NCBI GenBank assembly: GCA_021772565.1
Contig: JAJFLR010000035.1
Coordinates: forward strand, 17,621 to 81,620
DNA: 64,000 bases
Source of the DNA: Opitutales bacterium
Lineage (GTDB): Bacteria > Verrucomicrobiota > Verrucomicrobiia > Opitutales > JAJFLR01
Reading direction: 5' to 3'
Below are positions 1-64,000 of this stretch, piece by piece. Below the pieces are notes generated by a model. It saw nothing but the letters and a program-made list of their open reading frames with translations. It ran no database searches and had not been told where the DNA came from. The first letter of the stretch is position 1. Each line of letters starts with the position of its first letter. The translations under genes and the position numbers were made by a program.

Positions 1-1020
1 CGACTTAAAGTGATGAGTGAGCTCGATATTGCAGAGAGAAGAATACCACAAGATGGTCGTATTGTATTCAAGAAATATACTAAAAAGAATATAGATATTG
101 ATCTTCGTGTTGCTATTGGACCAATGAATTTTGGCGAAAAAGTTTGTATGCGTATTCTCGACAAATCAAAATCAGCACTCCCCATAACGGCACTTGGTTT
201 TTCACAAGAAAATTTAACCAGATATCGTGTTTGTATCGAGCAACCTTATGGAATGCTACTTCACTGCGGCCCAACCGGTTCAGGAAAATCAATGACTTTG
301 TTTTCGGCCTTACGCGAAATTGCATCGCCAGACATTAATATACATACTGCTGAAGATCCAATAGAATATACCATACCTGGCATTAACCAAATGCAAATGC
401 ACAAACAAATCGGGTTAACGTTTGCCGCGGCACTCAGATGTTATCTGCGTATGGATCCTGACATCATCCTTGTGGGAGAGATTAGAGATGAAGAAACAGC
501 GGCGATTGCTATTGAGGCTGCCCTAACTGGTCACTTACTGCTAAGCACTTTGCACACAAACGATGCGCCAAGTACGGTTGCAAGACTATCAGATATGGGC
601 ATTGAACCATTTATGATATCGGCATCACTTCTTGTTGTTTGTGCACAGCGTTTAATGAGACGCGTTTGTAAAAATTGCAAGATGCAATATATTCCAGAGG
701 GAAATGAAAAAGAAATCATAGAAAAAGCTATCGGTTGGAGTGGTGAAATATTTAAAGCAAATGATTCAGGTTGTCCTGCATGTGGTGGTGTCGGTTATAA
801 AGGTCGGACTGGTATACATGAATTAATGACCAACAATGAAGAATTAACAAAAGGTATTAATATAAAAGCTGAGACCGCAGTGCTAAAACGAATTGCAATG
901 AGAACTGACATGAAAACACTTCATCAGGATAGTATGCTTAAAGTAAAAGAAGGCATGTCAACTATGGTAGAAGCACTTTCAAATGTTCCTCCTGACATGA
1001 TTACTGCTGATGGTGAATAA
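1..1020 (+). CDS. GspE/PilB-family secretion/pilus-assembly ATPase, C-terminal ~340 aa (5' end outside window)
   Basis: Frame is open from nt 1 (CGA CTT AAA GTG ATG = [14 protein letters not shown], colinear with [14 protein letters not shown] of the complete paralog at 56859-58574). Walker A GPTGSGKS, Walker [13 protein letters not shown], His box [14 protein letters not shown], tetracysteine CKNC..CPACGG. The track start at GTG 10 is an artefact of the window edge. Confidence 0.9.
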
Positions 1021-1080
1021 CCAATATTGTTTCAGAATCTTTTAATAATTAAATAGAACAATAAGTTACTCAGTTAAAAA

Positions 1081-1539
1081 ATGTTAACCAGTCCTTTTGA
1101 ACTCAACAAACATGTAAAAGAGCTTGCAATAAATTTTGATCCTTTGCCATTTATTGATATTTGCATAATTGCCTTTTTTTTAACATTAAACAGTTCACGT
1201 TTTCTGATGGCACCCGGAATATCAATATCACTTCCGGAAATTGGTTCATCAAGTTTAACCGGAAGTCCAATTGCCGCCGTTATGACTGTTAGAGAAAATA
1301 ATTCAATAATCTTTGAAGGAGAAATTTTCAGCATAGAATCATTAAGTAATAAACTGATGACATACCTGGAAGAATCTCAAATACAACGTTCTACCCTTTT
1401 GATTAAAGTTGATAAAAATGTAAGTATTCAAAACCTGTTAAAGATTTCAAATATTGCGAGAAATGCAGGATTTAATAATGCACAAATTGCAGCAATTGAA
1501 GTTGTGGATCAAGAAGATATTTTTAACAACAATAATTGA
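1081..1539 (+). CDS. ExbD/TolR-family biopolymer transport protein (probable)
   Basis: 152 aa with one N-terminal hydrophobic helix (FIDICIIAFFLTL). The rest follows the ExbD/TolR pattern: ISISLPE, IIFEGEIFSIESL, LLIKVDKNVSIQNLLKISNIARNAGF. Pattern recall, not a search. Confidence 0.6.
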   Translation: MLTSPFELNKHVKELAINFDPLPFIDICIIAFFLTLNSSRFLMAPGISISLPEIGSSSLTGSPIAAVMTVRENNSIIFEGEIFSIESLSNKLMTYLEESQIQRSTLLIKVDKNVSIQNLLKISNIARNAGFNNAQIAAIEVVDQEDIFNNNN

Positions 1540-2279
1540 ATCAAACACCCATATCATTGGAGACAAATTATAAATCAAAAATTGTGGCAATAGTGATAGT
1601 CACTATTATTTTTACTACACTTTTGCTAGTTTTTAAAATCAGGTTTAACGAAAATAATACTGTAGTTAAGAATGATAGTTTTTTAGTAATACCAGACAAT
1701 AAAGACGTAAGCAATAATAGAATCTTAAGTGAACAAGCTTCTTTATTTGATTCATTACCGTTATTTATTCCAACCCGATGGAATTATGGTGGTAAAATCA
1801 ACATTATAGAAGCCGAAAGAAATAACACTTTAGTTTTTGAAAATTTCACTAAAGAAATTACACTAAATGATTCCAGTTTAAACCCTTCAAAATTTTCTAC
1901 AGAAAATATATCGATTGATTCCTCTATAATGGAGGAGAGAAATGATTGGTTATTATTTTCTAATTTTGGTGAACTCACACTACAAAGTTCAAATAAAAAA
2001 GTGATTTTGGGAGAACTGGTTGTTATTGATATTGAAAAAAATCTGCCCATTTTAAAGGAAGACCTACCCACAGAAATATTGAATATGATTGAAGATACCA
2101 ATTATTTTCCATTTGAATTCTATACAGTATTATACACGATTGGCCAAATAGGAAAACCATTCATGATTAAAGGATCAAATAATTCTCAAATTAATAAAAA
2201 GCTAACTGATTACGTTCAAACAAAATTAAATAGAGTTAAACTAACGCCCGGATATTATAGAGTATTAATTGGCCTATAG
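1536..2279 (+). CDS. Membrane-anchored protein, possible TonB-C-like C-terminus; function unknown
   Basis: 247 aa. TTG start overlaps the upstream TGA by 4 nt (TTGA). One N-terminal helix (IVAIVIVTIIFTTLLLVF). The C-terminal EFYTVLYTIGQIGKPFMIKGSNNSQINKKL..LTPGYYRVLIGL loosely resembles TonB C-terminal domains. Confidence 0.45.
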   Translation: MNQTPISLETNYKSKIVAIVIVTIIFTTLLLVFKIRFNENNTVVKNDSFLVIPDNKDVSNNRILSEQASLFDSLPLFIPTRWNYGGKINIIEAERNNTLVFENFTKEITLNDSSLNPSKFSTENISIDSSIMEERNDWLLFSNFGELTLQSSNKKVILGELVVIDIEKNLPILKEDLPTEILNMIEDTNYFPFEFYTVLYTIGQIGKPFMIKGSNNSQINKKLTDYVQTKLNRVKLTPGYYRVLIGL

Positions 2280-2296
2280 AAGAATAGATTATCTCA

Positions 2297-4792
2297 TCAA
2301 GGTAATTCATTTACTTCAAAATCATCAGCAAATAAATAGTCGTCTGCTTCTTGGTAAATAATATTTAAATTGAATGACGCGGAATGAGCATTTTCCGGCG
2401 ACAAAATGATAATGTTTAATGGGTGCCAATCATACGACTCTCCAATAGGTAAGCGATCGACTAAGGAGGATTTAATAGTTTCACCTTGATTATTTATCCA
2501 CTGAATATCCAGAAATATTTTAGTTGCAGAGCTAGATTTATATTTAGTCCAAACTTTAAAGCTATAATGCTTATTCGGTGAAACTTTCAATTTTTGACTC
2601 AGTATGGTAACTTCTGAGTTTTTTATAAACATACCAAAGGCTCCAGATCTAGCTGCCTTTTTATTAAATTTAATTTCCAACCCCTCAGCTGGAATAGCCT
2701 CTAACTCCCAACTAACTGGCAGTTTTTCAAGAACAAAAAGCTTTCTACTCTTCGCTCTTAAATCAGAATTTTCAAAAGATCGTAATTTCTCTAAACTTGG
2801 ATTTTTGATGAGCTGTGTAGAATTCTGCTCTTCTGAAATAAATCTTTGAATTGAATTTACCAATAATAATAAACGATTTATTTTAGATTTTTGGATTAAA
2901 TCAATTAGGTTCGTCGTGACATCATTCAATATCAACTCCTTTAATCCAAACAACAAAATCTGAGATATTATTTTTGGTGAAGGATCCCACTCAAATAAAT
3001 ATTTATTTCCATACAATCTACTATTCAATTTATGGAAGTTTGATTCATCATTAATATAATTCCATAACTCATAACGTATTTTCATGTAGACAGATAGATC
3101 TTGAATGGTATTTTCCAAACTTTCTTTTGAAACTATTGTATCTTTGGCTAACTTATTTAATAGATAAAAGTAATTAGAAAATTTTTCAGTTACCTCAAAT
3201 GCCTCAGAATACAAGCGAATCCTATCTTTTATAACGGTTGATTTTGTTAATGCAGTAGCTTCATCTAAAAATTTTTTTAGCTCCTCACAAACTATCGGTG
3301 GAAATATAATTAGTTGTTGAATGTTCCGATAATATTTCAACCATCTTGCTTTTCCTGATTGGCCTAACCATTGTTTTTCACACAAATCAAAATATTTCCG
3401 CATAGGTAAAGCAGCCTCTTGAAAAAAATTAGTGTAAAAATCATCGAGAAGTTTAACTGAATTTTGATCCGGATTCCACAATAGTTGTGTAACTATCCAT
3501 GGTTGAGCCCCATTTAAACCCCAAATTGGATAAATTTCTGCATAAAATCCTTTTACACCGGCTTTCCATGCAAACTTAATACTTTCATTAATTAAGCTAG
3601 GGTAAAAGCGGGGAATAATATAATTATTTCCATAGTAGTAGTCATATATCCCAACTATTTTTGAACCGTTATTAACCCATCGAGATATCAAGGCTTTATC
3701 TTGTTGCTTAAACTTTTTATCATACCATTGGCTTCGATCAGCAGTTAAATATGGCAATACGTTAGGCAAAACTTTAAACGTCGGTGTATTTTCATACCAT
3801 GAATATGCAAGACAGCCAATATATTTATCTGAATGTGATAGTAAAACTTTTTGTGCTACCTTATTCGTAAAATCAAATACATAATTCGAGTAATCAGGAA
3901 CGCCTCTAAAATATCTTTTTGAACTATTTTTTAAATAACCAAAATCAATCTCGCCAAACTTATTGCTATCATTTAATCCAATTGAAAATGTAGCAGTATT
4001 ATAATTTTTAATAAAAAATTTATTTGCAGTATTAGCCACCTGATCCACGACTTCCATGTTACTTAAATCAGGCTGATAATTTAGATCCATTTTACCGTTT
4101 GGTTGGTAACGACTGTCACGAATAAGCGGGAACCAATCCGGATGTTCTGAAAAATGATCATAACGAATAATATTGCTAAGATTGTGATGAAAATCATAGC
4201 GTCTAGTTAATAAGTTTCGCTGTTGCCAAAGCTTACCGTCATAGCCTCTTATTCCACTAAAAACCCTCGATAAAAATGCTGGCTCAACGACTTTATCCAA
4301 ATTATCTATGACCCATGATTTTCTTTCAGGAACATACTCACCAATTTTACCTGGCAAATACCATCTAACGCCTCCATAATTTTGTAAAAACCAATAAACT
4401 GCGGAAAGCGTAGCTTGTGGAGTTTTACCCAAAATTAACAAATCATCATTCCACGTGCGCAAAATAAAAGCCTCTTTGTCGAGAGGCTTAATGATATTAA
4501 AAAGATGAGCTGTTTGAGGTGTAAGTCCAATATAAATTCCACGCTGGCCACTTTTAGGCGGATCATTAATAACTTCAGCTTGATAACTACCCATCTTACT
4601 TATAACTCGGGAAAGTTCAAAAGCCGCTTGTCTTTCTAAAAGACTAGTATTTTGAGGGATATATATATTTGGAATTGGCTCATCATCATCAAATATTACA
4701 AATTTATTATTGTATTCTTTAGCTGTAATGTAATAGCAAGACAGCAGATTTAGAAAAAGCATATATAAAGTTTTGATTTTATTCCAATTCAT
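2297..4792 (-). CDS. Exported DUF4838-like glycoside-hydrolase-like protein with C-terminal carbohydrate-binding-like domain
   Basis: 831 aa. Signal peptide with possible lipobox (LNLLSC). The N-terminal ERQAAFELSRVISKMG segment matches my recollection of DUF4838 proteins. The C-terminal ~150 aa is jelly-roll-like (YSFKVWTKYKS..IFLDIQWINNQGE..YLFADDFEV). Confidence 0.5.
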   Translation of the reverse strand: MNWNKIKTLYMLFLNLLSCYYITAKEYNNKFVIFDDDEPIPNIYIPQNTSLLERQAAFELSRVISKMGSYQAEVINDPPKSGQRGIYIGLTPQTAHLFNIIKPLDKEAFILRTWNDDLLILGKTPQATLSAVYWFLQNYGGVRWYLPGKIGEYVPERKSWVIDNLDKVVEPAFLSRVFSGIRGYDGKLWQQRNLLTRRYDFHHNLSNIIRYDHFSEHPDWFPLIRDSRYQPNGKMDLNYQPDLSNMEVVDQVANTANKFFIKNYNTATFSIGLNDSNKFGEIDFGYLKNSSKRYFRGVPDYSNYVFDFTNKVAQKVLLSHSDKYIGCLAYSWYENTPTFKVLPNVLPYLTADRSQWYDKKFKQQDKALISRWVNNGSKIVGIYDYYYGNNYIIPRFYPSLINESIKFAWKAGVKGFYAEIYPIWGLNGAQPWIVTQLLWNPDQNSVKLLDDFYTNFFQEAALPMRKYFDLCEKQWLGQSGKARWLKYYRNIQQLIIFPPIVCEELKKFLDEATALTKSTVIKDRIRLYSEAFEVTEKFSNYFYLLNKLAKDTIVSKESLENTIQDLSVYMKIRYELWNYINDESNFHKLNSRLYGNKYLFEWDPSPKIISQILLFGLKELILNDVTTNLIDLIQKSKINRLLLLVNSIQRFISEEQNSTQLIKNPSLEKLRSFENSDLRAKSRKLFVLEKLPVSWELEAIPAEGLEIKFNKKAARSGAFGMFIKNSEVTILSQKLKVSPNKHYSFKVWTKYKSSSATKIFLDIQWINNQGETIKSSLVDRLPIGESYDWHPLNIIILSPENAHSASFNLNIIYQEADDYLFADDFEVNELP

Positions 4793-4817
4793 TATCTGTT
4801 GTTTATTATTAATTAAA

Positions 4818-6026
4818 TTATAACGATTTAATTAAAACTTCATTAAGTTTATTAGATAGAATATCTCGGGAAAAAGTATTCTCGGCCAATTTACGAGAGT
4901 TTTTACCAAACTCTATACATTTTTCCGGATTATCTCTCAGGTATATAGCTTTATCTGCAAAATCACTGGCATTATCAGGTTCGACAAATACACCGCAATT
5001 ATTAGTTGTAACAATATCAGATAACCAACCAGGCATATTTGTCAGAACAGGCTTTCCAGCTGCAAGTGAATCAAACATCTTATTAGGGGAACAGGTATAT
5101 AAAATTGGCACATTTTTATAAATCGTCATACATACATCTACAGCTGCAGCTAGCTCAGCAATTTGACCCTTGTCTTTAACCGATTCAGAAAAAATTACGT
5201 TGGTTAAACCTTCATCATTTGCTCTATTTACAAGATCAATTCTTTCTTTTCCCGCACCGTGTAAAACAAGAACTATATCGTCTATAGATCGTTTCCTTAA
5301 CTCAATAGCTGAATCAATAATAAAATTCAACCCATTAGCAGGCCCCATAGTCCCAAAATATGCCAGCGAAAACCGTCCATTTAATTTGAGCTTTTCACTC
5401 ATATTTTTTCCATTCACACTGGGTGAAAAAAGTTGCAGGTCACTGGCATTCGGTATGACTGTAACTCTATCATCAGGAATTCCGGTAGCAACAATCCCAT
5501 CCTTCATACCTGGAGACAGTGCAATAATATGTTTTGATTTATTATAAACTTTTTTTTCCAACCATCGTGATAAGAAAATTAGAACAGGACTTTTCAAAAT
5601 ATCCATCTGAATAGCTGCCTCCGGCCAAAGATCTCGAACTTCAAAAACCAGAGGGATTTTATTTTTTATTATCGCATACAATGCCGGTATTGCAATTGTT
5701 AGGGGTGTACTAGTGGCAAATACTAAGTCACCTTTTAGTGATGCAGCTCTAAAACTACTTTTAATTGCAAACATCAAAAATGCTTTTACCCTCATCCAGA
5801 ACCCATAATTATTTGAATACGGTACTGCCAGCCAATGAACTCGGACTCCTTCCTCACTTGTTGTAAACCAACCTCTTGGCGTATCCTTAGTAGGATTTTC
5901 CAATGAGCACACCATATCAACGGTATGCCCTTTCTGGACTAACCGTCTAGCCAATTCGTAGGATCGTGTACCACCTACACTATTTTTGGGAACTTTAAAA
6001 TATTGATGCAGATAGATAATGTGCAT
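4818..6026 (-). CDS. Glycosyltransferase family 4 (WbuB/WcaI-like)
   Basis: 402 aa. N-terminus MHIIYLHQYFKVPKNSVGGTRSYELARRLVQKGHTVDMV and C-terminal SPNKMFDSLAAGKPVLTN are typical of the WbuB/WcaI GT4 subgroup. Confidence 0.8.
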   Translation of the reverse strand: MHIIYLHQYFKVPKNSVGGTRSYELARRLVQKGHTVDMVCSLENPTKDTPRGWFTTSEEGVRVHWLAVPYSNNYGFWMRVKAFLMFAIKSSFRAASLKGDLVFATSTPLTIAIPALYAIIKNKIPLVFEVRDLWPEAAIQMDILKSPVLIFLSRWLEKKVYNKSKHIIALSPGMKDGIVATGIPDDRVTVIPNASDLQLFSPSVNGKNMSEKLKLNGRFSLAYFGTMGPANGLNFIIDSAIELRKRSIDDIVLVLHGAGKERIDLVNRANDEGLTNVIFSESVKDKGQIAELAAAVDVCMTIYKNVPILYTCSPNKMFDSLAAGKPVLTNMPGWLSDIVTTNNCGVFVEPDNASDFADKAIYLRDNPEKCIEFGKNSRKLAENTFSRDILSNKLNEVLIKSL

Positions 6027-6049
6027 TTCTAATTTGCTATAATTATTAT

Positions 6050-7351
6050 CTAAACGATGGATTGAAAACCTGGATTTTCTATATCCAAATTAGATGATGA
6101 CAAATCAAAAACCTTTATCTCTGAATTAAGCCAATTATCAATTATACTTCGGTCAACTGAGTGACCGACAATAATTGCTTCACAATCAGATAGGTCTTGC
6201 AGATTACTCTTCAACAACTCTGCTAGATGAGGTAAATGCTGCTTTACAAATGAACGATTGCCTCCTACCAAACGTGCTTCCTGAACTTTATCATCATAAC
6301 ATAAAATTGACTTTCCTTTCCCCAATAATCTCTCAGTTAGTTCTACTAATGGACTTTCGCGCAAATCATCAGTTCCAGCCTTAAATGAAAGACCATATAT
6401 CCCAATTTTACTAACGTTTATTTCCAATATTTGCCTCAGTGCTCTCTCAATTTGACTTTGATTACTAGATAAAACATTTTCCAGCATTGGTAAATTGAGA
6501 TTTTGGTTGCGGGCTTCTGAAAGAAAAGCGCGTAAATCTTTTGGAAGACAGGAGCCGCCAAAGGCAAAACCAGGACGTAAATATTTATCAGATATATTTA
6601 ATTTAGTATCCTGGCAAAATATATCCATTACATTTTGACTATTGATATTATGTGACTGACAAAACTGACCTATCTCATTGGCAAATGTAATTTTTACGGC
6701 ATGAAACAAATTATCACAGTATTTTACCATTTCAGCATCCTTAATTGTAGTTACAATTCTGGGGGCATCAATTCCATTATATAATGACATTAATGGATCA
6801 CTTGCACCCGCATGAATTTCACCAATAACAATTTTTGGTGGATTATAAAAATCATAAACCGAAGTACTTTCTCTTAAAAATTCTGGATGAAATAATACAT
6901 CAAACCCTTCACCCACTTTTTTACCACTTCGTTCTTCTAAAGTTGGAATTACTAATGAACTAACAGTTCCGGGTACAACAGTACTTCTCACAACTACAAG
7001 ATATTTTGAATTTCGGTCGCGTATTGCATCACCAATTTGCCCTATAACATTTTCTATGTATTTATTTTCCAGAGCACCGTTTTGTTTTGAAGGTGTTCCC
7101 ACACAAATAATAGCCATTTCAGTTTGAGACACAGCTTCAGTTGCATCATTTAACGCTATAAGTTTTTTTGAATCAGTAGCATTTTTTATTAACTCGCCGA
7201 TGTCATCTTCAATTATTGGTGTCTGACCACTATTAATTAAATTGGTTTTACTCTCTGAAATATCTACACCAAATACAGAATGACCATTTTTAGCTAAACA
7301 GGCTGCTGTCACGACTCCAACATACCCTAATCCAAATACACTAATATTCAT
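6050..7351 (-). CDS. algD: GDP-mannose 6-dehydrogenase (AlgD-like nucleotide-sugar dehydrogenase)
   Basis: 433 aa, colinear with P. aeruginosa AlgD as I recall it. Motifs: MNISVFGLGYVG, VVVRSTVVPGT, HPEFLRES, GFAFGGSCLPKDLRAF (catalytic Cys), GLSFKAGTDDLRESP. Confidence 0.8.
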   Translation of the reverse strand: MNISVFGLGYVGVVTAACLAKNGHSVFGVDISESKTNLINSGQTPIIEDDIGELIKNATDSKKLIALNDATEAVSQTEMAIICVGTPSKQNGALENKYIENVIGQIGDAIRDRNSKYLVVVRSTVVPGTVSSLVIPTLEERSGKKVGEGFDVLFHPEFLRESTSVYDFYNPPKIVIGEIHAGASDPLMSLYNGIDAPRIVTTIKDAEMVKYCDNLFHAVKITFANEIGQFCQSHNINSQNVMDIFCQDTKLNISDKYLRPGFAFGGSCLPKDLRAFLSEARNQNLNLPMLENVLSSNQSQIERALRQILEINVSKIGIYGLSFKAGTDDLRESPLVELTERLLGKGKSILCYDDKVQEARLVGGNRSFVKQHLPHLAELLKSNLQDLSDCEAIIVGHSVDRSIIDNWLNSEIKVFDLSSSNLDIENPGFQSIV

Positions 7352-7355
7352 AAAT

Positions 7356-9560
7356 TTAATTGTTGGAATAGTTAATTTCTTTAGTTAAAAGTTTTCTATC
7401 AAATAACTTTAGTATTTTATCTGATCCAGGTTGATTAAGTATCAAAGTATAACCATATTCGGGATCATCAAATTTAATTTCACTTTCTCTGAAAGATAGA
7501 GTTTTATGTACATCCACTGAACTAAAAAAAGAGATTAATCGCAAAGGTAATTTTGATCGAATCTGAGCATTTATGGACAAGCCAGGTTCAACATCTCCAT
7601 AGTAATGGGAAATTTTTCCGCGTGGTTTAGGTGCTTCATCACCAACCCCAACCTTAAGATTTATCAGATTGGATTCGCCAGAGTTAGTGTAAATACTTAA
7701 GCTATAGTCACCTTCAGAAGTACTTACTACAATATTATTTTGTTCAGGATAAAATTTATATTCCAACTCAGGCATTAACCAATGAAGATCAATTTGGTGA
7801 ATATCCAAGCCTAACAAATCATCAATTACTACCCACGTTTCCAATCCACATTTAACTAATGCTCTTCTGTGTATTACCGGATCTTCTAAACAAGCGTAAC
7901 CATCATGCTCACCCTCAAAAGATTCTATGCCCAATTCAGAATCGCCATACTTATGCCTTAAAGATGCCTTTAGCCATTTCATCCACATAAATCTTGGACC
8001 ACGTTCCATTTGTTCATTTTCATCGACAACTATAGTATTATGACAATATGTAGAATGGAGAGCTAAGTAACGTTCTGGTTCAGCAAAATATTGATATGTT
8101 CCAGCATCACAGGCAATGTTTATACCTCTCCACCATATGTCAACATGGAGCATATCTGCATGACTGGGTCGATCATGAAATCCACCACATTTAAATAAAG
8201 CCCATGAAACTTCATCACCAGATGTATAATATCCATCCCTGCATGCAGAAATGTTTCTGCGCTTAACTAGATTACGATTCGAATCAAATGTCTCCAACCC
8301 AAAAAACCAAAGCAAATCTTCGTCCCAAAGACCATTACCCAATATACGATCACTATAAAATAAATAATTTATACAGCTACATATAGGCCTGAAATCTGAA
8401 TAGTCACAATTATTCAATGGAACTATAAGTGCACCATCATTAGCTCCAATATTGGGTGACTGTCCACTTCTTTCATCAAGCATACCAATCATAAAATCAG
8501 CGGCTTTATTAATCCTGAGCAGCATCTCCTTTGAAAAAGAAAGCCCATTAACTTGAGCAATGCGAATTGCATAAAGATAATCTTGAAGCATTAATCGATG
8601 GTAATTATTAGACTTCTGTATAAATGAACCATCATCATGTATCAAGCGCCTTGCATCTTCTTCCAAAATATTCTTTCCTATCTCTAACCACTTTTTTGAA
8701 TTACTTAATTGTGGAAATAAAACGCCTACTATATAGAGCCCTACACCTTCGCTTATGCTATGATTATTTTGCTGTAAATATGAATAAATGTGATCTGCGG
8801 CAACTCTGTCGGCTTGAGCAGCAATCAAACCTAACAATTTCGCAAAACGTTCAGGAGTAGTAGAATTTGAATCAACAACTGCAAACAAGGCAAAACACCA
8901 CGCCATTATGCGTAGAGATGTTTCCTGACCGCATTTCCAATGAGCACCAAAATTTGGTGGATTATCATTTTCCCAACTTTCAATTAGTAGCCAAAATGTT
9001 TCTGCAAAATCTTCTCGATCAGTTAAAATATATGCCCTGCTCAAAGTGTAAGCTGATGCAAATCGGCCAGGTTCCCAAATATATTTCAAATCACCTGAAT
9101 TTCCAGATTGCATTGGAATTTTTGTCCAATGCTCTTTAGCCGATGATTTTTGGCTGGTAAAAGGATTTAGGTGCCAATCAGGTGGAAACCCCAAGTGTCC
9201 AGTTTGATGAAAAAAGTATCTAAAATCTCCACGTTTAATACTCTCGGCTTCAAGTATCAGCTTTTCAACACCTGACTTCCCTAATATTTTAGTCTGCTTT
9301 AATCTAATGTTGTGTTTATTCTTCGGATCAAAAAAAAATCGGGGTTTATTATTTAGCCAATTATCAAATAATTTCCCAGGATCTTCAGAAAATTTTGGCG
9401 TAACCCAATGCAGCCACTCATTGTCATGCCAATTACGTTGCTTAAACATTAAACGATGCCAACCATAACGAACTTTAACTTCATAGAGTCCACGCATGAT
9501 GACCCACTTAAGTCCCATCTGACGTATAGATAACAATAAAAAGTTTAGCGACTTTTTCAA
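7356..9560 (-). CDS. Heparinase II/III-like (alginate-lyase-fold) protein
   Basis: 734 aa. C-terminal signature HADMLHVDIWWRGINIACDAGTYQY is typical of the heparinase II/III family. The N-terminal alpha-rich half resembles alginate-lyase-type domains. Only 4 nt from the algD-like start. Confidence 0.7.
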   Translation of the reverse strand: MKKSLNFLLLSIRQMGLKWVIMRGLYEVKVRYGWHRLMFKQRNWHDNEWLHWVTPKFSEDPGKLFDNWLNNKPRFFFDPKNKHNIRLKQTKILGKSGVEKLILEAESIKRGDFRYFFHQTGHLGFPPDWHLNPFTSQKSSAKEHWTKIPMQSGNSGDLKYIWEPGRFASAYTLSRAYILTDREDFAETFWLLIESWENDNPPNFGAHWKCGQETSLRIMAWCFALFAVVDSNSTTPERFAKLLGLIAAQADRVAADHIYSYLQQNNHSISEGVGLYIVGVLFPQLSNSKKWLEIGKNILEEDARRLIHDDGSFIQKSNNYHRLMLQDYLYAIRIAQVNGLSFSKEMLLRINKAADFMIGMLDERSGQSPNIGANDGALIVPLNNCDYSDFRPICSCINYLFYSDRILGNGLWDEDLLWFFGLETFDSNRNLVKRRNISACRDGYYTSGDEVSWALFKCGGFHDRPSHADMLHVDIWWRGINIACDAGTYQYFAEPERYLALHSTYCHNTIVVDENEQMERGPRFMWMKWLKASLRHKYGDSELGIESFEGEHDGYACLEDPVIHRRALVKCGLETWVVIDDLLGLDIHQIDLHWLMPELEYKFYPEQNNIVVSTSEGDYSLSIYTNSGESNLINLKVGVGDEAPKPRGKISHYYGDVEPGLSINAQIRSKLPLRLISFFSSVDVHKTLSFRESEIKFDDPEYGYTLILNQPGSDKILKLFDRKLLTKEINYSNN

Positions 9561-9629
9561 TTAGAATCGTTAGTTGAATTTAAATAGTACAGTTAGACAA
9601 ATCAATTGGAAATTATAGACGTACCAAAT

Positions 9630-11378
9630 TTACTTTGATTCGTTAGCCATTTCCTTTGTACAAAAATAAGATCCAATTACCAGAGTATCCATTTTAGTTC
9701 TTTGAAAACAATCAATTGCCTCTTTAGGAGTACAGACAATAGGCTCATTCTCATTAAAACTAGTATTGAGAATAATAGGAATTCCAGATTTTGATTCAAA
9801 TGATTTTATCAAATCATAGTAGAGTGGATTTTCTTCTCTGGAAACGGATTGCAAGCGGCCTGTATTATCCAAATGATTAACTGCACAAAGTTTATCACGC
9901 CACTCAGGTTTAATTTTATAGACATGCAGCATAAATGGTGATGGGTGATCATGCTCAAAAATTTCAGATTGTCTTTCAACCATTACAGATGGTGCAAACG
10001 GTCGAAACGACTCACGATGTTTAATTCTGGCATTAAGTACGTCTTTCATATCGGGTAATCCAGGATGTGACAAAATTGATCGACAACCAAGTGCTCTGGG
10101 ACCCCATTCCATATTTCCCTGAAACCATCCAATTACATTACCTTTAACGATTTCGTCTGTAGTTTCTTTTATCAAAGAATCACGATCCAGTTTTTGATAG
10201 ACAACACCTGCTTTATCAAGCTCTTCCTTGATGAAACTATCATCATAGCTGTTGCCTAGATATGCATTTTTCATCACGTGTCTTTTATTTTCTTTTAAGA
10301 CTACATTACTGACATATAGAGCTGCACCAACAGCCAGTCCATCGTCACCAGCAGCAGGATGAATAGCGGTTTCCTTAAATGGAGTTTTATCAAATATCAT
10401 ACCGTTAGCAACACTATTCAAAACGCAACCACCTGCTAAAACTAATCGGTCATTTGGAACTTTTTTGTACAATAAATTCAACAGATGAATATATGCTTCT
10501 TCAAATCTGGATTGAAGACCAAATGATATATCCATATCTCTTTTTGTAATTTCAGAGTGTCTTTCTCTTGGCTTGCCAAATATTTCTATCATATAATCAG
10601 AATAATGCCGAGACATTGAAATCGTTCCGTCTTCCTTAATATGCGTTCCCTGAGAATCACCAAACGGTAGAAAATATTTAGGATTTAAAGAGAAACCATC
10701 GTCAGTTAAATTTATCATATCCTGAAAATGTTCTTTATAGGTATTTTCTCCCAATGGAGCTAATCCCATAACTTTACCCTCGTCACCATAACGATCATAC
10801 CCGATAAATTCACAAACCATAGTATAAAATGAACCCATCGAATGTGGGACATATATTCTATGCTTAACATCAATTTCATTCCCCTTGCACTCACTCATCA
10901 TGCAAGTTACAAAATCTCCCGACCCATCTATTGTTATACTAGCAGCTGAATCCCAGTCTGTAGTAAAATAAGAACTGGCTGTATGTGCTAAATGGTGCTC
11001 AATATTGTGCTGACGAAATTTTAATTTATCCGGAGAAACATCACATGCTTTTGCTATGAGTGTTCTAACATCATCCAGCTTCTCTTTCCTTTTTTTCATT
11101 TTAACAAAATTGAGAAGTTTAGTTGGACGCTTGAGAACAAACTCTAATTTTTTATGCCTGTTTGCACTTGAATCACGCCCTATAGCCACTTCGTCAATAT
11201 CCTCAGCAGATAAACCAGCACTGCGCAGGCACTCACATATTGCTAAAGATGGAAATCCTCCATAATATTTCACCCTATTGAGTCGTTCTTCGGGAATGGC
11301 ACAAACTACTTTGCCATCAACAATAATAGCTGCCGATGCTGCAGCGTGAAATGAATTTAATCCTAATATATTACTCAT
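9630..11378 (-). CDS. Carbamoyltransferase (NodU/CmcH family)
   Basis: 582 aa. N-terminus ILGLNSFHAAASAAIIVDGKVVCAIPEERLNRVKYYGGFP and overall length are typical of NodU/CmcH O-carbamoyltransferases. Confidence 0.85.
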   Translation of the reverse strand: MSNILGLNSFHAAASAAIIVDGKVVCAIPEERLNRVKYYGGFPSLAICECLRSAGLSAEDIDEVAIGRDSSANRHKKLEFVLKRPTKLLNFVKMKKRKEKLDDVRTLIAKACDVSPDKLKFRQHNIEHHLAHTASSYFTTDWDSAASITIDGSGDFVTCMMSECKGNEIDVKHRIYVPHSMGSFYTMVCEFIGYDRYGDEGKVMGLAPLGENTYKEHFQDMINLTDDGFSLNPKYFLPFGDSQGTHIKEDGTISMSRHYSDYMIEIFGKPRERHSEITKRDMDISFGLQSRFEEAYIHLLNLLYKKVPNDRLVLAGGCVLNSVANGMIFDKTPFKETAIHPAAGDDGLAVGAALYVSNVVLKENKRHVMKNAYLGNSYDDSFIKEELDKAGVVYQKLDRDSLIKETTDEIVKGNVIGWFQGNMEWGPRALGCRSILSHPGLPDMKDVLNARIKHRESFRPFAPSVMVERQSEIFEHDHPSPFMLHVYKIKPEWRDKLCAVNHLDNTGRLQSVSREENPLYYDLIKSFESKSGIPIILNTSFNENEPIVCTPKEAIDCFQRTKMDTLVIGSYFCTKEMANESK

Positions 11379-11415
11379 AATTATTTAAATATACTTAATT
11401 ACTTTTTATTTTATT

Positions 11416-13560
11416 TCAATTTTTATTAGCTAACTCAATGGTTGTTCGACTAACTTCAAGAATTTCTTTGCAATTTATTGGAGAAGGATCCCCATTTTCA
11501 ATAGCATTACAGAATTGTAGCAATTCTTCATTATGTCCTTTGTCCATTTGTTTCGTTTTAAATTTGTTAAATTTGCTACATCCAAATCCGGTTAAAGTTC
11601 GAAAATTGTCTAAATGCATAATTCTGCCACCACAAAAAATATCAACTCGTTCCTTAGGAAAACTCTTATGACCATTTGCTAAATACTGTATTGAAGCATG
11701 TGAGCCATTTTCAAACTCAAGTTGAATAAAAGCTGTATCCTTCAAATTATTTCCACTACCGGAAAGATAAGTGATATGCGAATCTGATATTTCTGAACCT
11801 GCTAAATAACGTGCTAAATCTATGAAGTGACAGCCCTCTCCTAAAATTCTCCCTCCACCAATCTGACGATCATGGTTCCAATGATCAGCCGGTATCATAC
11901 CTGCATTGATTGTCATAACAATTGATTTTTGACTACTTAAATTTCCTATGACCTCTTGGATTTTATTAATATGAGGGGAAAAACGACGATTAAATCCAAC
12001 CATTAGACGCGGAGGTGAATCAGTGGATTTTGTTATGTTTCTATAAGCTGATTTAATTTCATCCAACTCTTCAATTGTTAAACAAAGTGGTTTTTCAACA
12101 AATACATTTTTACCGCTATTCAAAGCATCAATAACATATTTGGCATGTGTATTATGACGTGTAGTAACAACAATCGTGTTGATCTCATCATCAACAAAAA
12201 CAGTTTGTGCATCAGTCGTGGAATTTTGAAAACCAAACTTTTTACCCAAATGAGTACCACTCACACCAGTTCCGGAAACAATAGTTTTTAAAACCGCTCC
12301 AGTTTTCTGCAATGCCGGTAATAAAACTTGACCCGTAAAATTTCCCGCACCAATCAGACCGATTACTGGTTTTTGTGGTGGGTAATTTATTGGAATATTC
12401 GATTGATTAAGTTTTACTGATTTAGAAAATTCAGTATTTTTTTCCCCACTATTAGCAGGTGGATATTCCAAAATTATCCCTAACGCCTTACCGCCACTCA
12501 CAATTTCATAACCTTCAAGAGCGTCCGCAATTTTAAATTTATGTGATATGAGTGATTTAACATCTAATTTGTTACTGGCTAGCAACTGTAATGATGCTTC
12601 AAAATTTCGTTGTTCAGTCCAGCGCACATATCCAAAAGGATAATCGTTACCTTTACTTTCAAAACTATCATCATATCGCCCAGGTCCATAGGAGCAGCTT
12701 ACCTGAAAAGAGATTTCTTTTTCATAAAAATCAGCACGATTTAACTCAAGTCCTATCATACCTACCAGAACAATTCGTCCCCTTTTTCGACACATTTGTG
12801 CAGCATGTGAAACAGGTTCACTACTTTTAGTTGATGCCGTTATGAGTACACCATCTACACCCCGTCCATTCGTCATAGTTTCACTAGCCAATAATGCATT
12901 CTCGCCCTTTGAAAGATCGACTGTTTCAGCTCCGAATTGTTGAGCTAATTGACATTTTTCAGTATCAAAATCAATTCCCAAAACACGACAGCCATTAGCT
13001 ATCAATATCTGAGTTGCCAATAATCCTATCAAGCCAAGACCGGTAACAACAAAAGTTTCACCAATTGTTGGTTGTAGCAATCGTATCCCCTGTAATCCTA
13101 TAGATGAAGGTACGGCAAAAGCAGCTTCATCAAATGTCACCCCATCAGGGATTTTTGCAGCCAAGTTTTTTGCCACACAGACGAATTCAGCATGTGGACC
13201 ATTTGTAAGAACTCGGTCACCAATCTCAAATCCATTTGTATTATTACCAACTTCCAAAATATAACCAGAATTGCAATAGCCCAACGGTATTGGTTGATCT
13301 AATTTAGATTTAACAGCCTGAACCGTTGGTATTAATCCATCGGTTTTAATTTTCTGTAAAACTTGCTTAACTTTTTCCGGTTGCTTACGAGCTTTATCAA
13401 TTAAATTTGCTTTACCAAAATCAACCAGTATCTTTTCGGTGCCCAACGAAACCAAAGAGCGTTGGCTTTGAATCAGAAGATGACCTGAATGCACTTGAGG
13501 TATCGGTAATTCAGCAAGTATTGTCTCTCCTGAACCAAGATTTTGTAGTATTTGTTTCAC
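11416..13560 (-). CDS. Bi-domain oxidoreductase (zinc-ADH/MDR-like N-terminal domain fused to Gfo/Idh/MocA domain)
   Basis: 714 aa. MDR part: GYCNSGYILEVGNNTNGFEIGDRV and Rossmann VTGLGLIGLLATQILIANGCRVLGIDF. Second Rossmann IGLIGAGNFTGQVLLPAL and the VFVEKPLCLT (EKP) motif are typical of Gfo/Idh/MocA. Confidence 0.8.
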   Translation of the reverse strand: MKQILQNLGSGETILAELPIPQVHSGHLLIQSQRSLVSLGTEKILVDFGKANLIDKARKQPEKVKQVLQKIKTDGLIPTVQAVKSKLDQPIPLGYCNSGYILEVGNNTNGFEIGDRVLTNGPHAEFVCVAKNLAAKIPDGVTFDEAAFAVPSSIGLQGIRLLQPTIGETFVVTGLGLIGLLATQILIANGCRVLGIDFDTEKCQLAQQFGAETVDLSKGENALLASETMTNGRGVDGVLITASTKSSEPVSHAAQMCRKRGRIVLVGMIGLELNRADFYEKEISFQVSCSYGPGRYDDSFESKGNDYPFGYVRWTEQRNFEASLQLLASNKLDVKSLISHKFKIADALEGYEIVSGGKALGIILEYPPANSGEKNTEFSKSVKLNQSNIPINYPPQKPVIGLIGAGNFTGQVLLPALQKTGAVLKTIVSGTGVSGTHLGKKFGFQNSTTDAQTVFVDDEINTIVVTTRHNTHAKYVIDALNSGKNVFVEKPLCLTIEELDEIKSAYRNITKSTDSPPRLMVGFNRRFSPHINKIQEVIGNLSSQKSIVMTINAGMIPADHWNHDRQIGGGRILGEGCHFIDLARYLAGSEISDSHITYLSGSGNNLKDTAFIQLEFENGSHASIQYLANGHKSFPKERVDIFCGGRIMHLDNFRTLTGFGCSKFNKFKTKQMDKGHNEELLQFCNAIENGDPSPINCKEILEVSRTTIELANKN

Positions 13561-13645
13561 AAAAAAAGTCAGATTAAAATTATTTTGATACTTTTAAAAA
13601 CAGTCTTCAATTTAAGAAGCAATTTTATAGAATATATAGATATTT

Positions 13646-14386
13646 CTACTCCTGCCCCACAAATGAACTTACTTGTTCAATAGGAATAAACCATACATCA
13701 CCTTTACCGCTATAATTACAGGCTTTAATTTGAACCCAAGTATTGTTGTTATCATGTTGATAACTGCCATATTTCAGATTTGAAAAAAAATCAAATACTT
13801 CTTCAGGTTTGTATTTGTAACGCTGACAATATTCTTCATAAAGTTCCACAAATAATAGCGGTCTGTGCTTACTTATAAGCTGACTTGCACCTCTTAAGGC
13901 AAATAACTCAGCACCTTCTATATCTATCTTAATAAATCGTACTTTACCGTCGACTTGATTTAATAAATCATCAAGCCTAGTCCCATCAACAGAAACTGTT
14001 TCCATTGCATTTTCACCGGGTGCTTTTATATGTATTCTTCCTGTTAAACGTAGCCCTTTATTATTTCGACATACAATTTGAATTTGTTTTATTTCATCCA
14101 ATACCGCTTTATTTATTAGCTCAACGTTTGATAGTCCAAGTATTCGTAGTGTTAACTTAAGTACTCGATAATAATATGGTAATGCCTCAATTGCATATAC
14201 TTTACCATTAGGCACTAACCGTGATAAAATAACTGTCCAGGAACCCCCATGTGCTCCGATATCAATTAATATATCTGTGGACTTTATATATGGTACTAAC
14301 AATTTTGCATCTGAAACCGAATACTGATTAAAGCGATGTCGTTTTGCCCAAACAAACGAATGTAATATTTCCTTTAGACTAAACAT
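13646..14386 (-). CDS. FkbM-family methyltransferase
   Basis: 246 aa. SAM-binding LIDIGAHGGSWTVIL and FIKIDIEGAELFALRG are typical of FkbM-type methyltransferases. Confidence 0.7.
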   Translation of the reverse strand: MFSLKEILHSFVWAKRHRFNQYSVSDAKLLVPYIKSTDILIDIGAHGGSWTVILSRLVPNGKVYAIEALPYYYRVLKLTLRILGLSNVELINKAVLDEIKQIQIVCRNNKGLRLTGRIHIKAPGENAMETVSVDGTRLDDLLNQVDGKVRFIKIDIEGAELFALRGASQLISKHRPLLFVELYEEYCQRYKYKPEEVFDFFSNLKYGSYQHDNNNTWVQIKACNYSGKGDVWFIPIEQVSSFVGQE

Positions 14387-14505
14387 ATATAATAATTATG
14401 TAATTTTCTTACCTGATAGTATAAATTCATCAATCATTTAAACAGGTAATGATTGATTTTAATTACGCTAGTGTTAATGGTGAAATTATGTCAATCGAAA
14501 ATAGG

Positions 14506-15642
14506 TCATCTCACATTTAATGAGATGTTAATAGCATTATCAAATGAAGTTACCATATTTTCAATAGATACTCCATTAAGTATTGTTTCTTTCGCTTTAC
14601 TGCCAACACTTTTTAACAAGTTGCTACTAGGGATGATCTCTATCAACTTTTTCGAAAAACTTTCAATTGTACATTCATCAGTAAAAAATCCAGTTTCTCC
14701 ATCTTTTATTAACTCTAATTCAGGACATACTTCTGGTATTGATAATACCGGCTTCCCATGAGCCATAGCTTCAATCACACCCAATCCTGCACCTCCATAC
14801 GATAAGTATAAATCAAACATTTGGAACACTCCCATTTCATCACCAACAGGTACATCATGAATAAAATAGATATTATTTTTACAAATTAATGAACTAGCAA
14901 GAGCCACTAGATTTTGGCGTTCTGGACCATCACCTGCTATTATCAAAACAGTATTATTTAATCCATTATCACATGTTTGAGCATAAGATCTAATAATATT
15001 ATTAACTTGTTTTTTCGGGGTAAGTTGCCCTAAGTAACCCACTACTTTTCGGTTACCAATTGATAAACTTTTTTTGAATTTATAACTTTTTTCAATAGCT
15101 AAGTTTCTATTTTTTATAATATACCCAGTATCAATAGTATTTTGGGCTACAGTGACTTTATCAGACTGAAAGCCCAAATCAAAAAAATATTTCAAAGAAC
15201 TATCTCCATATACAATCAACGCGTCACATAATGATATAATAAATTTTTTATACATTCTTGTTATTGCCCTTCTCCCCAATCCTTTAAAAGATAAGCCCTT
15301 GCTCCAACCTATACATTTTATGCCCAACATTTTAGCTCTAAGCAAAAGCAAAGGATTGGAAATTATAGGCCATGTCATTTCAAAAACCATAGCAACATAA
15401 TTATTCATTCTTAGATTAATATTCCGTTGAATAATATACTGATCTCCAATCCAAATATTATTTATCTTATGAATTTTAAATTTCATCCCCTCTTTTATTG
15501 ATGGTAACCCAGAATGCGCAATACCCGGATGTAATCCAACTTGAAAATCCCAATTATATTTGGAATTTTCATATAAACAATTATAAAGAGGAACTCTATA
15601 GTGAGGAAGATAACGTTGTATTAACACTGCATTTTTTTTCAT
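14506..15642 (-). CDS. Glycosyltransferase family 4
   Basis: 378 aa. C-terminal GT-B signature GGAGLGVIEAMAHGKPVLS (E..G....EAMA.G.PV). Confidence 0.7.
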   Translation of the reverse strand: MKKNAVLIQRYLPHYRVPLYNCLYENSKYNWDFQVGLHPGIAHSGLPSIKEGMKFKIHKINNIWIGDQYIIQRNINLRMNNYVAMVFEMTWPIISNPLLLLRAKMLGIKCIGWSKGLSFKGLGRRAITRMYKKFIISLCDALIVYGDSSLKYFFDLGFQSDKVTVAQNTIDTGYIIKNRNLAIEKSYKFKKSLSIGNRKVVGYLGQLTPKKQVNNIIRSYAQTCDNGLNNTVLIIAGDGPERQNLVALASSLICKNNIYFIHDVPVGDEMGVFQMFDLYLSYGGAGLGVIEAMAHGKPVLSIPEVCPELELIKDGETGFFTDECTIESFSKKLIEIIPSSNLLKSVGSKAKETILNGVSIENMVTSFDNAINISLNVR

Positions 15643-15669
15643 ACTTCAATAAAAAAAATATTAAATTTA

Positions 15670-16875
15670 TTATTGTTGAAATTGCAAATTCTTCTTAAGT
15701 TTAATTGCCTTTGAATATTCATTGATGCATTTCTTGGCAATTTTATCCCAAGTATAAAACGTCGAAGTAAATTGCTGAGCCCTATGACATAATTTATTTT
15801 GTAAATTTTTATTTGTTAATACTTCCATATAAATAGAAGCCAATTCATCTTTACTATTACCACATTCAATTAAAGCTTCAGATTCAACGGCTTTAGACAT
15901 ATGACAACCTACACCGACTATAGTTGGCACACCTAAAGCCATTCCTTCTAATATGGCAATTGACATGCCCTCTCTGCTAGAAACATAGCTAAAAATTGTT
16001 GATTCAAGTAACGCTTCAATTTTATCAGATTCATTTAGATATCCACACCAATAAATTTTATTTCCAATTTTTGCTTTTTTAATAATAACATCAATTTTTT
16101 TTACATATGAAGGACATTGATTTCTATCCCCTGCAATAATTAAAATCACATCAGGAATCTGAGACTGAATTTCATTGAAAGCATTTATGAGCAAATCTAA
16201 TTGTTTTATCGGGTGAATCCTACCAATATAAAAAATAAATCTCTTATCTGCACTTATATTAAATCGTTCTCTAAATGTATTATTTTTATAAAGATTCCTA
16301 GTGCCACATAAATTAGTGCCATTAGAAATTTCTATAAGAGGAACTTTAACATTATAGTGCCGTAACTGCTTCAACTCATCATTATTGCAAACAAAAACGC
16401 CAGAAGACGCATTCATATTAGGGACTTCTATCGTAGGAATATACAAAGATTTTTTCAAACGTTTAATTAGCCCCATTTTAATTAGTACCGGATCATAGCA
16501 GCCATGTGTATGAAAAAATGTTGGCACTCCAAGTAACTTGCAAGCGTTAGCAGCGTAACGATTAAACGACAGGTAATTACAATGAGAATGAATAACATCA
16601 AACTTATTTGCATTCTTCATTAATGATTCTTTTAAATCTGTGGATGAAAAATCAGGAAAAAAAATCCCATTATAATAATTTATAACTAGTCCATTAATAA
16701 TTCTTGGTTTATCGAGTGGGACATTTATTTTATCAGACCCATTAATATTTGTAGTATAGACTTCTACAGCATGTCCGCAAGCAACTTGAGCAATACCCAA
16801 TTCAAAAACAACCTTAGAAATTCCACCCCTGAAATTATCAGGAACAAGACTATAAACAATGTGCAATATTTTCAC
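15670..16875 (-). CDS. Glycosyltransferase family 4
   Basis: 401 aa. N-terminus MKILHIVYSLVPDNFRGGISKVVFELG. C-terminal SREGMSIAILEGMALGVPTIV. Confidence 0.8.
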   Translation of the reverse strand: MKILHIVYSLVPDNFRGGISKVVFELGIAQVACGHAVEVYTTNINGSDKINVPLDKPRIINGLVINYYNGIFFPDFSSTDLKESLMKNANKFDVIHSHCNYLSFNRYAANACKLLGVPTFFHTHGCYDPVLIKMGLIKRLKKSLYIPTIEVPNMNASSGVFVCNNDELKQLRHYNVKVPLIEISNGTNLCGTRNLYKNNTFRERFNISADKRFIFYIGRIHPIKQLDLLINAFNEIQSQIPDVILIIAGDRNQCPSYVKKIDVIIKKAKIGNKIYWCGYLNESDKIEALLESTIFSYVSSREGMSIAILEGMALGVPTIVGVGCHMSKAVESEALIECGNSKDELASIYMEVLTNKNLQNKLCHRAQQFTSTFYTWDKIAKKCINEYSKAIKLKKNLQFQQ

Positions 16876-16881
16876 CTAAAA

Positions 16882-17814
16882 CTATGATTTTTCACTAAAT
16901 TGAACTAATTGCTTTAACCCATTTTCTAATGAGAAAATCGAAGAAAAACCTAAAACATTTTTAGCTAAAGAAACATCAGCCAACGAATGCCTTACATCAC
17001 CTAAACGCTCATCACAAAATGAAATATCAGATTTACTACTTGGATAATTTTTTTTAAGTGCATTAAAAAGATCCAATAATGATTTACTTTTACCTGTTGC
17101 TATATTGCACGATAAGTTATTTGCGTTAGTAAAATTATGTAACAATGCCTTATAAAATGCTGAAGCAACATCTTTAACATATATAAAGTCTCTTGTCTGG
17201 TACCCATCACCATAGACTTTAACAGGCAATCCTTTTCTTATTAAATCTATGAAAATTGAAATTACTCCGGAATATGGTGAACTTGCAACCTGCCGAGGGC
17301 CAAATACATTAAATAATCGTAAACCAATAAAAGTTAAATTTGATTTCTGACTGAACAATCTTGCATATTCTTCGCTAACAAATTTTTGTAATCCATAAGG
17401 AGCAATGGTATGTCCAGCAGAAACTTCATTTATTGGTAATTTATTCTGATTGCCATAAACAGCAGCTGAACTAGCAAATACCAAGCGTTTAATATTAAGT
17501 TTCATACAAAGTCCAACCACATGTAGTGTAGTGGTCAAATTATTATCATGCGCACCTAGCGGATTTGACCACGAATCAGTAACTGAAGGTGTTGCCGCCA
17601 AATGAGCAATCCCGTCAACCGGCTTTGAAAAAATCTGTGGATCACAGGCTAATATATTTTCTTCAATAAAATTAATATTTTTATGTTTGGGCAAATTATC
17701 TCTAAATCCTGAGCAAAGATTATCTACGACCGTAACTTCATGACCATCACCAATAAGTGCCTCCGTTAGATGAGACCCAATAAATCCAGCTCCACCTGTA
17801 ACAATGAAATGCAT
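16882..17814 (-). CDS. NAD-dependent nucleotide-sugar epimerase/dehydratase (GalE/WbpP-like)
   Basis: 310 aa. MHFIVTGGAGFIGSHLTEAL Rossmann motif and catalytic YxxxK in APYGLQKFVSEEY. Confidence 0.85.
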   Translation of the reverse strand: MHFIVTGGAGFIGSHLTEALIGDGHEVTVVDNLCSGFRDNLPKHKNINFIEENILACDPQIFSKPVDGIAHLAATPSVTDSWSNPLGAHDNNLTTTLHVVGLCMKLNIKRLVFASSAAVYGNQNKLPINEVSAGHTIAPYGLQKFVSEEYARLFSQKSNLTFIGLRLFNVFGPRQVASSPYSGVISIFIDLIRKGLPVKVYGDGYQTRDFIYVKDVASAFYKALLHNFTNANNLSCNIATGKSKSLLDLFNALKKNYPSSKSDISFCDERLGDVRHSLADVSLAKNVLGFSSIFSLENGLKQLVQFSEKS

Positions 17815-17851
17815 AAAACTTAAGTGTTGATCCTATCAGCTAGTCGAAAAT

Positions 17852-19282
17852 TCATAATTGATAATTCATTCTTCTATTAAATCTTGGTACCCTATTATGG
17901 TAAATATTACGATTCATGATAGGTACAGAGAAATCGCTAGTAAATTGATTAAATAATATTTGGATTCCCTTTGCAATAATTAATGTGACAATCAATACAT
18001 CAAAACCATTCCCTCTACAAAACGCAATCCACTGACTAATAAAAAACAGAAAAACCCCTTTTTTAAAACCTAATCCGGATTCAATTTCATTTACACAATT
18101 ATAATAATATTTATTGAAAAAATAAAATAGAAAAAATAAAAATAGAAATCCAAAATAATAGAAATTCCAAAATGCTTCAGTATAGATATTCACGGGAAAA
18201 GATCCTCCAACTGAACGAAACCAAGGGCTATGAACACTGGTAAACAAATCAATCATACTAGAAGGTTTTCCTGGATACATTGAACGTGGAATTGGTATAA
18301 AAATAATTTTGTAAAAAGTAGAGCCATAAGATAGTAAATCTAAATCATCTAACACATAAGCAATCCCAGTGTATGAATGAACATATGCTGTTGATACTTC
18401 AATATTAACAAAAAAGTTAGTATAAAAATCATCTTTGGCCATATAATCATCAACATATGTCATAGCTTTAAAGAAATTTTTTGTTTCAAAATTTCCATAA
18501 CCACGAATAATTGACATTACTATGATTAGGTACAATCCCATTGCCACAGTCATTGAACCAATTAAAATATTTTTAAACCTTATTTTATCTATTACAATAT
18601 TATTATAAATTGATTCTAAGAATATAATTGGGACAAACAATAAAATGGCCTCCCTTTTATTACCCCATCTTAATACTGAAAATAAAACTAATATTAATAA
18701 ATAATACCACCACCTATTCTTATATTTTTTTTTGGCCAATATATTAATTAAATACGATGCCCCCATTGTCATTGGTATAATAGAATAATTACCAGCCCCG
18801 CCAATAAATGATAAATTTACTGGAACAATAGAAAATACTATTAAAAGAATTATCGGTAACTTAATATCAAAGTTAGTTTGTTCAAAATATTCATTATTAT
18901 GAAAATAAAATTTCACATAGCAAACTATTGAAGACAAGAAAACAACATAGCTTGATAAAATTATTATAAATGTAACAATTTTAAGTTTATGCTGAGCGTT
19001 ATACATAAGACTGGTCCACTGATCTGGGACATAATCCAAAGAAACAGCATATGACCCTAATGAGAAACTAATTATCGTATAAAATAAACATAAAAACGCT
19101 GGTGAAAAATAGAAAACGTTACCAACAGAAAGTCTTCTAGCATCAATAATAAAAGAAACTATTTGTGCCAAAAATAAATAAGGCACTATTTTCACCAATA
19201 TACTTATTGGTAAAAATAATACAAATGTAAGAGATAGTATTAAATGTATAATTGAAGTTATTGATTTAATATTATTATTCAT
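17852..19282 (-). CDS. Repeat-unit (O-antigen/EPS) polymerase, Wzy-like (contextual call)
   Basis: 476 aa, almost entirely F/Y/I/L-rich hydrophobic segments (about 10-12 helices by eye). It is the most AT-rich part of the locus and sits among glycosyltransferases. Wzy proteins lack strong motifs, so the call is contextual. Confidence 0.55.
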   Translation of the reverse strand: MNNNIKSITSIIHLILSLTFVLFLPISILVKIVPYLFLAQIVSFIIDARRLSVGNVFYFSPAFLCLFYTIISFSLGSYAVSLDYVPDQWTSLMYNAQHKLKIVTFIIILSSYVVFLSSIVCYVKFYFHNNEYFEQTNFDIKLPIILLIVFSIVPVNLSFIGGAGNYSIIPMTMGASYLINILAKKKYKNRWWYYLLILVLFSVLRWGNKREAILLFVPIIFLESIYNNIVIDKIRFKNILIGSMTVAMGLYLIIVMSIIRGYGNFETKNFFKAMTYVDDYMAKDDFYTNFFVNIEVSTAYVHSYTGIAYVLDDLDLLSYGSTFYKIIFIPIPRSMYPGKPSSMIDLFTSVHSPWFRSVGGSFPVNIYTEAFWNFYYFGFLFLFFLFYFFNKYYYNCVNEIESGLGFKKGVFLFFISQWIAFCRGNGFDVLIVTLIIAKGIQILFNQFTSDFSVPIMNRNIYHNRVPRFNRRMNYQL

Positions 19283-19335
19283 ACTCCTCGATTGTATTTA
19301 AAAATTAATATCATAAATATGAAAACTTAATATAT

Positions 19336-20358
19336 TTATTTAAAAAGAATATCAGCGTATTTACTTGTCATCACTTTTTCAGAAAAATATGTTTCCGCAT
19401 GTATTCTGGCCTTATTACTAGCTTTATCTAATCTATTAATCATTAGTTTAAGTCCTTTAACTATTCCTTTAGGGCACTGCAAATCTAAATTCCACGGATC
19501 TCCATTATATTTAACTAATTCGCTAGTGATACCTGGTGCTAGTTCATGCAAGGATCCAGTATCATAACCAACTATTGGCAATCCGCTTGCCATCGCTTCA
19601 ATAACTGAATTTGGGCAAGGCGGATTAATTTCGAGACAAAGAAAAATATCTGCTTCTCGGTAAATTTGCGGCATCAATTCTCTTTTTACTTTTCCTCTAA
19701 TATCAATACCTGAATGCTTCTGCAATCTAACTTTTTGATCAGCATTAATATGGCCAACAATTATAATTTTTTGTAGTTCATCAGGAACTAAATACTTTGA
19801 AATAACTTCAATCAAATCAATTGCACCAGTCCCAGGTTGAACAACTCCTTCAACACATAATAAAACAGGTTTTTTATTATGATGTAATTTTGTACGATTC
19901 ATAATATCTAATTTAGTACCATTGCAAACAATATGTTCATCACATGAGGCTTGCCCATATATTCTATGCCACCAATCTTTGATAAATTTACTTTGATAAA
20001 TTACCGCATCAACTAAATAATTACGAATAAATCGTAATTGTTGGTTTCGAATTCTTCCTATTAAACGCTTTTTAAAATTGTGAGGAGGAAGAAGCTCACG
20101 CCAATTAATTCCATCTAATCGTTGAACTATTCGCACACCTTTTTTCCTACATCGCCATAACCATAATATTCTTTTTGTACCAGAAACAACTAGTACTGCA
20201 TCAGGCCATCTATAGTTACTATCAACTATACGCACCCCATATCTTGAAATATTTGAAGATAACAATTTTTGAAAAGTACCCGGCCCGCCGATAGGAGGTG
20301 GTGGATGCGGAAAACCTAAAGTTAATGTCTGACTATTTGATATTTTATTATTGTTCAC
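19336..20358 (-). CDS. Glycosyltransferase family 4
   Basis: 340 aa. C-terminal CPNSVIEAMASGLPIVGYDTGS signature. Confidence 0.7.
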   Translation of the reverse strand: MNNNKISNSQTLTLGFPHPPPPIGGPGTFQKLLSSNISRYGVRIVDSNYRWPDAVLVVSGTKRILWLWRCRKKGVRIVQRLDGINWRELLPPHNFKKRLIGRIRNQQLRFIRNYLVDAVIYQSKFIKDWWHRIYGQASCDEHIVCNGTKLDIMNRTKLHHNKKPVLLCVEGVVQPGTGAIDLIEVISKYLVPDELQKIIIVGHINADQKVRLQKHSGIDIRGKVKRELMPQIYREADIFLCLEINPPCPNSVIEAMASGLPIVGYDTGSLHELAPGITSELVKYNGDPWNLDLQCPKGIVKGLKLMINRLDKASNKARIHAETYFSEKVMTSKYADILFK

Positions 20359-20399
20359 TAATTAAATTTGTTTGTTTAAGCACACTGTGCATATTTTCG

Positions 20400-22367
20400 T
20401 TAAAGAATTGCTTTATACTCTTGCTGCCAAGCTTGAAACATCAATATTGACCAAAGGTGAAATGACCAGTCCTGTCGCCCGCTAATATGCTCGTTCCACA
20501 TTCCCTTAATTAGTTTTGGTTTAAAAATGCCGGCTTTTATCAGTATATCTTCTTGAAGAAGGCTTTCGGCCCAGTCTCTAAGATCGTTTCGTAACCATGA
20601 AGATATCGATATCCCAAATCCTTGCTTTGGCCTATCAATAATTTTTTCCGGTAAAAAACGGCTTAAAAGACTTCGCAACAAAAACTTTCCCTTCCCGTTA
20701 TTAATGTTTGCTTCCACTGGAAATCGTGTCGATTCTTCAACAAATAGGTAATCAAGTAAAGGAGACCGGACTTCTAATGAGCAAGACATACTGGCTCGAT
20801 CAACTTTTACAAGAACCCCTTCGGGAAGATAAGATGCTGCATCACATCGCATTGCCAATAAAATTGGATTTTCAAAATCGCCCGATTTAAAGTTTTTGTT
20901 ACCAACCCTACTATTATTCAAAATGGTAAATTCCAACCATTGAGCGGGATCTCGAAAACGATCAATCATATAATGATATATTTCATAAATATTTCGCGTG
21001 CTAAACGCCTCCGTAAGTTTATCTACCTCCCCAACATAAAACTTGCGTGCGATATTTCGAGCACCTACATTAACCAATAAAGAAGCGACTGCAGAATAAC
21101 CGGCTTGAGGAAATGACTTCACCATAATATTCAAAATATGATACAAGCTCGCTGGAAATTTTTGATACATTTCAATCATCCTTTGAAACTTTTGATAACG
21201 TCGATAACCAGCAAAAAATTCATCCCCGCCATCTCCGGATAGTGCAACAGTTATTGATTCTCTGGCTGTTTGACAAAGTAATAAAGTCGGAATCTGTGAG
21301 AGATCAGCAAAAGGTTCGTCGTAAACTTGTGGTAATTGTGGCACTAGTTTTTGGGCATCTTGAATTGAAAGTATATGCGTTTCATGCTTGGTGCCGAGAA
21401 TCGCGGCAACTTCCTCAGCATATTGAGATTCATTGTAGCTATCCTCCTCAAATCCAATACAAAATGAACGCACTGGTTGATTAGTATACTGCTGCGCATA
21501 TGCAGCTATAAGTGATGAATCAATCCCACCTGATAGAAAAAGACCTATTGGGACATCTGCAATCAATCGTTGCTTTACAGCCTTACCAAGTCGATAATCA
21601 AGTAGATCAAGAGCTTCCTCTGCACTCACTGTATCTAATTGATTACTCTCATCCATTAATTTGGCTGCTGACCACAATCCCTTAACGATTGGTAATGACC
21701 GCTCATGTATATTTTGTTCACTTAATACAGCAATATTACCAGGCTCTAATTTTCTGATATTTGCCCAAATTGTCCTAGGTGCTGGAATATAACCATACCT
21801 TAAATACTGGATTAATCCATTTCTATCCAAACGTGATGGTCGTTCGGGAAGTACTTGAAATGATTTGGCTTCTGATGCAAATGCAAACCACTCACCGCAC
21901 CAGCCAAAATATAAAGGTTTTTTACCCAGCCGGTCTCGCGTCAAATATAATTTTCTTTCTGCACAATCCCATAATGCATAAGCAAACATACCATTAATCC
22001 GCTGCCATGCTTTTTCCACTCCCCATTGAGCACAAGCTTCCAGTAAGACTTCAGTATCAGACAACCCACGCCAGTCTACGACATTATCAAGCTCTTCTCT
22101 CAATTCGAGAAAATTATAGATTTCTCCATTGAAAACTATAACAAACCGGCCACAAGCGGATGTCATTGGCTGCCGTCCATGTAATGATAAATCTATAATA
22201 GATAACCGTCTATGCCCCAAGGATAAACCAGCAGACGGCTCACACCAATGACCCGCATCATCAGGCCCTCTATGACGAATGGAATCACTCATCCGGGTAA
22301 TCAACTCTAGACTATCCTGCCTGTTTGAGGAAAGATTTTGATGCCATAATCCTACGATACCGCACAT
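20400..22367 (-). CDS. Asparagine synthase (glutamine-hydrolysing)-type amidotransferase, glycan-locus paralog
   Basis: 655 aa. N-terminal nucleophile MCGIVGLW and PP-loop FLSGGIDSSLIAAYA. Confidence 0.9.
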   Translation of the reverse strand: MCGIVGLWHQNLSSNRQDSLELITRMSDSIRHRGPDDAGHWCEPSAGLSLGHRRLSIIDLSLHGRQPMTSACGRFVIVFNGEIYNFLELREELDNVVDWRGLSDTEVLLEACAQWGVEKAWQRINGMFAYALWDCAERKLYLTRDRLGKKPLYFGWCGEWFAFASEAKSFQVLPERPSRLDRNGLIQYLRYGYIPAPRTIWANIRKLEPGNIAVLSEQNIHERSLPIVKGLWSAAKLMDESNQLDTVSAEEALDLLDYRLGKAVKQRLIADVPIGLFLSGGIDSSLIAAYAQQYTNQPVRSFCIGFEEDSYNESQYAEEVAAILGTKHETHILSIQDAQKLVPQLPQVYDEPFADLSQIPTLLLCQTARESITVALSGDGGDEFFAGYRRYQKFQRMIEMYQKFPASLYHILNIMVKSFPQAGYSAVASLLVNVGARNIARKFYVGEVDKLTEAFSTRNIYEIYHYMIDRFRDPAQWLEFTILNNSRVGNKNFKSGDFENPILLAMRCDAASYLPEGVLVKVDRASMSCSLEVRSPLLDYLFVEESTRFPVEANINNGKGKFLLRSLLSRFLPEKIIDRPKQGFGISISSWLRNDLRDWAESLLQEDILIKAGIFKPKLIKGMWNEHISGRQDWSFHLWSILMFQAWQQEYKAIL

Positions 22368-22414
22368 AATAAATGATAAATAAAAAGTTTAACTATTTTT
22401 AGTTGTAAACGTTA

Positions 22415-23410
22415 CTATTCTACTGGATTTCTTTGCAGTAATTTAACATGAAGAAAATAAAAACATTGATGAATCATTCTTATAACAGTATATTTAAAGA
22501 ACCTTATCCAACTGGGAACTCGCATTTTTTTTTTAATCATAGAGTGATTTAAAGGAATTTCATGCCTCCTGGAAAACTCCAGGATATTAGAGACACGGTG
22601 ATAGTTGCCTGTATTAACAGCACTAAGAGCCATTGATTCAAGCTGATTGATACATTGTTTCTCGATGATCAATTTATATTTCTCTGAATACAATTCTCGT
22701 TCATTCCAACGCTTTTCAACATCAGCTACGCCACGAGAATGGTTTAAACTCAAAGATGTTTGTTGAACTAAACTATTTACGTTATCTCTATGATAACAAA
22801 ATAAAGGTTCTTCCACATAACCTATCAGCGGATGCGATCTACCCAAGCGGAACCAAAGATCCAAATCTTCGCCAACCTCAAGATTTTCATTAAATCCCTT
22901 CTCGATTAATAGTATATCACGCCGTATGAGCATTGCACATGTACTTAGGGCATTATTTAGTGCAATAGCTTTGATTGCTTCTACACTACCATCTGTAATT
23001 ATCACATCCGGGTGCAATTGCTTTCTTGCTCGTTCTATATTTCTTCTACAAACGATATATTGCCCACTTACCCATTTCAACTCATTGTGACGTTTTAATA
23101 ACTCAACCTGTAATTCAAGACGTTTTGGCAACCATTCATCATCTGCATCTAAAAATGCGATCCAGTTACCTTTGGCTTCAAAGATACCGCGATTACGTGA
23201 AGCGGAAGCACCTGCGTTTGACTGTTTTAGACAACAAACTTTTTCATAACTTGATGCTATTTCAACAGTTCTATCTTTTGATCCATCATCAATTACAATA
23301 ATTTCAAACGGTAAGTAACTTTGTCTAATAACACTCTTAATTGAACGATCTATAAATTGTTCTGCATTAAAAGCCGGAATAACTACACTAATTTTAAAAT
23401 CATCCAACAT
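22415..23410 (-). CDS. Glycosyltransferase family 2
   Basis: 331 aa. ISVVIPAFNAEQFIDRSIKSVIRQSY, VIDDGSKDRT, AFLDADDEW (DxD). Confidence 0.85.
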   Translation of the reverse strand: MLDDFKISVVIPAFNAEQFIDRSIKSVIRQSYLPFEIIVIDDGSKDRTVEIASSYEKVCCLKQSNAGASASRNRGIFEAKGNWIAFLDADDEWLPKRLELQVELLKRHNELKWVSGQYIVCRRNIERARKQLHPDVIITDGSVEAIKAIALNNALSTCAMLIRRDILLIEKGFNENLEVGEDLDLWFRLGRSHPLIGYVEEPLFCYHRDNVNSLVQQTSLSLNHSRGVADVEKRWNERELYSEKYKLIIEKQCINQLESMALSAVNTGNYHRVSNILEFSRRHEIPLNHSMIKKKMRVPSWIRFFKYTVIRMIHQCFYFLHVKLLQRNPVE

Positions 23411-23426
23411 GATACTAATTTAGAGT

Positions 23427-24728
23427 TTAATTATTCTCAGGTTTATCATGGATTAAACCATCGAGGATATTAGCTAACTTATTTGCTTGAGATTTTCGGG
23501 AATACTGATTTAATAATTCTTTTCTAGACAGTGAAGGAATTGATCCATTTAGCTTCCATGAGGATAACCATTTATTCAATTGATTTGCGACCTCTTCAGT
23601 TGATCCGGCGACAACACCGGCATTCACTTCATTGATAAGCTTATCCGTAACATCTCCATCTCCAGGCACAGAAAGTATAGGTCTTCCTGAGCATAAATAT
23701 TCAAATAATTTTCCGGTAAAGAATCCTTTTGCTTTATGGGACATGAAGTATAAAGCATCTGCCTGACATATCTTTTCCAATGCACTTCGATGAGTAACAT
23801 TACCTTGCAGTAACATTATTTTTCTGGAAATTCTTCCTTCAATATAAGGACAAATTTCAATTGATGATTTTCCATAAAACTCAATACGTAAATTATTGGC
23901 CAAATCTGGAAGTTTCTCAAAAAACAAATCTATTCCATCAAGAAATACTTTTGGATCTCTATTTCCGAAAAGACTCCCGGCATAAACAATATTAAAAGTT
24001 TCATTAGATTTTTTAACGCGGTCAATTCCCTGAAAATCGTCTTCATCAAAACCATTCATTATAACGTGCACTGGAGATCTATTGCGTTCTTTAAGTCGAT
24101 ACGCCAAAGCATCGGAAACGGTTGTTATAACCGCAGCATTTTTCGTTAATCGTGCTTCTCTCTTAACAGAATTTAATCTCATTTTAAGTTGAGCAACAAC
24201 TGGTAATGATTGAATATTGTGATCTATAATATCACGATGATCAGCAACCCAGGGGATTCCAAAATCACGATGAAGACGCGAACCTACCCACAATATATAA
24301 TGGGGAAGGCTGCTTGCAAAAATAGCATCAAATTTCTTTTCCTGACACAATTCTTGGCTTTTTTTATATATAACTTCAGACAGTCCACCCAAGTGTAAAC
24401 TATAATCTGGCATAATATAATTTTGTAACTTCTTTAGTTTTTTTTCGAAATTGCTTAATTCAGGAAGCGGAGGAACTGTTACTCTGATAACTTCACAAGG
24501 ATCCATTCCTACCATAGAAGAGTCAAATTTCCCATGATAAACATTATCCTTTCTCCAATCAGGAGCAACTACAACAACCTCCCAGCCAAAATTAATAAGA
24601 TATTTTGCAAACTTCCCGAGCCTGAATGTTCCTCCATTATTTAATGGATAGAATTCATGTGCTAGAATTAATACCTGTTTTTTTTTTCTAATTTGTAGCA
24701 ACTTCAAATTTTTCCAACCATGCTCCAA
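23427..24728 (-). CDS. Glycosyltransferase (GT-B, GT4-like)
   Basis: 433 aa. LILAHEFYPLNNGGTFRLGKFAKYL near the N-terminus and GKLFEYLCSGRPILSVPGDG near the C-terminus. Confidence 0.6.
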   Translation of the reverse strand: MEHGWKNLKLLQIRKKKQVLILAHEFYPLNNGGTFRLGKFAKYLINFGWEVVVVAPDWRKDNVYHGKFDSSMVGMDPCEVIRVTVPPLPELSNFEKKLKKLQNYIMPDYSLHLGGLSEVIYKKSQELCQEKKFDAIFASSLPHYILWVGSRLHRDFGIPWVADHRDIIDHNIQSLPVVAQLKMRLNSVKREARLTKNAAVITTVSDALAYRLKERNRSPVHVIMNGFDEDDFQGIDRVKKSNETFNIVYAGSLFGNRDPKVFLDGIDLFFEKLPDLANNLRIEFYGKSSIEICPYIEGRISRKIMLLQGNVTHRSALEKICQADALYFMSHKAKGFFTGKLFEYLCSGRPILSVPGDGDVTDKLINEVNAGVVAGSTEEVANQLNKWLSSWKLNGSIPSLSRKELLNQYSRKSQANKLANILDGLIHDKPENN

Positions 24729-25096
24729 ATGAAATCATTCGCCAAATTGTAAAATCAAAAGGCGTTTGATGTTAGAATTCCTTTGGATAAATCGATTGCT
24801 CAATGTGTTTACAAAATTCATCTGTGTTATTCACATAACAATAGTTCTTCTGTCGTCACAAACCAAATTTATCTACACACTGTAAGTTAGTTTTGAAGAT
24901 ATAATTAATAACATTTTCTTCAAAATCGTCTGCTGAAAAATAATTATTATATTGATGATTTCAAATTCCTAAAGGGATAACAGTATCTTAGTATACTAAA
25001 TATATTATTTAAATTTTTGCTAATTCTACTTTTATAAAAATATCAATAGCATGACAAACAAGCTTTAACTAAAAATTGCCGTAAACCGATATTTAA

Positions 25097-26239
25097 TCAT
25101 TTCCCCAAACAACATAATTTCTGAATCCTGCGTTTATATTTATTTATATTAGTCCACAGCATTTTTTCACTAGGATAATCATCATGCTCCTTGCGTGGTC
25201 TTTTAAAGTAAGAATCCAAGTCTTTTTTTGCCCAACCCATTTTTCTTAAAAAATAATTAATATCATCATTCAACAAATTTTCGGAAGGATAAGGTGGCTT
25301 TTCGAGCATCGCAAGTGCCTCTTCGCGACTCATCTGCTTACTCACAATAAGATTACTTAAATGAAGCTTACGTTTATCAATGTTAAACTTAACTGGAAGA
25401 ATGTGTCCTTGATAAAATCGAGTAAAAACTGACTCATAATGCTTGTAAGGATAAGGCTTATAATCAATTTCTTTTGTTAATGTTTCCAACGCAATTTTTT
25501 TATTATAATCAAAATAATCCAAAAATGGCTCCCATTGAATTCCACAAAATCTCCTATAATACAAATATTTAAACCTCCCAATTGAGGGAAAAGTCTTAAT
25601 CTTTAAACTCCCGTTAAATTTGTGATAAATCCCCCAAATATTGCGCGCATCCATTTTAAACCAATTCCATGATAGTGGAATCTTTATTCCTTCCGTTGAT
25701 GCATTCATTCCGCCTAGAATATAAGAAACATTATATTTAGCAGCTTGTTGATAGTTCACCCCTGTCATTGCATTATCATATAATAACTCTATATCAACAA
25801 CATCAGAATCAAAAAATGCCTGCATTAATTCACGGTATTCATCCCAGTCAATAACATGGGTATACAAATCAACTTTTAGATTACGCACTAAATTTTCAAT
25901 ATTACTTTGTGCAAGTTCTGAATCCCAACCATTATCCATGTGTACTGCTAACGGACGCAATCCGTTTTTCACTGCAAGATACAAAACCCATGAGCTATCT
26001 ACTCCGCCGGAAAGTCCTATAATACAGTCGTATTTTTTTTTGCTACCGTTTCGCTTAATTTCTTCAATATATTTGTTACGAATTGGAATTCGGTCATTAT
26101 TATTTTGAAAAATTAACTTGGAATATTTAGTAAGGAAATCATTACAATAATTGCAGACTCCATTCGTATCAAAAACGATGTTATCTGCAGTTGTGTCCAT
26201 TATGCAACGACTACAAATTTGATATTTATTATTATTCAT
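25097..26239 (-). CDS. N-acetyl sugar amidotransferase (WbpG/WbuX/PseA-like)
   Basis: 380 aa. N-terminal Cys cluster CSRCIMDTTADNIVFDTNGVCNYC and PP-loop IIGLSGGVDSSWVLYLAV. Followed by HisF/HisH paralogs, as in known acetamidino-sugar loci. Confidence 0.85.
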   Translation of the reverse strand: MNNNKYQICSRCIMDTTADNIVFDTNGVCNYCNDFLTKYSKLIFQNNNDRIPIRNKYIEEIKRNGSKKKYDCIIGLSGGVDSSWVLYLAVKNGLRPLAVHMDNGWDSELAQSNIENLVRNLKVDLYTHVIDWDEYRELMQAFFDSDVVDIELLYDNAMTGVNYQQAAKYNVSYILGGMNASTEGIKIPLSWNWFKMDARNIWGIYHKFNGSLKIKTFPSIGRFKYLYYRRFCGIQWEPFLDYFDYNKKIALETLTKEIDYKPYPYKHYESVFTRFYQGHILPVKFNIDKRKLHLSNLIVSKQMSREEALAMLEKPPYPSENLLNDDINYFLRKMGWAKKDLDSYFKRPRKEHDDYPSEKMLWTNINKYKRRIQKLCCLGK

Positions 26240-27005
26240 TTTTATTATTAAAAAGTATTTCTAAATCAGTGTAATTTGGATATGAGATTAGAACAGCACG
26301 ATGTGGTCCTTGGTAAACAAACATAGCACCAACTGCAACACCGGATACTCCTAAAACTTTAGCTGAGAGTAAATCATTCAAACTTCCCGCACCACCAGAA
26401 GCTATTACAGGAACCGTCACTGCTTCAGCAACATTTTTAATTAACTCAAGATCATACCCCGAAAGAGTGCCATCCTTATCAACAGTTGTTATTATTATTT
26501 CACCAACTCCAATTTCAACAAATTGTTTTGCAATCATTATTACATCGGCATCCCTAATGACGTTAGTTCCACAATGTGTGACTACTTTTGTCCTTCCCCA
26601 AAAATCACGCTTTACATCAATTGATAAAACAATACTTTGCGACCCATGAATTTTTGCAGCTTCGCTCACTAAACTTGGGTTTTCAAATGCCGCTGTATTT
26701 ATAATAACTTTCTCATAACCAATCTCGAAAATGCATTGTATATCTTCAGCATTTCGAATGCCACCACCATATGCCATTGGCATAAATGCTTCTCCGGCAA
26801 TCTGTTCAAGTAACTTAAAATCTGGCTTTGAATTGGTAGGCGTCGCATTTATATCTAATATCGCAATTTCATCTACTTCTTTTTCATTAAATATTTTAAT
26901 CGTATTAATCGGATCACCTACATATTTGTGATTTTTAAAACGAATACCTTTATAAAATCCCCCTTTTTTTAATAACAGTGTTGGTATTACGCGTGTTTTT
27001 AACAT
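26232..27005 (-). CDS. Imidazole-glycerol-phosphate-synthase cyclase-subunit paralog (HisF-like, WbuZ type)
   Basis: 257 aa. RVIPTLLLKKGGFYKGIRFKNHKYVGDPINTIKIFNEKEVDEIAILDI and ASGGAGSLNDL. Overlaps the downstream gene by 8 nt. Confidence 0.85.
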   Translation of the reverse strand: MLKTRVIPTLLLKKGGFYKGIRFKNHKYVGDPINTIKIFNEKEVDEIAILDINATPTNSKPDFKLLEQIAGEAFMPMAYGGGIRNAEDIQCIFEIGYEKVIINTAAFENPSLVSEAAKIHGSQSIVLSIDVKRDFWGRTKVVTHCGTNVIRDADVIMIAKQFVEIGVGEIIITTVDKDGTLSGYDLELIKNVAEAVTVPVIASGGAGSLNDLLSAKVLGVSGVAVGAMFVYQGPHRAVLISYPNYTDLEILFNNKNE

Positions 27006-27631
27006 AGTCTTTCAATTACTCCATTGAATAGGAGTTTACCAAATTTGTGACTTTTTTCCGGATGAAACTGAAAGCCAATAACGTTATTTTTCTTTATGGC
27101 AGCCCCAAATGTACTACCGTACTCTGCAGTGCCGATAATAAACTCATCTGAACGATGTGTGTAATGATATGAGTGTACAAAGTAGAAACGAGATTCATCA
27201 GGCATATTATTCAAGCATGGCGTTTTTGACTCGTTAAAAGATAAAACATTCCAGCCCATATGCGGTATCTTTAAATTTTTATTAGCTTCATCATTGAAAG
27301 AAAATTTTTTAAAGTAACCCGGAATCAACCCCAAACCTGAAGCGGTACCTTCCTCACTTCCATCACAGAGCAATTGCATACCTAAACAAATCCCAATAAT
27401 ACGTGTCGAAGATTCAGTTCCTTTCTCTTTGAGCCAAGAAAACCACCCAGTCTCTTTCAGGCGTTTGACCCCATGATCAAAAGAACCCACCCCTGGAAGA
27501 ATTACCCAATCAACATCGTCTGTATCCCCTGGCGGTCGTTCTGACAATTCGGCATTATAACCTACTTTTTTCAGCATATTCCTAACTGAGCTAATATTGC
27601 CTATACCAACAGAGACTATATTAATTTTCAT
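26999..27631 (-). CDS. Glutamine amidotransferase subunit paralog (HisH-like, WbuY type)
   Basis: Catalytic GICLGMQLL and FQFHPEKSH. I place the start at the internal ATG 27631 (MKINIVSVGIGNISS, the usual HisH N-terminus). The track's 27721 start adds 30 atypical residues and overlaps the upstream gene. Confidence 0.8.
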   Translation of the reverse strand: MKINIVSVGIGNISSVRNMLKKVGYNAELSERPPGDTDDVDWVILPGVGSFDHGVKRLKETGWFSWLKEKGTESSTRIIGICLGMQLLCDGSEEGTASGLGLIPGYFKKFSFNDEANKNLKIPHMGWNVLSFNESKTPCLNNMPDESRFYFVHSYHYTHRSDEFIIGTAEYGSTFGAAIKKNNVIGFQFHPEKSHKFGKLLFNGVIERLC

Positions 27632-27693
27632 AAAGCCTGATGATTTTCTATACGCAGCATAGTGGATTTTTTTAAAGAGTTTTCTTTGAGATT

Positions 27694-29127
27694 CTAAATA
27701 GAAGCAACATAGCTTTGCCATTTAGTTAATGAATCCCTTCCCCAAACACTTTCAATTGATGCTTCAGTCAGTTGTTGCTCACTTTTAAAATCAGTATTGA
27801 TTAGATCAAACAAATCAACTGCATCTGTAAATTTATAAAATAAATTAGAATCTATATGTGCTGCTGAAATTGGATGTAACAAAACATAAGGCTTCAGTCC
27901 AAAAGCTAATGCTTCATATAAAACCGTAGAATAGCACCCAACGACAATATCAGTTCTTGCGATTAAACTATAAATTGGACAATAAGGCTCAATTAATACA
28001 TTCTCAATCTTGACTGTTTTAGGAAATCTTTCTTTTAGGTTAGCAGTTTCTCCCGGGTGCGGTCTTAAAATAACGCTATAATTACATTGATTTTGTTTAA
28101 CTATATCACAAAAACTGGCAATGATTTCATCGAAAATACTCGATAAAGTCCATTGTGAAACAAAAACAATACTTTTTTCTGTTTTTTTTGATGGTTGTTT
28201 CTGCTGAAATCGCATTGTTTTTACAACCTGATTAAGATAAGGGCATCCAAAACTATACAATTTGCTTGGAAGTTCTAACTTATCTTTATAGTGTTCTCCG
28301 AATGTTATAAAAGTGTCAGGAAACAAATTACGGTTTTTTCTAGATGAATAAAATGCTGGATGCCAATTATAAGCTAAACTAGTTTTCCAAATTTTTCCAT
28401 GTTGAAATTCTCCTGTTTGAATGGCTAATTTCCTACAAGCTGAAAATATATAAGGATCTTTACCGTATGATGCATCCTCCAAAAATACCTGCTTAACTTG
28501 ACTCTTTTTAAGTATCCAACAATAGAGTGTTTTTGCGATAGAGTGCTTTTTGTAGAGACTTAAAACTGAATTTATAATATTATTCCAAAACAAATGGTCA
28601 TCGATTTCACATCGATCAATTATTGTTTGAATTTGCTTTAGAATAAGCTTTTTTTTCTTTGGCAATATTGGAACAAAAGGTAATAGTATTTTTGAGATCA
28701 TATCAATGCTCTCTTTGTGATAAACTGTTTGTTTTGTCCTTGGTCTTCTAAACTTACCACCTATACTATTCTCGATTAGAATTATATCATCAGGTGTTGC
28801 TGAACAGTACATGTCATACATTTTATTAAAATAAAAATCGCCTTGAGGCTCATTGACAACACCACTACTAAATATCGCGATTTTATATCGCTTCCTATTC
28901 CAAAGGATACTATACCTGAAAGCGATATACACAAATCGAACCCTGTCTAATATAGAGCGTTTTACACATGGATTACTAACATCGCTCAAATCATTTTGCA
29001 TTAACCGCATCTTCCGAAAAACAGCATTACGTACGCTAAACCATATGTTAATTTTTCCTACCCACGAATCTACAAATATCTTATCCAGTTCATAGATATC
29101 CTCTCTTATTTTAGCCTCATTTTTCAT
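27694..29127 (-). CDS. Uncharacterised protein with a GT-B-like C-terminal half carrying an HP motif; candidate nonulosonic-acid transferase
   Basis: 477 aa. C-terminal IVFVSQWT..VILRPHPGE..DIVVGCYSTVLYEALAFGLKP resembles the HP-motif region of sialyl/Kdo-type transferases (KpsS/KpsC, GT52-like). Function is inferred from context only. Confidence 0.3.
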   Translation of the reverse strand: MKNEAKIREDIYELDKIFVDSWVGKINIWFSVRNAVFRKMRLMQNDLSDVSNPCVKRSILDRVRFVYIAFRYSILWNRKRYKIAIFSSGVVNEPQGDFYFNKMYDMYCSATPDDIILIENSIGGKFRRPRTKQTVYHKESIDMISKILLPFVPILPKKKKLILKQIQTIIDRCEIDDHLFWNNIINSVLSLYKKHSIAKTLYCWILKKSQVKQVFLEDASYGKDPYIFSACRKLAIQTGEFQHGKIWKTSLAYNWHPAFYSSRKNRNLFPDTFITFGEHYKDKLELPSKLYSFGCPYLNQVVKTMRFQQKQPSKKTEKSIVFVSQWTLSSIFDEIIASFCDIVKQNQCNYSVILRPHPGETANLKERFPKTVKIENVLIEPYCPIYSLIARTDIVVGCYSTVLYEALAFGLKPYVLLHPISAAHIDSNLFYKFTDAVDLFDLINTDFKSEQQLTEASIESVWGRDSLTKWQSYVASI

Positions 29128-29181
29128 CTTAAATAGCTATTGGATTAATTAACATTCTAAATTTTCGAGAGGTAATTTAAC

Positions 29182-30720
29182 CTAACTTGTTTTTAAAGGA
29201 AAAAATCGCGCTGGAAGTACAGAGACTGCATACTGTATATTTTTTTTATCCTGCTCGTTAAGAATAAATAAATACAGAGTAAACAAAAAGCAACTGACAC
29301 ATGTAATACCAGCAATTACAAATTCCCCCCAATTATCAATTGTAATATTACTTGTTAAATAGAGCAATATTACAAACGGAAAGACGCTTACCAAAACTAT
29401 CTTTAAAAATATCATAAACGCAGGTTTGGCAGGTATCTTTAAAATTCGACATATGTATGGATAAATAACAGGATTGCCTATAAAAATCGCTGTAATGATT
29501 GTACCCAATAAAGCGCCACCTAAACCAAAGTAAGGAATAAGTAATATGCTTAATAACAAATTCACAATTGTACGAATCGAACCCAATGAATTAAGTATTC
29601 GTAACTTACCGATGCCTCTGAATATATTTACAGCAACCCCTAAAACATCTGTAATATGTACTATCATGTAAACTTGACCCCATATCGCATATTTAGTAAA
29701 CTCTGGCCCTACCCATAAAGTTAAAAACGATGGTAGTAAACAAACAGCAGTTGCTGATAACGGAATTGCAAAAAGCGCACGGTACTTAATTCCCTCATAA
29801 AGAAATTTTTTCAACATTTTTTTATCATTAGATGCATCAATATGATAAATAGCAGATATGTTCGCACCAAGAAATTTACTTATTAATTCGTTTATACTTG
29901 AAAATGCAATAGTCGTGATTTTATATGCGGCAACGCTCTCCAATCCAACCATTCGTCCAAGCAAAATTGAATCAATTTGAATAGACAGCATAGACAGTAA
30001 ACGCGAATAAAACATACCTAAACTATAATTGAACGTTTCTTTTAAGATGCGTAACCAACCCTTTACACGTAGTAATGTTAGCCCTTTTATTCTTGTGTAA
30101 ATAATCCAGCATGTAAAACCAAAGGCAATAAGCGAAATACCACTTTTTGCTAGTTGTAATTGCCACAATGGTTGACCTATATGAACCATAAAAATCAAAA
30201 GTAATGCTGTCGATGAAATTGTTATTGTAGATAACACAACATATATACGATGCAGCATCGCAGCATGTAATAGCATTTGCCCAATTTTCATCGGCCATGT
30301 AATTAAAGCAAAGAAAGCTATTGTCTTAAGAAATTTTTCAGCTTCCGCAACATGCTGACTTGAAACATTGAAAAAAGTGATGAATTCCATACGGAATACA
30401 TATATTAAAAATGAGCATAAAATCCCGATAAAAACTAAAATGGATAAAGCCGCCCAAATTGATCGCGATAACTCACTATAATCATTTACTTCTAAATTAT
30501 GTGATATTTTGCGTTCCAACCCATTGGTAAACCCTAAATCAAATAATCCCATACTACCGGTTATTACCCCGGCTAAAATCCAAATTCCGTATAATTCAAC
30601 ACCGAGATTATGAATAAAAACCGGTATTAGAAAAAAATTGATGAAAAACACAAATCCCCCCATTAGTGTCTGTACAACACTATTCGATATCATTACTTTT
30701 CGATTTACATATTTAGACAC
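29182..30720 (-). CDS. Wzx-type flippase (MOP superfamily polysaccharide biosynthesis protein)
   Basis: 512 aa with about 12-14 hydrophobic helices. The N-terminus VVQTLMGGFVFFINFFLIPVFIHNLGVELYGIW resembles MOP/Wzx proteins. Confidence 0.75.
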   Translation of the reverse strand: MSKYVNRKVMISNSVVQTLMGGFVFFINFFLIPVFIHNLGVELYGIWILAGVITGSMGLFDLGFTNGLERKISHNLEVNDYSELSRSIWAALSILVFIGILCSFLIYVFRMEFITFFNVSSQHVAEAEKFLKTIAFFALITWPMKIGQMLLHAAMLHRIYVVLSTITISSTALLLIFMVHIGQPLWQLQLAKSGISLIAFGFTCWIIYTRIKGLTLLRVKGWLRILKETFNYSLGMFYSRLLSMLSIQIDSILLGRMVGLESVAAYKITTIAFSSINELISKFLGANISAIYHIDASNDKKMLKKFLYEGIKYRALFAIPLSATAVCLLPSFLTLWVGPEFTKYAIWGQVYMIVHITDVLGVAVNIFRGIGKLRILNSLGSIRTIVNLLLSILLIPYFGLGGALLGTIITAIFIGNPVIYPYICRILKIPAKPAFMIFLKIVLVSVFPFVILLYLTSNITIDNWGEFVIAGITCVSCFLFTLYLFILNEQDKKNIQYAVSVLPARFFPLKTS

Positions 30721-30799
30721 TATAGGGAGGTATTAGGTTAAGTTTCTTTAATCTTTAATCTACCAAAAAGTAAGCCGAATGAAATAGAAGTTAAATCAT

Positions 30800-32095
30800 T
30801 CAAACAAGATCAGTGTTTTTTAATTTCTTAATCACTGGTATTAAATCGCCTGCATAGACATTAGTTTTCTCAGCAATAGACAATAGATCATTACTTCCAT
30901 CTGCGTATGCAATAAAGTTCATCATATCACAAATATTCTTCGTCGTTTTCTTTGTGCCAATCGTTGGGAACAATCCTCTTTTACCTAATTGCGGCTCACA
31001 ATTAACTTTCATTTTATATACTTCATTTGCCTCCAATACTTGTAAACACTTCTTTATTACTTGATATCCTCCCTCTAAACCATCTGGAGATATGAATGAC
31101 ATGTCATCCAACGAAGTGTGATACTCGGGATAACATCCGTATTTCGTCCGCATGATTGAGCACACAGGCAGGTTAATACCAGCACTACAGAATTGCCTTT
31201 CATCACTACCGCGTTCCAGATATGAGTAGGATTTATAATTTGAGTCGTGGTAAGAAAGAACATGTCTTGCCACACGATCTGAAAGTGTATTACCACCACG
31301 AGAGGCAAGATAGGAATAAGAACGATTATCTCCAATACAGGTTATCACATATCCGGCTACAGTGTTTTTTTTCATTTTTTCCAGATGACGGCTTAAATAG
31401 ACTATGGAACCAATAGTTTCAGGTACAAAAACGATACGATAAGTATACTTACGTTTGGATAATGAACTTAGCCATTGTGCAAGAGCCAATGTGACCACAG
31501 GTCCAGACAATTCGTTGTTTGCCATTGAGGGGTGACAAATATATGTTGATAGTAAAATTTCCCTTTCAGATTTCCCAGGTAAAATAATTTCCCCATAAGT
31601 CAAATGCCCCGGCTCTAGCGTACTATCAATTTTTACTCGGTATTTTTGTTGCTTCAATTGCTTACGTTGATTTTCTGATAAACAGAATCCCCAACGACGT
31701 TCATAATAGGAAGTAATATATGGTATAGCATCCGGTTGATCAGGAAGAGAGTAAAGATGTTTTTGTAATTCTTCCAAAGTCAATATATTATCAACTGGTT
31801 CTGAGTATCCTACAATGTGAAGATTGTTTTTCTTGAAATCAATGATCCTATTCCCCGATTCATCGGCAACGTACGCGTCATTAATATTCCATTCGTTCGG
31901 AACATTCCAATCAAAAGCTTTAGTTCCTGAAGGCACTTCGTGTATATTTATATCAGAGAGAATTTTTTTTAAATATTTCAATGTTTCCCGCACTCCATTG
32001 CCCGTAATACTACGACATATCGGAAATAAATCATGACAACGAGCGTACATTTCATCACCCAAACTTTTAGTAGTTTCCTTTTTAGCCATTTTCAA
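30800..32095 (-). CDS. DUF2172/DUF4910 aminopeptidase-fold (M28-like) protein
   Basis: 431 aa. MYARCHDLFPICRSITGNGVRETLKYL and ILLSTYICHPSMANNELSGPVV match my recollection of this family, which occurs in glycan loci. Confidence 0.55.
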   Translation of the reverse strand: MKMAKKETTKSLGDEMYARCHDLFPICRSITGNGVRETLKYLKKILSDINIHEVPSGTKAFDWNVPNEWNINDAYVADESGNRIIDFKKNNLHIVGYSEPVDNILTLEELQKHLYSLPDQPDAIPYITSYYERRWGFCLSENQRKQLKQQKYRVKIDSTLEPGHLTYGEIILPGKSEREILLSTYICHPSMANNELSGPVVTLALAQWLSSLSKRKYTYRIVFVPETIGSIVYLSRHLEKMKKNTVAGYVITCIGDNRSYSYLASRGGNTLSDRVARHVLSYHDSNYKSYSYLERGSDERQFCSAGINLPVCSIMRTKYGCYPEYHTSLDDMSFISPDGLEGGYQVIKKCLQVLEANEVYKMKVNCEPQLGKRGLFPTIGTKKTTKNICDMMNFIAYADGSNDLLSIAEKTNVYAGDLIPVIKKLKNTDLV

Positions 32096-32104
32096 ATAAA
32101 CTGC

Positions 32105-33094
32105 CTAAATATTTGATGGCAAAGTAAAGCTGTCATGGTAAAAGTATTTATAATTCATCCACTTATAAAACTCAGATTGTGCATCTGCTTGTTGAAATAG
32201 TGAGAATTCGCTTTTGTATCCAAATTTTTCCATGATTCCACTGAAGTGAAACTCAATTATCATGGCTTCCTCTGGATTAATTCGCTCTCGCCAGCGACCG
32301 ACATTTTTTGCGACTACGGATCGCATTTGCTCCCCTTCAAAATTATTACCAGCAGTTAAATGGTTAAAAACGGTTGGTTTTAGTAAGCACGAATCGAATT
32401 TGATACCTAGAAACGATGTTACTATTTGCATAGACTTCTCAGTAGATTGGGCTATATCTTCAAAACGTAGCACTAAGTAACGATCAGCACCAAAACGCTT
32501 TTTGTTTAGAATGGCCATTCGCATGTCAAGTAGTGCACGGTTAAGTAAGCTTGCAAGTGTAGCTCGATCATTTTCGCCCATTTGACTATAATAATTCTGA
32601 ACACCTGCTTTGAGAGCTGCATAATTGTCTCGAGGATCACGAACTAAATGAATAATCCGTAAATTCGGAAACCATTTGAAAAGTTCAGCTGCATAAATAT
32701 CGGCACTAGTTTCCTTGACGATTGTATAAGGTAAATCATTTTGTTGAACCAAATTACGCCAAGCAGCTGTCATGGACTGGATAACCTGCTTAGGATCACG
32801 GAGGTCATTACCCTCAAGATACGAATAAAAATCATGCCTGAATTTCTCTAAGTCTAAATTTTTGACGCCATGCTTTTCAAGTTTAAGTTTCAAGTTGTCA
32901 ACAATGATCAAATCAAGTCGGGCACGTAATTCGTCATCAGTTCGATGTTCACTGATGAAATATGGGTAATAAGCATATAAAACGGTAATATCCATTGGGT
33001 AACAGCTGATATCAGGATGACCATCGAACAAATTGTGAAACATTGTAGTGCCACATTTACGGTGGCCGGTAAGTAATACTAGTGATTCTCTCAT
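32105..33094 (-). CDS. Sulfotransferase (PAPS-dependent type)
   Basis: 329 aa. 5'-phosphosulfate-binding-like LLTGHRKCGTTMF and 3'-phosphate-binding-like RIIHLVRDPRDNYAAL. Confidence 0.75.
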   Translation of the reverse strand: MRESLVLLTGHRKCGTTMFHNLFDGHPDISCYPMDITVLYAYYPYFISEHRTDDELRARLDLIIVDNLKLKLEKHGVKNLDLEKFRHDFYSYLEGNDLRDPKQVIQSMTAAWRNLVQQNDLPYTIVKETSADIYAAELFKWFPNLRIIHLVRDPRDNYAALKAGVQNYYSQMGENDRATLASLLNRALLDMRMAILNKKRFGADRYLVLRFEDIAQSTEKSMQIVTSFLGIKFDSCLLKPTVFNHLTAGNNFEGEQMRSVVAKNVGRWRERINPEEAMIIEFHFSGIMEKFGYKSEFSLFQQADAQSEFYKWMNYKYFYHDSFTLPSNI

Positions 33095-33121
33095 TGAATA
33101 TATATTATTTGTTGCAGATAT

Positions 33122-33175
33122 TTTTCAACTTGTGATTCCCTTCGGCTTAGCCGGAAGGTGCTGATAGGTTGAAAG
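33122..33175. repeat. Nested inverted repeat with a GC-rich core hairpin
   Basis: Core CCTTCGGCTTAGCCGGAAGG (33139-33158) forms CTTC/GGC..GCC/GAAG arms with one bulged G. Outer arms are TTTCAAC (33122-33128) and GTTGAAA (33168-33174). It lies in the 168-nt gap upstream of the sulfotransferase. Confidence 0.5.
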
Positions 33176-33210
33176 CCTTAGATTTTCAATGTTAATACTT
33201 CTAGATTTTT

Positions 33211-33244
33211 CGTAAAAACATACCTTGTGGTCTCTGCCACAGGG
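33211..33244 (-). terminator. Candidate intrinsic terminator after the SGNH-like gene
   Basis: Minus strand reads CCCTGTGG-CAGAGA-CCACAAGG (7 of 8 pairs) followed by TATGTTTTTACG. It begins 19 nt after the stop at 33263. Confidence 0.4.
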
Positions 33245-33262
33245 TTATGATTAACAGGCAAA

Positions 33263-34318
33263 TCAAAAAAATTTACCTTTTAGGAGTATTGAAAGACCAT
33301 TCTCATTCAGATGCATACCGTCATAGAAATGTTTATTACTCAAACTAAAACGAGCAGGATTTAAGCCGCCAGTCACAACAATATTATGACTTTGAGCAAC
33401 CTCTCGGATATACTCATCAAGTTTTATTATAATTTGATATTTAGAATTTGATGCAAGAAAATCATAAACAGCAGGTGGATAAGGAATCATGATAAATTCT
33501 ACTTCAATACTTTCTGAAAGCATACGATTAATAAACATCTCGAAATTCTGAACATTTCTTTTTTCAAATGAATTGTAGTTTTCCAAAGAATATATTTCAC
33601 CTTGAATATATGAATTTATACGATCTTGAACTTCTTCAAGCGAAACGAATTTCATTTTAGCAGAAACTCTTCTTCCATCATTTAAGCGAAAAACTGTATT
33701 CACCTTACTACCGTAATTTTTAACAGGAATAGGTTTTGCATGATTGTCGTTAAAAATTCTATTCTGCAACATCTTAAGAGAAGACTGAAAATATGAGGGC
33801 GAAAAAAGCTGCCCATATTTCACCCAATTTGTTGTATGTACCGCATTTATATTAAAAAAGGAGTCGAATTCTCTTTCTAAGGATTTCCATCTATCCTGGC
33901 CGTTATTCTTATTGAATATCCAAGGGTCGATTCCAATTACGATTTTCTTAGGCATATCATTCTTACTTTTATACATTTGATATATTGCAATCATATCTTC
34001 AATTGAACAACCAGACACCCCGTTATTGAATATACGTTTATCTGAATAGTTAGAACCGATAAGCTTTATTCTACTTGAGCCAATAACTATCACTTCAGGT
34101 ACCGACTGTGATAGCATTAAGATATTTTTTTGCAATTTTCTCTCATCTATATTAGGTACGTTTTTAACGTTATATCCTTCAGTTAAGTATTTTGCTATTT
34201 GGTATTCAACTCCTGATTTTGAAAAAATATTTGCTGCATCACCAAACCAGTTAACAAATAAAAAGATAAATAAAATCGAGATCATAAAGACCAGGTTTTT
34301 AATTATAAATGCTTTCAT
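33263..34318 (-). CDS. Membrane-anchored SGNH/DltD/AlgX-like acyl-transfer partner of the MBOAT protein
   Basis: 351 aa. N-terminal helix (IIKNLVFMISILFIFLFV), candidate catalytic Ser in VIVIGSSRIKLIG, and DxxH in HFYDGMHLNENG. Its start lies 11 nt after the stop of the MBOAT gene, which is upstream on the minus strand. Confidence 0.45.
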   Translation of the reverse strand: MKAFIIKNLVFMISILFIFLFVNWFGDAANIFSKSGVEYQIAKYLTEGYNVKNVPNIDERKLQKNILMLSQSVPEVIVIGSSRIKLIGSNYSDKRIFNNGVSGCSIEDMIAIYQMYKSKNDMPKKIVIGIDPWIFNKNNGQDRWKSLEREFDSFFNINAVHTTNWVKYGQLFSPSYFQSSLKMLQNRIFNDNHAKPIPVKNYGSKVNTVFRLNDGRRVSAKMKFVSLEEVQDRINSYIQGEIYSLENYNSFEKRNVQNFEMFINRMLSESIEVEFIMIPYPPAVYDFLASNSKYQIIIKLDEYIREVAQSHNIVVTGGLNPARFSLSNKHFYDGMHLNENGLSILLKGKFF

Positions 34319-34329
34319 CAGTTATCGAT

Positions 34330-35781
34330 TCAAAATTGAAAATATATAAAAGAATTTTCTTTAAAATTGCCAAAAACCAATATAGTAAGAACTATCAAAT
34401 AAGCTACCCCCCATCTCAATATTCTACTTCTTATAATAAACGACTTTTCAATCGCATATTGTTGTTCTCTGCCAACCCACTCAATTATTATAAAAAAGAT
34501 TACTAGAATAATTGTGCTTATTGCTCCACTTCTTCCAGCAAAATCAGGTAATGTAAAAAGTGAAATGGAAAATATTCCTGAAAGATAACTAAAAGCTTGT
34601 GATACTGATTCGGCTCTAAAAAATACCCATGCAATTAATGTTATAAAAAACGTAATTCCAATTTGGTATACTTCCTTAAAATTTGGAAAAATTCTTCCCT
34701 CAGCAACAGTATTTGTATTATCCCTATTTTTCTTCCTTAACATTAAAGGAAGAAAGCATATAGCATTCAAAGCACCCCAAGCAATAAATGTCCAGTTTGC
34801 TCCATGCCAAAACCCACTTAAAACAAAAATTACAAAAATATTACGGATTTTAATCCATGTTTCACCACGACTTCCACCAAGCGGAATATAAACATAGTCT
34901 CTAAACCATGTTGACAGAGAAATGTGCCATCTTCGCCAAAACTCTGCAATATCTCTCGAGAAATAAGGAAACGCAAAGTTCCTCATCAATTTGAAACCAA
35001 ACAGACGAGATGTCCCAATAGCAATATCAGAATAACCTGAGAAATCTCCATAAATCTGAATTGCGAAAAAGAAGGCTCCCAATAGTAATGTGCTTCCGGA
35101 ATAATTTTGATAATTTGCAAAAATGTCATTTGCATATATAGCGCAATTGTCTGCAATTACAACTTTCTTAAATAACCCCCAAAGAATTTGCCGCATACCG
35201 TCTACAGCTTTTGCATAATCAAATCTTCTACTCTTGTAAAATTGAGGCAGAAGATTTGTGGCTCTTTCAATTGGACCTGCAACTAATTGAGGAAAGAAAC
35301 TAACAAATGTAAAAAATGAAATTATGTCGCTTGTTGGTTTCAGCTTTCGTTTATAAACATCAATTGTGTAGCTAAGTGTTTGAAAGGTATAAAAACTTAT
35401 TCCAACCGGCAAAACAATATTCAGACCCTGTCGATTTATTGAATATCCAAACCAGCTAAATGCTTCAACAAAGTTATCAATGAAAAAATTGTGGTATTTA
35501 AAGAATCCTAAAAATCCCAAATTAACAAAAATACTTATCAATAGAAGTATTTTTCTTTTTCGTTTACCATCTGTTTTTGATAAGCTTATTCCAACATAAT
35601 AATCAACAAATGAACTAAAAACTATTAATGAAAGGAATCGCCAATCCCACCAGCTATAGAAAATATAACTGGAAATAAGGATTAAAGAATTTTGGAGTTT
35701 TAGATTTTTATTTATTACAAACCAATAGAGAATGAATATAATTGGTATGAATATAGCAAAATCAATGGAGTTAAATAACAT
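34330..35781 (-). CDS. MBOAT-family O-acyltransferase (AlgI/DltB-like)
   Basis: 483 aa, polytopic. FWRRWHISLSTWFRDYVYIPLGGSRG (conserved His) and SGFWHGANWTFIAWG. Confidence 0.85.
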   Translation of the reverse strand: MLFNSIDFAIFIPIIFILYWFVINKNLKLQNSLILISSYIFYSWWDWRFLSLIVFSSFVDYYVGISLSKTDGKRKRKILLLISIFVNLGFLGFFKYHNFFIDNFVEAFSWFGYSINRQGLNIVLPVGISFYTFQTLSYTIDVYKRKLKPTSDIISFFTFVSFFPQLVAGPIERATNLLPQFYKSRRFDYAKAVDGMRQILWGLFKKVVIADNCAIYANDIFANYQNYSGSTLLLGAFFFAIQIYGDFSGYSDIAIGTSRLFGFKLMRNFAFPYFSRDIAEFWRRWHISLSTWFRDYVYIPLGGSRGETWIKIRNIFVIFVLSGFWHGANWTFIAWGALNAICFLPLMLRKKNRDNTNTVAEGRIFPNFKEVYQIGITFFITLIAWVFFRAESVSQAFSYLSGIFSISLFTLPDFAGRSGAISTIILVIFFIIIEWVGREQQYAIEKSFIIRSRILRWGVAYLIVLTILVFGNFKENSFIYFQF

Positions 35782-35920
35782 GAGCTAAGATCAAATGTAG
35801 TCTTGAAATATCCTTTTGAAATGTAATTCCGCACTATCAGTATTAGTGTCCTTCGTCCTAAACAGGAGCTTATATAACCAAGTGATTCTTCAGCTTTAAG
35901 GGCGCGCAATATCCAATGGG

Positions 35921-36718
35921 TTACAATTCCCGAAGCTTTCCCTCTTCGTTTTTAAAATAGAGTTTTGCCTTTTCTTCTGTTCTTTGTCGGTACTCATCGT
36001 CAAGTCCGTTATTAATCTTCATCAGATTTGGATTGGATTTCAAGTATTCAATCAGTTCGCGAAGATCGAATATTTTGTCTTCGACGTACAATGCTTCGAT
36101 GATTTTTGTGAAAAACTCAAAATCTTCATCGTAGTCGAGTGTCAGGCGTGCTTCGTCAAGAATATGGTCAGGGCTCTTGGGTTGAATCGTACCTACTTTG
36201 CACAAACCGGTTTTGGAAAAGAAATAACAGAAACCTGTATCATTCTTTTCAGTTTTATAATGAGCAAATACTTTATCCATTGCCTGACGAGTGAAACTTT
36301 TTGAGTTGATACCGAGTGGAAGTCCCTCTGAAAAGACGTATTCGAGCGAATCATTCTCAATAAGGGCATTTAAGGTCAAATCCATATACTCTGTGTCACA
36401 CAGCGGATCATCACCATCGACTTGAATTACAGCATCAAAGCCAAATGCTCGAAAAGCGTCGTAAAAACGTTTGATTATGTCGTGAGTGCTTCCTCTAAAA
36501 ACACTGGCACCATAGTTTTCGACAACGTCAACCAAGGTATCATCACTTGAATCATGTGTTGTGCATACAACAACATCTTTTTTATCGACATACTGGCTTG
36601 CACAGATTCGATCCAGTAGGTGATATACAACCGGTCGATTGCAGATGTATTTCAAGGCCTTGCCCGGCAAACGTTCCGACCCAAGTCTTATTGGTACTAA
36701 TGCACCAAGTTTTTTCAT
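35921..36718 (-). CDS. Cytidylyltransferase (CMP-nonulosonate synthetase / SpsF-like)
   Basis: 265 aa. ALVPIRLGSERLPGKALKYICNRPVVYHLLDRI is typical of the acylneuraminate-cytidylyltransferase fold. Confidence 0.7.
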   Translation of the reverse strand: MKKLGALVPIRLGSERLPGKALKYICNRPVVYHLLDRICASQYVDKKDVVVCTTHDSSDDTLVDVVENYGASVFRGSTHDIIKRFYDAFRAFGFDAVIQVDGDDPLCDTEYMDLTLNALIENDSLEYVFSEGLPLGINSKSFTRQAMDKVFAHYKTEKNDTGFCYFFSKTGLCKVGTIQPKSPDHILDEARLTLDYDEDFEFFTKIIEALYVEDKIFDLRELIEYLKSNPNLMKINNGLDDEYRQRTEEKAKLYFKNEEGKLREL

Positions 36719-36726
36719 TTTAATTT

Positions 36727-37923
36727 TCAGCCGAAAAATTCGATAGTTTTTCTTAAAGCCTCAAGTCTTGGCTTGGCTTCTTCAATTGATCCGTAATTAT
36801 TGACAAACTGCATGAGCTTGGGCTGAATTTCCTCAGCAACCGGGCAAATACCTCTCGGAAATTCGATATCGTTATATATAATCGGGCATCTTTTCTTATA
36901 TTCTTTGGAAGTAATAAGCGTTTCTTCATAGGACAATGCCCAAGCTGCATATATGCCATCGCCACCAAAGTCCATATATTTATCGCGAAAATCGTACCAC
37001 GAAACGTCGTCACGCTCATATTTGATAGTATAACACCAAAACGTATTGAGCCATCCTTCAGGTGTTTTCTGTGGAATTAGATAGTCACATTCAGCCACTA
37101 TACCTTCATACATTTCGGCCACTTTAAGATGTAGGTCGATAAAAAAATCCATCCGTTCAGTTTGCGCCAATCCCATTGCAGCTGCAACTTCGGGCATTCT
37201 GTAATTATATCCGAAAGCGTCGTGACGTTTATGTTTAGGATCTTGAAAATCCTTCTTCTTCAACCTCACCTGGCCACTCTCAGATGTCATAGAAGCATAT
37301 CCCAGACTTCCGAATTTTCTCATTTTCACAGCAAAACCTTCATCATCAGTAACAACGATTCCACCATCACCAGTAGTAATGTGTTTAGAGTTTTCCGTAC
37401 TGTAACTGGTTATATGTGCACATTGAGCAATAGGATTGCCTTTGTAGGTAGCCATATGCGCTTCCGCTGCATCATTTATAACTATTAGATTATGCTTTTC
37501 AGCCAATTCCATCAATGGGTCAAGATCACAGGAAAGGCCATAGAGCGATACAGGCATGATTGCTTTTGTTTTATGAGTAATTTTTTTTGCAACGTCCTCT
37601 GGATCTATATTGAATGTATCTCTGTCAACATCGGCAAAAACTGGGATTGCATTTTGAGCAAGCACAACATCCAAATTACTAATTACAGTAAGAGGAGGAA
37701 AAATCACTTCGTCTCCGGCTTCAACTCCTGCCGCTTCAAGTGCTGCGTGCAAAGTAGAAGTGCCGGAGTTAAATGTTATCGCATATTTTACCCCAACTTT
37801 TTCAGCAAATGCCTGTTCAAAACGTTTACACATCGAGCCGGATGTAGAAGAGCCAAAGCCCGAATCTAATACCTCCCTAATATACCCTAATTCCTTCTCA
37901 CCGAAACGCCATTTATTTTTCAT
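36727..37923 (-). CDS. DegT/DnrJ/EryC1/StrS-family aminotransferase
   Basis: 398 aa. FNSGTSTLHAALEAAGVEAGDEVIFPP and PLP-lysine region YSTENSKHITTGDGGIVVTDD. Confidence 0.8.
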   Translation of the reverse strand: MKNKWRFGEKELGYIREVLDSGFGSSTSGSMCKRFEQAFAEKVGVKYAITFNSGTSTLHAALEAAGVEAGDEVIFPPLTVISNLDVVLAQNAIPVFADVDRDTFNIDPEDVAKKITHKTKAIMPVSLYGLSCDLDPLMELAEKHNLIVINDAAEAHMATYKGNPIAQCAHITSYSTENSKHITTGDGGIVVTDDEGFAVKMRKFGSLGYASMTSESGQVRLKKKDFQDPKHKRHDAFGYNYRMPEVAAAMGLAQTERMDFFIDLHLKVAEMYEGIVAECDYLIPQKTPEGWLNTFWCYTIKYERDDVSWYDFRDKYMDFGGDGIYAAWALSYEETLITSKEYKKRCPIIYNDIEFPRGICPVAEEIQPKLMQFVNNYGSIEEAKPRLEALRKTIEFFG

Positions 37924-37994
37924 AATGAAAACTTTCTATTATTTATAATCCTGATAAAAATTCTTAATTTTTTACGAGACGACTATGAATTCGC

Positions 37995-39047
37995 CTATTC
38001 TAAATTTTGTCCCGTTCTTGCTTTATGTAATTCGTTGTGCTGGCCGATATCAGTCCATTCTTCTAATATCTCAAACGCACCTATAGACTTGTTACTATTT
38101 AAATATTGTTCAATTAATTTGGTTATGGGAAAAAATTGTCGAGGAACAATATCTATCAGCTCGGGATTAATAACATAAACGCCTGCATTAACTAATTTTT
38201 CAAGAGTTGGTTTTTCAATTAATGCAACGATATTATTATCTTTTGTCTCTATACATCCGTATGGCACATGATGAAAATAACGTTTGACGCCCATAGTTGC
38301 AATATATCCTCCAGAAGTATGAAAAGCGAGTAAATGATCAATATTGACTTCAGTAATCAAATCACCATTGAGCAAAATAAATGGATATTGTAATTTATCG
38401 GGAATAAGAGAAATCGCTCCCCCTGTTCCAAGAGGCTCATCTTCATGTAAGTATTCAATGCTACAACCAAATTGGCTTCCATCGCCAAAGTATTCCTCAA
38501 TTATAGCACCGAGATAGTTTACCGAAATATAAAAATTCCGAATACCATAACTAACCAAATGCAATAATATTCGCTCTAAAATTGGCTTTCCCGCCACCCT
38601 TATCATGGGTTTGGGTAAATTCTCTGTAAGAGGGCTTAATCGAGTACCTCTACCCCCCGCCATAATTACAGCATAATTTGGTCGTTCATTCATTCCTAAA
38701 ATATCATACAATAAATGAAGCCCGACTAGTTTGTTCTCATTGTCAATTACCGGAACTTGATGAATGTGTCGAGCTTGCATTAGCTCAAGAACATCATTTC
38801 GACCCACTTCGGATGTAACGGAAATAAACTCTTTAGAAAGGTATTCTGTTATCGGGGAATTTAAACTTGCCCCAGCGAGTAAAGCTCTTCTGATATTTCC
38901 ATCTGTAAGTATGCCATGCAATTTTCCGTCAACATCAAGAGCCAAAGCAATTCCAGCAGTTCCATCATTAATGGCTCGTAATGCCTGAAGTAGCGTATCA
39001 CTTAGTTTAATACAGCAAGATTGAACTCTTGAAGTAATGTTTGCCAT
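37995..39047 (-). CDS. Sugar-phosphate nucleotidyltransferase with N-terminal tandem CBS domains (PtmE-like)
   Basis: 350 aa. CBS-type ARHIHQVPVIDNENKLVGLHLLYDIL, then AVIMAGGRGTRLSPLTENLPKPMIRVAGKPILE (G-x-G-T-R-L). Confidence 0.8.
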   Translation of the reverse strand: MANITSRVQSCCIKLSDTLLQALRAINDGTAGIALALDVDGKLHGILTDGNIRRALLAGASLNSPITEYLSKEFISVTSEVGRNDVLELMQARHIHQVPVIDNENKLVGLHLLYDILGMNERPNYAVIMAGGRGTRLSPLTENLPKPMIRVAGKPILERILLHLVSYGIRNFYISVNYLGAIIEEYFGDGSQFGCSIEYLHEDEPLGTGGAISLIPDKLQYPFILLNGDLITEVNIDHLLAFHTSGGYIATMGVKRYFHHVPYGCIETKDNNIVALIEKPTLEKLVNAGVYVINPELIDIVPRQFFPITKLIEQYLNSNKSIGAFEILEEWTDIGQHNELHKARTGQNLE

Positions 39048-39091
39048 AATTTTAGTGAAAAAATCCGTTAGTATTCTAGAATAAATTTATT

Positions 39092-40147
39092 TTATTCAAA
39101 ATCTGACCACTGGAATAAATCATCAGTTGATTTTGGTTTTTTTAAACGGCGCCCTATTAAATATTTTTCTTCATCTGGAGATATAGCTGTTCCCGGACGC
39201 TTATAAGCGATATCATCGGCTTGAATAATATCACCAGCTTTTAAATCCCCTATTGCTACAGCGCTACGTCTGAATTTTTTCTTTTTTTTATTTTCAGCTT
39301 GAGTAACAATTCTTCGTAAATTACCCAACGAATGATTAATGTTTTTTGATTCTCTACAAATTTTTGTCAGCTCATCCGGATCAGCTGAAATTTCGTGATC
39401 CCACCCAGGTAAATTCTTATCAGTTGTAAAATGTTTTTCGATAACACAGGCACCAAGTGCAACAGAAGCTAAGGGAATAGAAGTCCCAATTGTATGATCA
39501 GAAAATCCAACGGGATAGCCGAATGTCTCCTGTAGCATAGTAATATTGCGAAGATGAATGTCTTCAATTTGGGGGGGGTAAATAGAAATACAATGCAATA
39601 AAATAATTTGCGTATTTCCTTCAGATTCAACCGTTAGTATTGCTTGCTCAATCTCTCCCAACGTTCCCATGCCAGTTGACAATAAAACCGGTTTCCCTTG
39701 TTGAGCGACGTACCGTAGTAGATTTAATTGATTTAAATCCATTGATGCTACTTTAACATATGGAACCTTAAAGCGCATAAGAAGATCTACTTCCTTGATT
39801 GAAAACGGTGTCGATACAAAATCTACATTTTTTTCATTACAGTAATCACAAAGCTCTTCGTGCTGTTCTTCACGAAGATAGTATCGCTCAACCATTTCGC
39901 GTAATGATCCAAAATGTTTTTTGGCGGAATCGTCGTATTTTTGATTACAGTCATACTCTTCACGAGCTATCAAGGATTCAGGTGTCCATGATTGAAACTT
40001 AACTGCATCTGAACCACAGGCAACAGCAGAATCAATCATTTTTCGGGCTAAATCCATTTCGCCATTATGGTTAGCACCAATTTCAGCAATTATGTATGGT
40101 TCACAGAAGTTATAAACAGATTTATCAGACGTCAGATCAATTTTCAT
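39092..40147 (-). CDS. Nonulosonic acid synthase (NeuB/LegI/PseI family) with C-terminal SAF domain
   Basis: 351 aa. PYIIAEIGANHNGEMDLARKMIDSAVACGSDAVKFQSW, with a C-terminal AGDIIQADDIAYKRPGTAISP. Confidence 0.9.
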   Translation of the reverse strand: MKIDLTSDKSVYNFCEPYIIAEIGANHNGEMDLARKMIDSAVACGSDAVKFQSWTPESLIAREEYDCNQKYDDSAKKHFGSLREMVERYYLREEQHEELCDYCNEKNVDFVSTPFSIKEVDLLMRFKVPYVKVASMDLNQLNLLRYVAQQGKPVLLSTGMGTLGEIEQAILTVESEGNTQIILLHCISIYPPQIEDIHLRNITMLQETFGYPVGFSDHTIGTSIPLASVALGACVIEKHFTTDKNLPGWDHEISADPDELTKICRESKNINHSLGNLRRIVTQAENKKKKKFRRSAVAIGDLKAGDIIQADDIAYKRPGTAISPDEEKYLIGRRLKKPKSTDDLFQWSDFE

Positions 40148-40164
40148 AATTTTTAATAATAATA

Positions 40165-40986
40165 TTAAATTTCTATTTTAGGCAACTCCCACCAGAAAGG
40201 ATTTTTGTCAACATCCTTACAATCTTTATTCATAGTATTGTTGTTAGCCTCAATTAATGACGAGTAATTTCCAAAACCTAAATTTTGTAGTGCTGTATAC
40301 AATAAATGCCGTTGGTTTTTAGTATCCTGTTCCGATTCTTTGCTCCAATTACCAATTCCAACAGAATTATTTGAGTGTTGTCTGTAATAAGTGATAATAT
40401 CTTGAGTCCATGACAACTTCCAACCAGTCTCCATTAAATAACTAAAGAAATACCAATCAAGGGGTTTAAGATTATTTGGAGGAAGAGGAGGTAATGAAAG
40501 CCCGTTAGTGCTCAAAGCAGTATTTGATAGACCAGCAAAATTAAAGCACTTAAGATCAGGTAAATTAGAATAATCATTCAATTGAGGTGAAAAATAATCT
40601 TGTATCAGCAAGATACCATTGTCGTCAACCAAGGTGATCTCATTAACCAGAATTGTTTTTTCTTTGTTCTCTAATAACTCTTTGGTTTTAGAAACACGAT
40701 TACTGCTAAAGTAATCGTCACAATCTGCAAAAATTAATAACTCAAAACCTAATGAAATTGCTTTATTAATCAGGTAAAAACGGTTTTCAGAAATAGACAT
40801 GCCTGACAAATCAAAGTGATCTACAGAAATATTAGATGGTAAACCTTCTAATTTTTCTTTATCGCAATTATCGTTGCCAAGTAACAAAGTAAAATCTAAA
40901 TCTGTTTGATTTAATAGACTTTCTGCAAAAGGTAAAAAGGCCTTGCCGATACCAGGATGGTTTACTGCTAAAACTGCTGTCTTCAA
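40165..40986 (-). CDS. Small GT-A-like (glycosyltransferase family 2-like) protein, function unknown
   Basis: 273 aa. LLIFADCDDYFSSNR supplies a DxD-like motif after a Rossmann-like N-terminus. Embedded in the nonulosonic-acid module and overlapped by 4 nt with the upstream gene. Confidence 0.4.
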   Translation of the reverse strand: MKTAVLAVNHPGIGKAFLPFAESLLNQTDLDFTLLLGNDNCDKEKLEGLPSNISVDHFDLSGMSISENRFYLINKAISLGFELLIFADCDDYFSSNRVSKTKELLENKEKTILVNEITLVDDNGILLIQDYFSPQLNDYSNLPDLKCFNFAGLSNTALSTNGLSLPPLPPNNLKPLDWYFFSYLMETGWKLSWTQDIITYYRQHSNNSVGIGNWSKESEQDTKNQRHLLYTALQNLGFGNYSSLIEANNNTMNKDCKDVDKNPFWWELPKIEI

Positions 40987-41642
40987 GCTCGCTCCTGTAT
41001 CTTTGCCGGAAGTCCTTTAGCAACTGAATCAGATGGTATATCTTTATTTACGACCGCTCCGGCAGCAATCAAACTTGATTCGCCAATCTTTATACCCTGT
41101 AGAATAATAGACCCACACCCAATGTGGGACCCTTTAGCGATAGTAACGTCGCCGCAAATTACTGAGCCAGGTGCTACATGCACATGATCCTTAACTACAC
41201 AATCATGGTCGATAGAACTGTTTGAATTAATAATACAATTTTCTCCAATAATACTAACTGTTTGAATAACCACTCCGGCCATAATTTGAGAACCTTCACT
41301 AATTTTAACGGAATTACTAATAACGGCTGATGGATGTATTAGTGTTGCAAATTTGTAACCTTTATCCTTGAAATGTTCGTATAACTTGACTCTAGGATTT
41401 GAGTTACCAATTGAACCTATTCCATTTACAAGCTCAACGTCGTTTGGACTATACTTATAGATTATGTTATCATCTCCCAACAGTTCACAGTTTTCAAAAT
41501 CCTGATTTAGTTTATTACAACTTGTCCCTACAGTAATACCTTTAATTATTCTGTTTGTAATTCTAGCGATATCCACAAGAACTTTACTATGCCCACCAGC
41601 TCCTAGAATAATTAATGGCTTCATACTAAATATTTTTAGCAA
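40983..41642 (-). CDS. Hexapeptide-repeat N-acetyltransferase (NeuD/PglD/LegH-like)
   Basis: 219 aa. LIILGAGGHSKVLVDIA N-terminal domain, then a left-handed beta-helix run IGENCIINSNSSIDHDCVVKDHVHVAPGSVICGDVTIAKGSHIGCGSIILQG. Confidence 0.8.
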   Translation of the reverse strand: MLKIFSMKPLIILGAGGHSKVLVDIARITNRIIKGITVGTSCNKLNQDFENCELLGDDNIIYKYSPNDVELVNGIGSIGNSNPRVKLYEHFKDKGYKFATLIHPSAVISNSVKISEGSQIMAGVVIQTVSIIGENCIINSNSSIDHDCVVKDHVHVAPGSVICGDVTIAKGSHIGCGSIILQGIKIGESSLIAAGAVVNKDIPSDSVAKGLPAKIQERA

Positions 41643-42798
41643 GCGTTATGCTACTGGGAATATTTATTAACCCCGAGCCTATTTTTGAAGCAATAGACAA
41701 ATCCATTGCTGGACAACTGCTATACATTGTTAATCTATTAAGAAGTGTCCATGCTGGACGTGTCATAATTTTACTACCATTCGTCATACTTAGAATTTTT
41801 TCCAATTCTGAAACGTATCTCTCATCTAATAAAATAGCATTCAACCAATAATTACTTTTACAGTTTATTGGTTCACTTATAAATCGAACGCCGTCTACAT
41901 TAGAAAAAGCTTCAGCATACCTATTCGCTAATACTCGTTTTTTCTCTAAAAACTCCGGCAGTTGCTCAAGTTGAGCACAACCAAGCGCAGCATTAATATT
42001 TGGCATTCGGTAATTATATCCGACTCTATCATGGTTGTATTCCCATTTGTGCGGAAGTTTAGCAGTAGTAGTAATATGTTTTGCCAAATCGGCCAACGAC
42101 TCATCATTAGTCAAAATTGCACCGCCACCGCCTGTAGTAATAGTTTTATTGCCATTAAAACTTAAAGCGGAAAGCAACCCCAATCCTCCCGTATGTGTTC
42201 CCTTGTAGTAACTGCCAATTGATTCTGCCGCATCTTCAACTACAACCAGATGATACTTCTTAGCGACTTTTAGTAATTCGTCCATTCGAACGGGATGGCC
42301 AAACGTGTGCATTGGCATTACTACCTTAATACGACGCCTGGTTTGTTTATTGAAACATTCTTCATTAATTATTTCCGTTATATCGTTTAAATAAACATCC
42401 AGTTTTTCCAGGTCAAGCCCAAGAGTAGCTTCTTCGCTATCGATAAAGTGCGGTATGGCATCACAATATTTGACTGCGTTAGCTGATGCAACAAATGAAA
42501 GTGCTGGAATCAAAACTTCATCATTCCTATTTACACCAGCCATTATCAGGCAAATATGCAGAGCCGCAGTTCCATTGCATGTCGCGATGGCTCTTTTTAC
42601 ACCAGTATATTCTTCCAATTTTTTTTCAAACAAATCCACGTATTTTCCTGCGGAAGATACCCAACCGGTATCAATACATTCTTTAACATAATTCCATTCA
42701 TTACCATTAAAAGTTGGACTGTGCAAAAGAACCAAGTCTTCTGTAGGTAATAACATTCTCTTTAACACCCGGCAAATAATGGAAGCTAGTGACTCCAT
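41626..42798 (-). CDS. DegT-family aminotransferase (LegC/PglE-like position)
   Basis: 390 aa. ATCNGTAALHICLIMAGVNRNDEVLIPALSF and LSFNGNKTITTGGGGAILTND. Overlaps the acetyltransferase gene by 17 nt. Confidence 0.8.
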   Translation of the reverse strand: MESLASIICRVLKRMLLPTEDLVLLHSPTFNGNEWNYVKECIDTGWVSSAGKYVDLFEKKLEEYTGVKRAIATCNGTAALHICLIMAGVNRNDEVLIPALSFVASANAVKYCDAIPHFIDSEEATLGLDLEKLDVYLNDITEIINEECFNKQTRRRIKVVMPMHTFGHPVRMDELLKVAKKYHLVVVEDAAESIGSYYKGTHTGGLGLLSALSFNGNKTITTGGGGAILTNDESLADLAKHITTTAKLPHKWEYNHDRVGYNYRMPNINAALGCAQLEQLPEFLEKKRVLANRYAEAFSNVDGVRFISEPINCKSNYWLNAILLDERYVSELEKILSMTNGSKIMTRPAWTLLNRLTMYSSCPAMDLSIASKIGSGLINIPSSITLAKNI

Positions 42799-42845
42799 AT
42801 AATTCTCAATCTATATTGTATTACAAAAAACTTCATTACAGAAAA

Positions 42846-44057
42846 TTACATTTTCTGATCAAGATTTATAGAACTACTGACATGTTGGAATTCTGGAACT
42901 ACAGATTTAACAAGATCAATTAATGCGATTTTGCTCCATTGATGAGATTGTTCAATTTCCTTAAAATTTCTTATTGCCACTTCTATACTCTCTTTCTCAG
43001 CTTCAATAGGGGCAGTAATGACGCCTGCACTTTGACAACGATTTAAGTCAACTTCTTCATTTTCAGAATAAAACTCCTCAAACATTTTCTCACCACTTGT
43101 GTTTGATGCCGAAAAATAACATGGCCAATCGTTTGTGTCATCTGTCATGAGCAAAGCCCTTTCACGAGCTTCTTCTTCTGAATCACACATAATTGGGTTC
43201 AACCCACTTTCTGTCAAAAAGGTTAATGCAATGCTCGAAAAAGTTATTAAATAATCCTTTGGATTCATTTTTGGAAAATATATCTCTTTGTTATTACCTA
43301 AAAAACATGATAGTAAACATAGTTGACCTGCTTCCTCACCTGATATGAAATAACGACGTACGTCGTTTGGCGCAGACAATGGTTGTTTCTTTTCAATTCG
43401 ATAACGAAATCCGTGTAACAAACTACCATCCGAAAATGCTACATTAGCAAATCGTGCACTGCTGAATGGAATCATATTATTAAAGGTTAAAAATATTCTT
43501 TCCATAAATGCTTTCGTAGCGCCCATAAAACTAGCTGGATTTACTGCTTTATCTGAAGACACAGAGAATATTTTTTTCACATTCATTCCACTTAAACTTT
43601 TTATCAAATCCCAATTAGCACTCACATTGACGTTAAACATACGTAACATACTATAAGGATCTCGTTCAGAACGTACATGTTTCATAGCTGCAAAATTAAT
43701 GATATAGTCAAACGGCTTTTGAGCTTTAAGAAAAAATTCAAATTCGTTCGTTCCAAAGCCAATAGAAAATGAAGCAAACTCATTAGGAACAACTATCCTT
43801 GAAGACCGTATATCTCGAACTAACTCGACAAGATTATTTTCGCTGGGATCAATCAAATATAGTGCAGATGGTTTATACTCAGCTACAATCTTTACAAAAG
43901 AACTGCCGATAGATCCAGCTGCCCCAATTATTAATAGCCGCGAATTCTTAAGAATCTCAGTTAATTCACTTTGTTTTTCAGTGATATCACTTTGAAAAAA
44001 TGACTGCTTACGATCTAAAATTTCCGAAATTAAACTGCTGTGAACTACTTTATGCAT
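42846..44057 (-). CDS. Soluble CapD/PglF-type NDP-sugar 4,6-dehydratase
   Basis: 403 aa. RLLIIGAAGSIGSSFVKIV Rossmann motif and FSVSSDKAVNPASFMGATKAFMERIF (S..DKAV.P...MGATK signature). Confidence 0.7.
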   Translation of the reverse strand: MHKVVHSSLISEILDRKQSFFQSDITEKQSELTEILKNSRLLIIGAAGSIGSSFVKIVAEYKPSALYLIDPSENNLVELVRDIRSSRIVVPNEFASFSIGFGTNEFEFFLKAQKPFDYIINFAAMKHVRSERDPYSMLRMFNVNVSANWDLIKSLSGMNVKKIFSVSSDKAVNPASFMGATKAFMERIFLTFNNMIPFSSARFANVAFSDGSLLHGFRYRIEKKQPLSAPNDVRRYFISGEEAGQLCLLSCFLGNNKEIYFPKMNPKDYLITFSSIALTFLTESGLNPIMCDSEEEARERALLMTDDTNDWPCYFSASNTSGEKMFEEFYSENEEVDLNRCQSAGVITAPIEAEKESIEVAIRNFKEIEQSHQWSKIALIDLVKSVVPEFQHVSSSINLDQKM

Positions 44058-44258
44058 AACATATTATTAATATCCCTCAGGTAAATTTTTTAAATTATTA
44101 TGACAGCTAAAAATTGAGTTCAAATTAATTAATAAAATTCCCTGCACCAATACAAATAATCCAGTAATCAAACAATATGACCTTTATCTAGTACAAGTCT
44201 AATTTAAACAAAATCGATAAACTCAACTAATCCTGTTATTATATTTTCAAGTAACGAT

Positions 44259-44330
44259 CCTCGCAGCAAGCTACGAGGCATTAAAGAAAAAAAAGAATTT
44301 CAGAGTGCGCGAAGCAAGCTTCGAGGTATT
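44259..44330. repeat. Two tandem GC-rich hairpin units
   Basis: Unit 1 is CCTCGCAGCAAGCTACGAGG (44259-44278). Unit 2 contains the perfect palindrome CGAAGC-AA-GCTTCG (44310-44323). The 18-mers AGCAAGCTACGAGGCATT (44265-44282) and AGCAAGCTTCGAGGTATT (44313-44330) share 16 of 18 positions at a 48-nt spacing. Confidence 0.6.
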
Positions 44331-44384
44331 CATCATCCTACAGTGAATAAATTTTTTATCCCATTCCATTATATAAGAGAATTT

Positions 44385-45119
44385 TCATATACATGTCCAC
44401 CCTCCGTCAACTACCAGGTTGTGACCTGTAATATACGCTGCTTCATCTGAAAGTAAAAAACAAATCGAAGAGACAATGTCTTCAGGCCTACCCATACGCT
44501 TGAGAGGAACTTTTTTTGAATAATTTCTAACAAAAGACGCAGGTTGACTGGCAAAAATACCCCCTGGAGAAACACAATTCACCCGTATATTATCTTTTCC
44601 CACATAAGAAGCAAGATAACGGCTGAAATTGATAATACCACCTTTTATAGCATTATAAGCAGCTGGTGAAGTCATGTCGGTTTCTTCATATACAGTGAAA
44701 TCTGGAGCCACTATTCCATAAATAGAAGCAATATTCACTATAGCCCCTTCTCCCTGTTTTTTCATCACTTTAATTGCTTTCTGACAGCATAAAATATAGC
44801 TATTCATCTGCATATCGATGTTCTTTCTAAGAGAATCGGAAGTGATATTTTCAAACTTTGCCCCCCAATCTTTTGTTCTGGGATAAGCGTTATTTACCAG
44901 TCCATCAATTTTTCCAAAATGTTTAACTACTTTTTCAATCGTCTCCGTGATTGAAACGTCATTAGTAATATCGCATTGAATTGTTCCTTTTTCCAAATCG
45001 GTTGTTACCGATATATCAGCATTTACAGGAATTCCACCTTCGTTACTAATCTTCTTCATTATGGCTTTACCAATCAGACCGCTTCCACCTGTAACAATGA
45101 TTATTTTTTTATTTAACAT
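44385..45119 (-). CDS. Short-chain dehydrogenase/reductase (SDR)
   Basis: 244 aa. IIIVTGGSGLIGKAIMKKI and catalytic YxxxK in AAYNAIKGGIINF. Confidence 0.85.
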   Translation of the reverse strand: MLNKKIIIVTGGSGLIGKAIMKKISNEGGIPVNADISVTTDLEKGTIQCDITNDVSITETIEKVVKHFGKIDGLVNNAYPRTKDWGAKFENITSDSLRKNIDMQMNSYILCCQKAIKVMKKQGEGAIVNIASIYGIVAPDFTVYEETDMTSPAAYNAIKGGIINFSRYLASYVGKDNIRVNCVSPGGIFASQPASFVRNYSKKVPLKRMGRPEDIVSSICFLLSDEAAYITGHNLVVDGGWTCI

Positions 45120-45168
45120 AAGTCAGATTTTATTAATTACTCCGAATAGTTACTTATCATTCGAAGGA

Positions 45169-45276
45169 CTATAATTCATCTCTTAAACTAGTACGAATAA
45201 CATAAAGACGCCAAACGTAATCACGATCTACAACATTACGTAGTCTTGAAGGGAAACGTATACATATCCAGAATAT
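45169..45276 (-). pseudogene. Remnant of the C-terminal region of a DegT-family aminotransferase
   Basis: Minus strand reads IFWICIRFPSRLRNVVDRDYVWRLYVIRTSLRDEL-stop with no start codon. DRDYVWRLYVIRTSLRDEL parallels NRDHVWHLYVIRTHHRDNL of the intact gene at 46985-48100. Nt 45191-45228 versus 47238-47275 match at 33 of 38 positions by hand alignment. Confidence 0.6.
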
Positions 45277-45308
45277 TTAATTTCATTTAAGAATCACAAG
45301 GTCGTTAT

Positions 45309-46880
45309 CTATATTATTGCATGAGCAATAAACTTAACTAACTCGTTTTTTAAATAAGGATTAAACGGAAGTGACAATACTTTGTTTGCAGTCATTTCAG
45401 CTTTAGGAAAATCTCCGCGACAAAAGCCAAATGGTTTTAATGCATCGAGCAAGTGCAATGGTGTTGCATAATAAACTACATTTGGAATACCTGCATTGTT
45501 TAGTTTTTTTTGAAGTGAAGCTCGATCATTAACCTGAATTGTATACTGCGCCCATGCTGAAGTTAAACCATTAGGAATGTTAGGAGATTTTATCACTTCC
45601 TTTCCTGCCTTTTCATTAATTAGAGATAACGTTTCGTTATACCATTCAGCAACTTTTTGACGGCGCTCAAGTTCATCCGCATAAATTTTAAATTTCTCCA
45701 AAAGTATTGCCGCCTGAATCGTATCCAATCGAGCATTCAGACCAATACGAATGTTATTGTATTTATCTGAGCCTTTACCGTGCACTCTAATTAACCTGAG
45801 CTTCTCTGCCAGTTCGTCATCATCCGTAAAACAAGCACCACCATCTCCATAACAACCGAGCGGCTTTGCAGGGTAAAAACTGGTACAGCCAATATGTCCT
45901 TGTGAAGGCACGCGGTTACCTTTATAGGTTGCCCCAAAAGCCTGCGCCGCATCCTGAATGATGAATAAGCCATGTTTTTTTGCTAACGGCAAAATAGCGT
46001 CATAGTCACAAGGTAACCCAAAGAGATCGACTGTTATAATTCCTCGAAGATTAAGTTTTCCATCAGATTTAAGTTCTTCAATACTTTTTTCAATTTCCTG
46101 CGAATCGATATTATAAGTATCTGGATCAATATCGGCAAAAACTGGTGTAGCCCCGACAAAAGCAATAACCTCAGCAGTTGCAAAAAAGCTAAATGGCGTC
46201 GTGATTATAGCATCACCTGGGCCTACTTCGTAGGCCATTAAAGCAGCGAGCAAAGCGTCCGTTCCACTAGAAAGGCTGATACAGTGATTCGATCCACTAA
46301 AAGCGGCCAACTCCAGTTCTAACTCGTTAACTTCTGATCCTAGAATATATTTGCCGTGGTGTAAGACTTTATGAATTGCCGACTCGAGATTTCCACGAAT
46401 TTTATTCTGTTGTGATACCAAATCGATAAATGATAACGGCTTTTTATCATTTTTAATTTCAAGGAATTCTTCAGGAGAAATCGCCTGGTTACAAATTTTC
46501 TGTAGCCTGGTATCGCGTGTTAACAGATATGCATCAGTCCCCAAACGATTGACTGATCGCGCCAACTGACTGTTTTTAGGATTATCTTCAGCAAAAATGG
46601 ATTCGCCATCACCGGCGAGAGCAGCAAGCCAATGACACTCCGCAGAAAATCCATGAAGCCGTTCCTTAGCTTCCAATTCCGCATCTGCAAACGAAAGTGC
46701 TACTTTTTCATTTTGAATTTGTTTTGCCAAATCGCAGACTAAAGTTTGAACAGCGCCAAGATATAGCCAAGCGCGTTCAAGCTTTTTTACTTTATCGAAT
46801 GCTTTTTGCAAAGTTTCGGAATACGCCGACTCACGTGAGCAAATATCAATCACTATACTTATATCAAGTAGAACTTCCAT
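45309..46880 (-). CDS. WbpE-type DegT aminotransferase with a ~150-aa N-terminal PIN-like extension
   Basis: 523 aa. Residues ~150-523 carry FIDLVSQQNKIRGNLESAIHKVLHHGKYILGSEV, SSGTDALLAALMAYEVGPGDAIITTPFSFFAT, SFYPAKPLGCYGDGGACFTDDDELA and NARLDTIQAAILL, closest to P. aeruginosa WbpE as I recall it. Residues 1-148 begin VLLDISIVIDI and end LGTDAYLLTRDTRL, a PIN-like pattern. Confidence 0.75.
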   Translation of the reverse strand: MEVLLDISIVIDICSRESAYSETLQKAFDKVKKLERAWLYLGAVQTLVCDLAKQIQNEKVALSFADAELEAKERLHGFSAECHWLAALAGDGESIFAEDNPKNSQLARSVNRLGTDAYLLTRDTRLQKICNQAISPEEFLEIKNDKKPLSFIDLVSQQNKIRGNLESAIHKVLHHGKYILGSEVNELELELAAFSGSNHCISLSSGTDALLAALMAYEVGPGDAIITTPFSFFATAEVIAFVGATPVFADIDPDTYNIDSQEIEKSIEELKSDGKLNLRGIITVDLFGLPCDYDAILPLAKKHGLFIIQDAAQAFGATYKGNRVPSQGHIGCTSFYPAKPLGCYGDGGACFTDDDELAEKLRLIRVHGKGSDKYNNIRIGLNARLDTIQAAILLEKFKIYADELERRQKVAEWYNETLSLINEKAGKEVIKSPNIPNGLTSAWAQYTIQVNDRASLQKKLNNAGIPNVVYYATPLHLLDALKPFGFCRGDFPKAEMTANKVLSLPFNPYLKNELVKFIAHAII

Positions 46881-46984
46881 TTTGGCGAAGCGGTTATTCC
46901 AGCTTTATTTGAAACAATCTTCAAACGATTTATTAACAATGTTATCTTGTTTATCTTTCTTTAACTTTTATTTCCTAACGACCC

Positions 46985-48100
46985 TTACAGTGAGTGCTGA
47001 TTGATCGAAAAGTACTCTTTAATCTTATCAGTTACATAAACTATCTGTTCATCTTTTAACTCCGGAAAAATTGGTAACGATAAGATTCGGCCTTGATTCG
47101 CATAGGCAACTGGAAAGTCAGAAGGATTGTGATTTAAATAATTGTAAGCCTTTAAAAATGGTAATGCTATTGGATAGTTAAGTACAGTCGCAATATCAGC
47201 TTCCTTTAAGTAAGTTCTCAGATTATCCCTATGATGCGTACGGATAACATAAAGATGCCAAACATGATCACGATTAGATCCAACTTCAGGTAAAATTAAA
47301 TCACCGACTTCCTTTAGGAGTTCAGTATATCTGCGGGCAACACGTTGTCTCTCTTTTATCCAGTTCTTCAAATGTGGTAACTTTACACTGAGTATAGCTG
47401 CTTGAATACCATCCATACGACTATTTATACCCTCAATAGTGTGATCTCCTTTGCCGCCATGACGAGCATACAATTTCATCAATTCTGCCAGTTCATCATC
47501 ATTCGTAACAATGCAACCGGCATCTCCCATGGCACCAAGATTTTTTCCAGGATAAAAGGAAAATGTGCCTAGCTTTCCAATCGTTCCAACATTTTTTCCT
47601 TTGTAAGTAGCAAAGTGTGCTTGAGCTGAATCTTCAATCACCCATAAATTATGTTTACTGGCAATTGCTTGAATCGCATCCATATCTGCGGGTTGCCCAT
47701 AAAGATGTACTGCAATTATCCCTTTGGTTTTTGAGTTAATTTTGGATTCTATCAGTGATGGATTAATATTAAATGTATCATCTTTTGTATCACAAAAAAT
47801 GACTTTAGCTCCGGTCTGAGTAATAGTTTCCGAGGTTGAAATCCACGAATGCGCAGTAGTAATTACTTCATCTCCAGATTTTACTCCAAGACAATGCATT
47901 GAAATATAAAGAGCATCCGTACCATTAGCGCATGAAATGCAGTGTTTTACTTTCATCGCGGATGCAAATTCTTTTTCAAATTTGTCTACGTAAGGCCCAC
48001 GTATAAATTGAGCCTTATTAATCACATCAAAAATAGCCCCATCAATCTCTTTCTTAATAGATTGATACTGTGCATTTAAATCAACAAACGGTACTTTCAT
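46985..48100 (-). CDS. DegT-family aminotransferase in the WbpB/WbpD cassette (WlbC/WbpE-position)
   Basis: 371 aa. CANGTDALYISMHCLGVKSGDEVITTAHSW and SFYPGKNLGAMGDAGCIVTNDDELA. Its start lies 10 nt after the stop of the WbpD-like gene, which is upstream on the minus strand. Confidence 0.8.
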   Translation of the reverse strand: MKVPFVDLNAQYQSIKKEIDGAIFDVINKAQFIRGPYVDKFEKEFASAMKVKHCISCANGTDALYISMHCLGVKSGDEVITTAHSWISTSETITQTGAKVIFCDTKDDTFNINPSLIESKINSKTKGIIAVHLYGQPADMDAIQAIASKHNLWVIEDSAQAHFATYKGKNVGTIGKLGTFSFYPGKNLGAMGDAGCIVTNDDELAELMKLYARHGGKGDHTIEGINSRMDGIQAAILSVKLPHLKNWIKERQRVARRYTELLKEVGDLILPEVGSNRDHVWHLYVIRTHHRDNLRTYLKEADIATVLNYPIALPFLKAYNYLNHNPSDFPVAYANQGRILSLPIFPELKDEQIVYVTDKIKEYFSINQHSL

Positions 48101-48110
48101 ATATTTATGT

Positions 48111-48719
48111 CTATTTTACTTTTTTCAAGAATCGCTCTTTTTTATCATTTAAATGTTCTTCATAAAGGCTGTTGCATTCATCACACTTCAATTGAGATGA
48201 GGTGCTATCTGTAGTTAACTCAAGACGATTAGCACATTCACATACCCAGTCATGATGTTTTGCAGGATTTCCCACTACTAATGCATAAGCAGGAACGTCA
48301 CGAGTTACAACACAGCCTGCGGCAACAAAACAATATTCTCCCAATGTGGTTCCGCATATTATTGTGGCGTTTGCTCCGATAGTTGCCCCTTCTTTTATCA
48401 GGGTTTTTTTCAACCATTGATCTTTGGATCTTTTAACAAAAGCACGAGGATTATTGTGGTTTGTTAAAACACAACTTGGTCCAAAAAAAACTCCATCTTC
48501 AGCCGTAACACCTTCCCATATCTGAACACAATTTTTAACCGTTACTTCATTGCCTAACATAGCACCTGACTCGATGAAACTATGTTCTCCAATGTTGCAC
48601 CTTTCACCAATCACTGCCCCAGCCATTATATGAGCAAATGCCCAAACACGTGTATCATTTCCAACATTGGACCCCTCATCAACTAACGCAGTTTCATGAA
48701 AGTAATATTTCTTCTTCAT
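48111..48719 (-). CDS. wbpD: Hexapeptide N-acetyltransferase, WbpD/WlbB-like
   Basis: 202 aa, colinear with Bordetella WlbB as I recall it. ETALVDEGSNVGNDTRVWAFAHI, GPSCVLTNHNNPRA, GATIGANATIICGTTLGEYCFVAAGCVVTRDVPAYALVVGNPA. Confidence 0.75.
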   Translation of the reverse strand: MKKKYYFHETALVDEGSNVGNDTRVWAFAHIMAGAVIGERCNIGEHSFIESGAMLGNEVTVKNCVQIWEGVTAEDGVFFGPSCVLTNHNNPRAFVKRSKDQWLKKTLIKEGATIGANATIICGTTLGEYCFVAAGCVVTRDVPAYALVVGNPAKHHDWVCECANRLELTTDSTSSQLKCDECNSLYEEHLNDKKERFLKKVK

Positions 48720-48721
48720 TC

Positions 48722-49717
48722 TTATTTATTTTGAGCCTTTTGTAGTATTCGCACAACTTCACGAGCATGCGTTACACCAGATATAGGTTCGTTTCCGGTA
48801 CTGATGCACTCCAAAAAATGTTCTGCTTCCTGCCGTATTGGTTCTATGAAATCAATTTTAGGAATTAAAATATCACCTGTTCTGTAGTCGAATTCTAAAG
48901 GACTTGTTTTATCAAAATCCATATTCTTTCCAAGGACTGCTTTAATATCTATACCCTTATCAAATATCATAATCTTATTGTCAGAAACGTCATCATAAAC
49001 CACCATTTTTTTTGATCCAACAACAACCATCTTTCTGGTTTTATGTGGGTCTAAACAACTTACATGAACATTTGCCATAATGTTGTCAGGATATTTGATA
49101 TTAAGAAAAGCAACATCCTCAATTCCTTCTTGAACATACGCCATTCCCGTCCGCTCAATAGATATAGGCTCAATATCTTTTAGCCAATATTGGATTATAC
49201 TAATATCGTGAGGTGCAAGATTCCATAAAACATCAACATCCGATCGAATACGTCCTAGATTTAACCGTTGACTGTATATGTAACGAATATCACCAATTTC
49301 ATCAGAGTCGATTAATGACCGCACATACCTCACTGCCGCATTATACAAAAATGTATGGCCTGCCATAACTATTTTTTTATTTTTATTTGCTAACTCCTCT
49401 AACTCGTCGACTTCATCGACAGAAGTTGCCAGAGGTTTTTCTACAAAAACATGTTTACCTCTACTTAAAGCGCTTTTTGCTAATTGAAAGTGAGTACCAG
49501 CCGGAGTTGCAATAATTACCCCATCAATCTCGGTATCATTAAGGGCTACATCTACATTATCTATAGCTTTAATATTAGGATAGCTTTTTTTGACAAAATC
49601 ACATCGTTCCTCATTTGTATCAACTAAGTAACGCAAATTGCAATTGGGCAATGAATTGAAATTTCGTAATAGATTTGGTCCCCAATATCCACAACCGATT
49701 TGCGCTAGTGTAATCAT
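48722..49717 (-). CDS. wbpB: Gfo/Idh/MocA oxidoreductase, WbpB/WlbA-like
   Basis: 331 aa. ITLAQIGCGYWGPNLLRNF Rossmann motif and HVFVEKPLATS (EKP). Its stop lies 2 nt before the start of the WbpD-like gene, which is downstream on the minus strand. Confidence 0.75.
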   Translation of the reverse strand: MITLAQIGCGYWGPNLLRNFNSLPNCNLRYLVDTNEERCDFVKKSYPNIKAIDNVDVALNDTEIDGVIIATPAGTHFQLAKSALSRGKHVFVEKPLATSVDEVDELEELANKNKKIVMAGHTFLYNAAVRYVRSLIDSDEIGDIRYIYSQRLNLGRIRSDVDVLWNLAPHDISIIQYWLKDIEPISIERTGMAYVQEGIEDVAFLNIKYPDNIMANVHVSCLDPHKTRKMVVVGSKKMVVYDDVSDNKIMIFDKGIDIKAVLGKNMDFDKTSPLEFDYRTGDILIPKIDFIEPIRQEAEHFLECISTGNEPISGVTHAREVVRILQKAQNK

Positions 49718-49873
49718 AATTCTTTATTAATTAATTTTAATGTATGGACAAGTAGTTCATCAACTAATTCATGTTCTACCGAACATTTGTTTTATATTAA
49801 AGTATAAACAAAACTTAGAAATTATATGAGGGAATACTATAAATATTAAATTATCACCGAGTATCATAAATAT

Positions 49874-50932
49874 CTATACATTGATGCTTTTCATTGCGTC
49901 ATAATTATCATAATACCAAGCCACGCTTTGTTTCAAGCCATCTTCGAGTGATACCTCAGGCTCCCAATCCAGCAGTTTCTTTGCTTTGTTTATATCTGCC
50001 CAAGTTTCTTTTACATCTGCTATGTGAAATGGCCGTTTCTCAATTTGAGCTTTCTTGCCTATTATATTTTCCAACAAACTGAAAATCGTCGTTAAGGATA
50101 CAGGATTATCACCACCACCAAGATTTATTATTTCGTAGCCCAATTCTTTTTCTGCTAATATAGTACCACGTGCAATATCATCAATATATGTAAAATCACG
50201 AGATTGTGAACCATCACCGTATAATTTTATAGGTGTTTCATCATCAATCCATTTTATGAATCGAAACATACCCATATCAGGACGACTGGCGGGTCCGTAA
50301 ACTGTAAAATAACGTACTATTGAAACATCAATTTTATATAAATGACGATAGCTATAGGCAAGCACTTCCGCGGCTTTTTTGCTTGCTGCATAAGGACTAA
50401 TTGGAGTATTCACCGGTAGGTCTTCATTAAATGGCATTTTTTGACCGGCATAAAGTGATGAGGTCGAAGCCAATATCACCTTCTTTACTTCATTCTTAAG
50501 CATACAGTTTAAAATATTAAGTGTACCTATTGCATTTGTTGTCATATATACTTGAGGATTTATCATACTGTAACGCACTCCAGCTCGTGCTGCTAGATTA
50601 TAAACCGCATCAAACTGATTCTCTGAAAAAAGTTTTTTAAGCGAATCAATATCCTCAATATCCAAACGTTTAAATGTAAAATTTCCACATTTAAAACTTG
50701 TTAAACCATAATATACTTCAGCTGATCCTATAGTATAGTCTAACTTATCGAGAAGAAGTTTTGATGCTTCATTATTACTAGCTAATTCATGAAGCCGGTA
50801 AGTTTTTAAGCGAACGTCATTATAAGAATTGATATTGTCAATTCCTATAACTGAATGGCCATTTTGCAAAAGTAACTCTGCAACTCTTGAGGCAATAAAT
50901 CCAGCTACACCAGTTACAAGAAACGTCGCCAT
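49874..50932 (-). CDS. NAD-dependent epimerase (UDP-glucuronate 4-epimerase-like)
   Basis: 352 aa. MATFLVTGVAGFIASRVAELLL, YxxxK in SPYAASKKAAEVLAYSY, and VRYFTVYGPASRPDM typical of the uronate-epimerase subgroup. Confidence 0.8.
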   Translation of the reverse strand: MATFLVTGVAGFIASRVAELLLQNGHSVIGIDNINSYNDVRLKTYRLHELASNNEASKLLLDKLDYTIGSAEVYYGLTSFKCGNFTFKRLDIEDIDSLKKLFSENQFDAVYNLAARAGVRYSMINPQVYMTTNAIGTLNILNCMLKNEVKKVILASTSSLYAGQKMPFNEDLPVNTPISPYAASKKAAEVLAYSYRHLYKIDVSIVRYFTVYGPASRPDMGMFRFIKWIDDETPIKLYGDGSQSRDFTYIDDIARGTILAEKELGYEIINLGGGDNPVSLTTIFSLLENIIGKKAQIEKRPFHIADVKETWADINKAKKLLDWEPEVSLEDGLKQSVAWYYDNYDAMKSINV

Positions 50933-50939
50933 TTTATTT

Positions 50940-51115
50940 TACGCACAGTAATATTTTTGTAGTGTTTTTGAAATAGAATTTCTTGTTTCAACTACATGTA
51001 AATCCAATTTCGAAGAATCGTATTCTTTGTAATAATTGCATGGATTAGCAATGCTAGCAAATTAAATCGACTATAGAAGCCCCACATAACCTAATCCTAC
51101 TACTGCTATTTTCAT
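50940..51115 (-). pseudogene. Decayed N-terminal fragment of a UDP-glucose/GDP-mannose-dehydrogenase-family gene
   Basis: Minus strand from ATG 51115 reads MKIAVVGLGYVGLL-TAG-SI-TAA-FASIANP.. The first 14 codons (51074-51115) are the canonical Rossmann N-terminus of this family (MKIAVVGLGYVGL). Two in-frame stops follow and similarity fades before the epimerase start at 50932. Confidence 0.5.
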
Positions 51116-51188
51116 GATAATTAATTCTACAATTTAATTCGATTTTGACTAAAAAACATAACGCTTAATGGAGGTCACTCGCTTATTA

Positions 51189-51200
51189 CATGCTGCCGCC
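51189..51200 (-). promoter_or_regulatory. ops-like (JUMPStart core-like) motif in the operon leader, speculative
   Basis: Minus strand GGCGGCAGCATG matches 9 of the 10 specified positions of GGCGGTAGnnTG. It lies 74 nt upstream of the dehydrogenase-remnant ATG, on the coding strand. Confidence 0.2.
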
Positions 51201-51272
51201 CTTGGTCGATCAGTCGAAACTGAAACCAATTTAACTATTTTTAAACTGTAATTTTCGCGCACTAAAGCCGCT

Positions 51273-51857
51273 CTATTTGCTGCCTACAATTTCCACAAGT
51301 AGTGGTATTAAATCATGGCCTTTATTATTCCAGGTTTGTATTGTTTTTACCCGGTCTTTCAAAAAATTTTTCTTTTCTGATGTTAAACCATCAACTACTT
51401 CAGATATTTCACTTATACGTTTATGACCATTTTTCAGATGAGGTTCTATTTGTTCATCAAGAAAGCCATTGAGTAGTTTTCGAAGGCTTACTTCTGCAGA
51501 GTAAAAATCACTTCGAATACCTATTTTTTTTGAAATATTTATTGCATTTATATTACCAAGAAAACGTAACCCCTGACTTGTAGACCCCTTACTGATATTC
51601 AGATGTTTCATGATTTCAGGAATTGTCAGCGATTTTGGAGAACAAAACAGCAATCCATAAATTTCCCCAATTGACTTCGGTAGCCCTAAAGCTTTTGTTA
51701 AATGAACAAAATATTTAATAATTTCAATTTCTGCTGTAGATAGTTCTAAACTAGGATCTTGCGATGAAAAGTTGTCACTAAATCTGACATCACTATCCTC
51801 AATTTCTATTGAAGAACGATCACTGGTGTTAGTCTTTTTCATGTATTGCAGAGCCAT
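51273..51857 (-). CDS. GbsR/MarR-family winged-helix transcriptional regulator
   Basis: 194 aa. LGLPKSIGEIYGLLFCSPKSLTIPEIMKHLNISKGSTSQGLRFLGNINAI fits the COG1510/GbsR HTH pattern. The N-terminal ~45 aa are acidic and Ser-rich. Confidence 0.65.
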   Translation of the reverse strand: MALQYMKKTNTSDRSSIEIEDSDVRFSDNFSSQDPSLELSTAEIEIIKYFVHLTKALGLPKSIGEIYGLLFCSPKSLTIPEIMKHLNISKGSTSQGLRFLGNINAINISKKIGIRSDFYSAEVSLRKLLNGFLDEQIEPHLKNGHKRISEISEVVDGLTSEKKNFLKDRVKTIQTWNNKGHDLIPLLVEIVGSK

Positions 51858-52050
51858 TAGGTCAATTTATTTCAAACATCAGATGTATATTTTTGAACAA
51901 AGGTCAAGAATTTTTGAAAATAATTCATTTATTTTTATACATTAGATAATTGGAATACTTAGAAGCCCATATATCAGCCGGTAAAATATAAACAGGCATT
52001 TTAACTTATTTAACTCGTTCTGACTTAAAGTATGCAGATTGTTTTGTTAT

Positions 52051-53247
52051 TTATACGATGTTAGTAACAAATTCAGTAATAGATTCAATTATTTGATCCT
52101 TCTGTGAATGAGATAATTCAGGATAGATTGGTATACTCAATACTTCGTTAGAAAGGTCATGTGCAACTTTGATTGAACTATCACTATTACTGAATTTTTG
52201 AAAACATGCCTGTTGGTCTAATGTAATTGGATAATATATTTCCGATCCAATTTGTTTTGATTTAAGATATTTTTGTAATTCATTTCTTTTACCAATACCA
52301 GGAAGTCGAAGTGTATACTGATTCCACGCATGAAAGTTACCTTTATGTGTAGTTGGCAGCATTATTATATTAGAATTATCTTCTGTTTTAGCTACAACTG
52401 TGTTGTGTGCAATGCAGGTTGGACATTCAATATTCCCAATACCTTTAATATCGCTTAACTGCTCGAAATAATAGGCTGAATTTTCTGAGCGCAATTGTGT
52501 GTATTTTGATAATTGTAATATTTTCACACGCAAGAGAGCTGCCTGTAGTTCGTCCAAACGAAAATTTCCCCCAATATATTTATGATAATATTTAGGATTA
52601 CTGCCATGAACGCGCAATATTCGTATTTTTTCTGCTAAAGCACTATCATTTGTAACAATCATTCCCGCGTCACCAAATCCTCCTAAATTTTTTGATGGGA
52701 AAAAACTAAATGTCCCAATATCTCCAATAGAACCAACAGATTGATTAAAATACTTTGCACCCAATGACTGTGCAGCATCTTCAATAACATAAAGCTTTTT
52801 TATTTTTGCTAAATCTATAACTGACTTCAAATCTGCACTTTGACCAAATAAGTGTACAGGTATTATCGCTTTTGTTTTCTCAGTTATTTTTTTGGTAGCA
52901 TCAGCTACATTCAGATTAAAACAATCTGGACAAGAATCTACAAATACTGGCGTCGCGCCCACTCTAGCAACACATCCCGCTGAAGCAAAAAATGTAAATG
53001 CTGGAACCAATACTTCATCTCCCGGCCCTATCCCTAAAGCCATTAAAGATAGCAGAATAGCATCAGTACCACTTGATACACCTATTGCATAATCAGTGCC
53101 TACAATACTGGCAACTTCTGATTCAAAGTGTCTAACTTCATCACCTAATATAAAACAACTTGATTCAATTACCCGATTGAAGGCATTCGTTAGATCCTTT
53201 TTTAATTCTCGATTTTGAATATTTAAATCTAACAAAGGAACATTCAT
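52051..53247 (-). CDS. DegT-family aminotransferase
   Basis: 398 aa. VSSGTDAILLSLMALGIGPGDEVLVPAFTFFAS and SFFPSKNLGGFGDAGMIVTNDSALA. Confidence 0.85.
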   Translation of the reverse strand: MNVPLLDLNIQNRELKKDLTNAFNRVIESSCFILGDEVRHFESEVASIVGTDYAIGVSSGTDAILLSLMALGIGPGDEVLVPAFTFFASAGCVARVGATPVFVDSCPDCFNLNVADATKKITEKTKAIIPVHLFGQSADLKSVIDLAKIKKLYVIEDAAQSLGAKYFNQSVGSIGDIGTFSFFPSKNLGGFGDAGMIVTNDSALAEKIRILRVHGSNPKYYHKYIGGNFRLDELQAALLRVKILQLSKYTQLRSENSAYYFEQLSDIKGIGNIECPTCIAHNTVVAKTEDNSNIIMLPTTHKGNFHAWNQYTLRLPGIGKRNELQKYLKSKQIGSEIYYPITLDQQACFQKFSNSDSSIKVAHDLSNEVLSIPIYPELSHSQKDQIIESITEFVTNIV

Positions 53248-53322
53248 TGTTTACTTATTAGTTATGTTTTAATTTCCAGTTGAATAATTCTACCGAAAAT
53301 AATGACAATAAAACATCAATCA

Positions 53323-54942
53323 CTAATCCGATAAATGCTTGGGAAACTTTGATTGCCATCGAGGTTTTAGTCGTAGATAAGAATTTAAAAGCATATTATA
53401 TGCTTTTTTAATATTTTCATCATCAACTTTAGAAGAATCATCTTTATTTACAGTATTCTTTTCAATAGCGGTAGAACTAATAATCCAATAAAATCTTCTA
53501 TCTCTGAGACTTTCAGAACCTTTAAGCCAATTAATAAACCTTCGAGGACTTAAGTCATACGCTTTCCAATCAGTCCCTTCATATGTTGATGATGGACCTC
53601 GTGGGTGAATAAGAGTTGTTAAATATGCAATATCCTTAACATAAAATAAAGCAACTGTCCCTGTATTGGGAGACTTTTGAATATTGAGCCAGATTTCCCC
53701 ATTGGAATTTGCAGCACGTTCAGTCATTTTGGAGTCATTTAACAAATCATATATATCATGAAATAAACCAGCGATATAATAGATTTCTACATCAATTTTA
53801 TTTGTCTCATTTTGATAAGTATATAAACCGTGATTCAGTATTTCCTGATAAGGTGTATCCCAATATAATACTGGATTTTCCATAGGAATGTCTACTTTTA
53901 CTAAATTATAACCAGGAAGATATATTTCTTTTGATAGAGTTTTACTCACATTTCGGTTTCCCGTTTTAAAAAAAAGACCCCCTATAATTATCGTAGATAT
54001 AATTGACCCAATACCTACGAACATAAAAATTTTGTTATGAAATTTCCTTATAGGTTTAAAATCATTTTTAACTTCAACAATTGGGATATCTTTAACAAAA
54101 TAATCTATCAAAAATTTTGAGAAGTATCCAAATACAAGTATCGATGTTGTAGAAAAAATTTGGTTTCCAGAATCTCCATGCCAATAGTGAAATTTATCAT
54201 AGTCATCAACAACAAGCGCAAGTATTGCTACCCTGATACACCCCATAATAAATCCACATAAAATTGCAACTATTGGAAGTTTGATTCTTTCAGATAATTT
54301 TAGTGGAAGCATAATTTCCAACATAAAGACGAGACATAACAATAGTGTGATTATTGGCATACCTGTGCATGGATTTAACACATTAACTGTGCCGTGAGAT
54401 AGCTTTATAACATTTCCAAAACTACCAACTTCATACCCAATATAGTGAAATATAAAAGCAACTGTTTTCGCTGTAAGTATACTAAATGCATCCTCTATGT
54501 TCATGAACTGAACAATTCTGTTTTGGTAGGCAAGAGATACCAATAAGCATAATAAAATAGCCTCACGCCAGAGAATTACCCAGGTACGAAAATTAAATGC
54601 AAGTAGAGTAATCCCAAAAATTCCTAACGCTAATAGTAAACGTGAAAATGCTGCTTCATACCAAAATAAAGTCGCTGATTTAAACAATACAAATTGTAAT
54701 ATCAATAATCCAATTAATCCAAAAATAAAACCACTGTTAAGTGCAATTTTGTTTCGCTTACCCCATAGCAACCAGAAAATTGCTGTCCATAATATTAGTC
54801 TAACTATTATTAAATCATTCCCGACTGGACTTGCTGAATGTCGAAATAGTAAAACTAATTCAAATACAGCATAACTGATTAAAGTTGAAAATAAAAGTTT
54901 TAGCTGAAGTGGCAGCTTTTTTATATATTCAATTTGAGACAT
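53323..54942 (-). CDS. Exosortase-family transpeptidase fused to a C-terminal TM + ~215-aa EpsI-like domain
   Basis: 539 aa. The polytopic N-terminal ~290 aa carries candidate Cys/Arg/His catalytic motifs NVLNPCTGMPIITLLL, GCIRVAILALVV and FHYWHGDSGNQIF. An extra helix (IFMFVGIGSIISTIIIGGLFF) and a soluble domain follow. Confidence 0.65.
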   Translation of the reverse strand: MSQIEYIKKLPLQLKLLFSTLISYAVFELVLLFRHSASPVGNDLIIVRLILWTAIFWLLWGKRNKIALNSGFIFGLIGLLILQFVLFKSATLFWYEAAFSRLLLALGIFGITLLAFNFRTWVILWREAILLCLLVSLAYQNRIVQFMNIEDAFSILTAKTVAFIFHYIGYEVGSFGNVIKLSHGTVNVLNPCTGMPIITLLLCLVFMLEIMLPLKLSERIKLPIVAILCGFIMGCIRVAILALVVDDYDKFHYWHGDSGNQIFSTTSILVFGYFSKFLIDYFVKDIPIVEVKNDFKPIRKFHNKIFMFVGIGSIISTIIIGGLFFKTGNRNVSKTLSKEIYLPGYNLVKVDIPMENPVLYWDTPYQEILNHGLYTYQNETNKIDVEIYYIAGLFHDIYDLLNDSKMTERAANSNGEIWLNIQKSPNTGTVALFYVKDIAYLTTLIHPRGPSSTYEGTDWKAYDLSPRRFINWLKGSESLRDRRFYWIISSTAIEKNTVNKDDSSKVDDENIKKAYNMLLNSYLRLKPRWQSKFPKHLSD

Positions 54943-54959
54943 GCGAATTTGGTAATTTA

Positions 54960-55793
54960 TTATGAACTATGCTTTAATCTTGTCCAAGCAGAAACTTTCC
55001 ACATCCAAATAAATAATATACCAAATAATAGTGCACAAATATTTAATTTGATACTAAATTTTAAAATGTTATTTTTTTCTGACAAAAAGTTGTTTTCCCA
55101 TTGAGTTAATACATTATCTCCATTCTTAATCAGTTCATTTTTTAAAAACAACTTCACAGACTCTATACTTTCGTCAGGTTTAATTTTCATTCTGTCTTGT
55201 AAATTTTTAAGCAAATTTGCCGATGCTGAAATTTGTAAAAGTACATCTTTTGATTCAGCTTCCATAATAACAGTTTCACCTTTTACTATGTTATCACTTA
55301 TTATCGCTCTTTTATTAGTATACTCTTCAGTTTTTGACTTAAACAAACGATCAGTATCTCTAATCCCAAGAGGTATTATCATCAAATATATAACTCCTAA
55401 AACTAAACTTAACCAAGAAATTAATGCCTTTGATTTTAAATTTATAAATGTCATTGTTGGTGGTTTATTGAATAAAATTAATCCAATTCCTGAAAAAGTA
55501 TAAACTGCGATATCAGAAATATTTACCATAACTTCAAATTCCCATTGTGTATTAGTAACATTCAGTGGCCAAATGAGAAAATAGAGCTGTAAAATTGAGT
55601 ACAAAAATAGCCCCCATCCCACTAATGGTAAAATACTGTATGGAATAAACTTTTCCTCTGAATCTTTTTTTACTAAAATTTCTTCATTGAAGTAATCCAA
55701 TATGTTATTGAACCAAGCCATCGATCCGGAATTTCTTTTTAATTTTGAACTTCTTGATCTGGGTTCATCAGAGTAATCTTCATGATCAGTCAT
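54960..55793 (-). CDS. Integral membrane protein of unknown function, adjacent to exosortase
   Basis: 277 aa. Charged N-terminus (MTDHEDYSDEPRSRSSKLKR), about 4 central helices, a coiled-coil-like segment and a C-terminal helix. Its stop lies 17 nt before the exosortase start, downstream on the minus strand. Confidence 0.5.
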   Translation of the reverse strand: MTDHEDYSDEPRSRSSKLKRNSGSMAWFNNILDYFNEEILVKKDSEEKFIPYSILPLVGWGLFLYSILQLYFLIWPLNVTNTQWEFEVMVNISDIAVYTFSGIGLILFNKPPTMTFINLKSKALISWLSLVLGVIYLMIIPLGIRDTDRLFKSKTEEYTNKRAIISDNIVKGETVIMEAESKDVLLQISASANLLKNLQDRMKIKPDESIESVKLFLKNELIKNGDNVLTQWENNFLSEKNNILKFSIKLNICALLFGILFIWMWKVSAWTRLKHSS

Positions 55794-55967
55794 ATATATG
55801 AATATGTTAGAGATTTAATGAAAAGTTTTTATAATTAATTTATATTTAAAATATGATGAATAAATAGTTGTGCAAGACAATGTGATTTAATAATTTTTAT
55901 TTTCATACCCAATTCAAGCAATATAATTAATAATGCATATTTTAGATTTTACTTTAATTACTTCACA

Positions 55968-56741
55968 TCAATTAGTTTTATTACCTATTACATCATCAAC
56001 ATAATTTTTAAATGCTTGCTCGATTGATTGTGATAAATCTGCATATTTTTTGACAAATGAGGGGATTTTCCCTTGCGTCAGACCAAGTAAATCAGTTGAC
56101 ACCAATATTTGCCCATCACAAGACGATCCACAACCAATCCCAATTAATGGAATATCAATAGATTTTGAAATTTTTGCAGCTAATTCCGCATCTATCATTT
56201 CCCCAACAATTGCAAACGCACCGGCATCTTGTAGAAATTTAGCATCATTTATTAAATCAGTTTTGTCAGTAGCAGATTTTCCATATTTGCGATATCCACC
56301 TAACACATGATATCGTTGTGGCAATAATCCTATATGACCAACTACTGGTATACCGGCGTTTACTAATTTTGAAACCTTATCTGCCATTTCTGCTCCACCT
56401 TCAATTTTTACAGCGCCTGCACCTGCTAACTGCATCAACCTGGAACAAGAATTAAGTAATGTTTCAAAACTCTTATGTGCCACAGGAAATGGAATATCAG
56501 AGACAACCATTGCTGAAGTTTTTGCTCGAACAACGGCTGCAGTATGATGAACCATCATATCAAGTGTGACTGGAATAGTAGAATCAAATCCAAGTAATGT
56601 TGTGCCTACAGAATCACCCACTAAAATTAAATCAACATCAGCACGATCAGCAATTGTTGCAATAATAGTATCATATGCAGTGACAGCGACAATTGATCGC
56701 ACTCCTTTAAGACCAGTTATAAACTGTACATTCTTATTCAT
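55968..56741 (-). CDS. panB: 3-methyl-2-oxobutanoate hydroxymethyltransferase
   Basis: 257 aa, colinear with E. coli Pan[60 protein letters not shown]. Confidence 0.9.
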
Positions 56742-56858
56742 GTATCATCTTAATGAATCATTTAATGTATTTTGTCACTTAATAATTGAGCTCAAATTCT
56801 CAGAATTTGCGTAATAAGTGTGACAGATATAAGAATATATCCAATTGAATCCAGTTAA

Positions 56859-58574
56859 TTACTCACCCATATCAGGTGGTACGGCTGATGTAGCTTCCTC
56901 TGTAGTAGTGATTCCTTCCTTAACTTTTAATATGCTGTCTTGGTGTAAAGTCGCCATACCATTTTTAACTGCTATAGTTTTTAAAGCTTCCGTTTCTAGC
57001 CCGGCATTAATTCCCTTAATTAATTCTTTACTAGTCGCCATAAGTTCATGAATCCCAACTCTGCCTTTCATACCAGTACCTCCACAATTTGGACATCCAT
57101 TTTCTTTTGCCTTATATATTTTCCCATTCCAATTGATTGCTCTTTTTATAATCTCCGCTTCGTTGCCCTCAGGAGTATAGGCTACTTTACAAGTTTTACA
57201 AACCCGACGAATTAAGCGTTGAGCACATACACAAACAATTGATGCAGAAATCATAAATGGTTCTACGCTCATATCTGTTAACCGAGAGATTGTCCCTGGT
57301 GCATCATTGGTATGAAGTGTACTAAAAAGCATATGTCCGGTCAACGCAGCCTCAACTGCAATTCCCGCAGTTTCCTGGTCCCTGATTTCCCCTACCAAAA
57401 TAATATCCGGATCTTGTCTTAAATAAGCCCTTAATGCAGCAGCAAATGTTAGACCTATTTTACTATTCATCTGCATCTGGCAGAGACCGGGCAGTGTATA
57501 TTCAATCGGATCTTCGGCGGTACGTATGCAGGTATCAGGTGTGTTTATCTCATTCAGAGCCGAATAGAGCGTCATTGACTTACCAGAACCGGTTGGCCCG
57601 CAATGTAAAACCATCCCGTAAGGACGTTGAATCAGTTCTCTATATAAAGCTAAATTATTCTCAGAAAATCCTAATGCCGGTAGTGGCAAAGTACTTTTTT
57701 GTTTATCAAGAATACGCATCACACATCCTTCCCCATGATTAAGAGGGGCTGTTGAAACACGCAAATCAACATCAATACCCTTTTTATTAAATTGCTTAAA
57801 TATTATTCGGCCGTCCTGAGGTAAACGCTTTTGGGCAATATCAAGATTGGCCATAACTTTCAGACGTGCCATTAGTGCACCCGTTACTTTTGACGGTAAA
57901 ATTAATTTTTCCATCAACACACCATCAACTCTAACACGAACTCTTGCAGTAATTTCAAATGGTTCAATATGAATATCACTTCCACCTGAATAGTAAGCCT
58001 CTTCAATAATTCGGTTTGCCAGTTGAATAATTGGAGCTGACTCTTCTTCTAGCTGGTCTTCGTCAATACCATCTTCAGAGTCATCAGATATATTCAACTG
58101 ATCGACTACATCTCCAAATCCAATCTCTTGATGTCCCTCATCTTTAACTTTTAAATTTTTATCGATGTCCTTCTCAAGAGCAAGAAGTGTTGAAACTTTA
58201 AGTTTAGTTAATTCGTGAACTTTATTAGTAACAGCAGAATTAAATGGATTTGACAATGCGATGACAATGAAACTTCCAACAGTACCTACGGGCAAAATTT
58301 TATTTTCAATACAAAATTCGCGTTCCAATTTTTCGAATGTACGTTCATCAACTTTAAAATTGCTGGCATTAAATGGACTTAAATTAAATGCTTTACTTTT
58401 AGCTACTAAAATTTGGAAGTCATTCAAATTATACTCCTCAATCAGGAGTTTTTCCATCTCATCTCCCGACAATTCATTGGTAGTATTTTTTATATCTTTA
58501 GTTCGATCATCCGAAAGCAGTCCGAGTTCATTCAGTTTATTAATTATAGATGTTTGAATTCGAGCGAGAGCCAT
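56859..58574 (-). CDS. GspE/PilB-family secretion/pilus-assembly ATPase, full length with T2SSE_N-type N-terminal domain
   Basis: 571 aa. [47 protein letters not shown]. The N-terminal 140 aa have the T2SSE_N pattern ([23 protein letters not shown]). Confidence 0.9.
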
Positions 58575-58591
58575 AAATTATTTTTTTATTT

Positions 58592-59101
58592 CTAGGATGA
58601 TACTTTATTTTTATTATCAATCATATGTTCAGATAATTGTTCTAACATCAGTCCAATATTGGAAATATCTGAAACATACCAGATAATATCGCCATTAAGT
58701 TTTTCTTCCCAAAATTTTCTGACATATGGACTCAAATAATATGCAGAGCTAATAAAATAATATCCACTCACAAAGTCAAATGGAATTGACCACGTGGCCC
58801 AACAATCTTCAACATCAATAGTTAAGAGTGTATTTTGATCTAAATTATAACTCGGCAAAAAACAATACCCCAAGTCTAATTCTTCGATTTGATATTCAAT
58901 CAATTTTGTTTCATTTAAAACCTGAAGATCAAATAGTAGACATTTTAATAGTGATGCTTCTTTAATATCAGTTGATCTCAATTTCTTCATTAACGACAAA
59001 TTAGCTGATTCAAGATCTGATATTTTTATCAAATTAGAATCAACAAGTTGAGAGCCCAATGTGCGATTTGATTTTAGTAGTAGTCCTTTTGTGTTATTCA
59101 T
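58592..59101 (-). CDS. Stand-alone T2SSE_N/MshEN-like domain protein
   Basis: 169 aa. RTLGSQLVDSNLIKISDLESANLSL resembles the start of GspE N-terminal domains. ..CWATWSIPFDFVSGYYFISSAYYLSP.. fits the beta-strand core. Its stop lies 17 nt before the ATPase start, downstream on the minus strand. Confidence 0.45.
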   Translation of the reverse strand: MNNTKGLLLKSNRTLGSQLVDSNLIKISDLESANLSLMKKLRSTDIKEASLLKCLLFDLQVLNETKLIEYQIEELDLGYCFLPSYNLDQNTLLTIDVEDCWATWSIPFDFVSGYYFISSAYYLSPYVRKFWEEKLNGDIIWYVSDISNIGLMLEQLSEHMIDNKNKVSS

Positions 59102-59303
59102 AATTATTCCCCCTATTAGCGTTATTAAGTATCAGATATTATAATTAAATTTGATCTTCAAATTCAATAATCAGTATAACTAATGAATGGAAAAATTCAA
59201 CGTGACTCCAATCAAAATCTTGGTAAAAAAATATAAATTTTTTAAAATAAGACTGCAAAAAATTAGCTTATAAATTAACATTAAAACTCTTGTTAATACG
59301 CGG

Positions 59304-59340
59304 TTAAAAAAATTGAACTACAACTATTTCAATCTTTTTA
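59304..59340 (-). terminator. Candidate AT-rich intrinsic terminator after the bilin-reductase-like gene
   Basis: Minus strand just after the stop reads AAAAAGATTGAA-ATAGTTGTAG-TTCAATTTTTTT (ATTGAA/TTCAAT stem followed by a T run). The stem is weak and AT-only. Confidence 0.3.
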
Positions 59341-59342
59341 AA

Positions 59343-60035
59343 CTAAGTAAATAAGTATTTTGAAAGGAAAGTATTAGCCCATTTATTTCCAAATTTTTTA
59401 TATAACAGAGGAAGTCCCGGGCTATTTATTTTATGATGCTTTTTATAGTTATTAATTGAATTGAAATTTTCTTTGATAGAAGAAATATTTAAAGGTGAAG
59501 CAGATGAAAGAATGTTAATATAATCGTGAAGTAAATCTGGTAAAAATTCATTTAAAATAAATATTTCATTCAAATTTTCAGGTCTAATAAATAGATCATT
59601 ACCAGACCTACATTCTAAATACCAGTCAGGCATTTTATCACTATATGATATTGCTGAATATTTAGTCTTATACTTTATTAAAATTTCTTTGGCTGTTGCG
59701 GCAACAATAGGAGACACAAGTATTGGTTTTATATCTATAACTGCGACGATAGGTTTGGCACCAAAGACAACAAACTCCATTGCAAATATGGGAATATTCC
59801 AATCTGCATTTGGGAAAAAGAAAATATTAATTATATCCAAATTTTTCGAGCTGATATTAACCAATCGAAATTCTCCTTTATTGAGAAAATTATAAAATGC
59901 TGCTGATAAAATTATTTCAGACCTATTTCCTCCTACAACTTTTGTTGAATACTCTGATGGTAGTTTAATTTCGAGACCACCTGTTTCAATAATCAAAGAT
60001 ATACAGTGATCGAGCAATTTTTTGAATAGACACAT
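59343..60035 (-). CDS. Ferredoxin-dependent bilin reductase family homologue (PcyA-like, divergent)
   Basis: 230 aa, colinear by eye with Synechocystis PcyA. [25 protein letters not shown] vs [34 protein letters not shown] vs VSAAIADLSP. LFIRPEN vs [25 protein letters not shown] vs LEKAFGEAWAERYMSQVLF. Confidence 0.75.
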   Translation of the reverse strand: [230 protein letters not shown]

Positions 60036-60092
60036 ATATAAATATGAATGAATCTTGATTTCTGATTATTAAATCAATTAACAGTTAATTAA

Positions 60093-62864
60093 CTAGTTAA
60101 TATTTTCTAACAATCTTTTAAATTCATTGTATTTTAAATTTGCTTCAGCATGTTGCTTTTTTGCCCCTTCAACAATATGTACAGGAGCTTTGTTTATAAA
60201 TTTATTGTCGTTTAATTTATTTTCTCCAGCCAGAATTATTTTTTCCAGCTTAGTAAGTTCTTTTTTCAATCTAAGTATTTCCGATTCAGTATCGATTGAT
60301 TCTGCAAGATCTAAATAAAGCGTTCCCAACTTGGTAACCGCGGCAGGAATCTCTTTCTCTATTTTATCTTGAAGGCATAATGAAGATGCGCCGGCTAGTT
60401 TTTGAAATGTTTCTTGATTTGACTCAATAAAGCTAACGTTGCATTTTTCCGGGACTATTATAAACTTAACATCATTTTTTCCCGCCAACTTATTTGCAGC
60501 TTTTAATGAACGTGCATTCACTACAAGTTCCTTCAAATATTCCACATGCTTAATAGATTTCGCGTCTAATATTATATCGTTCGCCAAGAAACTATTTATT
60601 AATTGTTGATGACTCTCAATCTCGCAACTAGAAATTGTTTTCTCATTATTTTTATAACTAAGTAACTCCCATAATTCATCAGTAATATGAGGCGTAATTG
60701 GATTAATCAACATGAGCACTTGTCTGATGATCAAATCCTGTATTGCCAAACAATTATCTATCTTTGACTCCATCTGTAATTTAGTTTTTGAAACCTCCAC
60801 ATACCAGTCACAGAAATCACCCCAAAAAAATGTATGCAATAATTGAGTTAACAAGTTAAACTCGTATGAGTTGTAAGCATTATCTATGTCATTGATTAAT
60901 TGAATTAAGCGGGATAATATCCAATGATCATAGTCATCAAAACAACCTGGTTCAATTCGCTGAATAATTGATTCGATACTGCTGTTATCATACATCGATC
61001 CGCTCATTTGACGAAAACGACAAGCATTCCACAATTTATTACAAAAATTTCTCCCTAATGTTATTCTATCGTCACTAAATAAAATATCCTGTCCTTTGGG
61101 AGCTATGCTCATAATACCAAACCGCAAACCATCTGCTCCAAATTTTTCGATTAAATCTAAAGGATCTGGAGAATTACCAAGTGATTTTGACATCTTTCGG
61201 CCTTTAATGTCTCTAATAATACCAGTAAAATAGACATTTCTAAAAGGTATACGTTTATTCAAATCAGTTTCAGTTAACGGAGATTTTGAATCTTCTATAT
61301 CTAAATCAGTACCCTCACCCATAAATTCCAAACCAGCCATAATCATCCGTGCGACCCAAAAGAAAATAATGTCAGGGCCGGTAACTAAATCTGTTGTCGG
61401 ATAAAAATATTCGAGGCCCAGTTTTTTTATTTCTTTAGATTCCGGCCAACCCATTGTAGCAAATGGCCAAAGCCAGGATGATGCCCATGTATCGAGCACA
61501 TCATCATCTTGTTCCCAATTTTCAGGATCAGATGGACCATCAATTGAAATATGCCAGTTTGATTTAATTTTTCGATCACACCCCTTTTTATACCAAACAG
61601 GAATTCTGTGTCCCCACCAAAGTTGTCTGGAAATACACCAGTCTTGAATATTATCAAGCCAGTGAAGATAAGTCTTTTCCCAACGTTTAGGCCAAAATTT
61701 AATATACCCGTCTTTGACGACTCGTTTTGCCTCTTCTACCTTTGGGTATTTGAGAAACCATTGCTCTGAAATACGTGGCTCTATAGGCACATTTCCACGT
61801 TCAGAATAACCAACATTATTTTCATATTCTTCTTTATCTATCAGTAACTCCAAATCATCCAGTTTATCGACAGCTAGTTTTCGCGCCTTAAAACGATCCA
61901 ATCCATTGAAATCTTCACCAGCCAATTCATTTAAAGTAGCATCAGGATTAAAAACATCAATTACCGGTAAATTATGTCGAATACCAATTTCAAAATCCAT
62001 TGAATCATGAGCAGGTGTAACTTTCAGAACACCCGTTCCAAAATCTTGGTCGACTGCTTCATCAGCAATAATTGGAATTTTTTCTTTTGGAAACGGTCTC
62101 CATATCTGCTGACCAATATATTGCTTATAACGGTTATCTTCAGGATTTACGGCAACAGCAGTATCCCCCATAATTGTTTCTGGTCGAGTGGTAGATATCT
62201 CCAAATATTTTCCTGGTGTATCGACAAGCTCGTAACGCATCTTATAAAAGATTCCTTTTTGAGGTTTCATGATAACTTCTTCATCACTCAGGGCGGTAAG
62301 GCTAACTGGACACCAGTTTACCATTCGTTTACCTCTGTATATATAACCACGCTCATACAGTTTAACAAAGGCAGTTAAAACAGCCTTAGAGTATTTTTCA
62401 TCCAATGTGAAAACATTACGATTCCAATCACAAGAGGCACCTAACTTGTTAAGCTGATCGAGAATGATTCCGCCATGTTTTTCCTTCCATTTCCAAACAT
62501 GTTGAAGAAATTTTTGACGGCCTAAATCATGTCGATTCTTTCCTTCATCCTTTTTTAATACTTTTTCAACTTTAGTTTGTGTAGCTATACCAGCATGATC
62601 TGTTCCCGGCAACCACATTACTGACTTACCTTTTAAGCGTGCTCTTCGAGCAAGTATATCCTGAATTGTATTATTCAGAACATGTCCCATAGTAAGAATG
62701 CCAGTTACATTTGGGGGCGGAATTACAATACTGTATGATTCGCGATTTTTATCAATTTTTCCTGCAAAAATATTATTCGATAGCCAAATTTCACGCCACT
62801 TTGGCTCAACTTGTTTAGGATCGTATGCTTTATGAATTTCAGTCATATTTTGTCGTTGAATCAA
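60093..62864 (-). CDS. valS: Valine--tRNA ligase
   Basis: 923 aa. PPPNVTGILTMGHVLNNTIQD (HIGH-type), GRKMSKSLGNSPDP (KMSKS), and a C-terminal coiled coil. The true start may be the ATG 18 nt downstream (MTEIHKAYDP). Confidence 0.95.
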   Translation of the reverse strand: MIQRQNMTEIHKAYDPKQVEPKWREIWLSNNIFAGKIDKNRESYSIVIPPPNVTGILTMGHVLNNTIQDILARRARLKGKSVMWLPGTDHAGIATQTKVEKVLKKDEGKNRHDLGRQKFLQHVWKWKEKHGGIILDQLNKLGASCDWNRNVFTLDEKYSKAVLTAFVKLYERGYIYRGKRMVNWCPVSLTALSDEEVIMKPQKGIFYKMRYELVDTPGKYLEISTTRPETIMGDTAVAVNPEDNRYKQYIGQQIWRPFPKEKIPIIADEAVDQDFGTGVLKVTPAHDSMDFEIGIRHNLPVIDVFNPDATLNELAGEDFNGLDRFKARKLAVDKLDDLELLIDKEEYENNVGYSERGNVPIEPRISEQWFLKYPKVEEAKRVVKDGYIKFWPKRWEKTYLHWLDNIQDWCISRQLWWGHRIPVWYKKGCDRKIKSNWHISIDGPSDPENWEQDDDVLDTWASSWLWPFATMGWPESKEIKKLGLEYFYPTTDLVTGPDIIFFWVARMIMAGLEFMGEGTDLDIEDSKSPLTETDLNKRIPFRNVYFTGIIRDIKGRKMSKSLGNSPDPLDLIEKFGADGLRFGIMSIAPKGQDILFSDDRITLGRNFCNKLWNACRFRQMSGSMYDNSSIESIIQRIEPGCFDDYDHWILSRLIQLINDIDNAYNSYEFNLLTQLLHTFFWGDFCDWYVEVSKTKLQMESKIDNCLAIQDLIIRQVLMLINPITPHITDELWELLSYKNNEKTISSCEIESHQQLINSFLANDIILDAKSIKHVEYLKELVVNARSLKAANKLAGKNDVKFIIVPEKCNVSFIESNQETFQKLAGASSLCLQDKIEKEIPAAVTKLGTLYLDLAESIDTESEILRLKKELTKLEKIILAGENKLNDNKFINKAPVHIVEGAKKQHAEANLKYNEFKRLLENIN

Positions 62865-63109
62865 TTTATAGATTTTATCATATTGTAAATTTTATAAGCA
62901 GTGGAATGATAATAAAACTATACACAAGAAAAAAGATTTTTTATAACTATCATCAAATATACTAATTACTTACTCTGGAATATAGTAAATGTGCATGTTA
63001 ATTAAGTAGTTCTACAAATTATATAAGAATAAAGATTGTATCTATAAATTTATATAACATATTTATTTTGTATCTGATTCAATTTCAACTCACAGAAGAT
63101 TAATTCTTA

Positions 63110-64000
63110 ATGAAGATCAAATTCGCCTATAAAGAATCTCATTTTTTAGATGACGCAGAACGTCGTAAATTATTTATTACTTATAAAAATTTTACCCAGG
63201 ATAAACGCGTTCTTTTAAATTTAAGACTGCTAATTCCGATATTCTTGATTTTCCCTACAATAATATTTATTGCAACTACCGGGTATATTTATTATAAGTT
63301 TTACCGGAGTCCAGATGCTATTGTATCATATTTTGATGTTATCAACCCTATTAATTGGTTAACATTAAATGAAAAAAAAGCAGCGGGTCTTTTCGACATC
63401 GGGAAAAAATTGATTGATGATGGTAAAACAAGTAATGGAATAAAAAAAATACGGAAAAGTTTAGCGACTGTTCCTGAAAATTCTGAAGTAAGACTAACGC
63501 TTGCCAAATATTATTCAGAAAACCAAAACGAGACAGTTGCTATTCAATTGTTAAAAGATGGATTTCAATTTAATAATTACGATTCAGATTATGCTGACTT
63601 ATTTTTTAATTTATCAGCTGAACATGAAAGTTTTACTAGTATTATAGAAATTTCAGAATACATTTTAAATAATCCATTGCCCAAAAATTATAATTCAAGT
63701 CAAACGCTATATTACAACTATATCAGGACACTATTTCTAAATGAAAAATTCAATAAACTATTAAAATTTATTAAAGCTAATAATTTTGATCTAACTAAAA
63801 ATTTTGAGGTATTATCATATAATGTAAGAACATTACTAAATTTAGAGAGAATTGATGAAGCTGTAAAATTATTGAATGATTATCAAACAAATCACATAAA
63901 TAATCGCGATTATATAAAATTAATAGCTACCCTTCACAGAAAAAAAGGCGAAATTAATTCATTTAGACAATATGCAGAAAAATTAATTTCTATGGATGTA
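63110..64000 (+). CDS. Membrane-anchored helical-repeat (TPR-like) protein, 3' end outside window
   Basis: Not in the ORF track because no stop falls within the window. ATG 63110 is preceded by an in-frame TAA at 63101, and 297 codons then run stop-free to nt 64000 (checked codon by codon). One TM helix (LLIPIFLIFPTIIFIATTGYIYY), then repeated amphipathic helices (LAKYYSENQNETVAIQLLKDG.., IDEAVKLLNDYQ..). Confidence 0.6.
   Translation, partial: MKIKFAYKESHFLDDAERRKLFITYKNFTQDKRVLLNLRLLIPIFLIFPTIIFIATTGYIYYKFYRSPDAIVSYFDVINPINWLTLNEKKAAGLFDIGKKLIDDGKTSNGIKKIRKSLATVPENSEVRLTLAKYYSENQNETVAIQLLKDGFQFNNYDSDYADLFFNLSAEHESFTSIIEISEYILNNPLPKNYNSSQTLYYNYIRTLFLNEKFNKLLKFIKANNFDLTKNFEVLSYNVRTLLNLERIDEAVKLLNDYQTNHINNRDYIKLIATLHRKKGEINSFRQYAEKLISMDV

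Follow-up and report, generated by a model that had tools for sequence, protein, structure and literature searches.

The 64-kb stretch of DNA that we analysed (hereafter the window; GC content ~34%) carries on its minus strand a gene that starts with ATG and encodes a protein of 230 amino acids (positions 59,343–60,035). On the combined evidence of Pfam, AlphaFold2, Foldseek and pairwise identity, we interpret its product as one of the ferredoxin-dependent bilin reductases (FDBRs), probably of the pre-1 pre-PcyA type. The gene immediately upstream, valS (60,093–62,864, minus strand), encodes valine–tRNA ligase (ValRS), recognized by the Pfam domains tRNA-synt_1, Anticodon_1 and Val_tRNA-synt_C, and is the first gene of a minus-strand string; it is preceded by a divergent intergenic region and by a TPR gene that starts at position 63,110 on the plus strand. 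Only 57 nt separate the valS stop from the reductase start (60,036–60,092, minus strand). Our scan called no terminator in this spacer, and co-transcription of the reductase gene with valS is possible. A conserved synteny between valS and FDBR genes was considered and rejected: in the two genomes with the closest ValRS (64% identity), no FDBR gene adjoins valS.

Downstream of the reductase gene lies a 241-nt AT-rich intergenic gap (59,102–59,342, minus strand), followed by an open reading frame (ORF) of 169 amino acids and then by a gene for a 571-amino-acid T2SSE/MshEN ATPase. Directly 3′ of the reductase stop, RNA folding gives an AU-rich hairpin with a U-rich 3′ arm (59,304–59,341, minus strand). 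This AU-only hairpin is possibly a weak intrinsic terminator; the GC-dependent scan called no canonical intrinsic terminator 3′ of the gene, and missed the hairpin because it is too GC-poor. Taken as a whole, the gap folds no better than shuffled sequence (z = −1.08). It also contains the region's best sigma-70-like match (59,167–59,138, 10 of 12 positions), and promoter-like matches in the region are no more numerous than in shuffled sequence. The initial annotation of this locus had described a 241-nt gap with a terminator-like hairpin next to a ‘pilus/secretion ATPase pair’. The gap is real and the hairpin is there, but the scan calls no terminator; likewise, the 571-amino-acid protein is an ATPase of the expected kind, but the 169-amino-acid ORF matches no Pfam family, even on a lenient rescan.

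Most of the remaining window is taken up by a ~45-kb locus for polysaccharides and nonulosonic-acid sugars, whose genes include panB and those for an exosortase (EpsH), an HpsJ-like protein and two T2SSE-type ATPases. We found no tRNA genes in the 64 kb and no phage genes among the Pfam-scanned ORFs of the window. The best relatives of the ValRS share 60–65% identity with it, and all of those with an organism name belong to Opitutales, Opitutae, Opitutus, Puniceicoccaceae, Coraliomargarita, Pelagicoccus or Verrucomicrobia. The third-position GC content (GC3) of the reductase gene (0.21) falls within the range of its neighbours (0.19–0.30), and independent assemblies of four sequencing runs (SRR15505516-19) each contain the locus. 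We therefore assign the sequence to a low-GC member of the Opitutia (Verrucomicrobiota) and not to a cyanobacterium or a phage. This agrees with the initial annotation, which had recognized a non-cyanobacterial, PVC-type genome and had named a cyanobacterial or phage origin as the finding that would overturn its reading; neither the ValRS relatives nor the gene content gave any sign of such an origin. The suggestion that the contig is cyanobacterial or phage-derived, or that the gene is a recent horizontal import whose ‘heterotroph’ context misleads, is effectively refuted. It could draw on the phylum of the closest FDBR relatives, which is not that of the host (Thiotrichales, 40% identity), and on the adjacency to valS, which is not kept in the two nearest ValRS-bearing genomes. 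Set against this are the uniformly Opitutia/Verrucomicrobiota affiliation of the organism-named ValRS relatives, the coherent make-up of the window (a polysaccharide and exosortase locus plus housekeeping genes, with no phage genes), a GC3 equal to that of the neighbours, the four independent assemblies, and scores far below the cut-offs of the NCBIfam families for PcyA, PebA and PebB.

Those scores were 60.4 bits for the PcyA equivalog NF002760 (cut-off, 206) and 20–51 bits for the PebA and PebB equivalogs (cut-offs, 263–327). By contrast with these subfamily models, the general family profile Fe_bilin_red (PF05996) matches the protein at 72.8 bits (E = 4.4e-20; gathering cut-off, 31 bits), with residues 23–229 covering profile positions 17–227 of 228. 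A sequence search of the Protein Data Bank (PDB) returned the PcyA proteins of Synechocystis and Nostoc as the best matches (E ~1e-8). An AlphaFold2 model, computed from a 17-sequence alignment, has a mean pLDDT of 94.1 and a pTM of 0.91 and contains no disordered segments. When this model was compared with the PDB using Foldseek, the top matches were all FDBRs: PcyA (TM-score 0.83–0.85), PebB (0.87), PebA (0.83) and HY2 (0.82), followed by RCCR (~0.7) and then coproporphyrinogen oxidase. Because the model is confident and its top matches are FDBRs only, the predicted structure identifies a genuine FDBR-fold protein and excludes a chance resemblance. The homology along the whole length that had originally been seen by eye is thus upheld by the near-full-length Fe_bilin_red match, by the PDB matches and by the fold, including the profile search and the structural overlay (TM-scores of 0.82–0.87 against PcyA, PebA, PebB and HY2) that had been proposed as checks.

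FDBRs of non-oxygenic bacteria have been divided into three pre-PcyA lineages by Rockwell, Martin and Lagarias in 2023, who found the catalytic residues of PcyA to be absent in pre-1 (PMC10151467). Frascogna et al. in 2026 listed Verrucomicrobia among the hosts of pre-1 enzymes, and purified one such enzyme, MCC5789364, from an Opitutales metagenome-assembled genome (MAG) (PMC13446030). Our searches place the protein of the window close to this material. When 5.8 billion protein clusters were searched by word index, only 17 relatives came back, the closest sharing 41% identity, and an exhaustive profile search returned 787 representatives at E ≤1e-3, including 99 at E ≤1e-30. Scanning GTDB species genomes with the family alignment recovered 28 loci in Opitutia/Verrucomicrobiota and Gammaproteobacteria. 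Among them are both published pre-1 references, that of Methylovulum psychrotolerans Sph1 (POZ53557) and MCC5789364, the latter recognized by the name of its scaffold (JAFIGF010000120) and by its residue numbering: the ORF on that scaffold has Ala63, Asn74, Glu91 and Ser202, exactly the active-site equivalents published for MCC5789364 (PMC13446030). Pairwise comparison favours pre-1 over PcyA. The protein of the window is 34% identical to MCC5789364 (E = 2.7e-38) and 28% identical to the Methylovulum enzyme (E = 4.8e-41), as against 24.6% for Synechocystis PcyA (E = 1.4e-15); in orders of magnitude, 1e-38 to 1e-41 for pre-1 and 1e-15 for PcyA.

The active site was examined with two alignments, one made with HMMER to PcyA and one made with MAFFT from 172 sequences (171 relatives plus Synechocystis PcyA, whose sequence is identical to 2d1e_A). 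All three members of the PcyA catalytic triad Glu76/His88/Asp105 are replaced. Asn70 (codon AAT, 59,826–59,828, minus strand) corresponds to His88 of PcyA and to Asn74 of MCC5789364 (PMC13446030, Table 2), Glu87 (codon GAG, 59,775–59,777, minus strand) to Asp105 and to pre-1 Glu91, and Ser62 is aligned with Glu76, next to a gap of four residues. The initial annotation had proposed the changes at positions 88 and 105 and the four-residue deletion near Glu76, and both alignments bear out the two substitutions; the gap is likewise present, with Glu76 falling on Ser62. A further position, Ser205 (codon AGC, 59,421–59,423, minus strand), corresponds to Asp220 of PcyA, to Asp256 of the plant phytochromobilin synthase HY2 and to Ser202 of MCC5789364 (PMC13446030, Table 2). 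Glu at position 105, Asn or Thr at position 88 and Ser at the position of HY2 Asp256 are typical of pre-1, whereas pre-2, pre-3, PcyA and PcyX have Asp at position 105 (PMC13446030). Across the family, Glu in the Asp105 column is invariant in the 17-sequence alignment and present in ~95% of the 171 relatives, and the His88 column of these relatives is mostly Asn, Thr or Ser. Cys142-Arg143-Ser144 and His200-His201 are residues specific to the family.

The protein of the window has each of the residues by which pre-1 is recognized, namely Glu at the Asp105 position (Glu87), Asn or Thr at the His88 position (Asn70), no conserved Glu76 (Ser62) and, typically, Ser at the HY2 Asp256 position (Ser205). 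The Asn70, Glu87 and Ser205 changes are the normal, published signature of the pre-1 lineage (PMC10151467, PMC13446030), and nothing special to this protein. The initial annotation had seen in the three altered positions an ‘altered proton-donor chemistry’. The replacements stand, but they are lineage-wide in pre-1 and not a peculiarity of one protein, and the chemistry concerned has already been characterized, because the purified Opitutales enzyme converts biliverdin to 3E-phytochromobilin in vitro (PMC13446030). What had seemed the striking feature of the gene is therefore the usual mark of a lineage for which both a description and biochemical data, including from the same bacterial class, already exist.

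By phylogeny, a pre-1 enzyme would be expected beside the characterized members of the lineage, basal to pre-2, pre-3 and PcyA. In a neighbour-joining tree with 100 bootstraps that included neither pre-2 nor pre-3 sequences, the protein of the window fell into a poorly resolved group with both pre-1 references and apart from PcyA, with deep nodes unsupported and with a support of 31% for its nearest neighbours. Because this group is weakly supported and neither pre-2 nor pre-3 is represented in the tree, strict clade membership rests on signature and similarity, from which we infer that the protein belongs to pre-1. The link to the pre-PcyA lineages that had been suggested at the outset is borne out by the pre-1 signature and by the recovery of both studied pre-1 enzymes.

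With MCC5789364 and POZ53557, the protein of the window shares the Pfam family, the fold and a length class of ~230 amino acids, as well as the absence of Glu76, Asn at position 88, Glu at position 105 and Ser at the position of HY2 Asp256. PcyA (Synechocystis slr0116, PDB code 2D1E) has in common with it the alpha/beta/alpha sandwich, an acidic residue at the Asp105 position, a C-terminal FG..W....LF motif and an FIRP motif, but the identity is only 20–25%. CAP_1520 (pre-2) and MBL9008304 (pre-3) likewise are FDBRs from non-phototrophs and have neither Glu76 nor His88, and each of the two reduces biliverdin at its A-ring; they differ in keeping Asp at position 105, with Asn (pre-2) or Thr (pre-3) at position 88. 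Both of these lineages are largely confined to Myxococcota, and pre-2 has links to a B12-binding protein and to a globin, neither of which is encoded in the window.

In contrast to its sequence, the genomic setting of the gene departs from that of its characterized relatives. In ~20 relatives, the FDBR gene is the last of a cluster that encodes, in order, an Fe–S protein (Fer2), a V4R protein, an unknown protein, a bilin-binding globin (BBAG; PF00502), a second V4R protein, a Ser/Thr kinase and one or two small proteins without a known family; behind the FDBR there is often a PP2C phosphatase, and sometimes a heme oxygenase lies close by. Both characterized pre-1 loci carry this arrangement. 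When all ORFs of at least 100 amino acids in the window were scanned with Pfam, and the unassigned ones again at lenient thresholds, no heme oxygenase, globin/BBAG, V4R, Fer2 or GAF/PHY protein turned up, and a tblastn search of the six window frames with 28 cluster proteins from two relatives had the FDBR gene as its sole match. These results bear out the earlier remark that no heme oxygenase, phytochrome/GAF or phycobiliprotein-like gene is present. The 169-amino-acid ORF was considered as kin of the small cluster proteins that lie upstream of the FDBR in relatives, and was rejected for lack of similarity (tblastn).

The cluster context of pre-1 (heme oxygenase, Fe–S protein, two V4R proteins and BBAG) is thus absent from the 64 kb, and the gene differs in this from those of MCC5789364 and POZ53557, which lie in a heme oxygenase/Fe–S/V4R/BBAG/V4R (/kinase) cluster. 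Such a context is not strictly defining for pre-1, because the published clusters are typical but variable and some of their genes are distant in the genome (PMC10151467). Because the intergenic region upstream of valS is divergent and leads to a TPR gene on the plus strand, the cluster does not lie just outside the visible minus-strand string. A profile search with V4R-A, a very conserved protein of the cluster, gave 1,004 matches; among the best 120 of the 1,004, none was set apart by an AT-biased composition, and the two V4R candidates examined from these 120 both came from other samples. The sole unusual point of the locus is that the reductase gene stands alone between valS and a secretion ATPase gene, apart from its usual partners.

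The gene is not the only detached one in the family. The closest FDBR relatives (40–41% identity) come from Thiotrichales and Thiomargarita MAGs, in a phylum other than that of the host, and there too the FDBR gene is away from the cluster, near CheB/CheR-type and PAS-GGDEF genes. The detached copies from Thiotrichales and Thiomargarita form a clade of their own (bootstrap 90). A distinct orphan sublineage was considered and rejected, as the protein of the window is not inside this clade. The detachment raises the question of whether a pre-1-like reductase has changed its job since leaving the cluster, and now makes another product (for example, four-electron phycoerythrobilin), uses another tetrapyrrole substrate or serves a non-BBAG acceptor. 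Separation from all cluster partners, the signalling genes beside the equally detached relatives, the long branch (at most 41% identity to any relative) and the finding that single substitutions can switch FDBR products (PMC13446030) would all suit such a change. We nonetheless consider it unlikely: the residues that are invariant in the family are all kept, as is the Asn/Glu/Ser signature; the protein falls outside the orphan clade of Thiotrichales, leaving no evidence for a distinct orphan sublineage; and published pre-1 clusters are themselves sometimes split across the genome.

The composition of the protein bears on a different alternative. Its amino-acid composition is the most AT-biased of the family, with 44% of residues being F, Y, M, I, N or K, as might befit a non-catalytic remnant, or a pseudo-enzyme that only binds bilins, left after loss of the cluster from a reduced, AT-rich genome. 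The lack of partner genes in 64 kb is in keeping with such decay, as is the finding that another pre-1 enzyme had only trace activity in vivo. Yet the reading frame is intact and of full length, and the very confident predicted fold has no disordered segments. None of the 25 residues that are invariant in the 17-sequence alignment has been lost from the protein, and of the 18 columns with at least 85% conservation across the 171 relatives it retains 17, which argues against decay. The gene also resembles its neighbours in composition, suggesting long residence with the gene kept intact. A remnant is accordingly very unlikely.

We therefore return to the pre-1 reading, and propose that the product of this gene, in an Opitutia genome of low GC content, is probably a functional ferredoxin-dependent bilin reductase, with the conversion of biliverdin to phytochromobilin as its most likely reaction. 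Family, fold, signature, conservation, host and context were computed here, whereas substrate, product and the role of Glu87 are inferred from PMC13446030. By analogy with MCC5789364, the enzyme would bind biliverdin IX-alpha in the pocket at the centre of its alpha/beta/alpha sandwich, take two electrons from a [2Fe-2S] ferredoxin and reduce the A-ring diene to give phytochromobilin, probably as the 3E isomer. Glu87, in the place of PcyA Asp105, would influence proton delivery and the stereochemistry of the product; in MCC5789364, the E91Q variant is still active but its product is switched to the 3Z isomer (PMC13446030). Because the equivalents of Glu76 and His88 are lacking, the 18-vinyl group would not be reduced and phycocyanobilin would not be made, so that, in contrast to PcyA, reduction by two electrons, at the A-ring only, is predicted. 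The same predicted reaction is known from HY2, which has the fold in common (TM-score 0.82) but belongs to the PebB/HY2 branch, uses Asp residues (Asp256) and gives a 3Z product where pre-1 gives 3E. Transcription may proceed together with valS or from a promoter of the gene's own.

Several observations weigh against the pre-1 reductase reading. With no heme oxygenase, ferredoxin, V4R or BBAG gene in 64 kb, neither the source of the substrate nor the acceptor of the bilin is visible. The divergence is high (at most 41% identity in a database of 5.8 billion clusters), and the neighbour-joining placement has 31% neighbour support in a tree without pre-2 and pre-3. In addition, the authors of two papers stress that the regiospecificity of FDBRs is poorly predictable from sequence (PMC13193486, PMC13446030), and POZ53557, the first pre-1 enzyme tested, had very low activity (PMC13446030).

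What is new in the gene is modest: an identity of at most 41% to any relative, a composition that AT bias has driven to an extreme, and a position apart from the partner cluster. In the first two respects it differs from MCC5789364, which is from the same bacterial class as the host, and from POZ53557, and its function, unlike theirs, is a predicted one. It is a clear case of a reductase away from the globin/V4R/Fe–S cluster. We also considered whether it is an ‘orphan’, a pre-1 reductase independent of the cluster, whose low-GC Opitutia genome lacks any BBAG/V4R/Fe–S cluster, which seems to us quite improbable. If this were true, its purpose would not be the one that has been put forward for pre-1 clusters; the enzyme might clear biliverdin derived from heme, supply a bilin-binding sensor that has yet to be recognized, or produce another bilin. 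It would then also show how an FDBR gene came apart from its ancestral partners, as happened to pcyA in cyanobacteria. Should the complete genome be without the cluster, the enzyme would offer a natural way to test whether pre-1 reductases can function in the absence of BBAG partners.

The pre-PcyA enzymes have been proposed as forebears of the enzyme that produces the light-harvesting pigment of cyanobacteria. To this group the gene described here adds a very divergent, AT-rich Opitutia member with the full pre-1 signature. That so divergent a member keeps the whole signature shows how robust the signature is.

Nearly the whole window is filled by one minus-strand polysaccharide locus (2297-54942), which encodes many glycosyltransferases, four DegT-type aminotransferases, NeuB and a cytidylyltransferase of the nonulosonic-acid pathway, a sulfotransferase, a carbamoyltransferase, an MBOAT protein, heparinase II/III-like and DUF4838 proteins, and the exosortase EpsH (53323-54942, minus strand). 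A gene for an HpsJ-like protein (54960-55793) was grouped with this locus. Beyond it lies a T2SSE/MshEN ATPase gene (56859-58574), directly downstream of a minus-strand ORF of 169 amino acids (58592-59101) for which Pfam gave no match, even at E = 1. Another ORF for a T2SSE ATPase occurs on the plus strand at the far left end (10-1020). The mechanically called valyl-tRNA synthetase ORF (60093-62864, minus strand) opens at TTG and encodes 923 amino acids, whereas the same protein in the database has 917; the true start is therefore probably the ATG six codons downstream.

Outside the window, the profile search recovered a lower-scoring clade of proteins resembling ferredoxin-dependent bilin reductases (FDBRs; P0105-P0164), with 53 members in the tree and a bootstrap of 74. 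Most share the signature of Asn at PcyA His88 and Glu at PcyA Asp105, and carry Ser or Thr where PcyA has Asp220. N-terminal extensions of 30-80 residues are present in many of these proteins as called. One of the clusters bears a Planctomycetota annotation, and P0147, one of the representatives, is a fusion protein of 1068 amino acids.

Some FDBR genes are detached from the pre-1 cluster. Those of Thiotrichales and Thiomargarita MAGs form one supported clade (bootstrap 90) and adjoin genes of the CheB-methylesterase and CheR types (locus L004, 10001-14393; locus L010, 9875-12146), as well as, in L004, a gene for a response-regulator PAS-GGDEF protein. The FDBR genes of L023 (9899-10627), from a MAG labelled ‘Akkermansia sp.’, and L025 (9932-10627) are sister sequences (bootstrap 100), but the full cluster lies upstream in L025 and unrelated sequence in L023, a contrast that may reflect mis-assembly or recent rearrangement.

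Gene content also varies at and around the clusters. Locus L036 (222-5612) carries a variant in which genes for two PAS-domain proteins have been inserted after the first V4R gene and ahead of the BBAG globin gene, in the order Fer2, V4R, unknown, PAS, PAS, BBAG, V4R. In L003, which comes from a MAG of Verrucomicrobiota, the pre-1 cluster is followed some 3 kb downstream by a gene of the bacteriorhodopsin family (PF01036; 13637-14365), with a polyprenyl synthase gene nearby; two distinct light-related pigment systems therefore stand side by side.

Almost every pre-1 cluster retrieved has a Ser/Thr protein kinase gene (PF00069) located after the second V4R gene and before the FDBR gene, and a PP2C phosphatase gene often follows the FDBR (L002, 7652-9433; L003, 7618-9378 and 10654-11490; also L006, L011, L013, L015-L022, L024-L030, L033 and L034). 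The kinase gene is present at both published pre-1 reference loci. In the main text of PMC10151467 and PMC13446030, the word ‘kinase’ occurs solely in a reference title, on SpkG of the Synechocystis slr0144-0152 cluster. The arrangement points to phosphorylation control as an ancestral component of the pre-1 cluster.
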